In this document: in pieces, positions 1-10,477 of the stretch
How positions within the stretch are numbered: the stretch's first letter is position 1
Layout of the letters: each line of letters begins with the position of its first letter
Source: a virus
Taxonomy: Duplodnaviria > Heunggongvirae > Uroviricota > Caudoviricetes
Reading direction: 5' to 3' (one strand)
DNA length: 10,477 nt
Virus record (IMG/VR): IMGVR_UViG_2711768074_000015
Translations under genes and position numbers: made by a program
The notes under the pieces: model-generated
What the model was told of the DNA's origin: nothing
Seen by the model: the letters and a program-made list of their open reading frames with translations, nothing else
Databases searched by the model: none

Positions 1-134
1 CGCTGTCGTTCTCAAAATCGGTGGAGCTGCATGACAAAGTCATCGGGCATTATCTGAACATAAAACACTATCAATAAGTTGGAGTCATTACCCAGATATC
101 ATCGACTCTCAAAGGTGCTCTGGATATCAACAGC

Positions 135-1442
135 TTGATCATTGACTACGATAATGAAGATGTCCAAAGTTATTGGGAAGACGTTGTATTACCGAACTTA
201 AATGATAATGGTAATAAAGCTCTCACAAGAGATGAAACAATAGCCTATATTAAAGACAGTAAGCCTTGTAGAAGAATTAAAAGATTAATACATGATGATG
301 CTGTGTTGGAGGAACAAAAGGATAAAAACTTCATTGCAAAAATGATTGCAGAATATGCTGTGTCTAGAAATGCAATTATTTCTAGCAACACATCTGGCAA
401 TGTCATTCGGGGTGATGAAAGCGGAGTAAAATGGATTCAATGTGGTAATATCTTTGTCTCCCTATTTCATAAGGTTCAAGATGATCATGAAAACGATGGA
501 GATAGGATTTGGCAAACTCTCAATGATTCTCTCATTGAATGGAAACCATCTTATTATCAGTTAATAAAATCTGAAATTCAGAATGCAATCGAAGCTGAGG
601 CTTTATCTTTTGTAAATCATTTGGCTAACGATCATTACGGTCAAGCTGCGTGGTTAAATGAGATATTAAAATCAGACTCGCCTGATATTAGATGTAGAAA
701 TATTGACTTTGTATTTGGTAATTTATCAGAAGAGCTTTATCAAAGACTTAAAAATAATAATACGCTGGATGAATTTATCAAAAGTGTTTTTGATAGCTAT
801 TCAAATGAATACGCTAACAGCGGAGTTGCTGCATTGCTCCAATATTGCTCTTCAAAAATGGATCTGCCATCAAATAATGATACTTATCACGAAATGTATC
901 ATGCTTTAAATATGAATTTGTCTTCAAAGAATTTTGAAGATGGTCATATTTCTACTGGCACTATTTTCTTTGATACAGAGTCGAACAAATGGTATTTATG
1001 TGTATCTGCGGCATGTGATTTGGTTCCTACTCAGGGTAACGACCCTCACCATGTAAGATTAAGTCCGCACAGGCTCATTAAAGTTCTGGAGCTTTTTAAC
1101 GCCAGTCAGAGTAAAGCATTGCCATTTGCTGAACATTCGAAATATATATATGTAATGCATAAAAATCAAAGAAAATATCTCTCTATTTTCGAAGGGGATA
1201 AAACGCTTCCTGTTGTTGATTATATGGTGGTGTTGAATCATGGAACAACAGTTGATGGCGAAGAAAAAAATATTATTTCTGCCGTGTTTTTAAGTAATAT
1301 GGATGGCAACGTGCAAAATGTTCCTGTCCGACTCAAACTTAAATCTCAACTGAGAACTGGTTATGCAGAAAGATATCAGGCTATAGCGTCTCAGTATAGC
1401 TCAAGGATTGGTGTGGATTATGTATCAATGATGCTACCATAA
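135..1442 (+). CDS. Hypothetical protein, AT-rich cargo gene, function unknown
   Basis: Uninterrupted 435-codon ORF in a markedly AT-rich block. There is an in-frame stop at 75..77, only a TTG at 135 with no clear Shine-Dalgarno, and the first in-frame ATG is about 70 codons in (near nt 342), so the 5' end is uncertain. I recognise no family signature. There is a weak D-x13-EEK pattern near the C-terminus (VVDYMVVLNHGTTVDGEEK) that could be read as nuclease-like, but this is speculative. Confidence 0.5.
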   Translation: MIIDYDNEDVQSYWEDVVLPNLNDNGNKALTRDETIAYIKDSKPCRRIKRLIHDDAVLEEQKDKNFIAKMIAEYAVSRNAIISSNTSGNVIRGDESGVKWIQCGNIFVSLFHKVQDDHENDGDRIWQTLNDSLIEWKPSYYQLIKSEIQNAIEAEALSFVNHLANDHYGQAAWLNEILKSDSPDIRCRNIDFVFGNLSEELYQRLKNNNTLDEFIKSVFDSYSNEYANSGVAALLQYCSSKMDLPSNNDTYHEMYHALNMNLSSKNFEDGHISTGTIFFDTESNKWYLCVSAACDLVPTQGNDPHHVRLSPHRLIKVLELFNASQSKALPFAEHSKYIYVMHKNQRKYLSIFEGDKTLPVVDYMVVLNHGTTVDGEEKNIISAVFLSNMDGNVQNVPVRLKLKSQLRTGYAERYQAIASQYSSRIGVDYVSMMLP

Positions 1443-1513
1443 TTATTATATTTTAGGCGTGGTGATTTTTTTTCGCCATGCCTATTTTATATTTATCATC
1501 ACAATGATGTTGT

Positions 1514-1930
1514 TTATTTTTGTTTAAGTCTTCTAAGCTTCATGCATTCTAATGAGAATAATAATAGAGTTGTGCTGTATATAAAGCCAGAGTTAGTTAA
1601 TAACTTTAAATTTAATGCTTCAGGATTTTCACTGAGAAAGTGAAAGGCATAAACTAAGTATACAGCTAAAGTAGCCGTTCCAATTGTTGGTCCAATATCG
1701 CCTTGATCATGAGGTTCAAGGTTTACATTGAACTTGAAGATTAGCCATTCAAATCCCCAAGTAAAAAAAACAACTAATATCATGGCTGCGAATAATTTCG
1801 CGATGTTATCTGCTGATGGATTCATCAGAACAGATTGTTTCTGAAAAAATTCACAAAGTGAGAGTCCGAAAAAAATAAAAAAAAGTGGTCTGGAACTAAA
1901 TTTTTCAAAAACTTTGAATAGGGTTTCCAT
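1514..1930 (-). CDS. Small integral membrane protein (3-4 predicted TM helices), function unknown
   Basis: ATG at 1930 with AAGG upstream. The 138-aa product is dominated by hydrophobic stretches (LFFIFFGLSLCEFF, AAMILVVFFTWGFEWLIF, ATLAVYLVYAFHF, FIYSTTLLLFSL). AT-rich like the neighbouring 435-aa gene, and convergent with it. Confidence 0.5.
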   Translation of the reverse strand: METLFKVFEKFSSRPLFFIFFGLSLCEFFQKQSVLMNPSADNIAKLFAAMILVVFFTWGFEWLIFKFNVNLEPHDQGDIGPTIGTATLAVYLVYAFHFLSENPEALNLKLLTNSGFIYSTTLLLFSLECMKLRRLKQK

Positions 1931-1968
1931 TTTCTTTACCTTCAGGATTATATTAGCTATTCTGATAC

Positions 1969-3198
1969 TTAGGCTACCAGAGCATTTGATCTTTGAGCTT
2001 GAACGTAATCACTCCACCATTGCATCAAACTCTGTCGCTCTATCAGATATTCTGCACGATTGTATGCTGCGATAATTTCATCTTTTTTCGAGTGGGCAAG
2101 CGCTGCCTCAAGAACTTCAGCTCTGAATTTACCAGACTCCTCTGCCGCTGTTCGTGCAATAGAACGCATACCGTGAGCTACAAGCTCGCCTCCGAACCCC
2201 ATTCGGATGATAGCTGCGTTGGCTGTTTGTTCATGCATATGATTAAGAGGCGCTTTTATGCTGGGGAAAACCCATTCTCTATGCCCACTTATTGATTTCA
2301 TTAATTCAAGGATGCGCAAAGCTTCTTTACTCAAAGGAACTTTGTGAAGCTTTTTCATTTTCATGAAATCAGCAGGAATGTTCCAAATGCTGTTGGTTGT
2401 ATCAATATCAGACCACCTTGCGCGAACGGCTTCACCCGGACGAACCCATGTCAACAATTGCCATTCAATTAGCATACGTGTTTCCAACCGGATTGACGCA
2501 TTCGTCAAAGATTCCATAAACCTTGGCAATTCGCTTGGGGGAAGGGCAGGCATATTTTGCTTTTTTGGTTTACTGAATCTTTGACCAAGGTTGTCAGCCG
2601 GGTTGAACTCAATAAGTTCTTCAGTAGCTGCCCACCGGAAGATTTCATTCAGACGTGAAATGATACGGCGTAGAGTTTCCAATACGCCTCGTTGCTCAAT
2701 AGGATCAAGGTGTTGTTTTAAGAGCTTAGGTCGGATCTCATTGATAGGGACATTACCCAGACCGGGAAAGACATTTCTCTCTAAGCTGCGCCAGATGTCT
2801 GCTGCATGGTCTTGTGAGATACCTGATGTCTTTACCTTCTCATCTAACCATTTCCGCGCTACGGCTTGGAGAGTGTGCTCAGTAGCACTCTTTAATGCCT
2901 TCGCCTTATCGTTGTTATGGATTTGGGGATCAACACCATTTGCCAGAAAGGAGAGATATTCATCACGTAAGGCTCTGGCTCTTGCAAGGGTAAGGTGAGG
3001 ATATGTCCCAAGGCTCATTTTGGTTCTTTTCTTGCTCACTGGTACTGCATACCTGAAATACCAATTTTTCTTGCCTCCTTTCGCCAAAGGAGCGATTCGT
3101 AGAATCAGACCATCACCGTCAAACAAGTTGATTTCTTTATCGGCTGGCTTGGTGCTTTTGATTTCAGTGTCAGTGAGCTTCTTAGCGATTTTTGCCAT
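1969..3198 (-). CDS. int: Tyrosine recombinase / integrase, phage P4 (CP4-57 IntA-like) family
   Basis: The translation has the P4-type N-terminal arm-binding region (MAKIAKKLTDTEIKSTKP...FDGDGLILRI...WYFRY). The C-terminal catalytic region is HGMRSIARTAAEE ... AHSKKDEIIAAYNRAEYLIERQSLMQWWSDYV, colinear with P4 Int as I remember it (catalytic Tyr in the AYNR-type motif). I chose ATG at 3198 (GAGG 7-12 nt upstream; product starts MAKIAKK) over the ORF-track start at 3240, which has no Shine-Dalgarno. Confidence 0.9.
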   Translation of the reverse strand: MAKIAKKLTDTEIKSTKPADKEINLFDGDGLILRIAPLAKGGKKNWYFRYAVPVSKKRTKMSLGTYPHLTLARARALRDEYLSFLANGVDPQIHNNDKAKALKSATEHTLQAVARKWLDEKVKTSGISQDHAADIWRSLERNVFPGLGNVPINEIRPKLLKQHLDPIEQRGVLETLRRIISRLNEIFRWAATEELIEFNPADNLGQRFSKPKKQNMPALPPSELPRFMESLTNASIRLETRMLIEWQLLTWVRPGEAVRARWSDIDTTNSIWNIPADFMKMKKLHKVPLSKEALRILELMKSISGHREWVFPSIKAPLNHMHEQTANAAIIRMGFGGELVAHGMRSIARTAAEESGKFRAEVLEAALAHSKKDEIIAAYNRAEYLIERQSLMQWWSDYVQAQRSNALVA

Positions 3199-3201
3199 TT
3201 T

Positions 3202-3238
3202 GGGACCCTCGGTTTTTGGACCCTTCTTAGTGGGTCCC
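3202..3238. promoter_or_regulatory. Three copies of a 7-bp GGGACCC-type motif at 15-bp spacing in the leader of the P4-like integrase
   Basis: GGGACCC at 3202..3208, TGGACCC at 3217..3223 and GGGTCCC (the inverse complement) at 3232..3238, immediately upstream of the integrase ATG at 3198. The alternative reading is a repetitive GP(T/K)K peptide if translation started at 3240. Confidence 0.3.
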
Positions 3239-3294
3239 ATTCAGGGTGCCATAACTCGTAGTTCTCAGCAATTCTCACTGGACGACAATAGACG

Positions 3295-3328
3295 TAAAAA
3301 AGCCCGCAGAGCTTGTGCTGTGTGGGCT
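3295..3328 (-). terminator. Terminator-like hairpin followed by a U-run on the minus strand, about 36 nt downstream of the tmRNA 3' end
   Basis: Minus-strand arms GCCCACACAGC / GCTCTGCGGGC (about 9 of 11 pairs, 4-nt loop) followed by TTTTTT (the plus-strand A-run at 3296..3301). The position fits the native terminator of ssrA. Confidence 0.45.
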
Positions 3329-3363
3329 TAGTAGACTTCATTGAACTTCAAACAACTAAAAAG

Positions 3364-3400
3364 TGGTGGAGCTGGCGGGAGTTGAACCCGTATCCGAAAA
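3364..3400 (-). ncRNA. ssrA: 3'-terminal fragment of tmRNA (ssrA), a partial copy acting as an att-site junction, not an intact gene
   Basis: The minus strand reads UUUUCGGAUACGGGUUCAACUCCCGCCAGCUCCACCA. The last 27 nt match the T-arm, acceptor 3' strand and CCA end of E. coli tmRNA as I remember it (...GGACGCGGGUUCAACUCCCGCCAGCUCCACCA). The 3 differences lie at the 5' side and one would break the T-stem. The sequence upstream of the fragment (3401 onward) does not resemble the tmRNA body. Confidence 0.75.
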
Positions 3401-3448
3401 ATTCTTAACCAATTGAATATTAATGATTTTTCTAATTTAAAATACCTC

Positions 3449-3470
3449 ACGTGCATTTTACGTGCATATT
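3449..3470 (+). repeat. Tandem direct repeat ACGTGCATTTT / ACGTGCATATT (11-bp period)
   Basis: Read directly: ACGTGCAT at 3449..3456 and again at 3460..3467, about 50 bp from the att junction core and just downstream of promoter-like TTGAAT / TAAAAT elements (3412..3442). Candidate arm-type integrase sites or an operator. Confidence 0.5.
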
Positions 3471-3656
3471 GTAGTACCTCTAACGTCCTGATTCTGTCCA
3501 ACATTTTGAAGTGTTTAGGCGCCACTGGGGCGGTGATTAGCGCTGTTTTGTGCTGTTCATAGCACTTCAAGACTATTCAATTCAGAGCAATCGTTGAAGA
3601 ATTACCCGTAAGGTAATATCATACTATTTAGGTAACTGCGGTTATCACCATCAAGG

Positions 3657-3691
3657 GCCACTGATGACGCTGTTATCATCAGTGGCTTTTT
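3657..3691 (+). terminator. Rho-independent terminator (11-bp perfect stem, 8-nt loop, T5 tail) on the plus strand
   Basis: GCCACTGATGA (3657..3667), loop CGCTGTTA, TCATCAGTGGC (3676..3686), then TTTTT (3687..3691). No plus-strand ORF of 60 aa or more lies upstream of it in the ORF track, so it would terminate a noncoding transcript or act as an attenuator for the operon starting at 3734. Confidence 0.6.
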
Positions 3692-3733
3692 GTACCTTCA
3701 CTGCACAGCCAGTGAAGTGTTGAGGAGACTAGC

Positions 3734-4075
3734 ATGAGAACAGTAGCGAGAAGATCGATACAGACGATTGAGCGTCGGACTCAACTCGTCAGTTCTTTTG
3801 TTGACTCAAACACAGCAAACGAGTTCTTCGTGAGAAGACTGAGTGATCGTGTCTCCCCGGCACGTCAGCTGTTTATTGTGACATTGAACAATGAGGTTCG
3901 TGACGGTGACGTGATCCCGTTCGCTGAGATCGCCATGAACAAAGAAAAATTGCGCTATGTTGTGAAGCCAGCAGATCAGTATCCTCAGTATGTAAGCAGT
4001 AATCTGCTGAAGAAAATTGAAGCGGCAATTGCTCTATACATGCAGAAGAACTACAGGGAAATTAACTACCATTAA
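3734..4075 (+). CDS. Hypothetical protein (113 aa), first gene of a two-gene cargo operon
   Basis: ATG at 3734 with GAGGAG 6 nt upstream. The next gene follows 11 nt downstream. I recognise no family signature. Confidence 0.6.
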   Translation: MRTVARRSIQTIERRTQLVSSFVDSNTANEFFVRRLSDRVSPARQLFIVTLNNEVRDGDVIPFAEIAMNKEKLRYVVKPADQYPQYVSSNLLKKIEAAIALYMQKNYREINYH

Positions 4076-4086
4076 AAGGTTGCTGA

Positions 4087-4854
4087 ATGGCTCCTGCGTT
4101 AATACCTTCATATAACAAGGACTTGAACATTACGCCATTTGGCGAAAAACGTCTTATTGAGTCATTCTATTTTTTCACTGCCGAGGCTGGCTTACTGAGG
4201 GCTGATGAGTACATTGTCAGTTCTGGTGAGTTTCAGTACTACTTGGATGTGTATCAACTGGGATGTTCCACCGACGACTTTTTTTTAGACTATGGCAGTG
4301 ACCTTCTTGATTCGAAGGTTCCAATGCAGGATCTGGTCAATACCCTCTTGGGTCTTGATATGGTAGACGATAACAAAACGATAAGAATAGGTCGTATACA
4401 GTTCAACGACTTTAATTTTATCGAAGAGAACGGTCAGATGATGACCGGAAAGCAAGTGAAAAGCGCTGTTATCGCACAGGATTTCCAATCAGCAGGTTTG
4501 GCGCGTGAGATCTATAAAATGCTTGCGCGAAAGCATGAGTTTCTCATCTGCGATAACATTCAAAGTATTGCCGGTGGTGCTCTTTGGGCTAGTAGCATCA
4601 TTCGAATTGCCGAGGTACGGATCTACAATTCACGCACGAAGAAATTTATGGACATACTTGGTCCAGGTGCGCGTGGCGTTTCAGGTACTTTGCCATGGAG
4701 TGCGAATGATCTGTCTGTAGATGAGATTGTTCGCTGGGGTCGTGCGTATGATGATGAAAACTGTTGTCGTCACATTGTACATGTTATCTGTAAGGACCGA
4801 CTCATTGACGATCAATTTCATGATTATGTTTCGATAGGTGGCGCGACAGAATAA
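4087..4854 (+). CDS. Hypothetical protein (255 aa), second gene of the cargo operon
   Basis: ATG at 4087 with AAGG upstream, and a terminator immediately after the stop. The segment SAVIAQDFQSAGLAREIYKML loosely resembles the Q/R-x-x-G-x-G/A motif of GNAT acyltransferases, but this is a weak pattern match, not a call. Confidence 0.6.
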   Translation: MAPALIPSYNKDLNITPFGEKRLIESFYFFTAEAGLLRADEYIVSSGEFQYYLDVYQLGCSTDDFFLDYGSDLLDSKVPMQDLVNTLLGLDMVDDNKTIRIGRIQFNDFNFIEENGQMMTGKQVKSAVIAQDFQSAGLAREIYKMLARKHEFLICDNIQSIAGGALWASSIIRIAEVRIYNSRTKKFMDILGPGARGVSGTLPWSANDLSVDEIVRWGRAYDDENCCRHIVHVICKDRLIDDQFHDYVSIGGATE

Positions 4855-4859
4855 CCATC

Positions 4860-4888
4860 AAAAAGACCCGGCATTTGCCGGGTTTTTT
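4860..4888. terminator. Bidirectional intrinsic terminator between the convergent cargo operon and the phage integrase
   Basis: Stem CCCGGC (4867..4872), loop ATTT, GCCGGG (4877..4882), flanked by AAAAAGA upstream and TTTTTT downstream, so it gives a U-tail on both strands. Confidence 0.7.
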
Positions 4889-4895
4889 CTTCAAA

Positions 4896-6074
4896 TCACT
4901 TCTTCATTCCAGATTCCATTGCGGTTTTCCCGTCGTATTCAGCCAGGTATTTACCGTAATTGCGGAACAGCATTTCCGGCCCCTTATGCCCCATCTGCCC
5001 GGCAAGCCAGAAAAGGTTTACACCCTGGCTAATGTGTCTGGTGGCGAATGTGTGGCGCGTCTGGTACGGGTTACGGTAGCGCACACCAGCTTTTTTCAGG
5101 GTCGGCACCCATGCTTTTTTACGGATAGCGTCGGCGTTCGTCCAGGGATCTCCCGTTTTCGGATCGCTGAATATGAACTCACTTTTCATAAAGGTGTATT
5201 GCTTCTGCGCCTGCAGGGCCGCCAGCGCCTCACTGTTCAGCTCCACCTTACGGGTACCGGCTTTTGTCTTGGTGCCTTTAAGTACCCCTACGACACTGGC
5301 CGCCTGTATGTGCGCTGTATTACCTATAAAGTCGATATCGGTCCAACGTAATGCGCATAGCTCAGAGCTGCGTAGCCCTGTATTGAAGGCGAAGCGGAAC
5401 AGATTCTGCCATTCCTGATACTTGCAGTGCTGATATATGGCACTGGTTTCCGCAGGCGCAAACGGATCAACTTCGTAATCGTCGGCGTTCGGTTTACTGT
5501 CGACCACGTGATACCGGCTGGCGCTGACAAGAGTTACCGGGTTAATAGTCAACAGGCCATCAGTTACAGCCTCATCAATGGCGCTGCGCAGAAATGACAG
5601 GTTATTCCTGATTGTTTTCAGCTTAGTTTTTCGGCTGGCTATCCAATTTTTTAGTACCGCAGGCGTCAATTCTGTTACATGTAGTTTATGTAGTTCTGAT
5701 AGTGCTGATAGACATTTTTCGTAACCGCCAATGGTTGACGGCGACAGATTGCGGTTCATGCAAATTTTCAGGTATTCATCAAGATAGGACTTAATATTTT
5801 GGGTTTTCTTTACTACACCGAATAACTCCAGTTTTTTGGAACTGGGGAAATATTTCGCATATTCAAACGTTCCGCTGGCGATCTGATTTTGTATCTCCCC
5901 TAGCAGGCGCTCAGCATATTTAATACCACGTGTATTTGCCTCAAGCCGAGACAGGGGCTCCCTGCAAAGAACCCCTTTATATGTGAAAGTGATAACTAGT
6001 GTTGAAGCAGTTTTATGCTTACGAATAGTTACTCCTCTTGGCAGAGATAATAATCCTTGTTCTTTCTTGCCCAT
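4896..6074 (-). CDS. int: Phage tyrosine integrase (lambdoid type, with N-terminal arm-binding domain)
   Basis: 392 aa. ATG at 6074 with AGAGG upstream. The C-terminus YQTRHTFATRHISQGVNLFWLAGQMGHKGPEMLFRNYGKY has the R-H-x-x-R ... Y catalytic pattern of tyrosine recombinases. The N-terminal block GVTIRKHKTASTLVITFTYKGV is typical of an arm-binding domain. The 5' end overlaps the 3' end of the upstream xis-like gene. Confidence 0.9.
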   Translation of the reverse strand: MGKKEQGLLSLPRGVTIRKHKTASTLVITFTYKGVLCREPLSRLEANTRGIKYAERLLGEIQNQIASGTFEYAKYFPSSKKLELFGVVKKTQNIKSYLDEYLKICMNRNLSPSTIGGYEKCLSALSELHKLHVTELTPAVLKNWIASRKTKLKTIRNNLSFLRSAIDEAVTDGLLTINPVTLVSASRYHVVDSKPNADDYEVDPFAPAETSAIYQHCKYQEWQNLFRFAFNTGLRSSELCALRWTDIDFIGNTAHIQAASVVGVLKGTKTKAGTRKVELNSEALAALQAQKQYTFMKSEFIFSDPKTGDPWTNADAIRKKAWVPTLKKAGVRYRNPYQTRHTFATRHISQGVNLFWLAGQMGHKGPEMLFRNYGKYLAEYDGKTAMESGMKK

Positions 6075-6238
6075 TTTGAAACCTCTATTAAGTCGACCCA
6101 GCGTTCTTTAACTCCGTCGACTTTTAATACATGAACCCCTTCTTTCCATATTCCTCTTTGTATCCGTTTGTTAACGGCATCAACCGTTTCTCCCGCGTCG
6201 CGGCAGTAGGTTGATATAGGCACGCAATCCAGCCCCAT
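6029..6238 (-). CDS. xis: Excisionase-like small DNA-binding protein (Xis/AlpA-type winged helix)
   Basis: 69 aa, immediately upstream of int and overlapping it by 46 nt. GAGGTGA lies 5 nt before the ATG. The sequence ...ETVDAVNKRIQRGIWKEGVHVLKVDGVKERWVDL resembles the lambda Xis core (ETVRRWVRE...PPVKDGREY), recalled from memory. Confidence 0.6.
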   Translation of the reverse strand: MGLDCVPISTYCRDAGETVDAVNKRIQRGIWKEGVHVLKVDGVKERWVDLIEVSKWARKNKDYYLCQEE

Positions 6239-6246
6239 ACATCACC

Positions 6247-6393
6247 TCACATAACACTCAGCCCACGGCAGTGGCACCACACGTCAAACATTCGCTTCAC
6301 AACTTCACGACAGTAGAAGCCGTCAACATCTCGCGTCAGGTTATAGCGATTGCCGTAACGCTGGTGGACCCATTGTTCAAATGCTTTATTCAT
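6247..6393 (-). CDS. Small hypothetical protein (48 aa, Cys-rich), below the ORF-track length cutoff
   Basis: My own translation: MNKAFEQWVHQRYGNRYNLTRDVDGFYCREVVKRMFDVWCHCRGLSVM. ATG at 6393 with AAAGGAAG upstream. The stop lies 8 nt before the xis ATG. It fits the operon packing. Confidence 0.4.
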   Translation of the reverse strand: MNKAFEQWVHQRYGNRYNLTRDVDGFYCREVVKRMFDVWCHCRGLSVM

Positions 6394-6396
6394 TCT

Positions 6397-6639
6397 TTAC
6401 TTCCTTTTTATGGCTCGTAATTTTTTCAGGTGCTTTTCCTGCTCAGTGTCCGCGAGAATTTTGCGGTACTCCTGGTGGTCAATATGTTCGAACAGGCAGT
6501 TTAACTCACCAATGCGTACCCGCCCGGATCGTCCGTCCATCCGTCGAAAGAACACTGAGTGCTCAGTGATGCGAGTAATCACCACGGGGTATCCGGCTCT
6601 GTCCGTGTATATCTGACCGCGTTGAATCAAAGCGAACAT
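6397..6639 (-). CDS. Hypothetical small phage protein (80 aa)
   Basis: The ORF-track frame 6397..6675 starts at a TTG. I prefer the in-frame ATG at 6639, preceded by GGGGA, which also avoids overlapping the upstream 27-codon ORF. Product begins MFALIQRGQIYTDRAGYPVVITRI. Confidence 0.5.
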   Translation of the reverse strand: MFALIQRGQIYTDRAGYPVVITRITEHSVFFRRMDGRSGRVRIGELNCLFEHIDHQEYRKILADTEQEKHLKKLRAIKRK

Positions 6640-6643
6640 GTGG

Positions 6644-6727
6644 TTATCCCCATCGACAAATTGAGAACACAACAAACGCTACTGCGAATACCACCCCCAG
6701 AGTTACGATTGCATCAGGCCAGCTCAT
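6644..6727 (-). CDS. 27-aa hydrophobic single-TM peptide (MSWPDAIVTLGVVFAVAFVVFSICRWG)
   Basis: ATG at 6727 preceded by a textbook AGGAGGTGA at 7-nt spacing. TAA stop at 6644..6646, 4 nt before the next gene's ATG. Not in the ORF track because of its length. Confidence 0.4.
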   Translation of the reverse strand: MSWPDAIVTLGVVFAVAFVVFSICRWG

Positions 6728-6762
6728 TGATTCACCTCCTGCGGCGTCCTGGTATTCGATTT

Positions 6763-7331
6763 TCATTCCGGATGCTCCTGAGCCACATTGAAATCGCCAT
6801 GATCACGACAAGGCATCACAACAAATTCAGGATTGCCATACATTGAGTTGATGATGGAATCAAACTGAATTCTGACCGCTTGCCCGTCACCGGAGGAACG
6901 TAACTGGACGGGAATAAATTTACGCTCACGACCAAACATCTTCTCTGGATAACTCAGGTAACCCGCCTGGATCACCGGGTGTGTACAGAGGTCAAATTTT
7001 TTCGGAATGATGCGTTCCAAATCCGGAAAACAACCGTCCACCAATTTAATGCCGGTAATGGACAGCCGGCGCTGAAACTGGTCGCGATGAACAGGATCGG
7101 CTCTTTACTAAAAATCAGCTCTGTCGTTTCGGCTTTGGCCGGGACGCCACCTTCGAACTGGACAATGATGTTTTTCTTCGTCCGGATGCCGTGAGTCATG
7201 CGCAGTGCTACGAAACCATTGGTTGCCTCAATATGTTTTGGCGTGATGTGAAGACCGTTCAGGTAATAACGAACGTCGTTTTTAGCAGCGCACACCAGAG
7301 CGGCGCGAATAAGTTTTGACTGGATGATCAT
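6763..7331 (-). pseudogene. Beta-sliding-clamp (DnaN) domain II-III-like protein lacking domain I, reading frame interrupted by a frameshift near 7045..7075
   Basis: The two overlapping minus-strand ORFs (6972..7331 and 6763..7044) are colinear with E. coli DnaN as I remember it: AAKNDVRYYLNGLHI...ATNGFVAL vs AHQDVRYYLNGMLF...ATDGHRLA; ILFIATS/ELIFSK vs FIFTSK; then in the second frame KLVDGCFPDLERIIPKKFD vs KLVDGRFPDYRRVLPKNPD and EFVVMPCR vs AYVVMPMRL. The frame switch falls where the plus strand reads GCCGG-TAATGGACA-GCCGGC. The start ATG at 7331 has a GGAGG Shine-Dalgarno and overlaps the upstream stop (ATGA). Confidence 0.55.
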
Positions 7332-8077
7332 GCTTTATCCTCCCATCCGATTACCTGAAAAAGCCCCATCTTCGGGTGATACCAGCGTGTGCCGCGTGGT
7401 TCAGCCTCTGACATCATTTGGTGGAACGCCGCCATAAATGTCTCAAGCTCGACGACAGCCCTGCGAGACAACAGACCGTCCGGAGTCATAAATTCGTGCG
7501 TGTCGGTAGGGATGTGGTAGGCGTTGACCAGATTCCGACACTTGGCGTCACTCATTCCGCTTTTGGCTACCACCTGGCGGTAACCGACATATCCGGTGCG
7601 CATTGTGCCGCGTTTGATGTTCTCCACAGCTTTGGTGACCGTTTCGATCTTCTCTTCAACATGACTCAGGCGCTTCTGCTGGCGAACGGCATCGGCGGCC
7701 ATTGCAGCGATCATCTCCATTTCCGTCAGCGGCGCGTGAGTTCGGAAATAGCTGTTAACCAGTTCGCGCTGAACCTGCCATGCAAGAGCATCGTTAAAAG
7801 GCTTCGTCAACATCAGGTAACCAGACTCGAAAAGAATGATCCCTTTGGCAGTTCGCGCGGCAAAGGCATCAGAAAGTGACTCCGTACGTATTACGTCCGC
7901 AGTCATTTCAAGAAAATCCACCCCTTCGATAAAGTGAGAACGGTTGCGGTTAAACGCAGCACGGGCGGTACCTTCCGGGCGCTGGTGGACGTCATCAATT
8001 ATTGCAAATGTCACAACACGCTGACCGCGATATTCGATTACCGGAAACTGTTTGTTGTTGATGGTTACAATATTCAT
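7328..8077 (-). CDS. KilA-N / ORF6N (Bro-N-like) domain protein, antirepressor-like
   Basis: ATG at 8077 with GGAG 5 nt upstream (the ORF-track start at 8152 is less likely). The N-terminus MNIVTINNKQFPVIEYRGQRVVTFAIIDDVHQRPEGTARAAFNRNRSHFIEGVDFLE has the shape of phage KilA-N/ORF6N DNA-binding domains. This is a family-level call from memory. Confidence 0.6.
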   Translation of the reverse strand: MNIVTINNKQFPVIEYRGQRVVTFAIIDDVHQRPEGTARAAFNRNRSHFIEGVDFLEMTADVIRTESLSDAFAARTAKGIILFESGYLMLTKPFNDALAWQVQRELVNSYFRTHAPLTEMEMIAAMAADAVRQQKRLSHVEEKIETVTKAVENIKRGTMRTGYVGYRQVVAKSGMSDAKCRNLVNAYHIPTDTHEFMTPDGLLSRRAVVELETFMAAFHQMMSEAEPRGTRWYHPKMGLFQVIGWEDKA

Positions 8078-8120
8078 TTTTATCTCCAGACAGCCCGGCG
8101 TGTAATACCGGGCATATGTA

Positions 8121-8948
8121 TTACTTAACCTGAATAAATGGTGTGTTGGCACCGCTGGTCATGTATTGCGGCAGTGTACCGTTCCACTTGTTGATGGCTT
8201 CCAGCTCCATAACACCGGGGTTCTGGCGCAGAGCTTCACCGCGTAAACGAATAGCATCGGCTTCGGCCTGGGCTTTTGTGCGAATCGCATCTGCCTGTCC
8301 GGCAGCTTCCGCGCGCAACATGTTGGCTTCCGCTTCGCGCTGTTTTACTTCCTGCTCGCGTTGCAGGGTTTTCTGGTTCGCCGTGACTTTGGCATTAATG
8401 CTGTCGATAACAGTAGGTGGGTACTCCGGCTTACCCACATATGAGAGGCTCATTACCTGAATACCGATGGGCGTCATTTCTTCCTGAATGTCTTTAAGAG
8501 CTGCATCCAGCAGCTCAGACTTGCCGCCGTCGATAAATTTGTCGGTGGTCATTTTGCTGGCCAGTCGGTTGAGTGCGTCGGCTATCTTCTGGCGCAGGTC
8601 GGTGTCGGTAATGTCGTCCACGCCTTTGCGGTAGGTCTGAAAGACTGTGGTAACTTTGGATGGATCAACTTTGTAGGCCACGCCGATGTGATAGCCGATG
8701 GTTGTACCGTCACTCATCTGGAAACTGAATGGATCATCGTAGGTCTTCATCTGCTTAAAGGTCGGGAAGATGTAAACCTCAGTGTTCCATCCCGTCCAGT
8801 AGCGCCCAACACCGACCACTTCACCGACGCCTTTATCGTCGCCCAGTTTGTTTACTTTGATGCCCACATTACCAGGCTCAACGCGATCGCAACCGACAAG
8901 GCCAATGGTCGGCAGAACAAGGGCTAAAGCAAAAAGTAATTTTTTCAT
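8121..8948 (-). CDS. SPFH / band-7 (prohibitin-like) domain lipoprotein, predicted inner-membrane anchored
   Basis: Signal peptide with lipobox MKKLLFALALVLPTIGLVGC followed by Asp at +2 (the inner-membrane retention rule in E. coli). SPFH-like core, then a C-terminal Ala/Glu/Gln/Arg-rich coiled-coil region (QREQEVKQREAEANMLRAEAAGQADAIRTKAQAEADAIRLRGEALRQNP). The start ATG overlaps the stop of the upstream small TM gene (ATGA). Confidence 0.8.
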   Translation of the reverse strand: MKKLLFALALVLPTIGLVGCDRVEPGNVGIKVNKLGDDKGVGEVVGVGRYWTGWNTEVYIFPTFKQMKTYDDPFSFQMSDGTTIGYHIGVAYKVDPSKVTTVFQTYRKGVDDITDTDLRQKIADALNRLASKMTTDKFIDGGKSELLDAALKDIQEEMTPIGIQVMSLSYVGKPEYPPTVIDSINAKVTANQKTLQREQEVKQREAEANMLRAEAAGQADAIRTKAQAEADAIRLRGEALRQNPGVMELEAINKWNGTLPQYMTSGANTPFIQVK

Positions 8949-9133
8949 CTTTTATCCTTAGAAAAAGAAAGACCCTTATAAATGGCATAAATGCAGGGCG
9001 GGGTCAGACACGCCAGAGCAAAGCCAGAAATCACTGCTACCGTATCCTTCATTGATATGAGGGCCGGAACGATTAATCCGTAAATACATGTGATAATTGC
9101 CAGTGATATAACTATTCTGAAATAAATGTTCAT
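8945..9133 (-). CDS. Small two-TM membrane protein (62 aa), translationally coupled to the SPFH lipoprotein
   Basis: ATG at 9133 with AGGAGG at ideal spacing. Two hydrophobic segments (IVISLAIITCIYGLIVPALI and VISGFALACLTPPCIYAIY). Its TGA overlaps the ATG of the SPFH gene. Confidence 0.6.
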   Translation of the reverse strand: MNIYFRIVISLAIITCIYGLIVPALISMKDTVAVISGFALACLTPPCIYAIYKGLSFSKDKR

Positions 9134-9193
9134 GGTCCTCCTGATGTATTCGGCTTGCCTTATTTAATTGCGTCATGGTTAATTTCGTTTACG

Positions 9194-9586
9194 TCAGAAT
9201 GGTTTTGTTGCCATCAGTTCGTAATATCCGGCGCTCCATGTGTCATATTTTCTGAACCATTTTTCTGTATACTGTTTCCTGGCGATGAGTCTGCGCAGTC
9301 GTCTGATTGTTCGCTGGTGTGCGCGGGTATACTCTGTGGTTGATTCTCCACGTTTCCATATCTCATTCCTGTTGAAGATAAAACGCTTGTCAGGATAGCG
9401 TTGTCGGAATCCTGAACGTTCAAAAGCGCGGGTGGTCATAAAGAATGCCAGGTAACGAATTGCCGTTTTTCGGGTGAGGCATTTTTTTGTTCTTCCGTGG
9501 CGTGTTACAAAAAATAACGGGCCGACGGGTGTATCATGTTTCTGTAATGCCTGGTCAATGGTGCTGGCGGTGCGGTTGTCGATCAT
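9194..9586 (-). CDS. Hypothetical basic protein (130 aa)
   Basis: ATG at 9586 with GGAG upstream. Arg/Lys-rich C-terminal half. No family recognised. Confidence 0.5.
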   Translation of the reverse strand: MIDNRTASTIDQALQKHDTPVGPLFFVTRHGRTKKCLTRKTAIRYLAFFMTTRAFERSGFRQRYPDKRFIFNRNEIWKRGESTTEYTRAHQRTIRRLRRLIARKQYTEKWFRKYDTWSAGYYELMATKPF

Positions 9587-9772
9587 TTCTTTATTTCTCC
9601 CGAATAACGTTCATGACTCATTACTTCCCAGTTCCGGCCGTCGTCTTTCGATAACAGCCGCCAGCGACGGTTAACCTTCAGACTGAGATATCCGGTGCGC
9701 TGTATCCGATGCGGAAATATCCGTCGGCATCGGTACAACAACAGGACCTGCAATGCCTGCCGGTGGATCCGC

Positions 9773-9988
9773 TCAGGAATGCGTGTTGCTGTTAATGCCA
9801 CCGGTTTCCTCCTGAGCAGGTGCTGTTATCTGATACCCCGCTCTTTCTGCCAGCCGTATGAATGTATCCATGCTGGCAATCAGCTCGCCATCGCGGACTT
9901 TGCAGACACCTGTGACTTGGCCATTTTCAATTGTCATAACGATCTGCACTTTTTCGTGCACAACAGATACAGGGGATAAATTAGCCAT
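9773..9988 (-). CDS. Hypothetical small protein (71 aa)
   Basis: ATG at 9988 overlaps the stop of the upstream gene (TGATG), indicating translational coupling. No family recognised. Confidence 0.5.
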   Translation of the reverse strand: MANLSPVSVVHEKVQIVMTIENGQVTGVCKVRDGELIASMDTFIRLAERAGYQITAPAQEETGGINSNTHS

Positions 9989-10347
9989 CAGTTAATTCCT
10001 CCGCTGATATATTTTTCTTTCGCGTAATCAATAATCTCTTGAAAAAGGTTGTCTATAATTAACTTTCCGGTTTCAGTCAGGTATTCAGTATGTTGATTAA
10101 TCCCGATAGCATTCTGGTATGCAGTGTGGATTTCGGTTTCACCCTCCACCCGGCCCAATTCACCACGGGTAATACCTTCGAAGCGTAACAGCAACTGGTT
10201 TATAAACTGTTCAGTTATTTCTATGGTCGTAATGTTCCCATCAGGAAGGTCAACAATAAGCAGATTACCACCTGTTTTACGTTTTATTCGATGGAGTGCC
10301 GCAACAGCTATACGGCGACGATATGTATTAATGGGTTCATGTGTCAT
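9988..10347 (-). CDS. Hypothetical protein (119 aa)
   Basis: ATG at 10347. The ORF fills the gap to the next gene with a coupled stop/start. No family recognised. Confidence 0.5.
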   Translation of the reverse strand: MTHEPINTYRRRIAVAALHRIKRKTGGNLLIVDLPDGNITTIEITEQFINQLLLRFEGITRGELGRVEGETEIHTAYQNAIGINQHTEYLTETGKLIIDNLFQEIIDYAKEKYISGGIN

Positions 10348-10477
10348 TTGTTATTTCCCGTATGCTTTCCTGAGAAACGTAAGCGTGCAGCAAGAACCGT
10401 ATTGACGGGGATGTGTTATTCAGTCGGCAGTGCTACGCGCCAGGGGAGCAGTTCGCCGACCCGGTTTATCGGCCAGT

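Follow-up and report, generated by a model that had tools for sequence, protein, structure and literature searches.

The window examined here is a stretch of 10,477 nucleotides, and it raises the question of what is encoded by the AT-rich block that lies beside its P4-family integrase. The sequence-only reading had described this block (positions 135 to 1930) as a gene for a 435-aa protein that starts, atypically, at TTG, paired with a gene for a small polytopic membrane protein, and had proposed the pair as separately acquired defense or exclusion cargo of a P4-like satellite. Our analysis indicates that positions 93 to 1930 are very probably the decayed end of a small ssrA island, where losses associated with IS3 and then IS1 have left a fossil of a methylase-kinase-receiver module. 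The features to which this interpretation refers are as follows.

1..92, + strand: right end of IS1 (from reading of the sequence)
93..1442, + strand: 3' fragment of a response regulator-like (RR-like) gene of the Response_reg_2 family, codons 134-582 plus stop; pseudogene (446/449 identity)
1454..1484, + strand: terminator-like hairpin (G+C stem then a T run; consensus match only)
1514..1930, - strand: intact gene for a 138-aa hydrophobic protein of the WP_000448925.1 family (ORF and hydrophobic segments)
1969..3198 (mechanical ORF to 3240), - strand: P4/CP4-57-type tyrosine integrase (Pfam architecture; maps to locus L001)
3364..3399, - strand: last 36 nt of ssrA (tmRNA), an attachment-site copy (alignment to L001)

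Both reported open reading frames exist, one of 435 codons at 135-1442 on the + strand and one of 138 codons at 1514-1930 on the - strand. The frame of the larger ORF is open from base 78 on, and the product of 93-1442 is identical at 446 of 449 positions to residues 134-582 of the 582-aa protein P0001/WP_000214990.1; at the DNA level, identity to E. coli W (L001 14001-15350) is 99.9%. The 435-codon ORF is therefore a mechanical sub-ORF of the 93-1442 fragment, and the 435-aa protein with an unusual start is an artefact. The TTG start without a Shine-Dalgarno sequence that was read from the DNA is explained by the large ORF being a 5'-truncated pseudogene. Promoter-like matches did not exceed shuffled expectation (8 found versus 9.4 expected), and the analysis shows that what had looked like a protein is a gene fragment with neither promoter nor start, the product of which is probably not made. 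Its frame of 449 codons is still fully open with only three amino-acid changes, which suggests that decay is very recent and, judged from sequence alone, leaves expression possible.

The failure to recognize a signature in the large protein holds for the fragment, which matched 0 Pfam families, but not for the intact protein, which matches Response_reg_2 (PF19192) over residues 19-175 with an E value of 3.6e-31. The IS1 break sits within this receiver domain, after codon 133, and the invariant residues D26, D27, D93, and T124 are all encoded upstream of it; hence the window copy lacks the acidic pair (D26/D27), the phospho-acceptor Asp93, and the conserved Thr124 of a CheY-like receiver. What the fragment keeps is the end of the receiver and a complete C-terminal module of ~430 aa, including every listed invariant residue of that module. 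Downstream, the hairpin at 1454..1484 (a 12-pair stem with 6 G-C pairs) begins 12 nt past the RR-like stop and falls between the convergent RR-like and 138-aa genes. In scans against Pfam, NCBIfam, PADLOC, and PHROGs, neither the fragment nor the 138-aa protein returned an informative family, and the PHROG matches were to unannotated families made from prophage-adjacent copies. The copy in the window is an ordinary pseudogene from a known family.

The break itself lies at the end of window positions 1-92, which are, as read from the sequence, the terminal 92 nt of IS1. This segment contains the final 24 codons of insB (stop at 75-77), followed by the IS1 terminal inverted repeat ending in ...GGAGTCATTACC. 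The query used matched about 72,000 places across 5,079 E. coli genomes, which is consistent with IS sequence, and the feature under one such match in strain 4848 is annotated as 'IS1-like element IS1A family transposase'. The uninterrupted island, in 560 E. coli genomes, is homologous to the window from exactly base 93 onward. The exact IS1 junction was found in 0 of 5,426 complete E. coli genomes and in none of the GTDB species representatives. We assume a simple IS1 insertion rather than an IS1-mediated deletion, with the window beginning inside IS1 and both the missing half of the gene and the kinase remnant lying beyond it; a pseudogene of this origin would be expected to carry a 9-bp (or 8-bp) target duplication, CAGATATCA, beyond IS1 and upstream of the window.

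The relatives show the setting of the intact gene. The RR-like gene directly follows a gene for a ~1000-aa MORC-like GHKL/histidine-kinase (HK) hybrid, and a C5 DNA methylase adjoins, in 40/40 assessable GTDB loci from many phyla (loci searched with methylase and HK-like profiles only); gene tables show the triad at eight independent loci as well. Serratia, Erwinia, Citrobacter, and Salmonella carry intact modules, as do many other bacteria, and the module is conserved in Proteobacteria, Planctomycetota, and Myxococcota. The full-length kinase is a soluble protein that combines an N-terminal MORC-like GHKL ATPase (HATPase_c_3) with a C-terminal histidine-kinase core (HEF_HK DHp and HATPase_c), and the E. 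coli neighbor of the intact allele matches PF19191 and HATPase_c. The RR-like protein of ~585 aa joins an N-terminal CheY-like receiver (Response_reg_2) to the conserved C-terminal module, a profile of which retrieved 659 clusters at 50% identity. These were always fused to a receiver-sized N-terminus, nearly all were 560-680 aa long, and the match started at residue ~150-250. The family was described computationally by Bellieny-Rabelo, Pretorius & Moleleki in 2021, and the linkage that they published for the HK-like gene is 91.6% (PMC8011034). The locus studied here resembles their Response_reg_2/HEF_HK pair (PF19192/PF19191) in gene order and C5 methylase linkage, and its full-length relatives have the same soluble kinase with N-terminal HATPase_c_3. 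The window copy differs in that it lacks residues 1-133 and with them all phosphorylation-site residues. The ~430-aa C-terminal module and the 138-aa companion gene were left uncharacterized in that study.

In E. coli, decay of the locus preceded the arrival of IS1. The 572-aa 'ATP-binding protein' of E. coli corresponds to residues 418-988 of a 988-aa Salmonella protein, and the frame of this kinase remnant, which is without the N-terminal ~40%, extends up to an IS3 end. When the Erwinia methylase and kinase N-terminus were used as query, the 773 matching complete E. coli genomes all matched only from one common point onward, and the methylase and kinase N-terminus were covered in 0 of 5,426 complete E. 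coli genomes. In every complete E. coli genome with the locus, IS3 has cut the HK-like neighbor to 572 aa, and the E. coli island has no C5 methyltransferase neighbor; both the methylase and the kinase N-terminus are missing because IS3 removed them. This loss throughout the complete E. coli genomes means that the locus was a remnant before IS1 came. An IS3-associated event in E. coli would have eliminated the methylase and the first ~370-415 kinase codons, and IS1, inserting later behind codon 133 of the receiver-effector gene in the genome to which this window belongs, would have split the receiver half with the phospho-acceptor (D26/D27, D93, T124) from the remainder. The locus thus probably no longer functions as a system, and the only intact genes left of the island are likely to be the 138-aa gene and the integrase.

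The island that carries this remnant is bounded by ssrA. The adjoining integrase is of the P4 family, as had been proposed, with Arm-DNA-bind_3, Phage_int_M, and Phage_integrase domains (Pfam) and a length of 409 aa with the RefSeq start or 423 aa with the mechanical ORF. It maps to L001 15877-17106, an 'integrase domain-containing protein' beside ssrA. Window positions 93-3399 align with L001 14001-17307, where ssrA occupies 17272-17634, indicating integration at ssrA, as in CP4-57-type islands. ARAGORN and Rfam gave no tmRNA or Rfam match in the window because the window retains only 36 nt of ssrA. Past this ssrA copy, which bounds the island, lies a lambdoid prophage as a tandem insertion, and an identical island-prophage junction occurs in the O103:H2 strain PV16-126.

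The fall in base composition relative to the integrase and prophage was confirmed, with GC contents of 0.349 for 93-1442 and 0.321 for 1514-1930 (GC3 of 0.28 and 0.27) versus 0.45 for the integrase and 0.43-0.49 for the prophage. The module is also ~34% GC in Salmonella, Erwinia, Serratia, and another enterobacterium, regardless of host GC, which indicates that low GC belongs to the mobile module. Separate acquisition is upheld in that the block is cargo of an integrase-borne island and was acquired horizontally. The proposed P4-like satellite context, the lack of which had been named in advance as refuting the proposal, was not borne out. The E. coli island comprises only int, the 138-aa gene, the RR-like gene, the truncated HK-like gene, and IS3; psu, delta, sid, and alpha-like genes were absent from intact E. 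coli loci, and in the fuller islands of relatives, as far as their DNA was fetched, no PHROG or Pfam match pointed to P4 functions. The integrase family is all that the island has in common with P4-like satellites, and it is not one of them.

The 138-aa gene is convergent with the RR-like gene and its product has several hydrophobic segments, in agreement with its description as a small polytopic membrane protein, although a strict Kyte-Doolittle threshold is passed by residues ~44-66 alone. The protein matched no family in Pfam, NCBIfam, or PADLOC. An Erwinia homolog is 81% identical and occupies the same position, and in Salmonella and Serratia the gene likewise adjoins RR-like genes. It was detected in 6/6 Enterobacterales loci with an RR-like gene of 71% identity or more and in 0/40 of the remaining loci. 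The 138-aa gene is therefore a clade-specific companion of the module, limited to an Enterobacterales subclade, and the true partners of the RR-like gene are the upstream HK-like gene and the methylase. Membership of the 138-aa gene in the integrase module was considered and rejected, since the gene adjoins the RR-like gene in loci without a P4-type integrase.

What the parent module did is a separate question, and here the suggestion of defense finds some justification. The parent family is a credible conflict or defense candidate given its C5 methylase linkage and the score assigned by DefensePredictor, where the intact protein appears under 'Predicted novel defense gene' at a log-odds of 12.05 (PMC13092281 Table S5); the pair in the window is not such a candidate, its large ORF being truncated. 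Tentatively, the parent triad may be a new methylation-linked immune system in which a new toxin-like effector is licensed by a phosphorelay instead of a nuclease recognizing DNA directly, with the window preserving a receiver-less effector fossil, although the odds are somewhat against this. In the mechanism that we infer for the ancestral module, the methylase would mark self DNA, the MORC-like/kinase hybrid would sense a DNA or nucleotide cue and then autophosphorylate, and phosphotransfer to the receiver Asp would release the C-terminal module as an effector, which may be a toxin-like domain built on a barrel of the MazF/CcdB type. The logic would be analogous to that of Detocs, yet coupled to methylation. 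The immune idea is not new, in that a restriction-modification (R-M) link was drawn in 2021 and the 'predicted novel defense gene' flag dates from 2026.

Comparison with known systems places the module near several of them. Detocs (Rousset et al. 2023, bioRxiv 10.1101/2023.01.24.525353) likewise couples a kinase to a receiver fused to a non-regulatory C-terminal module, and both systems are mobile and found in islands. Unlike Detocs, the present module has no stand-alone receiver (DtcB) in the eight loci with gene tables, its kinase has a MORC-like GHKL head where DtcA has TPRs, and it has an obligatory C5 methylase neighbor. The C-terminal module is also not a PNP, endonuclease, or hydrolase domain, and no PNP domain was found in the gene tables of these eight related loci or in the Pfam scans. 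Furthermore, the one paralog pair of this family assayed for phage defense was negative (PMC13092281). With the paraMORC GHKL ATPases of R-M operons (Iyer, Abhiman & Aravind 2008, PMC2292703) the module shares a cytosine-methylase operon. The full-length partner kinase begins with a HATPase_c_3 domain similar to that of BbrUII/HgiDII-type restriction enzymes (NCBIfam NF050001; E 2.8e-13), which also matches the PADLOC REase_II model; the match spans only ~125 N-terminal residues, and the C-terminal nuclease part of those enzymes is replaced by a DHp and CA core. The GHKL-head part of the kinase is missing from all E. coli and lies outside the window. 

Likeness to MazF/Kid/CcdB toxins amounted to 5-12% sequence identity, and hhalign of the C-terminal profile against MazF/Kid/EndoA/CcdB returned no signal, with a probability of 0.06%. 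The catalytic Arg and Thr of MazF are not evidently conserved, and the domain here forms part of a 430-aa module, a large helical portion of which matches nothing. Searches of PDB sequences with full-length and C-terminal profiles gave no match. PADLOC (PADLOC-DB v2), which had been proposed as a check, gave no meaningful match for the fragment, the 138-aa protein, or the intact proteins (sub-threshold matches only, E 0.003-0.03, for the latter), and the matches among full-length relatives were confined to the generic methylase and the GHKL head. Neither the Shedu-type GHKL nucleases (VcSduA, PMC12137116) nor the conflict systems described by Kaur et al. 2020 were judged relevant when considered. 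The HATPase/REC system in DefensePredictor Fig. 6F is, to the extent that its legend indicates, most likely a TPR/PNP Detocs-like system instead.

Alternatively, the parent pair could be a cytoplasmic two-component regulator that tunes a neighboring R-M system, with the output of the C-terminal module being regulation or DNA binding and a dead regulator copy in the window, as the proposal of Bellieny-Rabelo et al. 2021 (PMC8011034) would have it. Canonical receiver and H-box features are present in the family, Pfam and further profile searches recognized no nuclease or other catalytic domain in the C-terminal module, and a full-length E. coli HK-like/RR-like paralog pair that was cloned without the methylase did not protect against phage (PMC13092281 Table S6), all of which accord with regulation. 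However, the methylase is the only R-M-type gene constantly adjacent (40 loci, by the methylase and HK-like profiles), and no restriction-enzyme domain lies beside the triad in the eight annotated loci; with a methylase alone adjacent, there is usually no separate system visible to regulate. The resemblance of the kinase N-terminus to the BbrUII/HgiDII GHKL head, the mobility and AT-richness of the module in all hosts, and the lack of a helix-turn-helix or other DNA-binding Pfam domain also argue against this explanation, which we regard as improbable.

That the 435-aa ORF and the 138-aa protein form a working two-gene defense or exclusion module, carried as P4-like satellite cargo, is very improbable. 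In its favor, both frames are open, the 138-aa gene shows good conservation and adjoins RR-like genes within the Enterobacterales subclade, the intact large protein ranks high in DefensePredictor, and a truncated effector could be active given that a receiver-less Detocs effector is active alone (bioRxiv 10.1101/2023.01.24.525353), but the large ORF starts at an IS1 junction within a gene and has no credible start, pairing across phyla is between the HK-like gene and the methylase with the membrane gene absent from 40/46 loci, all island versions are without P4 genes, PADLOC offers nothing meaningful, and a constitutively active toxic fragment would face counter-selection.

For the window, the reading as the decayed end of an ssrA island is chiefly a correction: a seeming orphan with an odd start is an IS-generated fragment, and the apparent defense cargo is the last stage in the stepwise decay of the island, by IS3 and then by IS1. 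The broader point concerns the parent module, which combines methylase linkage in all 40 loci with an output module of at least 659 clusters and no recognized fold, and the sole published test of which omitted the methylase. Studies of a phosphorelay-gated, R-M-like system should use the intact versions from Serratia, Citrobacter, and Salmonella rather than the locus in this window.

By sequence comparison, the 435-aa protein that an earlier, sequence-only reading had recognized in the window is a gene fragment. The ORF exists (135-1442, + strand), and it is part of a 3' remnant that corresponds to residues 134-582 of a 582-aa, response regulator-like (RR-like) protein. The remnant and its neighbors are as follows.

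Features of the window (coordinates, strand, content)
93-1442, +: 3' fragment of the RR-like gene (34.9% G+C; third-position G+C 28%)
135-1442, +: 435-codon ORF call
1514-1930, -: 138-codon ORF (32.1% G+C; third-position G+C 27%)
1969-3198/3240, -: P4/CP4-57-type integrase (Arm-DNA-bind_3 / Phage_int_M / Phage_integrase; 45% G+C)
3734-4075 and 4087-4854, +: two genes, 113 aa and 255 aa (phrog_2594 and phrog_3307, unknown function)
4896-6074: prophage integrase, Arm-DNA-bind_2 type
7328-8152, -: anti-repressor-like protein, 274 aa, ORF6N domain (phrog_1726; mechanical start GTG)
8121-8948, -: lipoprotein, SPFH/Band_7, 275 aa (Pfam E 7.9e-31; phrog_200), prophage early-left region
8945-9133, -: hydrophobic ORF, 62 aa, upstream of the lipoprotein gene with a 4-nt overlap

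In the upstream direction, the large ORF stays open as far as base 78, just behind a stop codon at 75-77. Window positions 1-92, reading ...CATAAAACACTATCAATAAGTTGGAGTCATTACC, are the insB end and right inverted repeat of IS1; the query had ~72,000 matches spread over 5,079 E. coli genomes, consistent with IS sequence. Homology to the uninterrupted locus (560 genomes) starts exactly at base 93, and window 93-3399 aligns with the E. coli W locus (L001 14001-17307) at 99.9% identity. The E. coli W allele comprises 582 codons (WP_000214990.1, annotated 'response regulator receiver domain'), and translation from base 93 was identical to its residues 134-582 at 446 of 449 positions. Collectively, these observations indicate that the TTG, which had been noted as an atypical gene start without a Shine-Dalgarno sequence, is merely the first start-like codon past the insertion junction. 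Promoter-like matches in the region were no commoner than in shuffled sequence. It is very likely that the fragment is not expressed and that the locus is non-functional as a system.

Three differences separate the window from E. coli W across 3,307 aligned bases (93-3399), and the fragment carries three residue changes (I>T, D>E, and A>T) relative to the E. coli W protein; all differences are therefore apparently non-synonymous and inside the pseudogene. This suggests relaxed constraint on the pseudogene, with counts far too small for significance. The insB stop (75-77) is in frame with the downstream 449-codon remnant, such that one stop codon separates the transposase frame from the remnant. 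This shared frame is probably a coincidence (a one-in-three chance), and read-through or mutation of the stop would yield a fusion protein.

That neither product of the AT-rich block carries a recognized signature held for the fragment (no Pfam match) and the 138-aa protein (no family in Pfam, NCBIfam, or PADLOC), but not for the intact large protein, which matches PF19192 (Response_reg_2) at residues 19-175 (E 3.6e-31). Residues D26, D27, D93, and T124 are invariant in the family alignment and lie at the ends of strands beta1, beta3, and beta4 in a structure model. By position, they correspond to a receiver's acidic pair, phospho-acceptor, and conserved Thr, which have also been described for this family (PMC8011034). 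All lie upstream of codon 134, and thus the fragment has lost all phosphorylation residues of the receiver fold that the intact protein has. An invariant Lys, K260, comes right after strand 253-259 and is putatively the beta5 Lys of the receiver, shifted by an inserted helical segment, in which case the IS1 break falls within the receiver fold itself.

The ~430-aa C-terminal module that follows the receiver had no Pfam match and no PDB relative by sequence search. Among 1.84 billion representatives, a module-only profile matched 659 clusters (50% identity; E <= 1e-3), nearly all in proteins of 560-680 aa with the match starting at residue ~150-250. The module therefore lies essentially always behind a receiver-sized N-terminus, to which it is constantly fused. 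The model of the window ORF (pLDDT 85.1) comprises a long helical region, a small sheet with invariant W, N, F, and K, and a beta-rich stretch of the last ~170 residues with invariant TGT, CxxxCDxxP, R, QxRxxY, and RxGxD motifs.

The RR-like gene of E. coli W directly follows a gene for a 572-aa 'ATP-binding protein' (HEF_HK, PF19191, plus HATPase_c), which is in turn preceded by IS3. All relatives' loci that were fetched (two Salmonella contexts, Erwinia, Serratia, Acinetobacter, two further assemblies, and an enterobacterium with the same ssrA island) encode the same three genes: a C5 DNA methylase (PF00145), a kinase-like protein of 980-1002 aa with N-terminal HATPase_c_3 and C-terminal HEF_HK/HATPase_c, and the ~585-aa RR-like protein. 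We drew on GTDB species representatives for 46 loci and searched the ORFs of these using HMMs of the triad methylases and kinases; six loci had too little upstream sequence and were left out. Each of the 40 assessable loci, from Gamma-, Alpha-, and Betaproteobacteria, Planctomycetota, Myxococcota, and others, carried a ~1000-aa kinase-like gene immediately upstream of the RR-like gene, with a C5 methylase gene directly adjoining either the kinase on its upstream side or the RR-like gene on its downstream side. The triad is thus strict in relatives, and the true partners of the RR-like gene are the kinase and the methylase, not the membrane protein. The module has ~34% G+C whatever the host, with flanking DNA at 38 to 54%, which supports the view that the module itself has spread horizontally.

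The E. coli 572-aa protein corresponds to residues 418-988 of the Salmonella 988-aa protein (73% identity), and its frame runs on upstream to the IS3 end. A blastn query comprising the Erwinia methylase and kinase N-terminus matched 773 of 5,426 complete E. coli genomes, all only from query position ~2385 onward, and the rest of the query was covered in none of the 5,426. The methylase and the MORC-like head of the kinase were therefore lost from the E. coli island in one ancestral IS3-associated event. The IS1 in the window is a second, recent hit, and the island has thus undergone two successive IS-mediated truncations. An RR-like form ending at residue 453 (P0008), from other E. coli lineages, represents 1,605 sequences in the database. 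In strain 4848 (L002 13640-14337), IS1 lies inside the 138-aa gene. With these independent lesions, the island is evidently an IS target in repeated decay. A 5.6-kb contig from a 'Bacteroidales bacterium' MAG (L018, DAIPZW010000118.1) is 99% identical to the E. coli island and includes the truncated kinase, RR-like gene, 138-aa gene, and integrase; contamination of the MAG with E. coli DNA is almost certain.

The 138-aa protein had been described as a small polytopic membrane protein; it has approximately four hydrophobic stretches, of which one alone exceeds a strict threshold. Its homologs (60-90% identical) were confined to Enterobacterales. The Erwinia homolog (81% identical) occupies the same convergent position, the gene again adjoins the RR-like gene in Salmonella and Serratia, and one Salmonella context with the gene is without a P4-type integrase. 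Among the 46 GTDB loci, it was present in all six with an RR-like protein at least 71% identical to that of E. coli and in none of the other 40, and it was absent from an 87% identical ssrA island (L012). It is thus a clade-specific companion rather than a core component.

The low G+C of the block relative to the integrase and the prophage right of the island (43-49% G+C) and the P4-type integrase as a neighbor were both confirmed, the latter by its domain architecture. Of ssrA, the tmRNA gene, only the final 36 nt (window 3364-3399) remain between the island integrase and the lambdoid prophage (3400-10477), which means that two elements are tandem-integrated at ssrA; so short a remnant explains why ARAGORN and Rfam scans of the window were empty. 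The same junction was identified in E. coli O103:H2 PV16-126, and a Serratia contig (L017) has a similar tandem arrangement. The E. coli island contains the integrase, 138-aa gene, RR-like gene, truncated HK-like gene, and IS3, and nothing more. A P4-like satellite, as had been supposed, is contradicted by the absence of psu, delta, sid, and alpha-type functions, none of which PHROGs or Pfam identified in relatives' fuller islands within the DNA fetched.

The genes at 3734-4075 and 4087-4854 occupy a typical moron position, with the ssrA attachment site on one side and the lambdoid prophage integrase on the other, and their products had no match in Pfam, NCBIfam, or PADLOC. As a candidate for intact unknown cargo in the window, this pair ranks above the 93-1930 block. 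The 275-aa lipoprotein and 62-aa ORF could be a membrane-associated moron pair.

The RR-like protein belongs to a known, database-annotated family of putative function, of which the window copy is a pseudogene. Bellieny-Rabelo, Pretorius & Moleleki (2021, PMC8011034), who defined PF19192 and PF19191, found the two genes linked in 91.6% of 644 regions, with C5 methylases, Vsr, and other R-M domains enriched nearby, traced the kinase to paraMORC ATPases, and put forward, in a study with no experiments, a regulatory connection with R-M. The GHKL domain at the N-terminus of the full-length kinase matches the head region of restriction enzymes of the BbrUII/HgiDII type (NCBIfam E 2.8e-13; PADLOC REase_II E 7e-10), in keeping with the association of paraMORC with R-M described by Iyer et al. 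(2008). In Table S5 of the DefensePredictor study (DeWeirdt, Mahoney & Laub 2026, PMC13092281), the label 'Predicted novel defense gene' is given to WP_000214990.1 itself (log-odds 12.05) and to the truncated WP_000577254.1 (6.64). We tentatively suggest that the ancestral triad was perhaps a conflict system linked to methylation: phosphorylation of D93 by the MORC-like/kinase hybrid would release the C-terminal module as an effector. Detocs is a validated precedent for such kinase-to-receiver-effector immune logic, although its composition differs from that of the triad. On the rival explanation, the pair within the triad would act only as a two-component regulator. Two constructs were cloned in MG1655, one with full-length E. 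coli paralogs of the pair (2CM2; WP_000236931.1, 989 aa, and WP_000886597.1, 607 aa) and one with a frameshifted variant (2CMP), and both were scored defensive = FALSE (PMC13092281, Table S6); the cloned span comprised two genes only, and the methylase was therefore left out. The feature in the window is itself of low interest; intact copies of the module in other genomes are sensible targets for experiments.

Follow-up and report, generated by a model that had tools for sequence, protein, structure and literature searches.

What is the very end of a tmRNA gene doing, on its own, between the integrase genes of two different elements? This question is raised by the window analysed here, i.e., the whole 10,477-nt stretch of IMG/VR virus record IMGVR_UViG_2711768074_000015 (Caudoviricetes), for which a first-pass annotation, made from the sequence alone, had proposed that a second element integrated into ssrA ahead of an island already resident there. 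We hold with high confidence that the segment is the int-proximal attachment junction (attR, as counted along ssrA) of a lambdoid prophage integrated in the 3' end of ssrA, ahead of a resident P4-type islet. The feature is real and had been correctly interpreted, but it represents already known biology, and the same junction is present in public genomes.

The copy of the tmRNA 3' end, which had been put at 37 nt, is 36 nt long and unique in the window: the minus strand of positions 3364-3399 (read from 3399 to 3364, TTTCGGATACGGGTTCAACTCCCGCCAGCTCCACCA) is identical to the 3' terminus of the 363-nt E. coli ssrA at 34 of 36 positions, and what is matched is the end of the gene, including the CCA, and not its interior. 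Identity is perfect over 3364-3390 (minus strand), which equals the final 27 nt of E. coli ssrA (27/27; CGGGTTCAACTCCCGCCAGCTCCACCA), and is followed by two mismatches at 3391-3392 (TA for CG) and seven matches at 3393-3399, after which the similarity is gone at position 3400, where the P arm of the prophage begins; the described pattern of an identical 3' portion and a divergent 5' portion joined to phage-type sequence is, thus, what the alignment returns, with positions 3391-3399 (minus strand) representing a phage-borne imperfect extension of the ssrA block. With up to three mismatches permitted, the window still contains a single copy of the 27-mer, and none of the 200 shuffles gave a match. 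ARAGORN found neither a tmRNA nor a tRNA anywhere in the window, and the Rfam tmRNA model (RF00023) aligned only the T arm, the 3' acceptor strand and the CCA (18.6-19 bits versus a gathering score of 47), so that the covariance-model search suggested at the outset did recognise the fragment as a tmRNA 3' end, while a complete tRNA-like domain and a tag reading frame above the RF00023 threshold are absent from the window according to both ARAGORN and the covariance model. It follows that this is a true 3'-terminal fragment lacking the gene body, as had been claimed, and the possibility of an intact tmRNA gene at, beside or contiguous with the fragment is ruled out by ARAGORN and Rfam within the window. 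A mere chance resemblance to tmRNA has practically no probability, given the 27/27 identity, the failure of all shuffles to produce a match even at three mismatches, the placement of the fragment at the tmRNA 3' end by the covariance model, and a position and orientation relative to ssrA in the relatives that are just those expected of a displaced gene end.

No annotation whatsoever is present in RefSeq at the position of the orphan fragment in the relatives. Their orphan fragments are often damaged, the one in the window being undamaged: the junction of O26:H11 strain 11368 (locus L001, 23268-23290) has a 3-nt deletion at the CCA end of the fragment, and in the orphan fragments behind several different elements, GCTCC has lost 1 nt to become GCCC, just as in the psaA fragment of K-12, a deletion that recurs beside unrelated upstream elements. 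Damaged fragments were encountered at loci L001, L075, L113, L098, L100, L102, L104, L115, L120 and L059, with that of L104 showing a larger deletion.

If the fragment is a displaced gene end, its counterparts should be recognisable in other genomes, and the set of 5,426 complete E. coli genomes that served for comparison contains all of the expected states. No single genome of this set covers more than 67% of the window, which instead consists of two independent halves meeting in the fragment: positions 93-3399 match NZ_CP026085.1 at 99.9%, and positions 3364-10378 match strain E110019 at 99.9% apart from one IS3 insertion. (A search with the whole window yields approximately 78,000 matching places because an IS1 end is included in it.) The state with the islet only is exemplified by NZ_CP026085.1, where an intact ssrA is directly joined to the spacer, the hairpin and the islet integrase; removing the phage in silico, i.e., joining the ssrA end to window positions 3363-3164, yields a sequence with 100% matches in many genomes, and this phage-removed junction is covered to at least 80% in at least 962 of the 5,426. 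The state with the phage only is that of E110019, in which the islet is absent and the fragment with its P arm abuts ATCATGATTGGACGG..., the native ypjA-side flank that also follows the psaA fragment in K-12, the full ssrA being located beside smpB at the other prophage end, some 48 kb away. The tandem state is that of O103:H2 strain PV16-126, whose junction is 100% identical to the window over 3300-3450 and 99.7% identical over 3200-3560, with ssrA about 53 kb away, and O26:H11 strain 11368 has the same tandem layout with a related phage. Junctions of this type (P arm, fragment and islet leader) were found in 127 of the 5,426 genomes.

The 363-nt ssrA is identical in every one of these states and to that of K-12, and ARAGORN recognises each copy. 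In all three lysogenic relatives examined (E110019, O26 11368 and PV16-126), it is full-length, has smpB as its neighbour on the far side of a lambdoid prophage measuring 48-53 kb, and has the same orientation as the fragment downstream of it. The comparison with strains having one or both of the elements, likewise suggested in the first-pass annotation, thereby supports the proposal that a second element entered ssrA in front of a resident island, with islet-only, phage-only and tandem states all existing in complete E. coli genomes. Further relatives of the phage can be found among the PhiR12 prophage records (PV340549-54; E. coli C and K-12 hosts), whose int module is 99.2% identical to that of the window and one of which, PhiR12_5, has the same fragment ahead of an integrase remnant; the literature search found no paper mentioning this phage. 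As for the IS3-family insertion of the E110019 prophage (locus L002, 11285-12498; corresponding to window positions 6591-6593), it is absent from the window, and the matches flanking it overlap by 3 bp.

How the fragment came to be where it is can be read from the free phage LMessi (PP925823.1), in which a P arm, the 27-nt block and a P' arm beginning with CTTTTGATAGG are contiguous beside a homologous int gene. Because this attP is uninterrupted and includes the 27-nt block, the phage must carry its own copy of the ssrA end, and because the ssrA of lysogens is of the host type (GACGCGGG) while the orphan fragment is of the phage type (GATACGGG), the crossover is to be placed within the 27-nt block. 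That block, the identity segment shared by attL (ssrA), attR (the fragment), attB (ssrA of islet-only and native genomes) and the attP of LMessi, covers the T stem, the T loop, the 3' acceptor strand and the CCA; a crossover in or near the T loop therefore seems likely, in keeping with one of the sublocation classes into which integrases that target tDNAs have been divided (PMC4383910). The segment at 3364-3399 (minus strand) can, therefore, be listed as the core of the prophage attR on the combined grounds of the ssrA alignment, the shuffles, the covariance model and the LMessi attP, and 3400-3733 as its P arm on the grounds of comparison with the relatives and the LMessi attP. The P arm contains two direct ATGCACGT octamers 11 bp apart (plus-strand ACGTGCAT, 3449-3456 and 3460-3467), which are the sole exact copies in the window. 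The P arm has its pair at -77/-66, and a second pair with the same orientation is found at +92/+103 in the P' arm of the relatives and LMessi, which means that, at the level of sequence, repeats distinct from the core are present on both arms; by analogy with lambda, they may well be the arm-type binding sites of Int.

The proposed course of events would then be as follows. Judging by the relatives, ssrA should be located on the minus strand to the right of the window, some 50 kb off; both it and the far prophage end lie beyond the window, and their intactness in the source genome is inferred from the relatives. The phage attP would bring its 27-nt copy of the ssrA end, and an Int-mediated crossover inside that block would rebuild a full ssrA at the far prophage end out of phage-supplied sequence, together with a phage-supplied terminator (a terminator-like hairpin of phage origin is indeed present about 125 nt past the ssrA CCA in the lysogens among the relatives). 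At the near end, the host's original ssrA 3' end would be displaced downstream to 3364-3390 and joined to phage P-arm sequence from 3391 onwards, and all that lies to the left of 3364 would be DNA formerly downstream of ssrA, namely, the leader, terminator and integrase of an earlier P4-type islet at the same site, the spacer and hairpin of which would have been left stranded behind the orphan fragment. Both predicted products of excision are found in nature, i.e., attB (ssrA joined to CTTTTTAGTTG...) and attP (LMessi), and Int and Xis can presumably still excise this copy of the prophage.

The element to the right of the junction is indeed equipped with the lambdoid int/xis module that had been assigned to it. 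The lambda-type integrase (4896-6074, minus strand; Pfam Arm-DNA-bind_2 and Phage_integrase) is transcribed towards attR, and its start is overlapped by 46 nt by the excisionase gene (6029-6238, minus strand; phrog_2917, E = 2.5e-41), so that a tyrosine integrase lies inside the element with int and xis adjacent and pointing at the junction. Between attR and int, there is a two-gene cargo cassette (3734-4854, plus strand; 113 aa and 255 aa, phrog_2594 and phrog_3307) composed of ORFs at 3734-4075 and 4087-4854 (both plus strand) and preceded by a promoter-like site at 3594-3622 (plus strand); neither of the two products has a Pfam or PADLOC match. In O26, the same slot is occupied by a DUF4760 gene on the opposite strand and, in phage LMessi, by nothing, and it looks like a variable cargo position. 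Where the cargo and int genes converge, there is a G+C-rich hairpin with T runs on both sides (4866-4883; a weak C0465-like Rfam match). Of the prophage, the window includes just the 7 kb nearest to int; its counterparts in the relatives are complete lambdoid prophages of 48-53 kb with a repressor, Q, lysis genes, a terminase, an HK97-type head and a lambda-type tail, and with type III effector genes at the far end. Sp17 is a further prophage that we take to be located at ssrA. The E110019 prophage carries espM2, an NleG-like gene and espW, which are the effectors given for Sp17 in PMC2323221.

The left-hand integrase (1969-3240, minus strand) is the P4-type tyrosine integrase of the resident islet. 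Its Pfam domains follow the order Arm-DNA-bind_3, Phage_int_M (central) and Phage_integrase (catalytic), and in islet-only genomes, its gene is situated directly downstream of ssrA in the same direction; in RefSeq relatives, the start is the ATG at approximately 3198, resulting in a product of 409 aa. The P4-family label that the first-pass annotation had given to it holds as far as the domain architecture is concerned, but the protein is only 48% identical (over 408 aa) to IntA of K-12 CP4-57, and the islet is, therefore, a different one. CP4-57 had at first been suggested for the left element by a 100% match to a strain labelled DH5alpha (a 4.83-Mb record), which, however, carries a different islet; the identification fails also because true K-12 has a different sequence downstream of ssrA, in addition to the low identity of IntA. 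The record in question, NZ_CP026085.1 (L008), has a P4-type islet other than CP4-57 at ssrA, unlike K-12 MG1655, and its label is probably wrong. The description of the two elements as unrelated needs a similar adjustment: the arm-binding domains of the two integrases do differ, but the enzymes are distant relatives, with 25% identity across 179 residues of the catalytic domain.

The remainder of the islet within the window consists of a gene for a hypothetical protein of 138 aa (1514-1930, minus strand; phrog_6556) and the 3' part of a "response regulator receiver domain" gene (93-1442, plus strand), which was identified by comparison with the relatives and is cut on its upstream side by the right end of an IS1 (1-91, plus strand; junction at 91/92, assigned by the IS match). 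This gene is uninterrupted at the point of the IS1 in all of the relatives examined. There, the islet comprises four genes, those of the integrase, the 138-aa hypothetical protein, the "response regulator receiver domain" protein and an ATP-binding protein, and ends at an IS3 truncating ygaQ. The large cargo pair, i.e., the gene of window positions 93-1442 and, in the relatives, the one upstream of it (L008, 27312-30780), has as its annotated products a "response regulator receiver domain" protein of 582 aa and an "ATP-binding protein" of 572 aa, and the part of the 582-aa gene contained in the window (93-1442) has no Pfam or PADLOC match. It is possible that this pair is defence-type cargo. 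A defence-system assignment for the cargo of the two elements was rejected, PADLOC having returned zero matches and Pfam none for most of the genes. No second ssrA fragment was found within 23 kb beyond the islet in the relatives, and this, taken together with the IS3 truncation, makes the islet look immobile in them.

Which of the two elements came first? The islet with the identical IS3 and ygaQ truncation is seen on its own as well as alongside either the window-type or the O26-type phage, and its presence both with and without a phage, as well as behind different phages, indicates that the islet came first. The wider distribution of its leader has the same appearance: among species representatives, it follows an intact ssrA in Citrobacter, Klebsiella, Kluyvera, Enterobacter, Raoultella, Buttiauxella, Brenneria, Sodalis and Xenorhabdus, and follows an orphan fragment plus foreign sequence in Yersinia ruckeri, Serratia, Photorhabdus, a Klebsiella replicon and Salmonella diarizonae, while in IMG/VR prophage contigs, it is located behind fragments joined to at least 10 distinct P arms. 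This is the pattern of a long-resident islet in front of which phages arrive. The Klebsiella case is that of Klebsiella sp. WOUb02 (locus L024, 7150-7300), in which an orphan fragment of about 46 nt and the islet leader are carried not by a chromosome but by a 775-kb replicon that is annotated as a plasmid ("plasmid unnamed6"). The reverse order, with the phage integrating first and the P4-type islet later entering the displaced ssrA fragment as a secondary attB, is conceivable insofar as the fragment retains the complete 27-nt T-arm/acceptor block, which an ssrA-targeting integrase could in principle recognise; it is, nonetheless, very unlikely, considering that the identical islet (IS3 and truncated ygaQ included) lies directly behind an intact ssrA in a phage-free genome, that the same islet is found behind at least two different phage P arms (O26 and PV16-126), that in the relatives it is the IS3-truncated and seemingly immobile remnant just described, with no far-end ssrA fragment within 23 kb, and that the many P arms ahead of one and the same leader in the IMG/VR and GTDB loci fit a fixed islet and changing phages. 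The junction, in other words, shows the arrival of the islet before that of the phage.

A separate matter is whether the array of the source strain was made by an integration event of its own. The prophage of PV16-126, the closest tandem genome, is a mosaic with a window-type P arm and an O26-type P' arm, diverging from the window beyond 6754, so that arrays may have been passed from one lineage to another, or altered after integration, by homologous recombination. A preformed array that reached the strain, or was rearranged, through exchange among E. coli lineages by homologous recombination or transduction would also agree with the two halves of the window matching different strains at 99.9% each and with arrays of this type being shared by as many as 127 genomes, and we regard such a history as a genuine, albeit minority, prospect. 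Related phages (the PhiR12 records and LMessi) have, however, been deposited as phage genomes with named hosts, which makes fresh integration plausible, and import would change only the route by which the strain acquired the array, the junction still being an exact site-specific attR structure.

Integration in front of a resident islet would also account for what lies between the fragment and the islet integrase. A spacer of 34 nt (CTTTTTAGTTGTTTGAAGTTCAATGAAGTCTACT; 3330-3363, minus strand), which in islet-only genomes is located directly 3' of the CCA of the intact ssrA, is followed by an islet-borne, Rho-independent terminator-like hairpin with a U6 tract (3296-3329, minus strand), recognised by folding, by its conservation behind ssrA and by its match to the 3' end of the IsrM model. 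The terminator-like hairpin that had been pointed out here is real, being an imperfect G+C-rich stem at 3300-3329 followed by the U6 tract at 3296-3301 (minus strand), but it is not a separate feature: it belongs to the conserved leader of the islet, which many genera of the Enterobacterales retain behind ssrA. Taken over its full 116 nt, the region showed no unusually good folding (z = -1.3). Before the arrival of the phage, the hairpin was probably the terminator of ssrA itself, now orphaned.

The best Rfam match in the window is not to tmRNA but to the Salmonella sRNA IsrM (RF02763; 3296-3373, minus strand, E = 1.6e-12), of whose model the last ca. 57 nt, corresponding to the spacer and terminator, are nearly identical to window positions 3296-3352 (minus strand). 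In S. Typhimurium, IsrM is located just upstream of the integrase gene STM2763 in the same direction (PMC2330248), as the leader in the window is relative to the islet integrase; what the window lacks is 253 internal positions of the model, and with a score of 53 bits against a gathering score of 376 and only the spacer/terminator end aligning well, it should be viewed as containing the islet leader and not an IsrM gene. An IsrM gene was accordingly rejected for this locus, the match being confined to the ends of the model, and full IsrM was also absent from the seven loci tested for it (six IMG/VR loci and the S. diarizonae locus). The likeness of the IsrM 3' end and its position upstream of STM2763 suggest that IsrM ends at the same islet-borne terminator, a small lead on the origin of this virulence-associated Salmonella sRNA. 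One might go further and suppose that IsrM arose from an equivalent leader by an insertion of approximately 250 nt before the islet-borne ssrA terminator, upstream of a homologous P4-type integrase, that such junctions can be birthplaces of sRNAs, and that the fragment and terminator of the E. coli tandem array might be transcribed as a short tRNA-like RNA; this we consider improbable, the homology being that of the terminator end and the transcription part being hypothetical.

Could the segment, then, encode a functional sRNA, be it an IsrM homologue or a tRNA-like fragment, and not be an inert scar? The E-value of the IsrM match and the high conservation of the leader across genera might be taken to say so, yet the former comes with the 253 missing positions and the low bit score, and the latter is explained by the role of the leader beside an intact ssrA. 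As, furthermore, no minus-strand promoter-like site is present upstream of the fragment, the genes adjoining it on its upstream side are transcribed away from it, and the orphan fragments of relatives have the 1-nt and 3-nt deletions expected of non-functional DNA, a functional sRNA at this place appears exceedingly unlikely, and an attR scar followed by the leader of the older islet is the reading preferred here.

The fragment, thus, shows to the base where, at the ssrA hotspot, a lambdoid prophage that probably carries effectors meets an integrase islet that is older and has decayed. Its significance reaches little beyond annotation (K-12 has the equivalent fragment annotated as psaA), although the junction does offer ready PCR targets for prophage-excision assays.

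Among the known systems, psaA (b4645) at the right end of CP4-57 in K-12 is likewise a displaced ssrA 3' end at the distal junction of an element, in the same orientation to ssrA. It is, however, the shorter of the two and has been damaged by a 1-nt deletion (ACTCCGCCAGC-CCACCA), whereas the window fragment is undamaged; and while psaA belongs to a P4-type element and abuts the native chromosome (ATCATGATTGG...), the fragment of the window is that of a lambdoid phage and has a second integrase islet as its neighbour. The effector-carrying lambdoid prophages at ssrA in EHEC/EPEC strains (O26:H11 11368, O103:H2 and E110019) share the integration site, the int/xis module and the attR layout with the window, the O26-type junction differing in its divergent P arm and the 3-nt deletion of its fragment; integration of Stx phages at ssrA has been documented as well (PMC2323221, PMC8065619). 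Phage LMessi has a homologous int and attP, but is about 84% identical and has no two-gene cargo in the interval from att to int.

The general framework is that of Islander/TIGER for tandem arrays at tRNA and tmRNA genes (Hudson, Lau and Williams 2015, PMC4383910, where Williams 2003, J Bacteriol 185:1059, is cited). There, an island extends from the target gene that it has regenerated to the 3' fragment that it has displaced, no target is more enriched than the tmRNA gene, and some fragments are noted to be damaged. Arrays arise when several elements use one site, and for an array to be called, every member needs an integrase and a fragment of its own (PMC4383910). In the present case, an integrase is present in each of the two elements, and a fragment in that of the phage; the distal end of the islet lies beyond the window, and the islet of the relatives ends at the IS3 and truncated ygaQ without a second fragment, so that a strict Islander call in the relatives would be one island plus a remnant, the distal fragment of the inner islet having been lost to the IS3-associated truncation. 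In principle, nothing distinguishes the arrangement seen in the window from the tandem arrays of Islander.

Follow-up and report, generated by a model that had tools for sequence, protein, structure and literature searches.

Organisation of the locus

The DNA analysed here, referred to as the window, is a 10,477 nt stretch of the Caudoviricetes record IMGVR_UViG_2711768074_000015. It spans the junction at which a prophage begins, and contains the following features:

1969-3240, - strand: CP4-57-type integrase gene, to the left of the attachment-site core
3296-3330, - strand: native ssrA terminator, matched by both ends of the Rfam IsrM model
3364-3390, - strand: att core and attL (left prophage junction), 27 bp matching the 3' end of ssrA (tmRNA) exactly
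3391 to ~3518, no strand assigned: P' arm of the phage att site, recognised by homology to ssrA prophages without cargo or with other cargo
3406-3418, - strand: IHF-like site, one mismatch from the consensus, between core and repeats, possibly corresponding to H' of lambda
3449-3459 and 3460-3470, + strand: two tandem 11 bp candidate arm-type Int sites, ACGTGCATTTT and ACGTGCATATT, identical at 10 of 11 positions
3594-3622, + strand: predicted sigma-70-type promoter TTGAAG-17-TATCAT, from a consensus scan
3601-3617: palindrome ATTACC-N5-GGTAAT in the promoter spacer
3631-3646, + strand: hairpin 1 (or palindrome 1), GGTAAC tgcg GTTATC, located where the transcript is predicted to begin
3657-3691, + strand: intrinsic terminator with an 11 bp stem (3657-3667 pairing with 3676-3686), an 8 nt loop and a U5 tract (TTTTT, 3687-3691)
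3696-3717, + strand: hairpin 2, a perfect 8 bp stem (3696-3703 pairing with 3710-3717) in the interval between terminator and Shine-Dalgarno sequence
3723-3736, + strand: Shine-Dalgarno sequence GAGGAG (3723-3728) and orf113 start codon (ATG at 3734), conserved in all homologues
3734-4075, + strand: orf113, cargo gene 1, predicted GNAT-like fold
4087-4854, + strand: orf255, cargo gene 2, predicted GNAT-like fold
4863-4886 (approximate), + strand: terminator hairpin marking the right border of the moron, between orf255 and the convergent int gene, with a partial match to the RsmY terminator stem
4896-6074, - strand: phage tyrosine integrase (int), comprising an N-terminal arm-DNA-binding domain (Pfam Arm-DNA-bind_2, PF12167, 4e-21) and a Phage_integrase domain (PF00589)

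At 3364-3390, the 27 bp sequence TGGTGGAGCTGGCGGGAGTTGAACCCG reads as the tmRNA 3' end in reverse complement, and matches the end of the intact ssrA gene at the other end of the prophage, the location of this gene in PhiR12-type prophages generally; hence 3364-3390 represents the core of attL. ARAGORN found no complete tRNA or tmRNA gene in the window, where ssrA is present as a 3' fragment only. Everything rightwards from 3391 is phage DNA, and to the right of the core the window shares 98.6-99.3% identity with the PhiR12 phages of Escherichia, at their left end. The prophage is a lambdoid element of the PhiR12/Sp17 family, integrated into the 3' end of ssrA; a literature search on PhiR12 phages returned nothing relevant.

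The unannotated stretch of approximately 330 nt between the core and orf113 is a composite of two independent modules lying side by side, an att arm and the control region of a cargo operon, the latter extending from ~3519 to 3733. A preliminary description of this stretch, made from its sequence, had reported tandem repeats, a terminator, a second hairpin and a GAGGAG motif, all of which are present at the positions it gave, and had seen no plausible ORF. This last point is supported by comparison: two mechanical ORFs (3413-3562 on the + strand and 3328-3570 on the - strand) are broken by a 13 nt indel in the homologue from Atlantibacter, and the RefSeq annotation of a near-identical genome is empty at this place. 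An Rfam search (E <= 1) gave a partial tmRNA match at 3364-3455, at the left edge of the stretch, and nothing else in 3400-3733, nor anything in seven other variants of the leader.

The attachment-site arm

The P' arm is 82-90% homologous to the corresponding DNA of ssrA prophages that carry either no cargo or a different cargo. It is widespread, unlike the segment 3475-3733, which was found in just 10 of 5,426 complete E. coli genomes. The tandem repeats within it (ACGTGCATTTTACGTGCAT, 59-80 bp to the right of the core) are found again, paired and identically oriented, in the P arm at the opposite prophage end, at 7277-7298 of the L003 sequence, 90-111 bp to the left of a core at 7388. ACGTGCATTTTACGTGCAT is likewise present in this P arm, and the longer arrangement ACGTGCATTTT-ACGTGCAT is found both at 3449-3467 of the window and at 7277-7295 of L003. 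The P arm adjoining the intact ssrA, represented by the final 160 bp of the record of PhiR12_1 (listed host E. coli K-12), contains ACGTGCATTTTACGTGCATTTTT. The 8-mer of the repeats has no further exact copy in the 10.5 kb window, nor in the final 7.4 kb of the phage record.

The repeats have also been kept in relatives with arms only ~80-88% identical, in which the surrounding AT-rich DNA has diverged. They are present in the P' arms of L067, L068, L005 and L075 (ATGTGCATTTTACGTACATATT, AAGTGCATTTTGAGTGCATTTT, AAGTGCATTTCACGTGCATATT), and in P arms (L073 and L074; STEC306 and the Sakai Sp17 prophage: ACGTGCATTTTGCGTGTATATT, ACGTGCATTTCACGTGTATATT); the STEC306 prophage, ~82% identical, has the tandem pair in both of its own arms. 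The IHF-like match, again with one mismatch, lies at the same offset (+42 from the start of the core) in four of five relatives. As an aside, a hairpin followed by a T-run can be seen by eye just before the arm repeats in the P arm of STEC306.

The occurrence of the repeats in both arms, their conservation in diverged relatives and the presence of an arm-binding domain in the neighbouring integrase together indicate that they are very probably arm-type integrase sites, as the preliminary description had offered for the tandem ACGTGCAT repeats. The N-terminal domain of the integrase, of roughly 80 residues, would then bind the repeats at 3449-3470 while its catalytic domain holds the core, with a bend at the IHF-like site between the two assisting it. 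The matching repeats of the P arm would complete the intasome once the phage DNA has circularised.

Such an arrangement resembles the paradigm of lambda attP, in which a heterobivalent Int engages P and P' arm sites, with IHF sites located between arm and core (PMC4880445). In both cases a tyrosine integrase with an N-terminal arm-binding domain is accompanied by short direct repeats, unrelated to the core and present in both arms tens of bp from it, and the int-proximal arm repeats are in tandem, about one helical turn apart, with an IHF site (here a candidate, with one mismatch) in between. By contrast with lambda, the motif is RYGTGCATWTT, the arm domain belongs to the PF12167 family, the tmRNA gene contains the core, each arm was found to carry two tandem copies rather than the 2 + 3 of lambda (P1, P2, P'1-P'3), and a two-gene moron separates the arm from int; the Int sites here are also predicted from sequence. 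Close parallels are other ssrA-integrating E. coli prophages (Sakai Sp17, PhiR12 and phi467), which share the core and have homologous arms with the repeats. What lies between P' arm and int differs among these prophages: one relative has nothing there, others have a DUF4760 gene, and the present prophage has the orf113/orf255 pair. On these similarities, the left half of the stretch can be added to the family of lambda-type attP arms as a new member.

A mobile two-gene moron

In L067 (E. coli 'numer 3') the P' arm is homologous up to ~3518 and is followed directly by the 3' end of int, with no moron, and in UTAK-6 and phi467 a DUF4760 gene on the - strand occupies the moron's place. From the cargo-less junction and the alternative gene at the same position, ~3519-4890 can be identified as an insertion between P' arm and int.

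Homologues of orf113 with 49-100% amino acid identity were gathered from genomes, metagenomes and IMG/VR, and in every homologous locus orf113 is followed by orf255. Only the closest relatives of the module are located at ssrA beside this integrase. The Serratia odorifera pair is located downstream of a gene for a Q-type antiterminator and of the late region, and in Yersinia enterocolitica it is found between tail genes and an Arc/Bro/Ant region; the modules at these differing genome positions each have their own promoter and leader. The Serratia module is also preceded by three other terminator-like hairpins, as read by eye. When the loci L070 and L072, which represent different contexts, are compared, homology begins just upstream of the -35 element, implying that promoter and leader are part of the mobile unit. 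The module is present in Escherichia, Atlantibacter, Serratia and Yersinia and, going by the source names of database entries, in Citrobacter and Pantoea.

Neither gene has a match in Pfam or PADLOC, and in PHROGs both fall into families of unknown function. A sequence search of the PDB returned nothing for orf113 and two weak matches (E about 0.2) for orf255. Being absent from this site in close relatives and present elsewhere in other phages, orf113 and orf255 are best described, from their genomic distribution, as a mobile, self-contained two-gene moron.

The predicted promoter and the leader terminator

Scanning 3000-4200 for promoters identified exactly one site on the + strand, at 3594-3622. 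Transcription is predicted to start at ~3630, seven nt past the -10 element, and the terminator follows ~35 nt downstream of that element. The predicted terminated RNA would be ~62 nt in length (~3630-3691), consisting of the 5' hairpin, a 10 nt linker and the terminator. From the T-run to the start codon of orf113 is a further 42 nt, in which there is no promoter-like site.

Folding the RNA from 3625 to 3745 yields these same hairpins, with an energy of -40 kcal/mol (z = -2.7; 3 of 200 shuffled sequences were as good), of which the terminator hairpin alone has -17.8 kcal/mol. Its stem-loop is directly followed by the U-tract on the transcribed strand, and the - strand has no T-run at this hairpin. 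By a rough estimate, the chance of finding a perfect 11 bp stem with a short loop in 330 random bases is below 1e-3. An imperfect 13 nt direct repeat is also present, its copies (3638-3650 and 3669-3681) being 31 nt apart. A candidate pairing of the leader RNA near +700 of the module mRNA was discarded, as shuffled leaders do as well.

Conservation of the leader

Among 29 distinct regions upstream of orf113 homologues, the sequence is often unalignable, but the layout is retained in most. Most variants have a TTGAAx-17-TAnnAT promoter, the -10 element of which ends at a near-constant ~105-115 nt before the ATG, with a short palindrome or hairpin immediately after it. When scored by a script, 22 of the 29 have a hairpin and T-run, represented by 17 distinct hairpin sequences, with the T-run starting 38-53 nt ahead of the ATG. 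Next there is usually a second hairpin, followed by the Shine-Dalgarno sequence, and in other lineages the position of hairpin 2 is occupied by a hairpin of different sequence. The leaders of L024, L050, L057, L035, L037, L062 and L034 failed the script on the hairpin and T-run. By eye, L034 and L062 have an unscored hairpin before a T-run, which leaves five with none or with a weak U-tract. Conservation stops short of the distant SSU5/PhiR41-type homologues, which have no leader terminator. Given these leaders without a clear terminator, those of SSU5 type included, the terminator would not be indispensable.

Base pairing was evaluated in an alignment of ten leaders (group A), in which pairs were counted against a named structure derived from the window. 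Standard pairs account for 96.8% of the pair cells compared with 22-67% in slid controls, a contrast that is flattered by the relatedness of the group A sequences and by the derivation of the structure from the window. In the terminator helix (helix 2) 99.1% of the cells pair. Six of its pairs vary, always on one side only, and where a cell differs from the commonest pair (16 cases), it is G.U on the + strand in 15 and unpaired in one. As a G.U pair on the + strand corresponds to an A.C mismatch on the - strand, the structure under selection is that of the + strand RNA. This wobble asymmetry and the existence of 17 unrelated stems are stronger arguments than the slid control. Compensatory double changes are seen at two pairs of hairpin 2 (C-G/U-A and U-A/C-G), and in hairpin 1 all cells pair; a T-A to C-G double change in hairpin 1 was also noticed in some lineages on reading the sequences.

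Automated approaches across lineages recovered less. A MAFFT and RNAalifold consensus of all 23 leader variants was in poor register and predicted just four pairs, and a covariance model derived from the group A leaders detected those of group B weakly and missed group C altogether; its mixed-strand alignment was left unused. The palindromes in the promoter spacer vary by lineage, being ATTACC-N5-GGTAAT here and TATAGCT-N2-AGCTATA or TAAGC-N2-GCTTA elsewhere. In group C leaders the same palindrome can be seen by eye twice, in the spacer and at the start site, an arrangement reminiscent of operators. The spacer palindromes, and likewise hairpin 1 (RATAAC-N4-GTTATY), could equally be DNA operators or RNA structure.

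A 19-codon ORF lying over the terminator (3664-3723) was considered as a leader peptide and rejected: it is retained with a GTG start in L005, is truncated in L026 and has no start codon visible at the equivalent place in groups B and C.

Proposed function of the promoter-proximal terminator

The preliminary description had found nothing obvious for the terminator to act on. That impression is not upheld, as the terminator stands ~35 nt after the -10 element of a promoter conserved in homologous modules. Since the promoter-terminator-gene layout is conserved with the cargo across genera and contexts, the terminator belongs to the cargo leader; and as the 42 nt before the ATG contain no promoter-like site, the conserved promoter is the only visible source of cargo mRNA. 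The sigma-70 promoter would thus start an RNA at ~3630, the first 16 nt of which would fold into the 5' hairpin. Around 10 nt later, the terminator would stop most polymerases and release the ~62 nt RNA, such that read-through transcripts alone would carry hairpin 2, the Shine-Dalgarno sequence and both genes. The terminator would accordingly serve as a promoter-proximal gate that holds cargo expression low or conditional, the simplest reading being a constitutive, leaky termination. The account as a whole, a lambdoid P' arm with arm-type sites joined to a moron with a promoter-proximal terminator gate, is regarded as probable, with appreciable room for doubt.

Several other interpretations bear on the same evidence. 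The terminator may be part of a regulated attenuator built on pairing between the 3' half of hairpin 1 and the terminator's 5' arm and loop, so that a factor opening or blocking hairpin 1 would activate the cargo. The preliminary description had likewise proposed a terminator/antiterminator leader, and of this the terminator, tied to the cargo genes across genera and contexts, is sustained, but the antiterminator is at chance level in the window. There, the duplex has an energy of -11.0 kcal/mol against a shuffle mean of -11.5, with 257 of 500 shuffles as good, and the terminator hairpin, at -17.8 kcal/mol, is well ahead of the -11 of the best duplex with the upstream segment. The first copy of the 13 nt repeat (3638-3650) does mimic the terminator loop and the start of its 3' arm, and folds of the nascent RNA of several relatives form the alternative helix between hairpin 1 and terminator, which beats shuffles in L005 (7/500), L026 (8/500), L031 (1/500) and L052 (19/500). 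Alternative folding is thus significant in some relatives, yet these amount to just 4 of the 16 tested; the helix is not above chance in L020, L017 and L022 and is absent from group C leaders. With ~27 nt before the terminator, there is also no space for an aptamer, and no leader peptide is conserved past the closest relatives, making regulated attenuation unlikely, if conceivable. A slightly dimmer view is taken of the ~62 nt RNA (~3630-3691) being itself the functional product, as a trans-acting small RNA or an antitoxin-like partner of the GNAT-like proteins, with the terminator setting the ratio of RNA to protein as in type III toxin-antitoxin loci. The layout would suit this, but there is one imperfect 13 nt duplication in place of a tandem RNA repeat array, no protein with a predicted ToxN/AbiQ-like fold, no PADLOC match and no Rfam family; moreover, the linker sequence is not conserved between lineages, and complementarity of the leader to its own mRNA is no better than that of shuffled leaders. 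Overlapping with both of these ideas is the bolder one, credited with a slim chance, that the unit of promoter, hairpin, terminator and hairpin 2 is a new riboregulatory element: either a factor-dependent attenuator or the RNA of a three-part toxin or defence module, which may consist of the RNA and two GNAT-like proteins and be shuttled by phages between genome positions.

Alternatively, the terminator could act purely as an insulator against transcription entering the moron, whether across attP of the circularised phage or from neighbouring phage genes, with the promoter inactive or its palindromes serving as repressor operators and the cargo expressed from elsewhere. Morons are commonly bracketed by terminators. 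The Serratia module, moreover, lies downstream of a Q gene and of the late region, where only an antiterminated polymerase would pass, and the spacer palindromes change between lineages as operators do. However, just 42 nt without a promoter-like site separate T-run and ATG, most variants preserve both the sequence and the spacing of the promoter-like element that precedes the terminator, homology between modules from different contexts begins just upstream of the -35 element, and the P arm of STEC306, as read by eye, already has a hairpin and T-run of its own; a purely insulating role consequently appears improbable. Hardly any credence is given to the remaining explanations, namely a single long structured RNA (~3445-3691) or structures arising by chance in AT-rich intergenic DNA. 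The former corresponds to the small RNA of ~250 nt suggested by the preliminary description, and the fold of 3440-3695 does have a z score of -3.5. Nevertheless, the scan found no promoter-like site near 3445, the left part of the putative RNA (3391 to ~3518) is att-arm DNA found in relatives without the right part, and a 13 nt indel and poor conservation in 3520-3545 break the long-range pairs; any discrete RNA, if one exists, would be ~62 nt rather than ~250 nt long. Chance structures are excluded by the conservation and covariation of the individual hairpins.

Comparison with known leaders and morons

Like other phage morons, the orf113/orf255 unit comes with a predicted sigma-70 promoter of its own, ends in a terminator, lies as an insert between conserved genes of the phage and occupies different positions in different phages; unlike the usual moron, it has an extra, conserved intrinsic terminator between promoter and first gene. 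A terminator within ~60 nt of a promoter and ahead of the genes is shared with the lambda PR'-tR' 6S RNA, the leaders of amino acid operons and small RNAs derived from 5' UTRs. In contrast to such leaders, the window shows neither an adjacent Q gene nor a recognisable Q-binding element, and the leader has no conserved peptide, aptamer-sized region, Rfam match or consistently conserved antiterminator. For want of a conserved antiterminator and an aptamer, it does not qualify as a riboswitch or classical attenuator.

The type III toxin-antitoxin systems, exemplified by ToxIN, have a comparable order of promoter, short structured RNA, Rho-independent terminator and protein gene or genes on a mobile element. 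The present locus departs from ToxIN in having no tandem repeat array, in encoding proteins with predicted GNAT-like folds instead of a ToxN/AbiQ endoribonuclease and in having no PADLOC match, and assignment to this class was rejected on the absence of a repeat array and of a ToxN-like protein. The right half of the stretch is thus a moron with an unusual, if conceptually familiar, promoter-proximal terminator.

Implications

A previously unannotated gap of 330 nt can now be mapped into the core, the probable arm-type sites, a candidate IHF site, the left border of a moron, its predicted promoter and a leader terminator, and a strong terminator that had seemed purposeless is accounted for. 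Novelty is modest, neither an att arm nor a leader terminator being conceptually new. The assignment of the arm-type sites bears on the recombination of ssrA-integrating lambdoid phages, including Sp17 of E. coli O157:H7 Sakai. The leader represents a candidate cis-regulatory RNA outside Rfam, which travels with an uncharacterised gene pair. Of most interest would be conditional read-through of the terminator, or a function of the 62 nt RNA in its own right; if read-through, and with it the release of termination, is conditional, the leader would show how a phage silences possibly toxic cargo in lysogens.

Leader hairpins and ribosome-binding site

The leader of the moron, a cargo insertion carrying the two genes orf113 and orf255, contains two further features:

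3638-3650 and 3669-3681, imperfect 13-nt direct repeat, GCGGTTATCACCA / GCTGTTATCATCA
3664-3723, 19-codon ORF, MTLLSSVAFCTFTAQPVKC, starting within the 5' arm of the leader terminator and stopping at the orf113 Shine-Dalgarno sequence

Through the repeat, the 3' side of hairpin 1, which precedes the terminator, resembles the terminator loop and the beginning of the terminator 3' arm. The antiterminator-like pairing arising from this repeat is significant in some relatives, and is not significant in the window. In the group-C leaders, which come from distant homologues (L025, L027, L061, L030 and L032), the ~30 nt preceding the ATG contain a hairpin, downstream of the terminator, in which CUUCC is base-paired to the Shine-Dalgarno motif GGAGG; this hairpin therefore sequesters the ribosome-binding site. 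By contrast, hairpin 2 of the window leaves the Shine-Dalgarno sequence free. The frame of the 19-codon ORF is intact in the Atlantibacter homologue, where the start codon is GTG; other lineages have either a truncated version or none.

Context and borders of the moron

In two homologous loci, Rfam matches to sar RNA, the antisense RNA of the P22 immI region, were found downstream of the module at a distance of approximately 1-1.3 kb: at 3524-3592 in L029 (46.8 bits, exceeding the gathering score of 43) and at 4353-4422 in L052 (36.1 bits, below the gathering score). Their proximity to the modules fits the immI-like context observed in Yersinia. Separately, a full match to isrN is present at 4715-4856 in L030.

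The start of the moron insertion (3520-3550) is weakly similar to the region of the int 3' end (~3262-3300) in L067, a cargo-less E. coli relative; this resemblance may have been left behind by the insertion event. A partial match to RsmY at 4847-4886 is confined to a terminator stem and simply corresponds to the hairpin that separates orf255 from int, two convergent genes.

The ssrA junction and flanking regions

Two regions outside the moron are also relevant:

1969-3240, minus strand, CP4-57-type integrase, the second integrase of the window (Pfam Arm-DNA-bind_3)
7328-8948, minus strand, early-left region of the prophage, with genes for two proteins, one with an ORF6N domain and one of the SPFH/Band 7 type

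IsrM is a small RNA encoded on a Salmonella island. Only the two ends of its Rfam model match the window (3296-3373, minus strand), scoring 53 bits relative to a gathering score of 376. Because the matched stretch consists of the ssrA 3' end and the native ssrA terminator, the Salmonella IsrM locus is suggested to lie on an ssrA-att remnant.

The early-left region differs from the O103:H2 PV16-126 prophage, which is near-identical elsewhere, and is therefore mosaic. The CP4-57-type integrase gene adjoins the displaced ssrA end, directly downstream, and the DNA beyond it (1-1930) has a low G+C content of ~33%; for the counterpart of this DNA in a near-identical genome, three products are annotated: an ATP-binding protein, a protein labelled 'response regulator receiver domain' and a hypothetical protein of 138 aa. 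The position of this integrase beside the displaced ssrA end thus indicates two elements in tandem at ssrA.

Follow-up and report, generated by a model that had tools for sequence, protein, structure and literature searches.

What does a two-gene operon do when it lies between the attachment junction and the integrase gene of a lambdoid prophage? This question was raised by a 10,477-nucleotide stretch of viral DNA (IMG/VR record IMGVR_UViG_2711768074_000015), the whole of which is termed the window here. From the letters of this sequence alone, the pair of genes, encoding proteins of 113 and 255 amino acids, had been proposed to be a lysogenic-conversion or defence moron. The locus was analysed by comparison with related prophages, by sequence and structure searches with both proteins and by modelling of the RNA upstream of the pair. 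The features discussed below are collected in Table 1.

Table 1. Features of the window around the two-gene cassette
Feature	Position	Strand	Remarks
Island with P4-type integrase	1-3363		Neighbours the prophage
P4-type integrase of the island	1969-3240	-	Pfam Arm-DNA-bind_3, Phage_int_M, Phage_integrase
3′-terminal 27 bases of ssrA (tmRNA), att core	3364-3390	-	att junction of both the prophage and the neighbouring island
Phage-side att arm	3391-3481		Kept in relatives with other cargo
Tandem repeat ACGTGCATTTT/ACGTGCATATT	3449-3470		Within the att arm
Variable cargo segment, 1,442 bp	3482-4923	+	Spans promoter, leader, both genes and terminator, and the final 9 codons of int
Sigma-70-like promoter	3594-3622	+	TTGAAG-17-TATCAT
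5′ hairpin/palindrome	3631-3646	+	GGTAAC-TGCG-GTTATC; at predicted transcript start
Intrinsic terminator of the leader	3657-3691	+	Stem-loop 3657-3686; 11-bp stem, 8-nt loop, T5; 47 nt before start codon
Third leader hairpin, 8 bp	3696-3717	+	Just 5′ of the ribosome-binding site GAGGAG
Gene 1, 113 aa	3734-4075	+	PHROG 2594
Gene 2, 255 aa	4087-4854	+	PHROG 3307
T8 homopolymer in gene 2	4279-4286	+	T7 (frameshift) in PhiR12 phages and two IMG/VR contigs
Bidirectional intrinsic terminator	4861-4888		Of cassette and convergent int; 13-nt arms, 92% complementary
Prophage int and xis, flanking the slot	4896-6238	-	
Lambdoid int, 392 aa	4896-6074	-	Arm-DNA-bind_2 and Phage_integrase
Excisionase xis, 69 aa	6029-6238	-	phrog_2917

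Location and genes of the cassette

The window was found to be a segment of an E. coli-type chromosome at the tmRNA gene, ssrA. The minus strand at 3364-3390 reads ...CGGGTTCAACTCCCGCCAGCTCCACCA, which is the 3′ end of ssrA, and a partial tmRNA match was detected by Rfam at 3364-3455. In E. coli E110019, which is without the neighbouring island, homology to the window begins exactly at 3364, while the records of the PhiR12 phages start at a position corresponding to 3375 of the window. The end of ssrA and these two starting points indicated that 3364-3390 is the att core and that the lambdoid prophage begins there. The phage-side arm was 98.5% identical to an O26 prophage as far as 3481, with loss of homology beyond this point, and contains a tandem repeat that is a candidate arm-type Int site. 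On the far side of the pair, int and xis are followed by the early-left genes. The pair was therefore found where it had been predicted, between the att junction and the integrase gene, and its transcription is opposite to, and convergent with, that of int.

Both open reading frames were recovered with exactly the coordinates and coupling of the original prediction. A gap of 11 nt separates them, and a ribosome-binding site, GAGGAG (3723-3728), is located 5 nt 5′ of the ATG of gene 1. Against relatives whose synonymous sites were near saturation, dN/dS values of 0.02 to 0.17 were obtained for both genes; the two open reading frames are real genes under purifying selection. Relatives fell into 31 clusters at 90% identity for the 255-aa protein and 35 for the 113-aa protein, all from Enterobacterales. 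As residues 1 to 32 are among the most conserved of the 113-aa protein, the start used in RefSeq, which gives 81 aa, is too short. At the other end of the operon, a terminator was predicted on the minus strand at 4861-4888 and, on the plus strand, Rfam matched the same hairpin to the terminator stem of RsmY. The stem is flanked by an A-run on its 5′ side and a T-run on its 3′ side, indicating that this hairpin is bidirectional, as had been proposed.

A natural disruption was detected in gene 2. The PhiR12 phages, whose records name E. coli K-12 and C as hosts, have a one-base deletion in the T8 homopolymer of this gene and an intact gene 1. The same T7 allele recurs in several independent assemblies but could still reflect homopolymer sequencing error. 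Among 42 distinct variants of the pair, gene 1 was intact in all and gene 2 was broken twice, an asymmetry that is not significant given that gene 2 is 2.2 times longer.

Exchange of the cassette at the ssrA site

Prophages at the ssrA site with an int gene 80 to 95% identical to that of the window were compared. Relative to the O26 and O55:H7 prophages with other cargo (loci L065 and L066), the break points were at 3481/3482 and 4923/4924. As homology to the O26 prophage ends at 3481 and returns at 4924, the 1,442-bp block has been swapped as a unit. GC content was 0.41 to 0.46 within this block versus 0.54 in the body of int. The slot was empty in the prophages of MS 115-1 and STECUZB006 (L067 and L068), where int lies approximately 330 to 360 nt from the neighbouring integrase gene; it contained a single, unrelated DUF4760 gene on the opposite strand in those of O26 RM10386, O55:H7 CB9615, and PSS-15 (L065, L066, and L069), and it contained the pair in the window and in one other locus (L001). 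Across 5,426 complete E. coli genomes, the pair was detected in 10 and a related int (80 to 100% DNA identity) in 133.

The pair was thus present or absent as a unit in related prophages, which is the comparison that the original prediction had called for. The predicted insert of about 1.5 kb corresponds to the exchanged block. Two properties that define a moron were observed for it, namely that close relatives lack it at this position and that, as judged at the sequence level, it has a promoter and terminator of its own.

Recurrence of the pair in other phages

The exact proteins of the window were present on at least 1,000 public contigs, and relatives were found in prophages of Escherichia, Salmonella, Citrobacter, Enterobacter, Yersinia, Pantoea, Photorhabdus, and Xenorhabdus and in SSU5-type phage-plasmids. 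The small gene was directly 5′ of the large-gene homologue in 63 of 63 fetched loci that reached upstream DNA; the sole exception to pairing, L044, is cut at a contig end. The distance between the genes was 9 to 23 nt, or they overlapped, as in SSU5, and pairing held even at 28 to 33% identity.

At least six insertion positions were observed in siphoviruses, myoviruses, lambdoid phages, and SSU5-type phage-plasmids. Members of the clade of the window (≥90% identity) have the pair between att and int, with int variants whose identity falls as low as 68%. A clade at 77% identity, from Enterobacter and Buttiauxella, has it between the genes for the Q antiterminator and holin and antiparallel to both. 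Other sites were between the genes for the major tail protein and tail chaperone, or for the chaperone and tape measure (Yersinia and other siphoviruses); within the baseplate module (Pantoea, Yersinia, and Xenorhabdus myoviruses); and between the lysis genes and parA (SSU5-type phage-plasmids), where identity was 28 to 33% and the partner was recognized with an hhalign probability of 99.1%. In three Photorhabdus species, the cassette persists in a degraded prophage remnant beside cat, with flanks 92 to 94% identical and the cassette itself 68% identical. The combination of varied positions and strict linkage indicated that the pair is a mobile moron and not a core gene pair.

Promoter and structured RNA leader

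A scan for promoters was not significant in itself (1 site versus 3.1 expected). The sigma-70-like promoter was called because of its conservation across clades, the arrangement of a −35 element, 17 to 18 nt and a −10 element being kept in Pantoea, Yersinia, and Enterobacter cassettes. The 140-nt promoter-leader region was 81 to 84% identical between cassettes whose third codon positions were 51 to 57% identical. Upstream hairpins had been predicted, and three such elements were found; the folding of the predicted leader transcript had a z score of −2.9. In 20 of 47 unique loci, the pattern TAAC-N3-5-GTTA, corresponding to the 5′ palindrome, was present 83 to 102 nt 5′ of the start codon; elsewhere it occurred approximately once per 14 kb. 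In clades spanning 47 to 100% protein identity, the leader terminator was located 43 to 51 nt 5′ of the ATG, exceptions being the antiparallel Q-holin clade and a single locus, L046; it was absent from the Photorhabdus/Xenorhabdus and SSU5 clades. At the place of the third hairpin, stems of different sequence were seen in other clades by unscored inspection.

A raw alignment of the leaders (MAFFT/RNAalifold) gave a poor consensus, and a covariance model was needed to bring the stems into register. This model, R1, was built from nine leader sequences. It produced one match per locus, always at the leader position, in eight further loci outside the model set and no match in prophages without the cassette. 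In the resulting alignment, which is fitted to the model, 97.9% of cells were paired and six pairs exhibited compensatory changes; helix 1, the 5′ hairpin, had 98% of cells paired and two compensatory pairs, and helix 2, the terminator, had four. G-U pairs were frequent in the stems, and sliding of the partners destroyed the pairing. No Rfam 15 family was detected within the leader (3590-3733) at an E value of ≤1, the IsrM and tmRNA matches being outside the cassette. Conservation above that of synonymous sites, together with the compensatory and G-U changes, indicated that the leader is a selected, strand-specific RNA element. Termination within it would yield a short product of approximately 60 nt, predicted to consist of a 5′ stem-loop, a single-stranded linker, and the terminator.

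Inspection by eye for c4/antisense-type control showed no stretch of the leader complementary to either ribosome-binding site. A lambda-type operator and an MqsA-type site were also considered for the palindrome, and both were rejected on sequence and spacing. The G-U pairs at this palindrome favour an RNA hairpin rather than a DNA operator.

Predicted folds of the two proteins

A faint GNAT-like motif had been noted in the 255-aa protein. Structure prediction placed this protein in the GNAT acyltransferase fold, with the element order β1-α1-α2-β2-4-α3-β5-α4-β6-7, and located motif A as Q134-S-A-G137-L-A139. This sequence (Q-x-x-G-x-A) precedes a helix at 138-149 and agrees with the Q/R-x-x-G-x-G/A signature at the start of α3. 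Among 29 close relatives, G137 was invariant and A136 and A139 were nearly invariant. Among 39 diverse relatives, the invariant residues were Q123, Y143, D156, Q159, W167, and W204 and did not include the motif-A glycine; as this glycine is lost in many distant members, use of acetyl-CoA is not assured for the family as a whole. The disordered N terminus was strikingly conserved (M1, P3, K11, and L13).

Only 56 relatives were detected in an exhaustive profile search of 1.84 billion representatives. In the weakest of these, P0114, P0117, and P0111, the matching segments pass the cut-off for Pfam Acetyltransf_1, which provides a transitive sequence link between the family and GNATs; searches of Pfam, NCBIfam, and PDB sequences gave no direct match to a curated GNAT model. 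Structural neighbours of the model included aminoglycoside, microcin C, bleomycin, and sugar-nucleotide GNATs, and GNAT toxins scored no higher than unrelated GNATs. We infer from the model that the gene 2 product is a divergent GNAT-fold, acyl-CoA-dependent acyltransferase, with catalysis being a prediction. Among the distant relatives, P0114 is a protein of 1,429 aa with ParB-like domains and three copies of the domain of the 255-aa protein. Its 75-kb contig, which was read as phage, consists of co-directional, mostly unannotated genes and includes an Amidase_2 (lysin-type) gene. P0114 resembles the polyvalent proteins of Iyer et al. (2017, PMC5512222), which were read as injected conflict effectors and whose GNAT domains were predicted to modify proteins.

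The model of the 113-aa protein consists of a five-stranded sheet and a long C-terminal helix. This fold resembles the N-terminal two-thirds of a GNAT domain, without the Q/RxxGxG/A loop, and its best structural matches were GNATs. As modelled, the partner is a truncated, catalytically incomplete GNAT-like domain. No homology between the small and large proteins was detectable. Neither protein was matched in Pfam or NCBIfam, nor by the defence models of PADLOC-DB v2 at an E value of ≤0.1, and single-sequence and profile searches of PDB sequences gave chance-level matches only. PHROG 2594 and PHROG 3307 are both annotated as of unknown function, all public records label the proteins hypothetical, and no description of the pair was found in the literature on PhiR12, GNAT-based defence, or two-gene acetyltransferase systems. 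The profile and structure searches recommended with the original prediction, like the comparison with related prophages, turned out in favour of it.

Proposed role and alternative explanations

We lean, with slightly better than even confidence, towards the cassette being an autonomous mobile moron whose GNAT and partner function as an acyltransferase in phage-host or phage-phage conflict. The cassette sits as dispensable cargo between attP and int of a lambdoid prophage that integrates at ssrA, and its own sigma-70 promoter, structured leader, two translationally coupled genes, and terminator make it a single unit. In the lysogen, the prophage would express the cassette from this promoter at a low level, held down by the leader terminator. 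We infer complex formation and catalysis, such that the two proteins would work as one acyltransferase complex in which the small protein may be a regulatory or substrate-presenting pseudo-subunit. The complex may acylate a protein or an aminoacyl-tRNA-type target, and acylation would benefit the lysogen or the phage in conflicts with other phages or host systems.

This role is supported by the variability of the slot, the recurrence in at least six contexts, the strict pairing, the GNAT-like partner, the selection, the leader, and the distant relatives of the domain, including its triplication in a giant ParB-containing protein. Counted against it were the lack of a PADLOC match and the loss of the motif-A glycine in distant members. 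The cassette is also co-oriented with the late genes in most phages, which would be compatible with a late lytic function, and its promoter is 5′ of the leader terminator, so that production of full-length mRNA calls for an explanation. A broader proposal, which we consider possible but hold with considerably less confidence, is that a catalytic GNAT and a pseudo-GNAT form a new two-component conflict family, carried as a portable moron by Enterobacterales temperate phages and phage-plasmids with expression gated by a previously undescribed attenuator or small RNA close to the promoter, past which transcription would proceed only on a specific signal such as infection or induction.

The foremost alternative, in our judgement an unlikely one, is a toxin-antitoxin-like or abortive-infection module in which the GNAT arrests growth (for example, by acting on aminoacyl-tRNA, as for TacT, AtaT, and ItaT) and the small protein is the stoichiometric antidote and possibly an autorepressor at the palindrome. 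The order of the translationally coupled genes, with the small gene 5′ and the GNAT gene 3′, fits this arrangement, and a leader terminator would limit the dose. A palindrome is present at the transcription start in several clades, with a different one in Photorhabdus, where the small protein is approximately 42% identical; the G-U pairs of the 5′ palindrome favour an RNA hairpin over an operator. The preservation of gene 1 in all 42 variants, against two disruptions of gene 2, fits an antidote but is within expectation for genes of these lengths. The partner has neither an RHH/DUF1778 nor an HTH fold, its best matches being GNATs, and the GNAT protein has no sequence similarity to the GNAT toxins of the PDB, even by profile, homology to TacT, AtaT, or ItaT being undetected. 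TacT-type toxins are about 160 to 175 aa, as against 240 to 255 aa for the GNAT protein of the cassette, and the structural scores of GNAT toxins were no better than those of unrelated GNATs. The family marks looked for, an RHH antitoxin and TacT/AtaT homology, were thus both lacking. Of the original speculation, the GNAT-like character is borne out by the predicted fold; the toxin-antitoxin-like version has no specific support. Next in plausibility, and also improbable, is a late-expressed enzyme for host takeover or counter-defence during lytic growth, comparable to phiKMV Rac, AcrVA5, or the injected polyvalent GNATs, rather than one of benefit to the lysogen. Phage GNAT effectors of this type have been published (PMC7824862; PMC5512222), and repeats related to the domain are present in the giant ParB-containing protein encoded by a phage-like contig. 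In Yersinia, Pantoea, Xenorhabdus, and SSU5-type phages, the cassette is embedded in late tail or lysis modules and has their orientation, and in the phage of the window circularisation would place it 3′ of the late operon, across attP. The retention of its own promoter and upstream terminator within late operons nevertheless favours expression from the prophage over a purely late function, as do the antiparallel orientation to late transcription in the Q-holin clade and the retention of the cassette in the decayed Photorhabdus prophage, beside chromosomal genes, in three species. The frameshift of the large gene in the PhiR12 records also counts against a late lytic enzyme. Expression from the prophage is known for lambda lom and bor and for HK97 gp15.

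Two further explanations carry much less weight. There is a slim chance that the cassette mediates lysogenic conversion by acylating a small molecule or envelope precursor, resulting in detoxification of an antibiotic or toxin or modification of a nucleotide-sugar. Enzymes with such substrates are among the structural neighbours of the 255-aa protein, and the position is a classic slot for conversion genes. No NCBIfam or Pfam match to a resistance or sugar-modifying GNAT family was found, however, and a GNAT-like partner and tight attenuation would be unusual for resistance enzymes. We regard as very improbable the notion that these are core virion or tail-assembly proteins that only appear to be cargo in the phage of the window. 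The pair does lie within the tail gene clusters of several phages, but its position varies between phages and close relatives of the same prophage lack it. Conservation as core phage genes had been named as an outcome that would overturn the original prediction; the at least six positions, the antiparallel orientation in one clade, the frameshifted gene 2 of PhiR12, and the enzyme fold all speak against it.

Significance and comparison with known systems

Repeated insertion into unrelated phages, strong purifying selection, and a swap-slot shared with other cargo together mark accessory genes that confer a selectable phenotype. If a role for the acyltransferase in phage exclusion or counter-defence is correct, a two-protein mechanism of acyl transfer and a compact cis-regulatory RNA would be added to the known repertoire. 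The cassette is a well-defined, common, and readily testable candidate, for which the T7 variant of PhiR12 provides a natural frameshift allele.

The cassette is a known kind of element, a moron in a cargo slot that encodes a GNAT enzyme; neither its two-protein family nor its RNA leader is described in the libraries and publications searched. It resembles phage morons (lom and bor of lambda, gp15 of HK97, and stx in the Q-S slot) and prophage cargo hotspots (those of P2/P4; Rousset et al. 2022, PMC9122126) in having its own promoter and terminator between core genes, in its presence or absence among close relatives, in the swapping of cargo at its slot, and in a GC content below that of its neighbours. 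It differs in that it encodes an uncharacterised GNAT-like pair, recurs at numerous sites in widely differing types of phage, and has a conserved promoter-proximal terminator and RNA leader.

Similarities to the GNAT/RHH type II toxin-antitoxin systems (TacAT, AtaRT, ItaRT, and KacAT) are the order of a small gene and then a GNAT gene, the coupling of the two, and the location on mobile DNA. The partner differs in being GNAT-like and not a DNA-binding RHH/DUF1778 antitoxin, and the 255-aa protein is approximately 80 residues longer than the toxins, with N- and C-terminal extensions, and has invariant residues of its own (Q123, Y143, D156, Q159, and W167) and no detectable homology to them. The com-mom operon of phage Mu is also a two-gene operon at the end of a phage genome, with a small gene first, an acyltransferase of the GNAT superfamily of approximately 240 aa and tight, multi-layer control. 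No homology was detected by hhalign to Mom (probability of 1%) or Com (0.2%); Com is a zinc-finger translational activator, unlike the 113-aa partner, and the cassette shows no sign of DNA modification. Finally, phiKMV Rac, AcrVA5, and the GNAT domains of polyvalent proteins (Iyer et al. 2017) are, like the 255-aa protein, phage GNAT folds in conflict contexts. The 255-aa protein differs from all of these in being a stand-alone protein with an obligate, separate partner, carried by temperate phages and provided with a promoter of its own.

Cassette leader and N-terminus of the 255-aa protein

Within the leader region of the two-gene cassette (window 3594-3733), a conserved intrinsic terminator was present 3′ of a conserved promoter; hence, the main product of this region should be an RNA of ~60 nt, with a predicted sRNA-like architecture. 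Disorder was predicted for residues 1 to 13 of the 255-aa protein encoded by the second gene (4087-4125; pLDDT < 50), and yet these residues were among the best-conserved parts of the family, with M1, P3, K11 and L13 being retained in 36 to 39 of 39 diverse relatives. This conserved disordered N-terminus is suggestive of a docking or substrate-like peptide.

Divergence and variability of cargo

The cassette was also present at a single Photorhabdus chromosomal locus (L020, L021 and L022), where between-species identity was just 68% for the cassette as against 92 to 94% for the flanks. This difference suggests either that the cassette has been replaced or that its divergence has been accelerated. 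In three ssrA prophages related to that of the window, the slot between the att site and int, corresponding to window 3482-4923, was occupied by a gene for a DUF4760 protein of ~300 aa (Table). Comparison of this protein with PADLOC detected nothing convincing, the match being to DrmMII with an E value of 0.0025.

Distal cargo of the neighboring P4-type-integrase island (window 1-1930) similarly differed between strains, as did that of the att-int slot. In the O26 and O55:H7 strains, a response-regulator-receiver or DUF6119 gene was present in place of this cargo, and homology began at 1419. No match to the 435-aa ORF was detected in Pfam, PADLOC or NCBIfam.

Table. Features of the prophage, its att-int slot and the adjacent island
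Feature	Position	Strand	Remarks
DUF4760 gene, O26 RM10386 (L065)	L065 2085-2993	opposite to cassette	alternative slot cargo
DUF4760 gene, O55:H7 CB9615 (L066)	L066 2022-2945	opposite to cassette	alternative slot cargo
DUF4760 gene, PSS-15 (L069)	L069 2025-2948	opposite to cassette	alternative slot cargo
435-aa ORF	135-1442		GC 0.31-0.38
138-aa ORF	1514-1930		after 435-aa ORF; hydrophobic (by eye)
ACGTGCATTTT/ACGTGCATATT	3449-3470		tandem direct repeat within conserved att arm
Two overlapping ORFs (93 + 119 aa)	6763-7331	-	phrog_3007
SPFH/Band-7 protein	8121-8948	-	N-terminus lipoprotein-signal-like (by eye)
62-aa ORF	8945-9133	-	hydrophobic (by eye); 4-nt overlap with SPFH/Band-7 gene
72-aa ORF	9583-9801	-	RefSeq name: ParE-family toxin-like protein

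Early-left region and ssrA junction

The two phrog_3007 ORFs corresponded to a single gene in E. coli E110019, labelled there as frameshifted by RefSeq, and this split gene is probably a pseudogene. An IS3-family insertion was present in E110019 (L001 12204-13513) at a point matching ~6592 of the window, which lacked this element. Further accessory genes of the early-left operon were located at 8121-9133 and 9583-9801.

The tandem repeats of the att arm are candidate arm-type integrase binding sites. At the ssrA junction, both ends of the Salmonella sRNA IsrM were matched on the minus strand (3296-3373; Rfam), with a score of 53 bits that falls well short of the gathering score (376). This match spanned a terminator hairpin (3300-3314) and sequence adjoining the ssrA core. 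It probably represents shared flanking sequence rather than an IsrM gene.

Follow-up and report, generated by a model that had tools for sequence, protein, structure and literature searches.

Does a broken reading frame in the early region of a prophage encode a genuine fragment of the bacterial sliding clamp, and is the break itself real? The question is raised by a minus-strand gene of 569 nt at 6763..7331 in a 10,477-nt stretch of phage DNA (hereafter the window), which is read as two overlapping ORFs. The original prediction described this gene as a truncated, prophage-encoded homolog of the beta clamp with an interrupted frame. It placed the gene in a prophage early region, let it begin at the equivalent of clamp domain II and recognised three colinear clamp motifs distributed over two frames. 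Each of these points is upheld by the present analysis. The motifs DVRYYLNG, KLVDGCFPD and FVVMPCR follow one another along the gene, the split is evident from the two ORFs (Table 1), and the alignment to E. coli DnaN begins at residue 136.

The gene lies in the early-left operon of a lambdoid prophage, which spans int/xis to cI. The gene order is integrase, small ORFs, DUF4222, a 40-aa ORF, the clamp-fragment gene, an ORF6N-domain protein and an SPFH/Band-7 protein, on to a LexA-type repressor. The 4-nt overlap between the ORF6N gene and the clamp-fragment gene is also present in 11 related loci. Over 6600..7500, an interval that includes the whole gene, the window matches E. coli E110019 at 100% identity; the locus there is ECE110019_RS17465 and is labelled by RefSeq as a "frameshifted" pseudogene. 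Scans of the window for tRNAs and Rfam families returned no matches, and a comparison of the window with PADLOC defence-system protein models returned none at E<=0.01.

Table 1. Features of the split clamp-fragment gene and its immediate surroundings (positions are those of the window).
Feature	Position	Strand	Description
Shine-Dalgarno GGGAGGA	7338..7344	-	Precedes the clamp-fragment gene; read from the sequence
Operon junction ATGA	7328..7331	-	Stop of the upstream ORF6N gene overlaps the start of the clamp-fragment gene
Whole frameshifted gene	6763..7331	-	Pseudogene of a 189-aa phage "beta clamp domain-containing protein" (WP_000586690.1 family, PHROG 3007)
ORF1	6972..7331	-	119 aa
Native-frame codons 1-79	7095..7331	-	Helix alpha1, DVRYYLNG, ATNG(F)VAL and strands that make up most of domain II (DnaN 136 to about 215); ortholog and HMM alignments
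DVRYYLNG	7254..7277	-	Identical to E. coli DnaN 150-157; holds the R152 and L155 pocket equivalents
ATNGFVAL	7203..7226	-	Equivalent to DnaN 171-178 (ATDGHRLA); T and G are pocket residues
TAG TAA stops, native downstream frame	7105..7110	-	11-16 nt upstream of the deletion
1-nt deletion	7094..7095	-	Gene-strand G absent, gene position 238, GATC[G]CTG; MAFFT alignment with L001-L004
Out-of-frame ORF1 tail	6972..7094	-	40 codons, LFIATSFSAGC...SVHTR, then TGA
Native-frame remainder, residues 81-189	6763..7092	-	Last two domain-II strands, linker and second half of domain III
ORF2	6763..7044	-	93 aa, counted from TTG
KLVDGCFPD	7021..7047	-	Equivalent to DnaN 235-243 in the inter-domain linker, with the Pro242 counterpart; read in the shifted frame only
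QAGYLSYPEKMF helix	6934..6969	-	Equivalent to DnaN 320-331
FVVMPCR	6805..6825	-	Equivalent to DnaN 359-365, C-terminal strand with pocket residues V360, M362, P363 and R365
Second ATGA overlap	6763..6766	-	TGA of the clamp-fragment gene overlaps the ATG of the downstream 40-aa ORF
Downstream 40-aa ORF	6644..6766	-	Annotated in RefSeq

Two comparisons recommended in the original prediction, with orthologous prophages and with DnaN by a profile method, are both informative. Other E. coli prophages (e.g. loci L002 and L004) carry an intact, single-frame version of 570 nt, whose 189-aa product (WP_000586690.1) is named "beta clamp domain-containing protein" in RefSeq. Searches with this single sequence against Pfam, NCBIfam and, by phmmer, the PDB are sub-threshold, and a family profile is needed. 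The intact orthologue matches Pfam DNA_pol3_beta_2 at E=0.005 (17.4 bits against a curated cut-off of 27), TIGR00663 at E=5e-4 (19.1 against 137.65 bits) and the beta clamps of the PDB at E about 0.003. A profile of 23 relatives matches E. coli beta in the PDB at E=1.3e-13, and an HMM built from 190 family sequences scores 76.7 bits against E. coli DnaN. The family has the clamp fold: the AlphaFold2 model of an 82%-identical relative reaches a pLDDT of 89.9 and a pTM of 0.86, and many structural matches with TM of 0.7-0.8 are found in BFVD. The intact family is a homologue of the beta sliding clamp (DnaN).

Which parts of the clamp are retained? The first 111 residues align to DnaN 136-250, corresponding to domain II and the linker. 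The C-terminal HMM scores 22.5 bits on DnaN 310-366 (match 316-366, in the second half of domain III), against 3.0 bits on DnaN 250-312 (the first half). An assignment of the C-terminal part to the first half of domain III, based on a HMMER alignment reaching DnaN 289, was overturned by this direct test of both halves; the part retained is the second beta-alpha-beta-beta-beta half. Both the model and the alignment indicate a short loop in place of helix alpha2 of domain II, and the model has no helix between strands 55-60 and 69-73. In family members, domain II and the linker are very probably followed by just the second half of domain III. Of the "domains II-III only" that had been proposed, domain II stands and domain III is reduced to its second half.

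The comparison with DnaN itself (TIGR00663; Pfam DNA_pol3_beta_2/_3; PDB 1MMI, 2POL) makes clear what has been lost. In place of three complete domains and 366 aa, the family has 189 aa and is without domain I, DnaN residues about 255-313, the helix alpha2 mentioned above and the dimer-interface residues. The latter comprise Ile78/Phe106 in domain I and Ile272/Leu273 together with Glu298-304 in domain III (PMC11139829), and both segments bearing these ring-closing residues are missing from the family. Judging from the aligned residues, assembly of the family into a head-to-tail dimer ring is very unlikely. What remains appears to be one contiguous quarter-arc of the ring, composed of the half-domains II-b, II-a and III-b. 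The boundary between domains II and III would lie wholly within this arc, together with its pocket.

The residues of the pocket for clamp-binding motifs are taken from a published list (PMC11139829), and all of them fall in the retained segments. Conservation was assessed in the 190 family sequences, comprising the E. coli protein and search hits that are mostly cluster representatives; 17 pocket positions were mapped, with V344 left out. Twenty columns show a consensus of at least 80%, and half of them are pocket residues identical to those of E. coli beta (R152, L155, T172, G174, H175, P242, Y323, M362, P363 and R365). The enrichment is significant (hypergeometric p=2e-7 for 17 pocket positions among 189 columns), part of which could reflect inherited structural constraint, since the pocket residues are also the most conserved in DnaN itself. 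Positions R176, L177 and M364 are weakly conserved. The QAGYLSYPEKMF helix holds the equivalents of Tyr323 (Y in 86% of the family) and Asn320 (Q in the window copy). The His175 equivalent is His in 89% of the family, Ser in the intact E. coli alleles and Phe in the window copy, and the E. coli branch, with Ser or Phe here, may already be functionally altered.

The window copy is interrupted by the loss of a single base. Its DNA is 99% identical to the intact E. coli alleles, and alignment to these orthologues places the break at 7094/7095. The original prediction had put it in 7040..7080, near the GCCGG repeats (7051, 7065), which lie 25-45 nt away from the actual site. Three causes had been offered for the break, a real mutation, a sequencing indel or a recoding site, and the first is the sole survivor, in the form of an inherited 1-nt deletion.

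A sequencing or assembly indel, with the gene intact in the organism, would fit the usual single-base form of such errors, and it would fit the finding of the 569-nt version in just one of 60 gene-carrying complete E. coli genomes. However, the identical 569-nt gene is present in all ten loci fetched, which derive from isolates of several projects and from metagenomes. These ten independently produced assemblies include Sanger-era drafts, a finished chromosome and two ENA metagenomes. Public assemblies have the exact 119-aa product (P0227) indexed in 288 blocks, and it was seen on 203 contigs. The deletion site, GATC[G]CTG, is also not within a homopolymer run. A technical origin is excluded for practical purposes because the same deletion recurs in ten independent assemblies and its exact product on 203 contigs; the chance that it is correct is minute.

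Similarly, the break could represent a programmed -1 ribosomal frameshift, or another form of recoding, that yields a full-length protein. The native downstream frame is indeed -1 relative to ORF1, and an A_AAA_AAT heptamer lies in phase at 6996..7002. Yet the orthologues have a single frame, both in other E. coli strains and in every other genus. The TAG TAA stops block the -1 frame, so that the open stretch in which a shift could rescue the protein is only ~11 nt, and a search for a slippery heptamer between 7104 and 7094 found none. The heptamer at 6996..7002 lies so far downstream that it could not rescue the protein: a slip there would retain 33 meaningless residues and lose KLVDGxFPD, and this A-run is itself the site of another inactivating frameshift allele (P0041). 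Recoding is thus excluded as firmly as the technical origin, because 56 of the 60 orthologues are single-frame, the rescue stretch is ~11 nt and it holds no slippery heptamer; we regard it as extremely improbable. Programmed -1 frameshift genes of the dnaX and IS3 type were considered as a class and rejected, given the lack of a junction heptamer and the single-frame orthologues.

With a real deletion as the preferred reading, the window gene is almost certainly an inherited frameshift pseudogene, and no finding speaks against this assignment. Loss of the G at 7094/7095 shifts the frame after codon 79, followed by 40 unrelated codons up to the TGA at 6972. The resulting 119-aa product holds the first part of domain II alone. 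It is without the KLVDGxFPD linker, the C-terminal half-domain and the VVMPxR strand, and therefore the inter-domain pocket cannot form. The native-frame remainder has no in-phase start codon in the frame-2 translation. Compared with intact members of PHROG 3007, the window copy has lost one base, keeps only residues 1-79 in frame and carries Phe at the His175 equivalent. It is dead, a non-functional allele. The deletion pseudogene and the architecture of the family, taken together, are held with high confidence.

The distribution of alleles in E. coli is that of a gene in decay. Only 60 of 5426 complete genomes carry it, and 56 of these copies are 570 nt long. The four disrupted copies comprise the -1 allele of the window, one +1 frameshift (strain DETEC-S792) and two truncations (strains VL7S7 and O121 201805972), with the VL7S7 copy adjoining an IS911 insertion. 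A further -1 frameshift, in the A-run, defines allele P0041, a cluster of 64 sequences whose representative is found on 25 contigs. Repeated independent breakage of this kind is how dispensable accessory genes of prophages ordinarily decay. The un-shifted ancestor of the window allele (F40, S146) is WP_097426564.1, found on 4 contigs. At least 1000 contigs bear the common intact allele (S40), which is at least five times as frequent as the 569-nt allele. The prophages that harbour the 569-nt allele fall into three contexts that differ in integrase and attachment site. The allele is inherited and has spread into these prophages along with near-identical early regions, and the gene is therefore dispensable in lysogens.

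This breadth of contexts leaves room for a different account, in which the gene is broken and its piece or pieces are nonetheless expressed and useful, either through re-association or through a gained function of the 119-aa piece. It would explain why the allele is common enough to be seen on 203 contigs and in three attachment-site contexts. Furthermore, the TGA of ORF1 overlaps a native-frame GTG (GTGA, 6972..6975), at which gene callers place a 70-aa downstream ORF. Neither possible start serves such a protein well, however. Initiation at the TTG would leave out residues 80-96 (two domain-II strands), and initiation at the GTG would leave out residues 80-119 (the strands and the whole linker). 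No Shine-Dalgarno sequence precedes the TTG at 7044. The independent disruptions (the +1, the A-run -1 and two truncations, one abutting IS911) point to neutral decay, and the intact allele outnumbers this one at least fivefold. Useful pieces are accordingly a very improbable explanation. Neutral decay of an inherited deletion allele is preferred, and the earlier description of a "decaying remnant" fits the window copy well, in view of its inherited 1-nt deletion and the repeated independent disruptions of the gene. The accompanying suggestion of a "clamp mimic or competitor" can apply only to the intact relatives.

These relatives form a family that is already catalogued in public annotation. 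Residues 1-179 of the intact orthologue match positions 3-188 of the 190 in PHROG 3007 (E=5.8e-65). Members of this group are single ORFs of about 172-200 aa, and the window copy falls outside that description, as it is split by the deletion at 7094/7095. PHROG 3007 carries the label RusA-like Holliday junction resolvase, an assignment that is unsupported by Pfam, NCBIfam and PHROG profile comparisons, which show no RusA similarity. Many other records name the family "DNA polymerase III beta subunit". In the searchable literature on truncated or phage DnaN-like proteins, no study characterising the family was found.

Prophages of many Enterobacterales encode homologues 172-200 aa long. In total, 253 phage records carry the family, including Dhillonvirus bas14_0007, Bas77-79 and Shewanella phage 1/41, and model phages in the BASEL collection have it too. 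When 1.84 billion cluster representatives were searched, 7312 matches passed E<=1e-3 and 1062 passed E<=1e-10. Of the best 150, about ten are shorter fragments, and almost all of the full-length proteins measure 165-215 aa. The family is under strong purifying selection, with a median dN/dS of 0.11 over 38 pairs. Of 28 genomic copies, 27 are intact, and the exception occurs in a genome-degrading symbiont. In lytic siphoviruses the gene resembles a moron: it occurs singly within structural modules, on the opposite strand. The idea that carriers are phages without a polymerase holds for the prophage region examined and fails for the Dhillonvirus carriers, which encode their own DNA polymerase I. 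A replication-accessory role is therefore possible for the family.

What might the intact protein do? The retained arc would form the hydrophobic pocket where clamp-binding motifs of the QLxLF type dock; such motifs are those of polymerases, the clamp-loader delta subunit, Hda and MutS/MutL, among others. The intact protein may thus be a soluble module that binds clamp-binding motifs and does not encircle DNA. As a decoy, it would sequester or redirect the host partners of the clamp; as an adaptor, it would tether a phage partner. A motif-binding decoy or adaptor of either kind is plausible on the strength of the conserved pocket, and we put it forward as a tentative assignment. The Ser or Phe that E. 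coli alleles carry in place of His175, a position that bridges the two subsites, argues against it, as do the weak conservation of R176, L177 and M364 and the structural constraint that may account for part of the pocket enrichment. Loss of half of domain III would also leave a core surface exposed, and this surface may serve oligomerisation instead.

In another proposal, the family forms a true DNA-encircling processivity clamp of new stoichiometry that serves a polymerase of the phage or of the host. A normal ring has 12 half-domains, a number that four copies with three half-domains each would, for instance, supply. The retained segments do appear to make up one contiguous quarter-arc, and the surfaces left by the missing half-domain could pair isologously. 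The many records named "DNA polymerase III beta subunit" and the DNA polymerase I of the Dhillonvirus carriers point in the same direction. Nevertheless, both natural ring-closing elements are absent and the DNA-facing helix alpha2 of domain II is deleted. The lambdoid prophage carriers are without a polymerase in the region examined, and in lytic phages the gene sits in structural modules rather than in the replication module. A new kind of ring is thus a rather remote prospect, and a soluble pocket module is favoured over it.

Alternatively, the protein could poison the host clamp through beta monomers or the clamp loader, and act as a dominant-negative subunit rather than as a sponge for motifs. 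A clamp fragment encoded in regions of the host-takeover type would suit this role, as would the behaviour of the delta subunit, whose affinity for monomeric beta far exceeds that for the dimer (PMC11139829). Against it, Ile272/Leu273, Glu298-304 and the whole of domain I are missing, and the family therefore possesses neither face of the beta-beta interface. Moreover, delta would have to be bound through the same pocket, which would turn clamp-loader poisoning into a special case of the decoy. Direct poisoning of the clamp is improbable, if slightly less so than a new ring.

Returning to the capture of clamp-binding motifs, the fullest version of this proposal casts the intact members as a distinct clamp-derived class. 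They would be a pocket-only module of one and a half domains that captures clamp-binding motifs in temperate and lytic phages alike, and that rewires or starves the partner network of the host clamp. In lambdoid prophages, the module may act with the C-terminal domain of the coupled, antirepressor-like protein encoded upstream, and the window copy would be a natural null allele. This combined picture is more speculative than a decoy or adaptor role as such.

Known phage and replication proteins provide useful points of comparison. Twort Gp168 (PDB 7EVP) and MuC of phage Mu are phage proteins that bind the host clamp (PMC8565349, PMC12867686). They are phage-encoded and act in the beta-clamp interaction network, the functional neighbourhood proposed here for the intact family. 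In contrast to both, the family is unrelated in sequence and is itself derived from the clamp, so that it would compete for clamp partners. The two-domain ring clamps PCNA and T4 gp45 have two complete domains and trimerise, whereas members of the family possess one and a half domains, and their ancestor is DnaN rather than PCNA or gp45.

The window itself matters little, as it holds a decaying accessory gene that is publicly flagged as frameshifted. The interest lies in the family, which has thousands of members, strong purifying selection and conflicting labels, and which retains just the region of the clamp on which all polymerases and all repair and regulatory partners dock. If its members do bind clamp-binding motifs, phages would have a simple tool for interfering with host replication and repair, and the clamp pocket would gain a ready minimal scaffold on which it could be studied or drugged. 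The frameshifted allele and the rare intact F40 allele constitute natural isogenic controls. The pocket-only architecture of the family deserves modest follow-up.

Some observations concern the gene immediately upstream. The tail of its product contains a sequence resembling a clamp-binding motif, KMGLF, which is conserved but lies inside a conserved domain of ~100 aa; a loose motif of this kind is present in 19% of background ORFs. The clamp-fragment gene is translationally coupled to the upstream protein in 11 loci besides the window, spanning E. coli, Shigella, Citrobacter, Xenorhabdus and Photorhabdus. The C-terminal domain of ~100 aa, which ends in ...RGTRW.HP.MG[LI]FQVIGWE, is kept even in a locus where another domain replaces the N-terminal ORF6N. 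The upstream protein and the clamp-fragment gene may mark a two-gene module.

In the PHROGs database, the family of the clamp-like gene (PHROG 3007) carries the label "RusA-like Holliday junction resolvase". The same label is found on many RefSeq and pharokka-annotated phages (e.g., NC_025458.1, NC_054650.1 and PQ850598.1 Bas77_0042). Sequence and fold evidence all point to a clamp-like protein, and the RusA-like label is probably a propagated mis-annotation. A separate problem arose from protein clustering at 90%, where a 249-aa "ORF6N domain-containing protein" became the representative of the 189-aa clamp-like proteins (cluster 1). This looks like a clustering artefact and explains why the initial homology search returned no full-length E. 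coli match.

Besides the deletion in the window, at least three more independent disruptions of the clamp-like gene were found. The first, represented by protein P0041, is a -1 frameshift in an A-run at IIPKK; the 64 sequences of the P0041 cluster are for the most part fragments from Shigella and E. coli. E. coli DETEC-S792 (L076) has a 571-nt copy with a +1 frameshift, and in VL7S7 (L003) the copy is truncated and adjoins an IS911 insertion. The alleles also differ at codon 40, equivalent to His175 of the E. coli β clamp, the residue that bridges both subsites of the pocket for clamp-binding motifs. Most of the family (89%) has histidine here; serine takes its place in the common intact E. 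coli allele, and phenylalanine in the window lineage.

The start of the clamp-like gene overlaps the upstream ORF6N gene through an ATGA, an arrangement of translational coupling. Upstream neighbours were compared between the window and loci L019-L021, L025, L026, L028, L030, L033 and L034. Conservation of the C-terminal domain of the upstream protein (~100 aa) extends from E. coli as far as Xenorhabdus and Photorhabdus, with the pattern ...KCR.L...TPDG...FM.A...MM.EAE.R..W.HP.MG[LI]FQVIGWE. In L034, another domain replaces the N-terminal ORF6N, yet the C-terminal domain is still conserved. Within its tail, a KMG[LI]F string bears a loose resemblance to a clamp-binding motif. The clamp-like gene and its coupled upstream gene may form a two-gene module.

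Other phages present other settings. In phage Bas77 (L015 5210..7525), a ParB-like protein and a DNA methyltransferase precede the clamp-like gene, whose strand is opposite that of the structural genes. Both Dhillonvirus and Shewanella phage 1/41 have it as a lone gene amid head and tail genes, also on the opposite strand. The prophage early-left operon further encodes SPFH/Band-7, membrane peptide and ParE-like ORFs (see table), which look like host-interaction cargo.

Features of the window outside the clamp-like gene, and its codon 40
Feature	Window position	Strand
435-aa ORF, low-GC stretch	135..1442	+
138-aa membrane-like ORF, low-GC stretch	1514..1930	-
Tyrosine integrase, P4-type	1969..3240	-
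Two genes between integrases (113 aa and 255 aa)	3734..4854	+
Second tyrosine integrase, other type	4896..6074	-
Codon 40 of clamp-like gene (β His175 equivalent)	7212..7214	
ORF6N-domain protein, upstream neighbour of clamp-like gene	7328..8152	-
SPFH/Band-7 protein with lipoprotein-like signal sequence	8121..8948	-
62-aa membrane peptide, after SPFH/Band-7 gene	8945..9133	-
ParE-family toxin-like protein (RefSeq call)	9583..9801	-

The first 2000 nt of the window have a GC content of 34%, against 44-52% in the rest, and adjoin the P4-type integrase. This stretch is uncharacterised island cargo: its 435-aa ORF gave no Pfam match, and neither of its ORFs matched in PADLOC. The presence of two tyrosine integrases of differing types at a distance of 1.7 kb indicates that mobile elements lie in tandem. 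The two genes between the integrases had no match in Pfam or PADLOC, and a search for a tRNA or tmRNA at the junction of the elements found none.

The best-matching loci for the window are L006, L008 and L013, with identities of 99.95-99.97%. Differences from the finished chromosome of E. coli E110019 (L001) show that the window derives from a strain or assembly closely related to it. At L001 6736..7949, this chromosome carries an IS3-family insertion in the DUF4222 gene that is absent from the window (~6590), a length difference of ~1.3 kb. The ypjA-side flanks are likewise present in the E110019 chromosome and absent from the window.

Follow-up and report, generated by a model that had tools for sequence, protein, structure and literature searches.

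A candidate phage inner-membrane module: coupled genes for a two-TM protein and an SPFH lipoprotein

What use does a phage have for a membrane scaffold protein? The question is raised by two coupled genes in a 10,477-nucleotide stretch of Caudoviricetes DNA (IMG/VR record IMGVR_UViG_2711768074_000015; hereafter the window), one coding for a small protein with two hydrophobic segments and the other for a lipoprotein of the SPFH/Band-7 family. The pair sits between int/xis and the repressor gene, in an unbroken leftward string of genes, and is laid out as follows.

8945..9133, minus strand: gene of the two-TM partner, 62 aa, PHROG 1130 (ORF, phrog_1130 match, hydropathy, dN/dS)
8121..8948, minus strand: gene of the SPFH/Band-7 lipoprotein, 275 aa, PHROG 200 (Pfam, PHROG, AF2, Foldseek)
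8945..8948, minus strand: ATGA stop/start overlap, translational coupling (read from the sequence)
9137..9142, minus strand: Shine-Dalgarno AGGAGG of the small gene (read from the sequence)
8955..8959, minus strand: Shine-Dalgarno AAGGA of the SPFH gene, within the small gene (read from the sequence)
9134..9193, minus strand: 60-nt intergenic gap 5' of the pair (no promoter-like site in a consensus scan)

The ATG of the SPFH gene (8948..8946) shares bases with the TGA of the small gene (8947..8945), and the next ORF upstream of the pair has its stop at 9194. An earlier reading of this DNA, made without database searches (the sequence-only reading), had described two genes overlapping by ATGA and preceded by strong Shine-Dalgarno sequences; both ORFs are indeed present on the minus strand, and AGGAGG and AAGGA can be read directly. 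The 4-nt overlap recurs in phiP27, P88, Pylas and others. The small ORF has a dN/dS of 0.11-0.30 against relatives, indicating purifying selection, and because its profile also co-occurs with SPFH loci (see below) we regard it as a real gene. The SPFH gene is under purifying selection too.

The larger product carries four recognizable elements.

8886..8948, minus strand: signal peptide, lipobox LVGC and Asp21 (Cys20 codon 8889..8891, Asp21 codon 8886..8888)
8325..8885, minus strand: SPFH (Band_7) domain, residues 22-208 (Pfam envelope; beta-rich and alpha/beta subdomains in the AF2 model)
8223..8417, minus strand: long helix rich in Ala, Glu and Arg, residues 178-242, which forms the wall in SPFH cages (DSSP, pLDDT 77-96)
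8169..8189, minus strand: C-terminal K-W-N-G-x-L-P motif, residues 254-260 (56-member family alignment)

Pfam Band_7 (PF01145) matches residues 22-208 with E=8e-31 and 107.9 bits, against a cut-off of 23.6, and the AF2 monomer model of the 275-aa protein has a pLDDT of 89.9 and a pTM of 0.72. The prohibitin-like domain and long helical tail of the sequence-only reading are both there, and the fold check by structure prediction and Foldseek that it had proposed returned a confident SPFH fold. Foldseek gave a probability of 1.00 to HflK/C, prohibitin, erlin, stomatin and flotillin; the nearest structures were HflC/HflK (7vhq), prohibitin (8rrh) and erlin (9vvj), with E about 1e-13, and the whole set, which also includes stomatin, flotillin and QmcA-YbbJ, ranged from E 1e-13 to 1e-8. 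HflK was in addition the best sequence match in the PDB. The helix of residues 178-242 (65 residues) aligns with the coiled-coil helices of HflK and prohibitin. Across 56 diverse family members W255 and G257 are invariant and P260 is at least 90% conserved; the two invariant residues in the C-terminal tail would be compatible with a conserved assembly element.

A frequent label for this protein, seen in records of the Stx2 phage and phiP27, is serine protease. We detected only Band_7 and no protease domain, and the lone PHROG "protease" match is marginal (E=9e-4) and lies over the helix. The label probably stems from stomatin operons associated with NfeD/ClpP.

The export signal consists of an MKK n-region, a hydrophobic core and then L17-V18-G19-C20, which fits the lipobox pattern [LVI][ASTVI][GAS]C, followed by D21-R22, so that the lipobox with Asp at +2 pointed out earlier can be read directly as LVGC-D. 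Cys20 is at least 90% conserved in the 56-sequence family alignment, and the Cys-Asp pair is kept in about 100 of the 106 enterobacterial relatives with a recognizable lipobox, though their signal peptides vary. Asp at +2 is a Lol-avoidance signal in Enterobacterales, and Asp21 is predicted to retain the lipoprotein in the inner membrane. Arg at +3, here Arg22, may weaken such retention. Relatives that are fused to the small protein or TM-anchored would indirectly support an inner-membrane location.

The 62-aa protein has two hydrophobic segments in a hydropathy scan, as expected from its earlier description as a small two-TM protein, and its most conspicuous feature lies between them.

9041..9067, minus strand: conserved P-x-L-[IV]-S-x-x-[ST/D] motif, codons 23-31 (PALISMKDT), predicted periplasmic turn (alignment)

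It is predicted to be an N-in/C-in hairpin; the annotation of Pylas_028 reads "2 TMDs N in C in". P23 and S27 are at least 90% conserved among 30 diverse partner sequences, free-standing or fused, and in the model of a fused relative the motif turn falls between helices 5-38 and 43-68. The protein matches phrog_1130 over residues 1-61 (E=1.5e-23) and nothing in Pfam or NCBIfam. In a set of 5.8 billion proteins its profile recovered only enterobacterial, Burkholderia-phage and Turicimonas members, a narrow recovery, since at that database size a TM profile of 60 residues falls short of significance; the fused relatives were retrieved through the SPFH search rather than with this profile.

Conserved partnership of the two proteins is apparent from gene neighborhood. 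Of 112 SPFH loci, 105 have a match to the small-protein profile within 1 kb and on the same strand, and the 12,705 ORFs scanned include no match elsewhere. Apparent exceptions include two loci with an IS1 inserted between the genes (L085 and L086) and 4MG, where the partner gene lies one ORF further upstream. The partner is missing in some family members, namely those of the LUZ24-like phage TL, phiCbK, and Cytophagales and Clostridium genomes. In-frame fusions of the small protein to the SPFH protein occur in at least 17 of the best 150 cluster representatives (50% identity), all distant relatives, and one E. coli P1-like fusion, whose hairpin is confidently modelled, was found in two independent samples. 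A positively charged linker separates the hairpin from the lipobox helix in the fused relatives, which fits a hairpin with N-in/C-in topology and the SPFH domain outside. Another candidate, P0160, has its hairpin at the C-terminus, which is topologically awkward, and was taken to reflect reversed gene order or merged genes, not a true fusion. Judged by co-occurrence and fusion, the small protein is a dedicated partner of the SPFH lipoprotein.

The SPFH protein matches phrog_200 over residues 1-274 (E=9.7e-115). The pair is present on lambdoid (phiP27, Stx2), P2-like (P88) and P1-like backbones, and also in N4-like, rV5-like and Burkholderia phages; the partner gene is found in the virulent phages Pylas, 4MG and Maja as well, and in Xanthomonadales and Sutterella genomes. 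A survey of related prophages, suggested by the sequence-only reading, thus showed the pair on several unrelated temperate and virulent-group backbones, and it is not confined to temperate elements. SPFH homologues occur in 423 phage records, which include N4-like, rV5-like, LUZ24-like, phiCbK-like, jumbo, Lak and crAss-like phages and haloarchaeal viruses. Many of the carrier groups (N4-like, rV5-like, LUZ24-like, phiCbK-like, jumbo, crAss-like and haloarchaeal) are ones that we take to be virulent, and in virulent-group phages the homologues lie amid early or nucleotide-metabolism genes. Further homologues were found in archaeal and giant viruses, and the carriers comprise environmental and plant-pathogen phages, Stx phages, and many E. 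coli isolates from humans and animals. Among temperate backbones the distribution is patchy and mosaic, with DNA similarity limited to the SPFH body, and some lysogens carry an SPFH gene broken by IS1 or by a deletion within it. A viral scan with a 7-sequence alignment returned only near-identical E. coli prophages.

When would the pair be expressed? The sequence-only reading had noted a 60-nt gap in front of it that might hold its own promoter. The gap has that length, whereas the promoter did not hold up: a sigma-70 consensus scan of 7200..10477 gave no sigma-70-like promoter in the gap, its sole promoter-like site being 10347..10318, and by eye the best hexamers match at 3-4 of 6 positions with wrong spacing. 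A scan for minus-strand terminators flanking the pair found none. The promoter scan covered the sigma-70 consensus only, and weak or alternative promoters, and expression in a lysogen, could escape it. The pair lies within the leftward early operon, beyond the repressor gene, and in the prophage the repressor should silence the operon that holds it.

We tentatively favor the reading that the pair is a conserved phage inner-membrane module which reorganizes a patch of the host membrane for the lytic programme. The 275-aa protein would be exported, lipid-modified at Cys20 and held in the inner membrane by Asp21, and its SPFH domain, long helix and C-terminal tail would be periplasmic, a topology like that of HflK/C and mitochondrial prohibitins. 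Every solved SPFH protein that we know of forms a ring or cage, and the phage protein most likely assembles into one on the membrane. The 62-aa hairpin would have both ends in the cytoplasm and be made in roughly equal amounts through the ATGA coupling; within the membrane it probably lies beneath the cage or inside it, and may touch the cage through the P-x-L-[IV]-S turn, which would be its only feature both periplasmic and conserved. Read together with the leftward early operon, the pair would be made on induction or infection and not in a quiescent lysogen, although a wild-type lysogen of Pasteurella multocida reportedly makes the HflK/C-like protein of its prophage (PMC9872710), which counts against silence in the lysogen. 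The job of the module would be to rearrange host membrane for the phage's own lytic programme, most likely by enclosing a protein of the host inner membrane in the cage or by displacing it. The leading, if speculative, candidate would be FtsH, which other SPFH cages facing the periplasm or intermembrane space have as their client. Gene structure, fold, lipobox, conserved partnership, fusions and distribution stand on direct observation, and localisation, cage assembly, contact through the turn and early expression are inferred. Structure prediction covered monomers only, and this role is read from anatomy and distribution. A bolder version is doubtful: the P-x-L-[IV]-S hairpin might represent an unrecognized class of dedicated SPFH partner that takes the functional place of NfeD beside prohibitin-like SPFH proteins facing the periplasm. 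The two would then be a minimal and self-sufficient cage-plus-anchor device, used by temperate and virulent phages of many families to capture, for example, FtsH early in infection, and would serve general host takeover and not defence.

Comparison with known SPFH systems shows how far the analogy goes. HflK/HflC of E. coli (SPFH3), which form an FtsH-enclosing cage (PDB 7vhp/7vhq/7wi3/9cz2), have in common with the phage protein the SPFH fold, long helix and C-terminal tail, as well as the inner-membrane anchoring, with the bulk in the periplasm, that is predicted for it, and are its top structural and sequence matches in the PDB. However, they are a K/C gene pair with an N-terminal TM helix and 334-419 aa, whereas the phage protein is the product of one gene, with a lipid anchor and 275 aa, and identity is about 16-20%. 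The NCBIfam HflK/HflC equivalog models (TIGR01933, TIGR01932, NF008181, NF008259) scored 18.6-25.4 bits against cut-offs of 134-660, over the helix region only; among them are HflK and HflC models with 23-25 bits against cut-offs of 134-159. Because these models fail by more than 100 bits, FtsH binding is not transferable by homology.

The bacterial prohibitin-like SPFH4 proteins are likewise encoded by a single gene and predicted to face the periplasm, and no NfeD partner is known for them (Hinderhofer et al. 2009, PMC2636767). Phages, lipoprotein anchors and small two-TM partners do not figure in that classification. It ties FtsH-type proteases to the SPFH1, SPFH3 and SPFH4/prohibitin families and gives SPFH3, and probably also SPFH4, a periplasmic orientation (PMC2636767). 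In stomatin/flotillin-NfeD operons (QmcA-YbbJ, YqiJK, YuaFG) an SPFH gene is also coupled to the gene of a small membrane protein; qmcA and ybbJ likewise overlap by 4 nt, and the QmcA-YbbJ complex has been solved (PDB 8z5g). An NfeD (PF01957) identity of the small phage protein was nevertheless rejected: unlike the partners in those operons it has 62 aa, no OB-fold NfeD domain and no Pfam match, and hhalign of its family profile with E. coli YbbJ gave a 27% probability, over the TM segments only. The phage gene order is partner-first, and the phage SPFH protein is predicted to face the periplasm, whereas QmcA faces the cytoplasm.

Other roles have to be weighed against the favored one. It is rather unlikely that the pair acts as a buffer against envelope stress, in which the cage would stabilize the inner membrane and the proton-motive force and delay premature lysis or collapse under the load of holins, spanins and injected proteins that the phage places in the membrane. 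Bacillus subtilis offers a comparison in its SPFH protein YdjI, a tether for PspA. The occurrence of the module in many lytic phages that are not related to each other would fit such a generic benefit, and two papers tie SPFH proteins to membrane repair and stress tolerance (PMC8581546, PMC10434171). In addition, a Vi01-like SPFH lipoprotein was seen in phage preparations by mass spectrometry and is therefore made during infection (PMC10892097). Against this role, no Psp-like or lysis genes adjoin the pair in any locus examined.

The sequence-only reading reasoned that a membrane scaffold has no obvious part in the phage cycle, and that superinfection exclusion or abortive infection was plausible. 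Its structural side stands, and its functional side is weakened by the virulent carriers and the early operon; we consider it unlikely that the pair blocks DNA entry or kills infected cells, be it in the lysogen or early in infection like T4 Imm/Sp. Both proteins are predicted in the inner membrane, the site of DNA entry, the patchy spread over unrelated temperate backbones is typical of accessory cargo, and early expression would suit exclusion during infection. T4 Imm/Sp, HK97 gp15 and P22 SieA are likewise small phage inner-membrane proteins, but the likeness is one of location: we know of no sequence or fold relation to the pair, nor of an SPFH domain in any of them. The SPFH gene of the Vi01-like phage PhiSH19 adjoins an annotated superinfection exclusion gene (PMC3220722). 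On the other hand, none of 5,027 PADLOC defence models matches, and neither the two proteins nor eight neighbors have a PADLOC-DB 2.0 family at E<=0.01. The literature searched contained no experimental functional study of any family member, only speculation, which agrees with the earlier remark that the pair is not a named system. Homologues are widespread in phages known as virulent and in archaeal and giant viruses, the breakage of the SPFH gene in some lysogens also speaks against a protective role, and a cage would cover a small membrane patch and probably make a poor entry block. A role in lytic growth is likelier than lysogen-protective exclusion or abortive infection because the pair has no detected promoter or terminator of its own in an operon that the repressor should silence, matches no defence model and is widely distributed among phages.

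Tuning of the lysis-lysogeny decision is very unlikely. A phage mimic of HflK/C would alter FtsH degradation of CII/CIII-type regulators and so set lysogeny frequency, an idea already voiced in papers on phage genomes (PMC4936722; PMC10269572). Fold and predicted periplasmic orientation are those of HflK/C. Moreover, the pair lies in the leftward early operon, which in lambda includes the gene of the FtsH inhibitor, cIII. However, many carriers belong to groups known as virulent, for which the choice of lysogeny does not arise, and the SPFH protein is not an HflK/HflC equivalog.

A lysogenic-conversion lipoprotein that acts on the animal host would be hardly credible here, and TLR2 activation, as a general property of triacylated lipoproteins, counts against it. 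Vesicle release and TLR1/2 stimulation are reported for PM0222 (25-35 kDa), a prophage HflK/C-like protein of Pasteurella multocida that occurs in outer-membrane vesicles of the lysogen and whose deletion attenuates mouse virulence (PMC9872710), and the Stx phages and numerous E. coli isolates of human or animal origin among the carriers would suit such a role, but Asp at +2 predicts inner-membrane retention instead of vesicle export and the environmental, archaeal and plant-pathogen phage distribution does not fit.

SPFH cages (HflK/C, prohibitin, stomatin, flotillin, erlin) are structurally well described, and their effect on enclosed clients is debated. The phage pair is a stripped-down SPFH system, with one SPFH gene and a 62-aa partner, sometimes as a single fused chain. 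Hundreds of phages carry it, and any dependence on it would play out within one infection cycle. The pair may therefore be a tractable model, since a two-gene deletion in a virulent phage should yield a measurable phenotype, and it could reveal a host membrane function that phages need to control. This analysis adds no defence system. It does improve annotation: the two proteins are direct members of PHROG 200 ("lipoprotein") and PHROG 1130 ("membrane protein", moron category), with phiP27 L05, P88 gp12/gp11 and Pylas_029/028 among the examples, and these annotation bins without function, unlinked in the database, can now be joined. The small gene is missing from several reference records, those of phiP27 and RCS47 leaving the ORF unannotated, and several of the phage SPFH homologues are annotated as "prohibitin family protein".

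The pair consists of a small two-TM protein and an SPFH lipoprotein, encoded by overlapping genes on the minus strand.

Features of the gene pair (window coordinates)
8945..9133, minus strand: small ORF, 62 aa (ORF calling)
8121..8948, minus strand: SPFH ORF, 275 aa (ORF calling)
8948..8946, minus strand: SPFH ATG, forming an ATGA overlap with the small-ORF stop at 8947..8945 (read from the sequence)
9142..9137, minus strand: AGGAGG, 3 bases ahead of the small-ORF ATG (read from the sequence)
8959..8955, minus strand: AAGGA, 6 bases ahead of the SPFH ATG (read from the sequence)
9134..9193, minus strand: 60-nt gap; the upstream ORF ends at 9194

The overlap, Shine-Dalgarno sites, lipobox, Asp at +2 and two TM segments described in the sequence-only reading were all seen in the sequence. 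The SPFH protein starts with MKKLLFALALVLPTIGLVGC-DR, in which the lipobox L-V-G-C comes after a basic n-region and a hydrophobic core and has Asp at +2. The small protein has SMKDT between its two hydrophobic segments, and its C-terminus is a basic tail (KGLSFSKDKR). Nei-Gojobori comparisons with phiP27, with one other E. coli prophage and with Pantoea gave dN/dS values of 0.11-0.30 (small ORF) and 0.03-0.07 (SPFH gene). These low values indicate that both genes are selected coding sequences, with constraint looser on the small ORF. An ORF6N anti-repressor-like gene on the same strand starts at GTG 8152 by ORF calling, overlapping the SPFH 3' end by 32 nt; its RefSeq start is ATG 8077, giving a 43-nt spacer.

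The proposed SPFH fold was upheld. Pfam Band_7 matched residues 22-208 (E=8e-31; 107.9 bits vs a cut-off of 23.6). In an AlphaFold2 model built with 56 diverse relatives (mean pLDDT 89.9, pTM 0.72), a beta-rich N-terminal subdomain is followed by an alpha/beta subdomain and then by two helices, one of 65 residues (178-242) and a short one (244-254); the tail is modelled at low confidence. Foldseek against the PDB returned, at probability 1.00, cage-forming SPFH proteins: HflC/HflK (7vhq, E=3e-13), prohibitin (8rrh), erlin (9vvj), stomatin (9z7u), flotillin (9bq2), QmcA-YbbJ (8z5g) and the major vault protein shoulder. The protein thus falls within the SPFH superfamily, as well as within PHROG 200 (phrog_200, E=1e-114), and its best solved relative by sequence is HflK (E=2e-4). 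It is not an HflK/HflC equivalog (23-25 bits vs NCBIfam cut-offs of 134-159), and the "serine protease" label found in several records is unsupported, no protease domain being detectable by Pfam search. Because all solved SPFH relatives assemble into a ring or cage, this protein, predicted to be anchored in the inner membrane and to face the periplasm, very probably does the same. The small ORF belongs to phrog_1130 (E=1.5e-23) and had no match in Pfam and NCBIfam searches.

When 1.84 billion cluster representatives were searched exhaustively with HMMER, 3,008 clusters were recovered at E<=1e-3, of which 227 reached E<=1e-30. Among the 150 best representatives, at least 17 are extended at the N-terminus, so that the SPFH body is preceded by a two-helix hairpin, then a linker with positive charge, then a lipobox helix. 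Alignment of 30 hairpins, free-standing and fused, gave the consensus G-x-x-x-P-x-L-I-S-x-x-S-T, with P23 and S27 kept in at least 90% of them. In one fused chain, the P1-like copy P0002, found in two independent samples, an in-frame fusion arose by an indel in the overlap; its model places two helices, 5-38 and 43-68, at pLDDT 85-92, with an anchor helix at 74-89 (overall pTM 0.70). A partner profile built from the hairpin alignment gave a same-strand match within 1 kb in 105 of the 112 fetched loci with an SPFH gene and matched nothing else among 12,705 ORFs (861 kb). Because the locus set includes many almost identical E. coli prophages and some of the profile's training sequences, the specificity of the profile is more telling than its sensitivity. 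This is an ancient, specific partner. It is present in the N4-like Klebsiella phage Pylas (Pylas_028, annotated "2 TMDs N in C in"), in the rV5-like phage 4MG (gp235, one ORF further upstream), in Burkholderia phage Maja and in prophage-like regions of Dyella, Luteibacter and Sutterella. The profile found no match in LUZ24-like TL (a different single-TM protein lies upstream there) or in phiCbK, where the protein is multi-TM and 116 aa long; a Clostridium MAG and three genomes of Cytophagales also gave none. Two apparent cases of non-co-occurrence, in Shigella and E. coli (L085 3027..4828, Shigella flexneri SFBU1023, and L086), are explained by an IS1-like element inserted between the genes. 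Disruption of the module therefore occurs in some lysogens, and not by IS1 alone. In E. coli 2011C-4315 (L110 2529..2859), an internal deletion has left a frameshifted SPFH pseudogene beside an intact small ORF.

The metagenomic cluster representative P0160 is an SPFH lipoprotein with a partner-type hairpin (VVPTLISSSAT) at its C-terminus, matched by the partner profile at E=4e-9 though outside the training set. Since the topology would be awkward for a true fusion, it probably represents reversed gene order or two merged genes. An NfeD identity for the partner was rejected (family profile vs YbbJ, hhalign probability 27%).

Judged by the small protein's basic tail, and by the basic linkers seen when it is fused, both hairpin ends are cytoplasmic, and the SPFH body would be exported by the lipobox helix that comes after the hairpin. 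The P-x-L-[IV]-S turn would be the only periplasm-exposed part of the small protein, placing it in the right compartment to contact the membrane-proximal SPFH subdomain. The lipobox Cys is kept in at least 90% of the SPFH lipoprotein family, and C-D-R is almost invariant in enterobacterial members. Such constancy despite variable signal peptides argues that Asp at +2 is under selection and that retention in the inner membrane matters. Independent support for this location comes from relatives in which transmembrane helices hold the SPFH body. The periplasm-facing orientation is common to HflK/C and probably bacterial prohibitins, but not QmcA (PMC2636767). The pair resembles the stomatin-NfeD and QmcA-YbbJ operons in coupling a small membrane partner to an SPFH gene, and the solved QmcA-YbbJ complex is a precedent for it. 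It differs from them in its partner, its lipid anchor and its opposite orientation.

Megablast located the region in 543 of the 5,426 complete genomes of E. coli, both chromosomally and on about 200 plasmids, and also in phiP27, many Stx2 phages, P2-like P88 and P1-like phages. The pair moves together across these unrelated backbones. In P88, gp11, a 67-aa "membrane protein" gene, precedes the lipoprotein gene gp12 with a 4-nt overlap; P1-like RCS47 has a 78-aa two-TM ORF (L004 4775..5011) overlapping the lipoprotein gene by 20 nt, and phiP27 a 62-aa ORF (L002 3304..3492). The small gene was left out of the reference annotation of both RCS47 and phiP27. Between lambdoid, P2-like and P1-like copies, DNA identity of 86-92% is limited to roughly SPFH codons 17-265 (window 8154..8900). 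As DNA, neither the signal peptide nor the last ten SPFH codons nor any of the small gene is homologous. The mosaic boundary, seen in the window, P88 and RCS47, thus falls inside the SPFH gene. The small proteins of P88, RCS47 and phiP27 are only 16-21% identical to that of the window, yet architecture and motif are kept. In P1-like phage-plasmids the pair (L004 3967..5011 in RCS47; L111 3001..4044) lies between upl/plp and the tRNA-ban region, a position presumably occupied by tciABC in phage P1.

A prophage in the record of E. coli E110019 is almost identical to the window. The pair sits there within an unbroken leftward string of overlapping or closely spaced genes, flanked by an integrase-proximal block and by a LexA-family repressor with divergent regulators, and the string is therefore the early-left operon of a lambdoid prophage. 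The phiP27 layout matches (int, xis, L03, L04, L05, which is the SPFH protein, and the repressor region). The suggestion that the 60-nt gap could hold the pair's own promoter gained no support: a consensus scan of 7200..10477, which weak or unusual promoters could escape, found no sigma-70-like site there and no minus-strand terminator-like site. Co-transcription with the early-left genes is the simplest reading, and the prophage repressor should silence these genes, the pair included.

A tblastn search detected homologues in 423 phage records, including N4-like (Pylas, vB_EamP-S6, Pokken), G7C-like, rV5-like (4MG, SSE121), LUZ24-like (TL, Ab22, Clew-1), BcepF1-like, phiEa21-4 and phiCbK-like phages, jumbo phages, Lak megaphages, one crAss-like virus and haloarchaeal tailed viruses. 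Among them are many virulent groups. Structural relatives were also found in giant viruses. In the virulent genomes examined, the SPFH gene neighbours early or nucleotide-metabolism genes (dUTPase in Pylas, pyrophosphohydrolase and exonuclease in 4MG, RNA ligase in phiCbK) and lies outside the lysis cassettes. The distribution argues for a role in the lytic cycle.

The evidence best supports a membrane module of two components, in which a dedicated two-helix partner would be made in step with the SPFH protein. Gene structure, fold, lipobox, conserved partnership, fusions and distribution were observed; localisation, cage formation, contact through the periplasmic turn and expression with the early operon are inferred. 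In the preferred reading, the module would reorganise or capture a host inner-membrane component during lytic growth. HflK/C and prohibitins, the characterised SPFH families facing the periplasm or intermembrane space, act on FtsH-type proteases (PMC2636767), and for this reason FtsH is the leading candidate client, at low confidence. That the pair is a generic buffer against envelope stress seems to us rather unlikely. The next alternative, exclusion or abortive infection, was the function proposed by the sequence-only reading, which was correct in its anatomy and in treating the pair as real. Its defence interpretation is unsupported and we consider it unlikely: PADLOC has no model matching the pair, and occurrence across many virulent phage groups points instead to the lytic cycle. 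Tuning of lysogeny via CII-type regulators is improbable, although lysogeny control has been speculated for a phage SPFH protein (PMC4936722; PMC10269572). A host-directed lipoprotein is highly improbable. The single experimental paper deals with an HflK/C-like prophage protein of Pasteurella multocida, which may belong to this family; the protein is reported to be vesicle-associated and to stimulate TLR1/2, and its deletion to cause attenuation (PMC9872710).

A literature search found no functional study of the pair or its family, and the presence of SPFH proteins in phage genomes "remains unclear" according to one group of authors (PMC13239085). The 2009 prokaryotic SPFH classification describes HflK/C and prohibitin-like groups without a partner and mentions neither phages nor lipoproteins (PMC2636767). 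Known already were the annotations "SPFH domain-containing protein" and "hypothetical protein"; new here are the fusions, the connection of the two families to each other and the case against a role in lysogen defence. Phages carry this module widely, and the way to test it experimentally is clear; it is not a surprise on the scale of a new kind of system.

Other features of the window deserve mention. Two integrase genes (1969..3240 and 4896..6074) suggest tandem integrated elements. Beside the first are a 435-aa protein (135..1442; "response regulator receiver domain" in RefSeq) and a DUF4760 membrane protein (1514..1930), for which PADLOC, NCBIfam and tRNA searches gave no match. The overlapping minus-strand ORFs 6972..7331, which matches phrog_3007, and 6763..7044 look like one frameshifted gene (6763..7331), a sign of prophage decay; RefSeq lists the E110019 equivalent as a frameshifted pseudogene and that of another strain as "beta clamp domain-containing protein". 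Two genes upstream of the SPFH pair, within the early-left operon, the minus-strand ORFs 9583..9801 and 9773..9988 overlap. The 72-aa product is annotated "ParE family toxin-like protein" (RefSeq) and the upstream 71-aa ORF is phrog_340, and the two may form a toxin-antitoxin pair.
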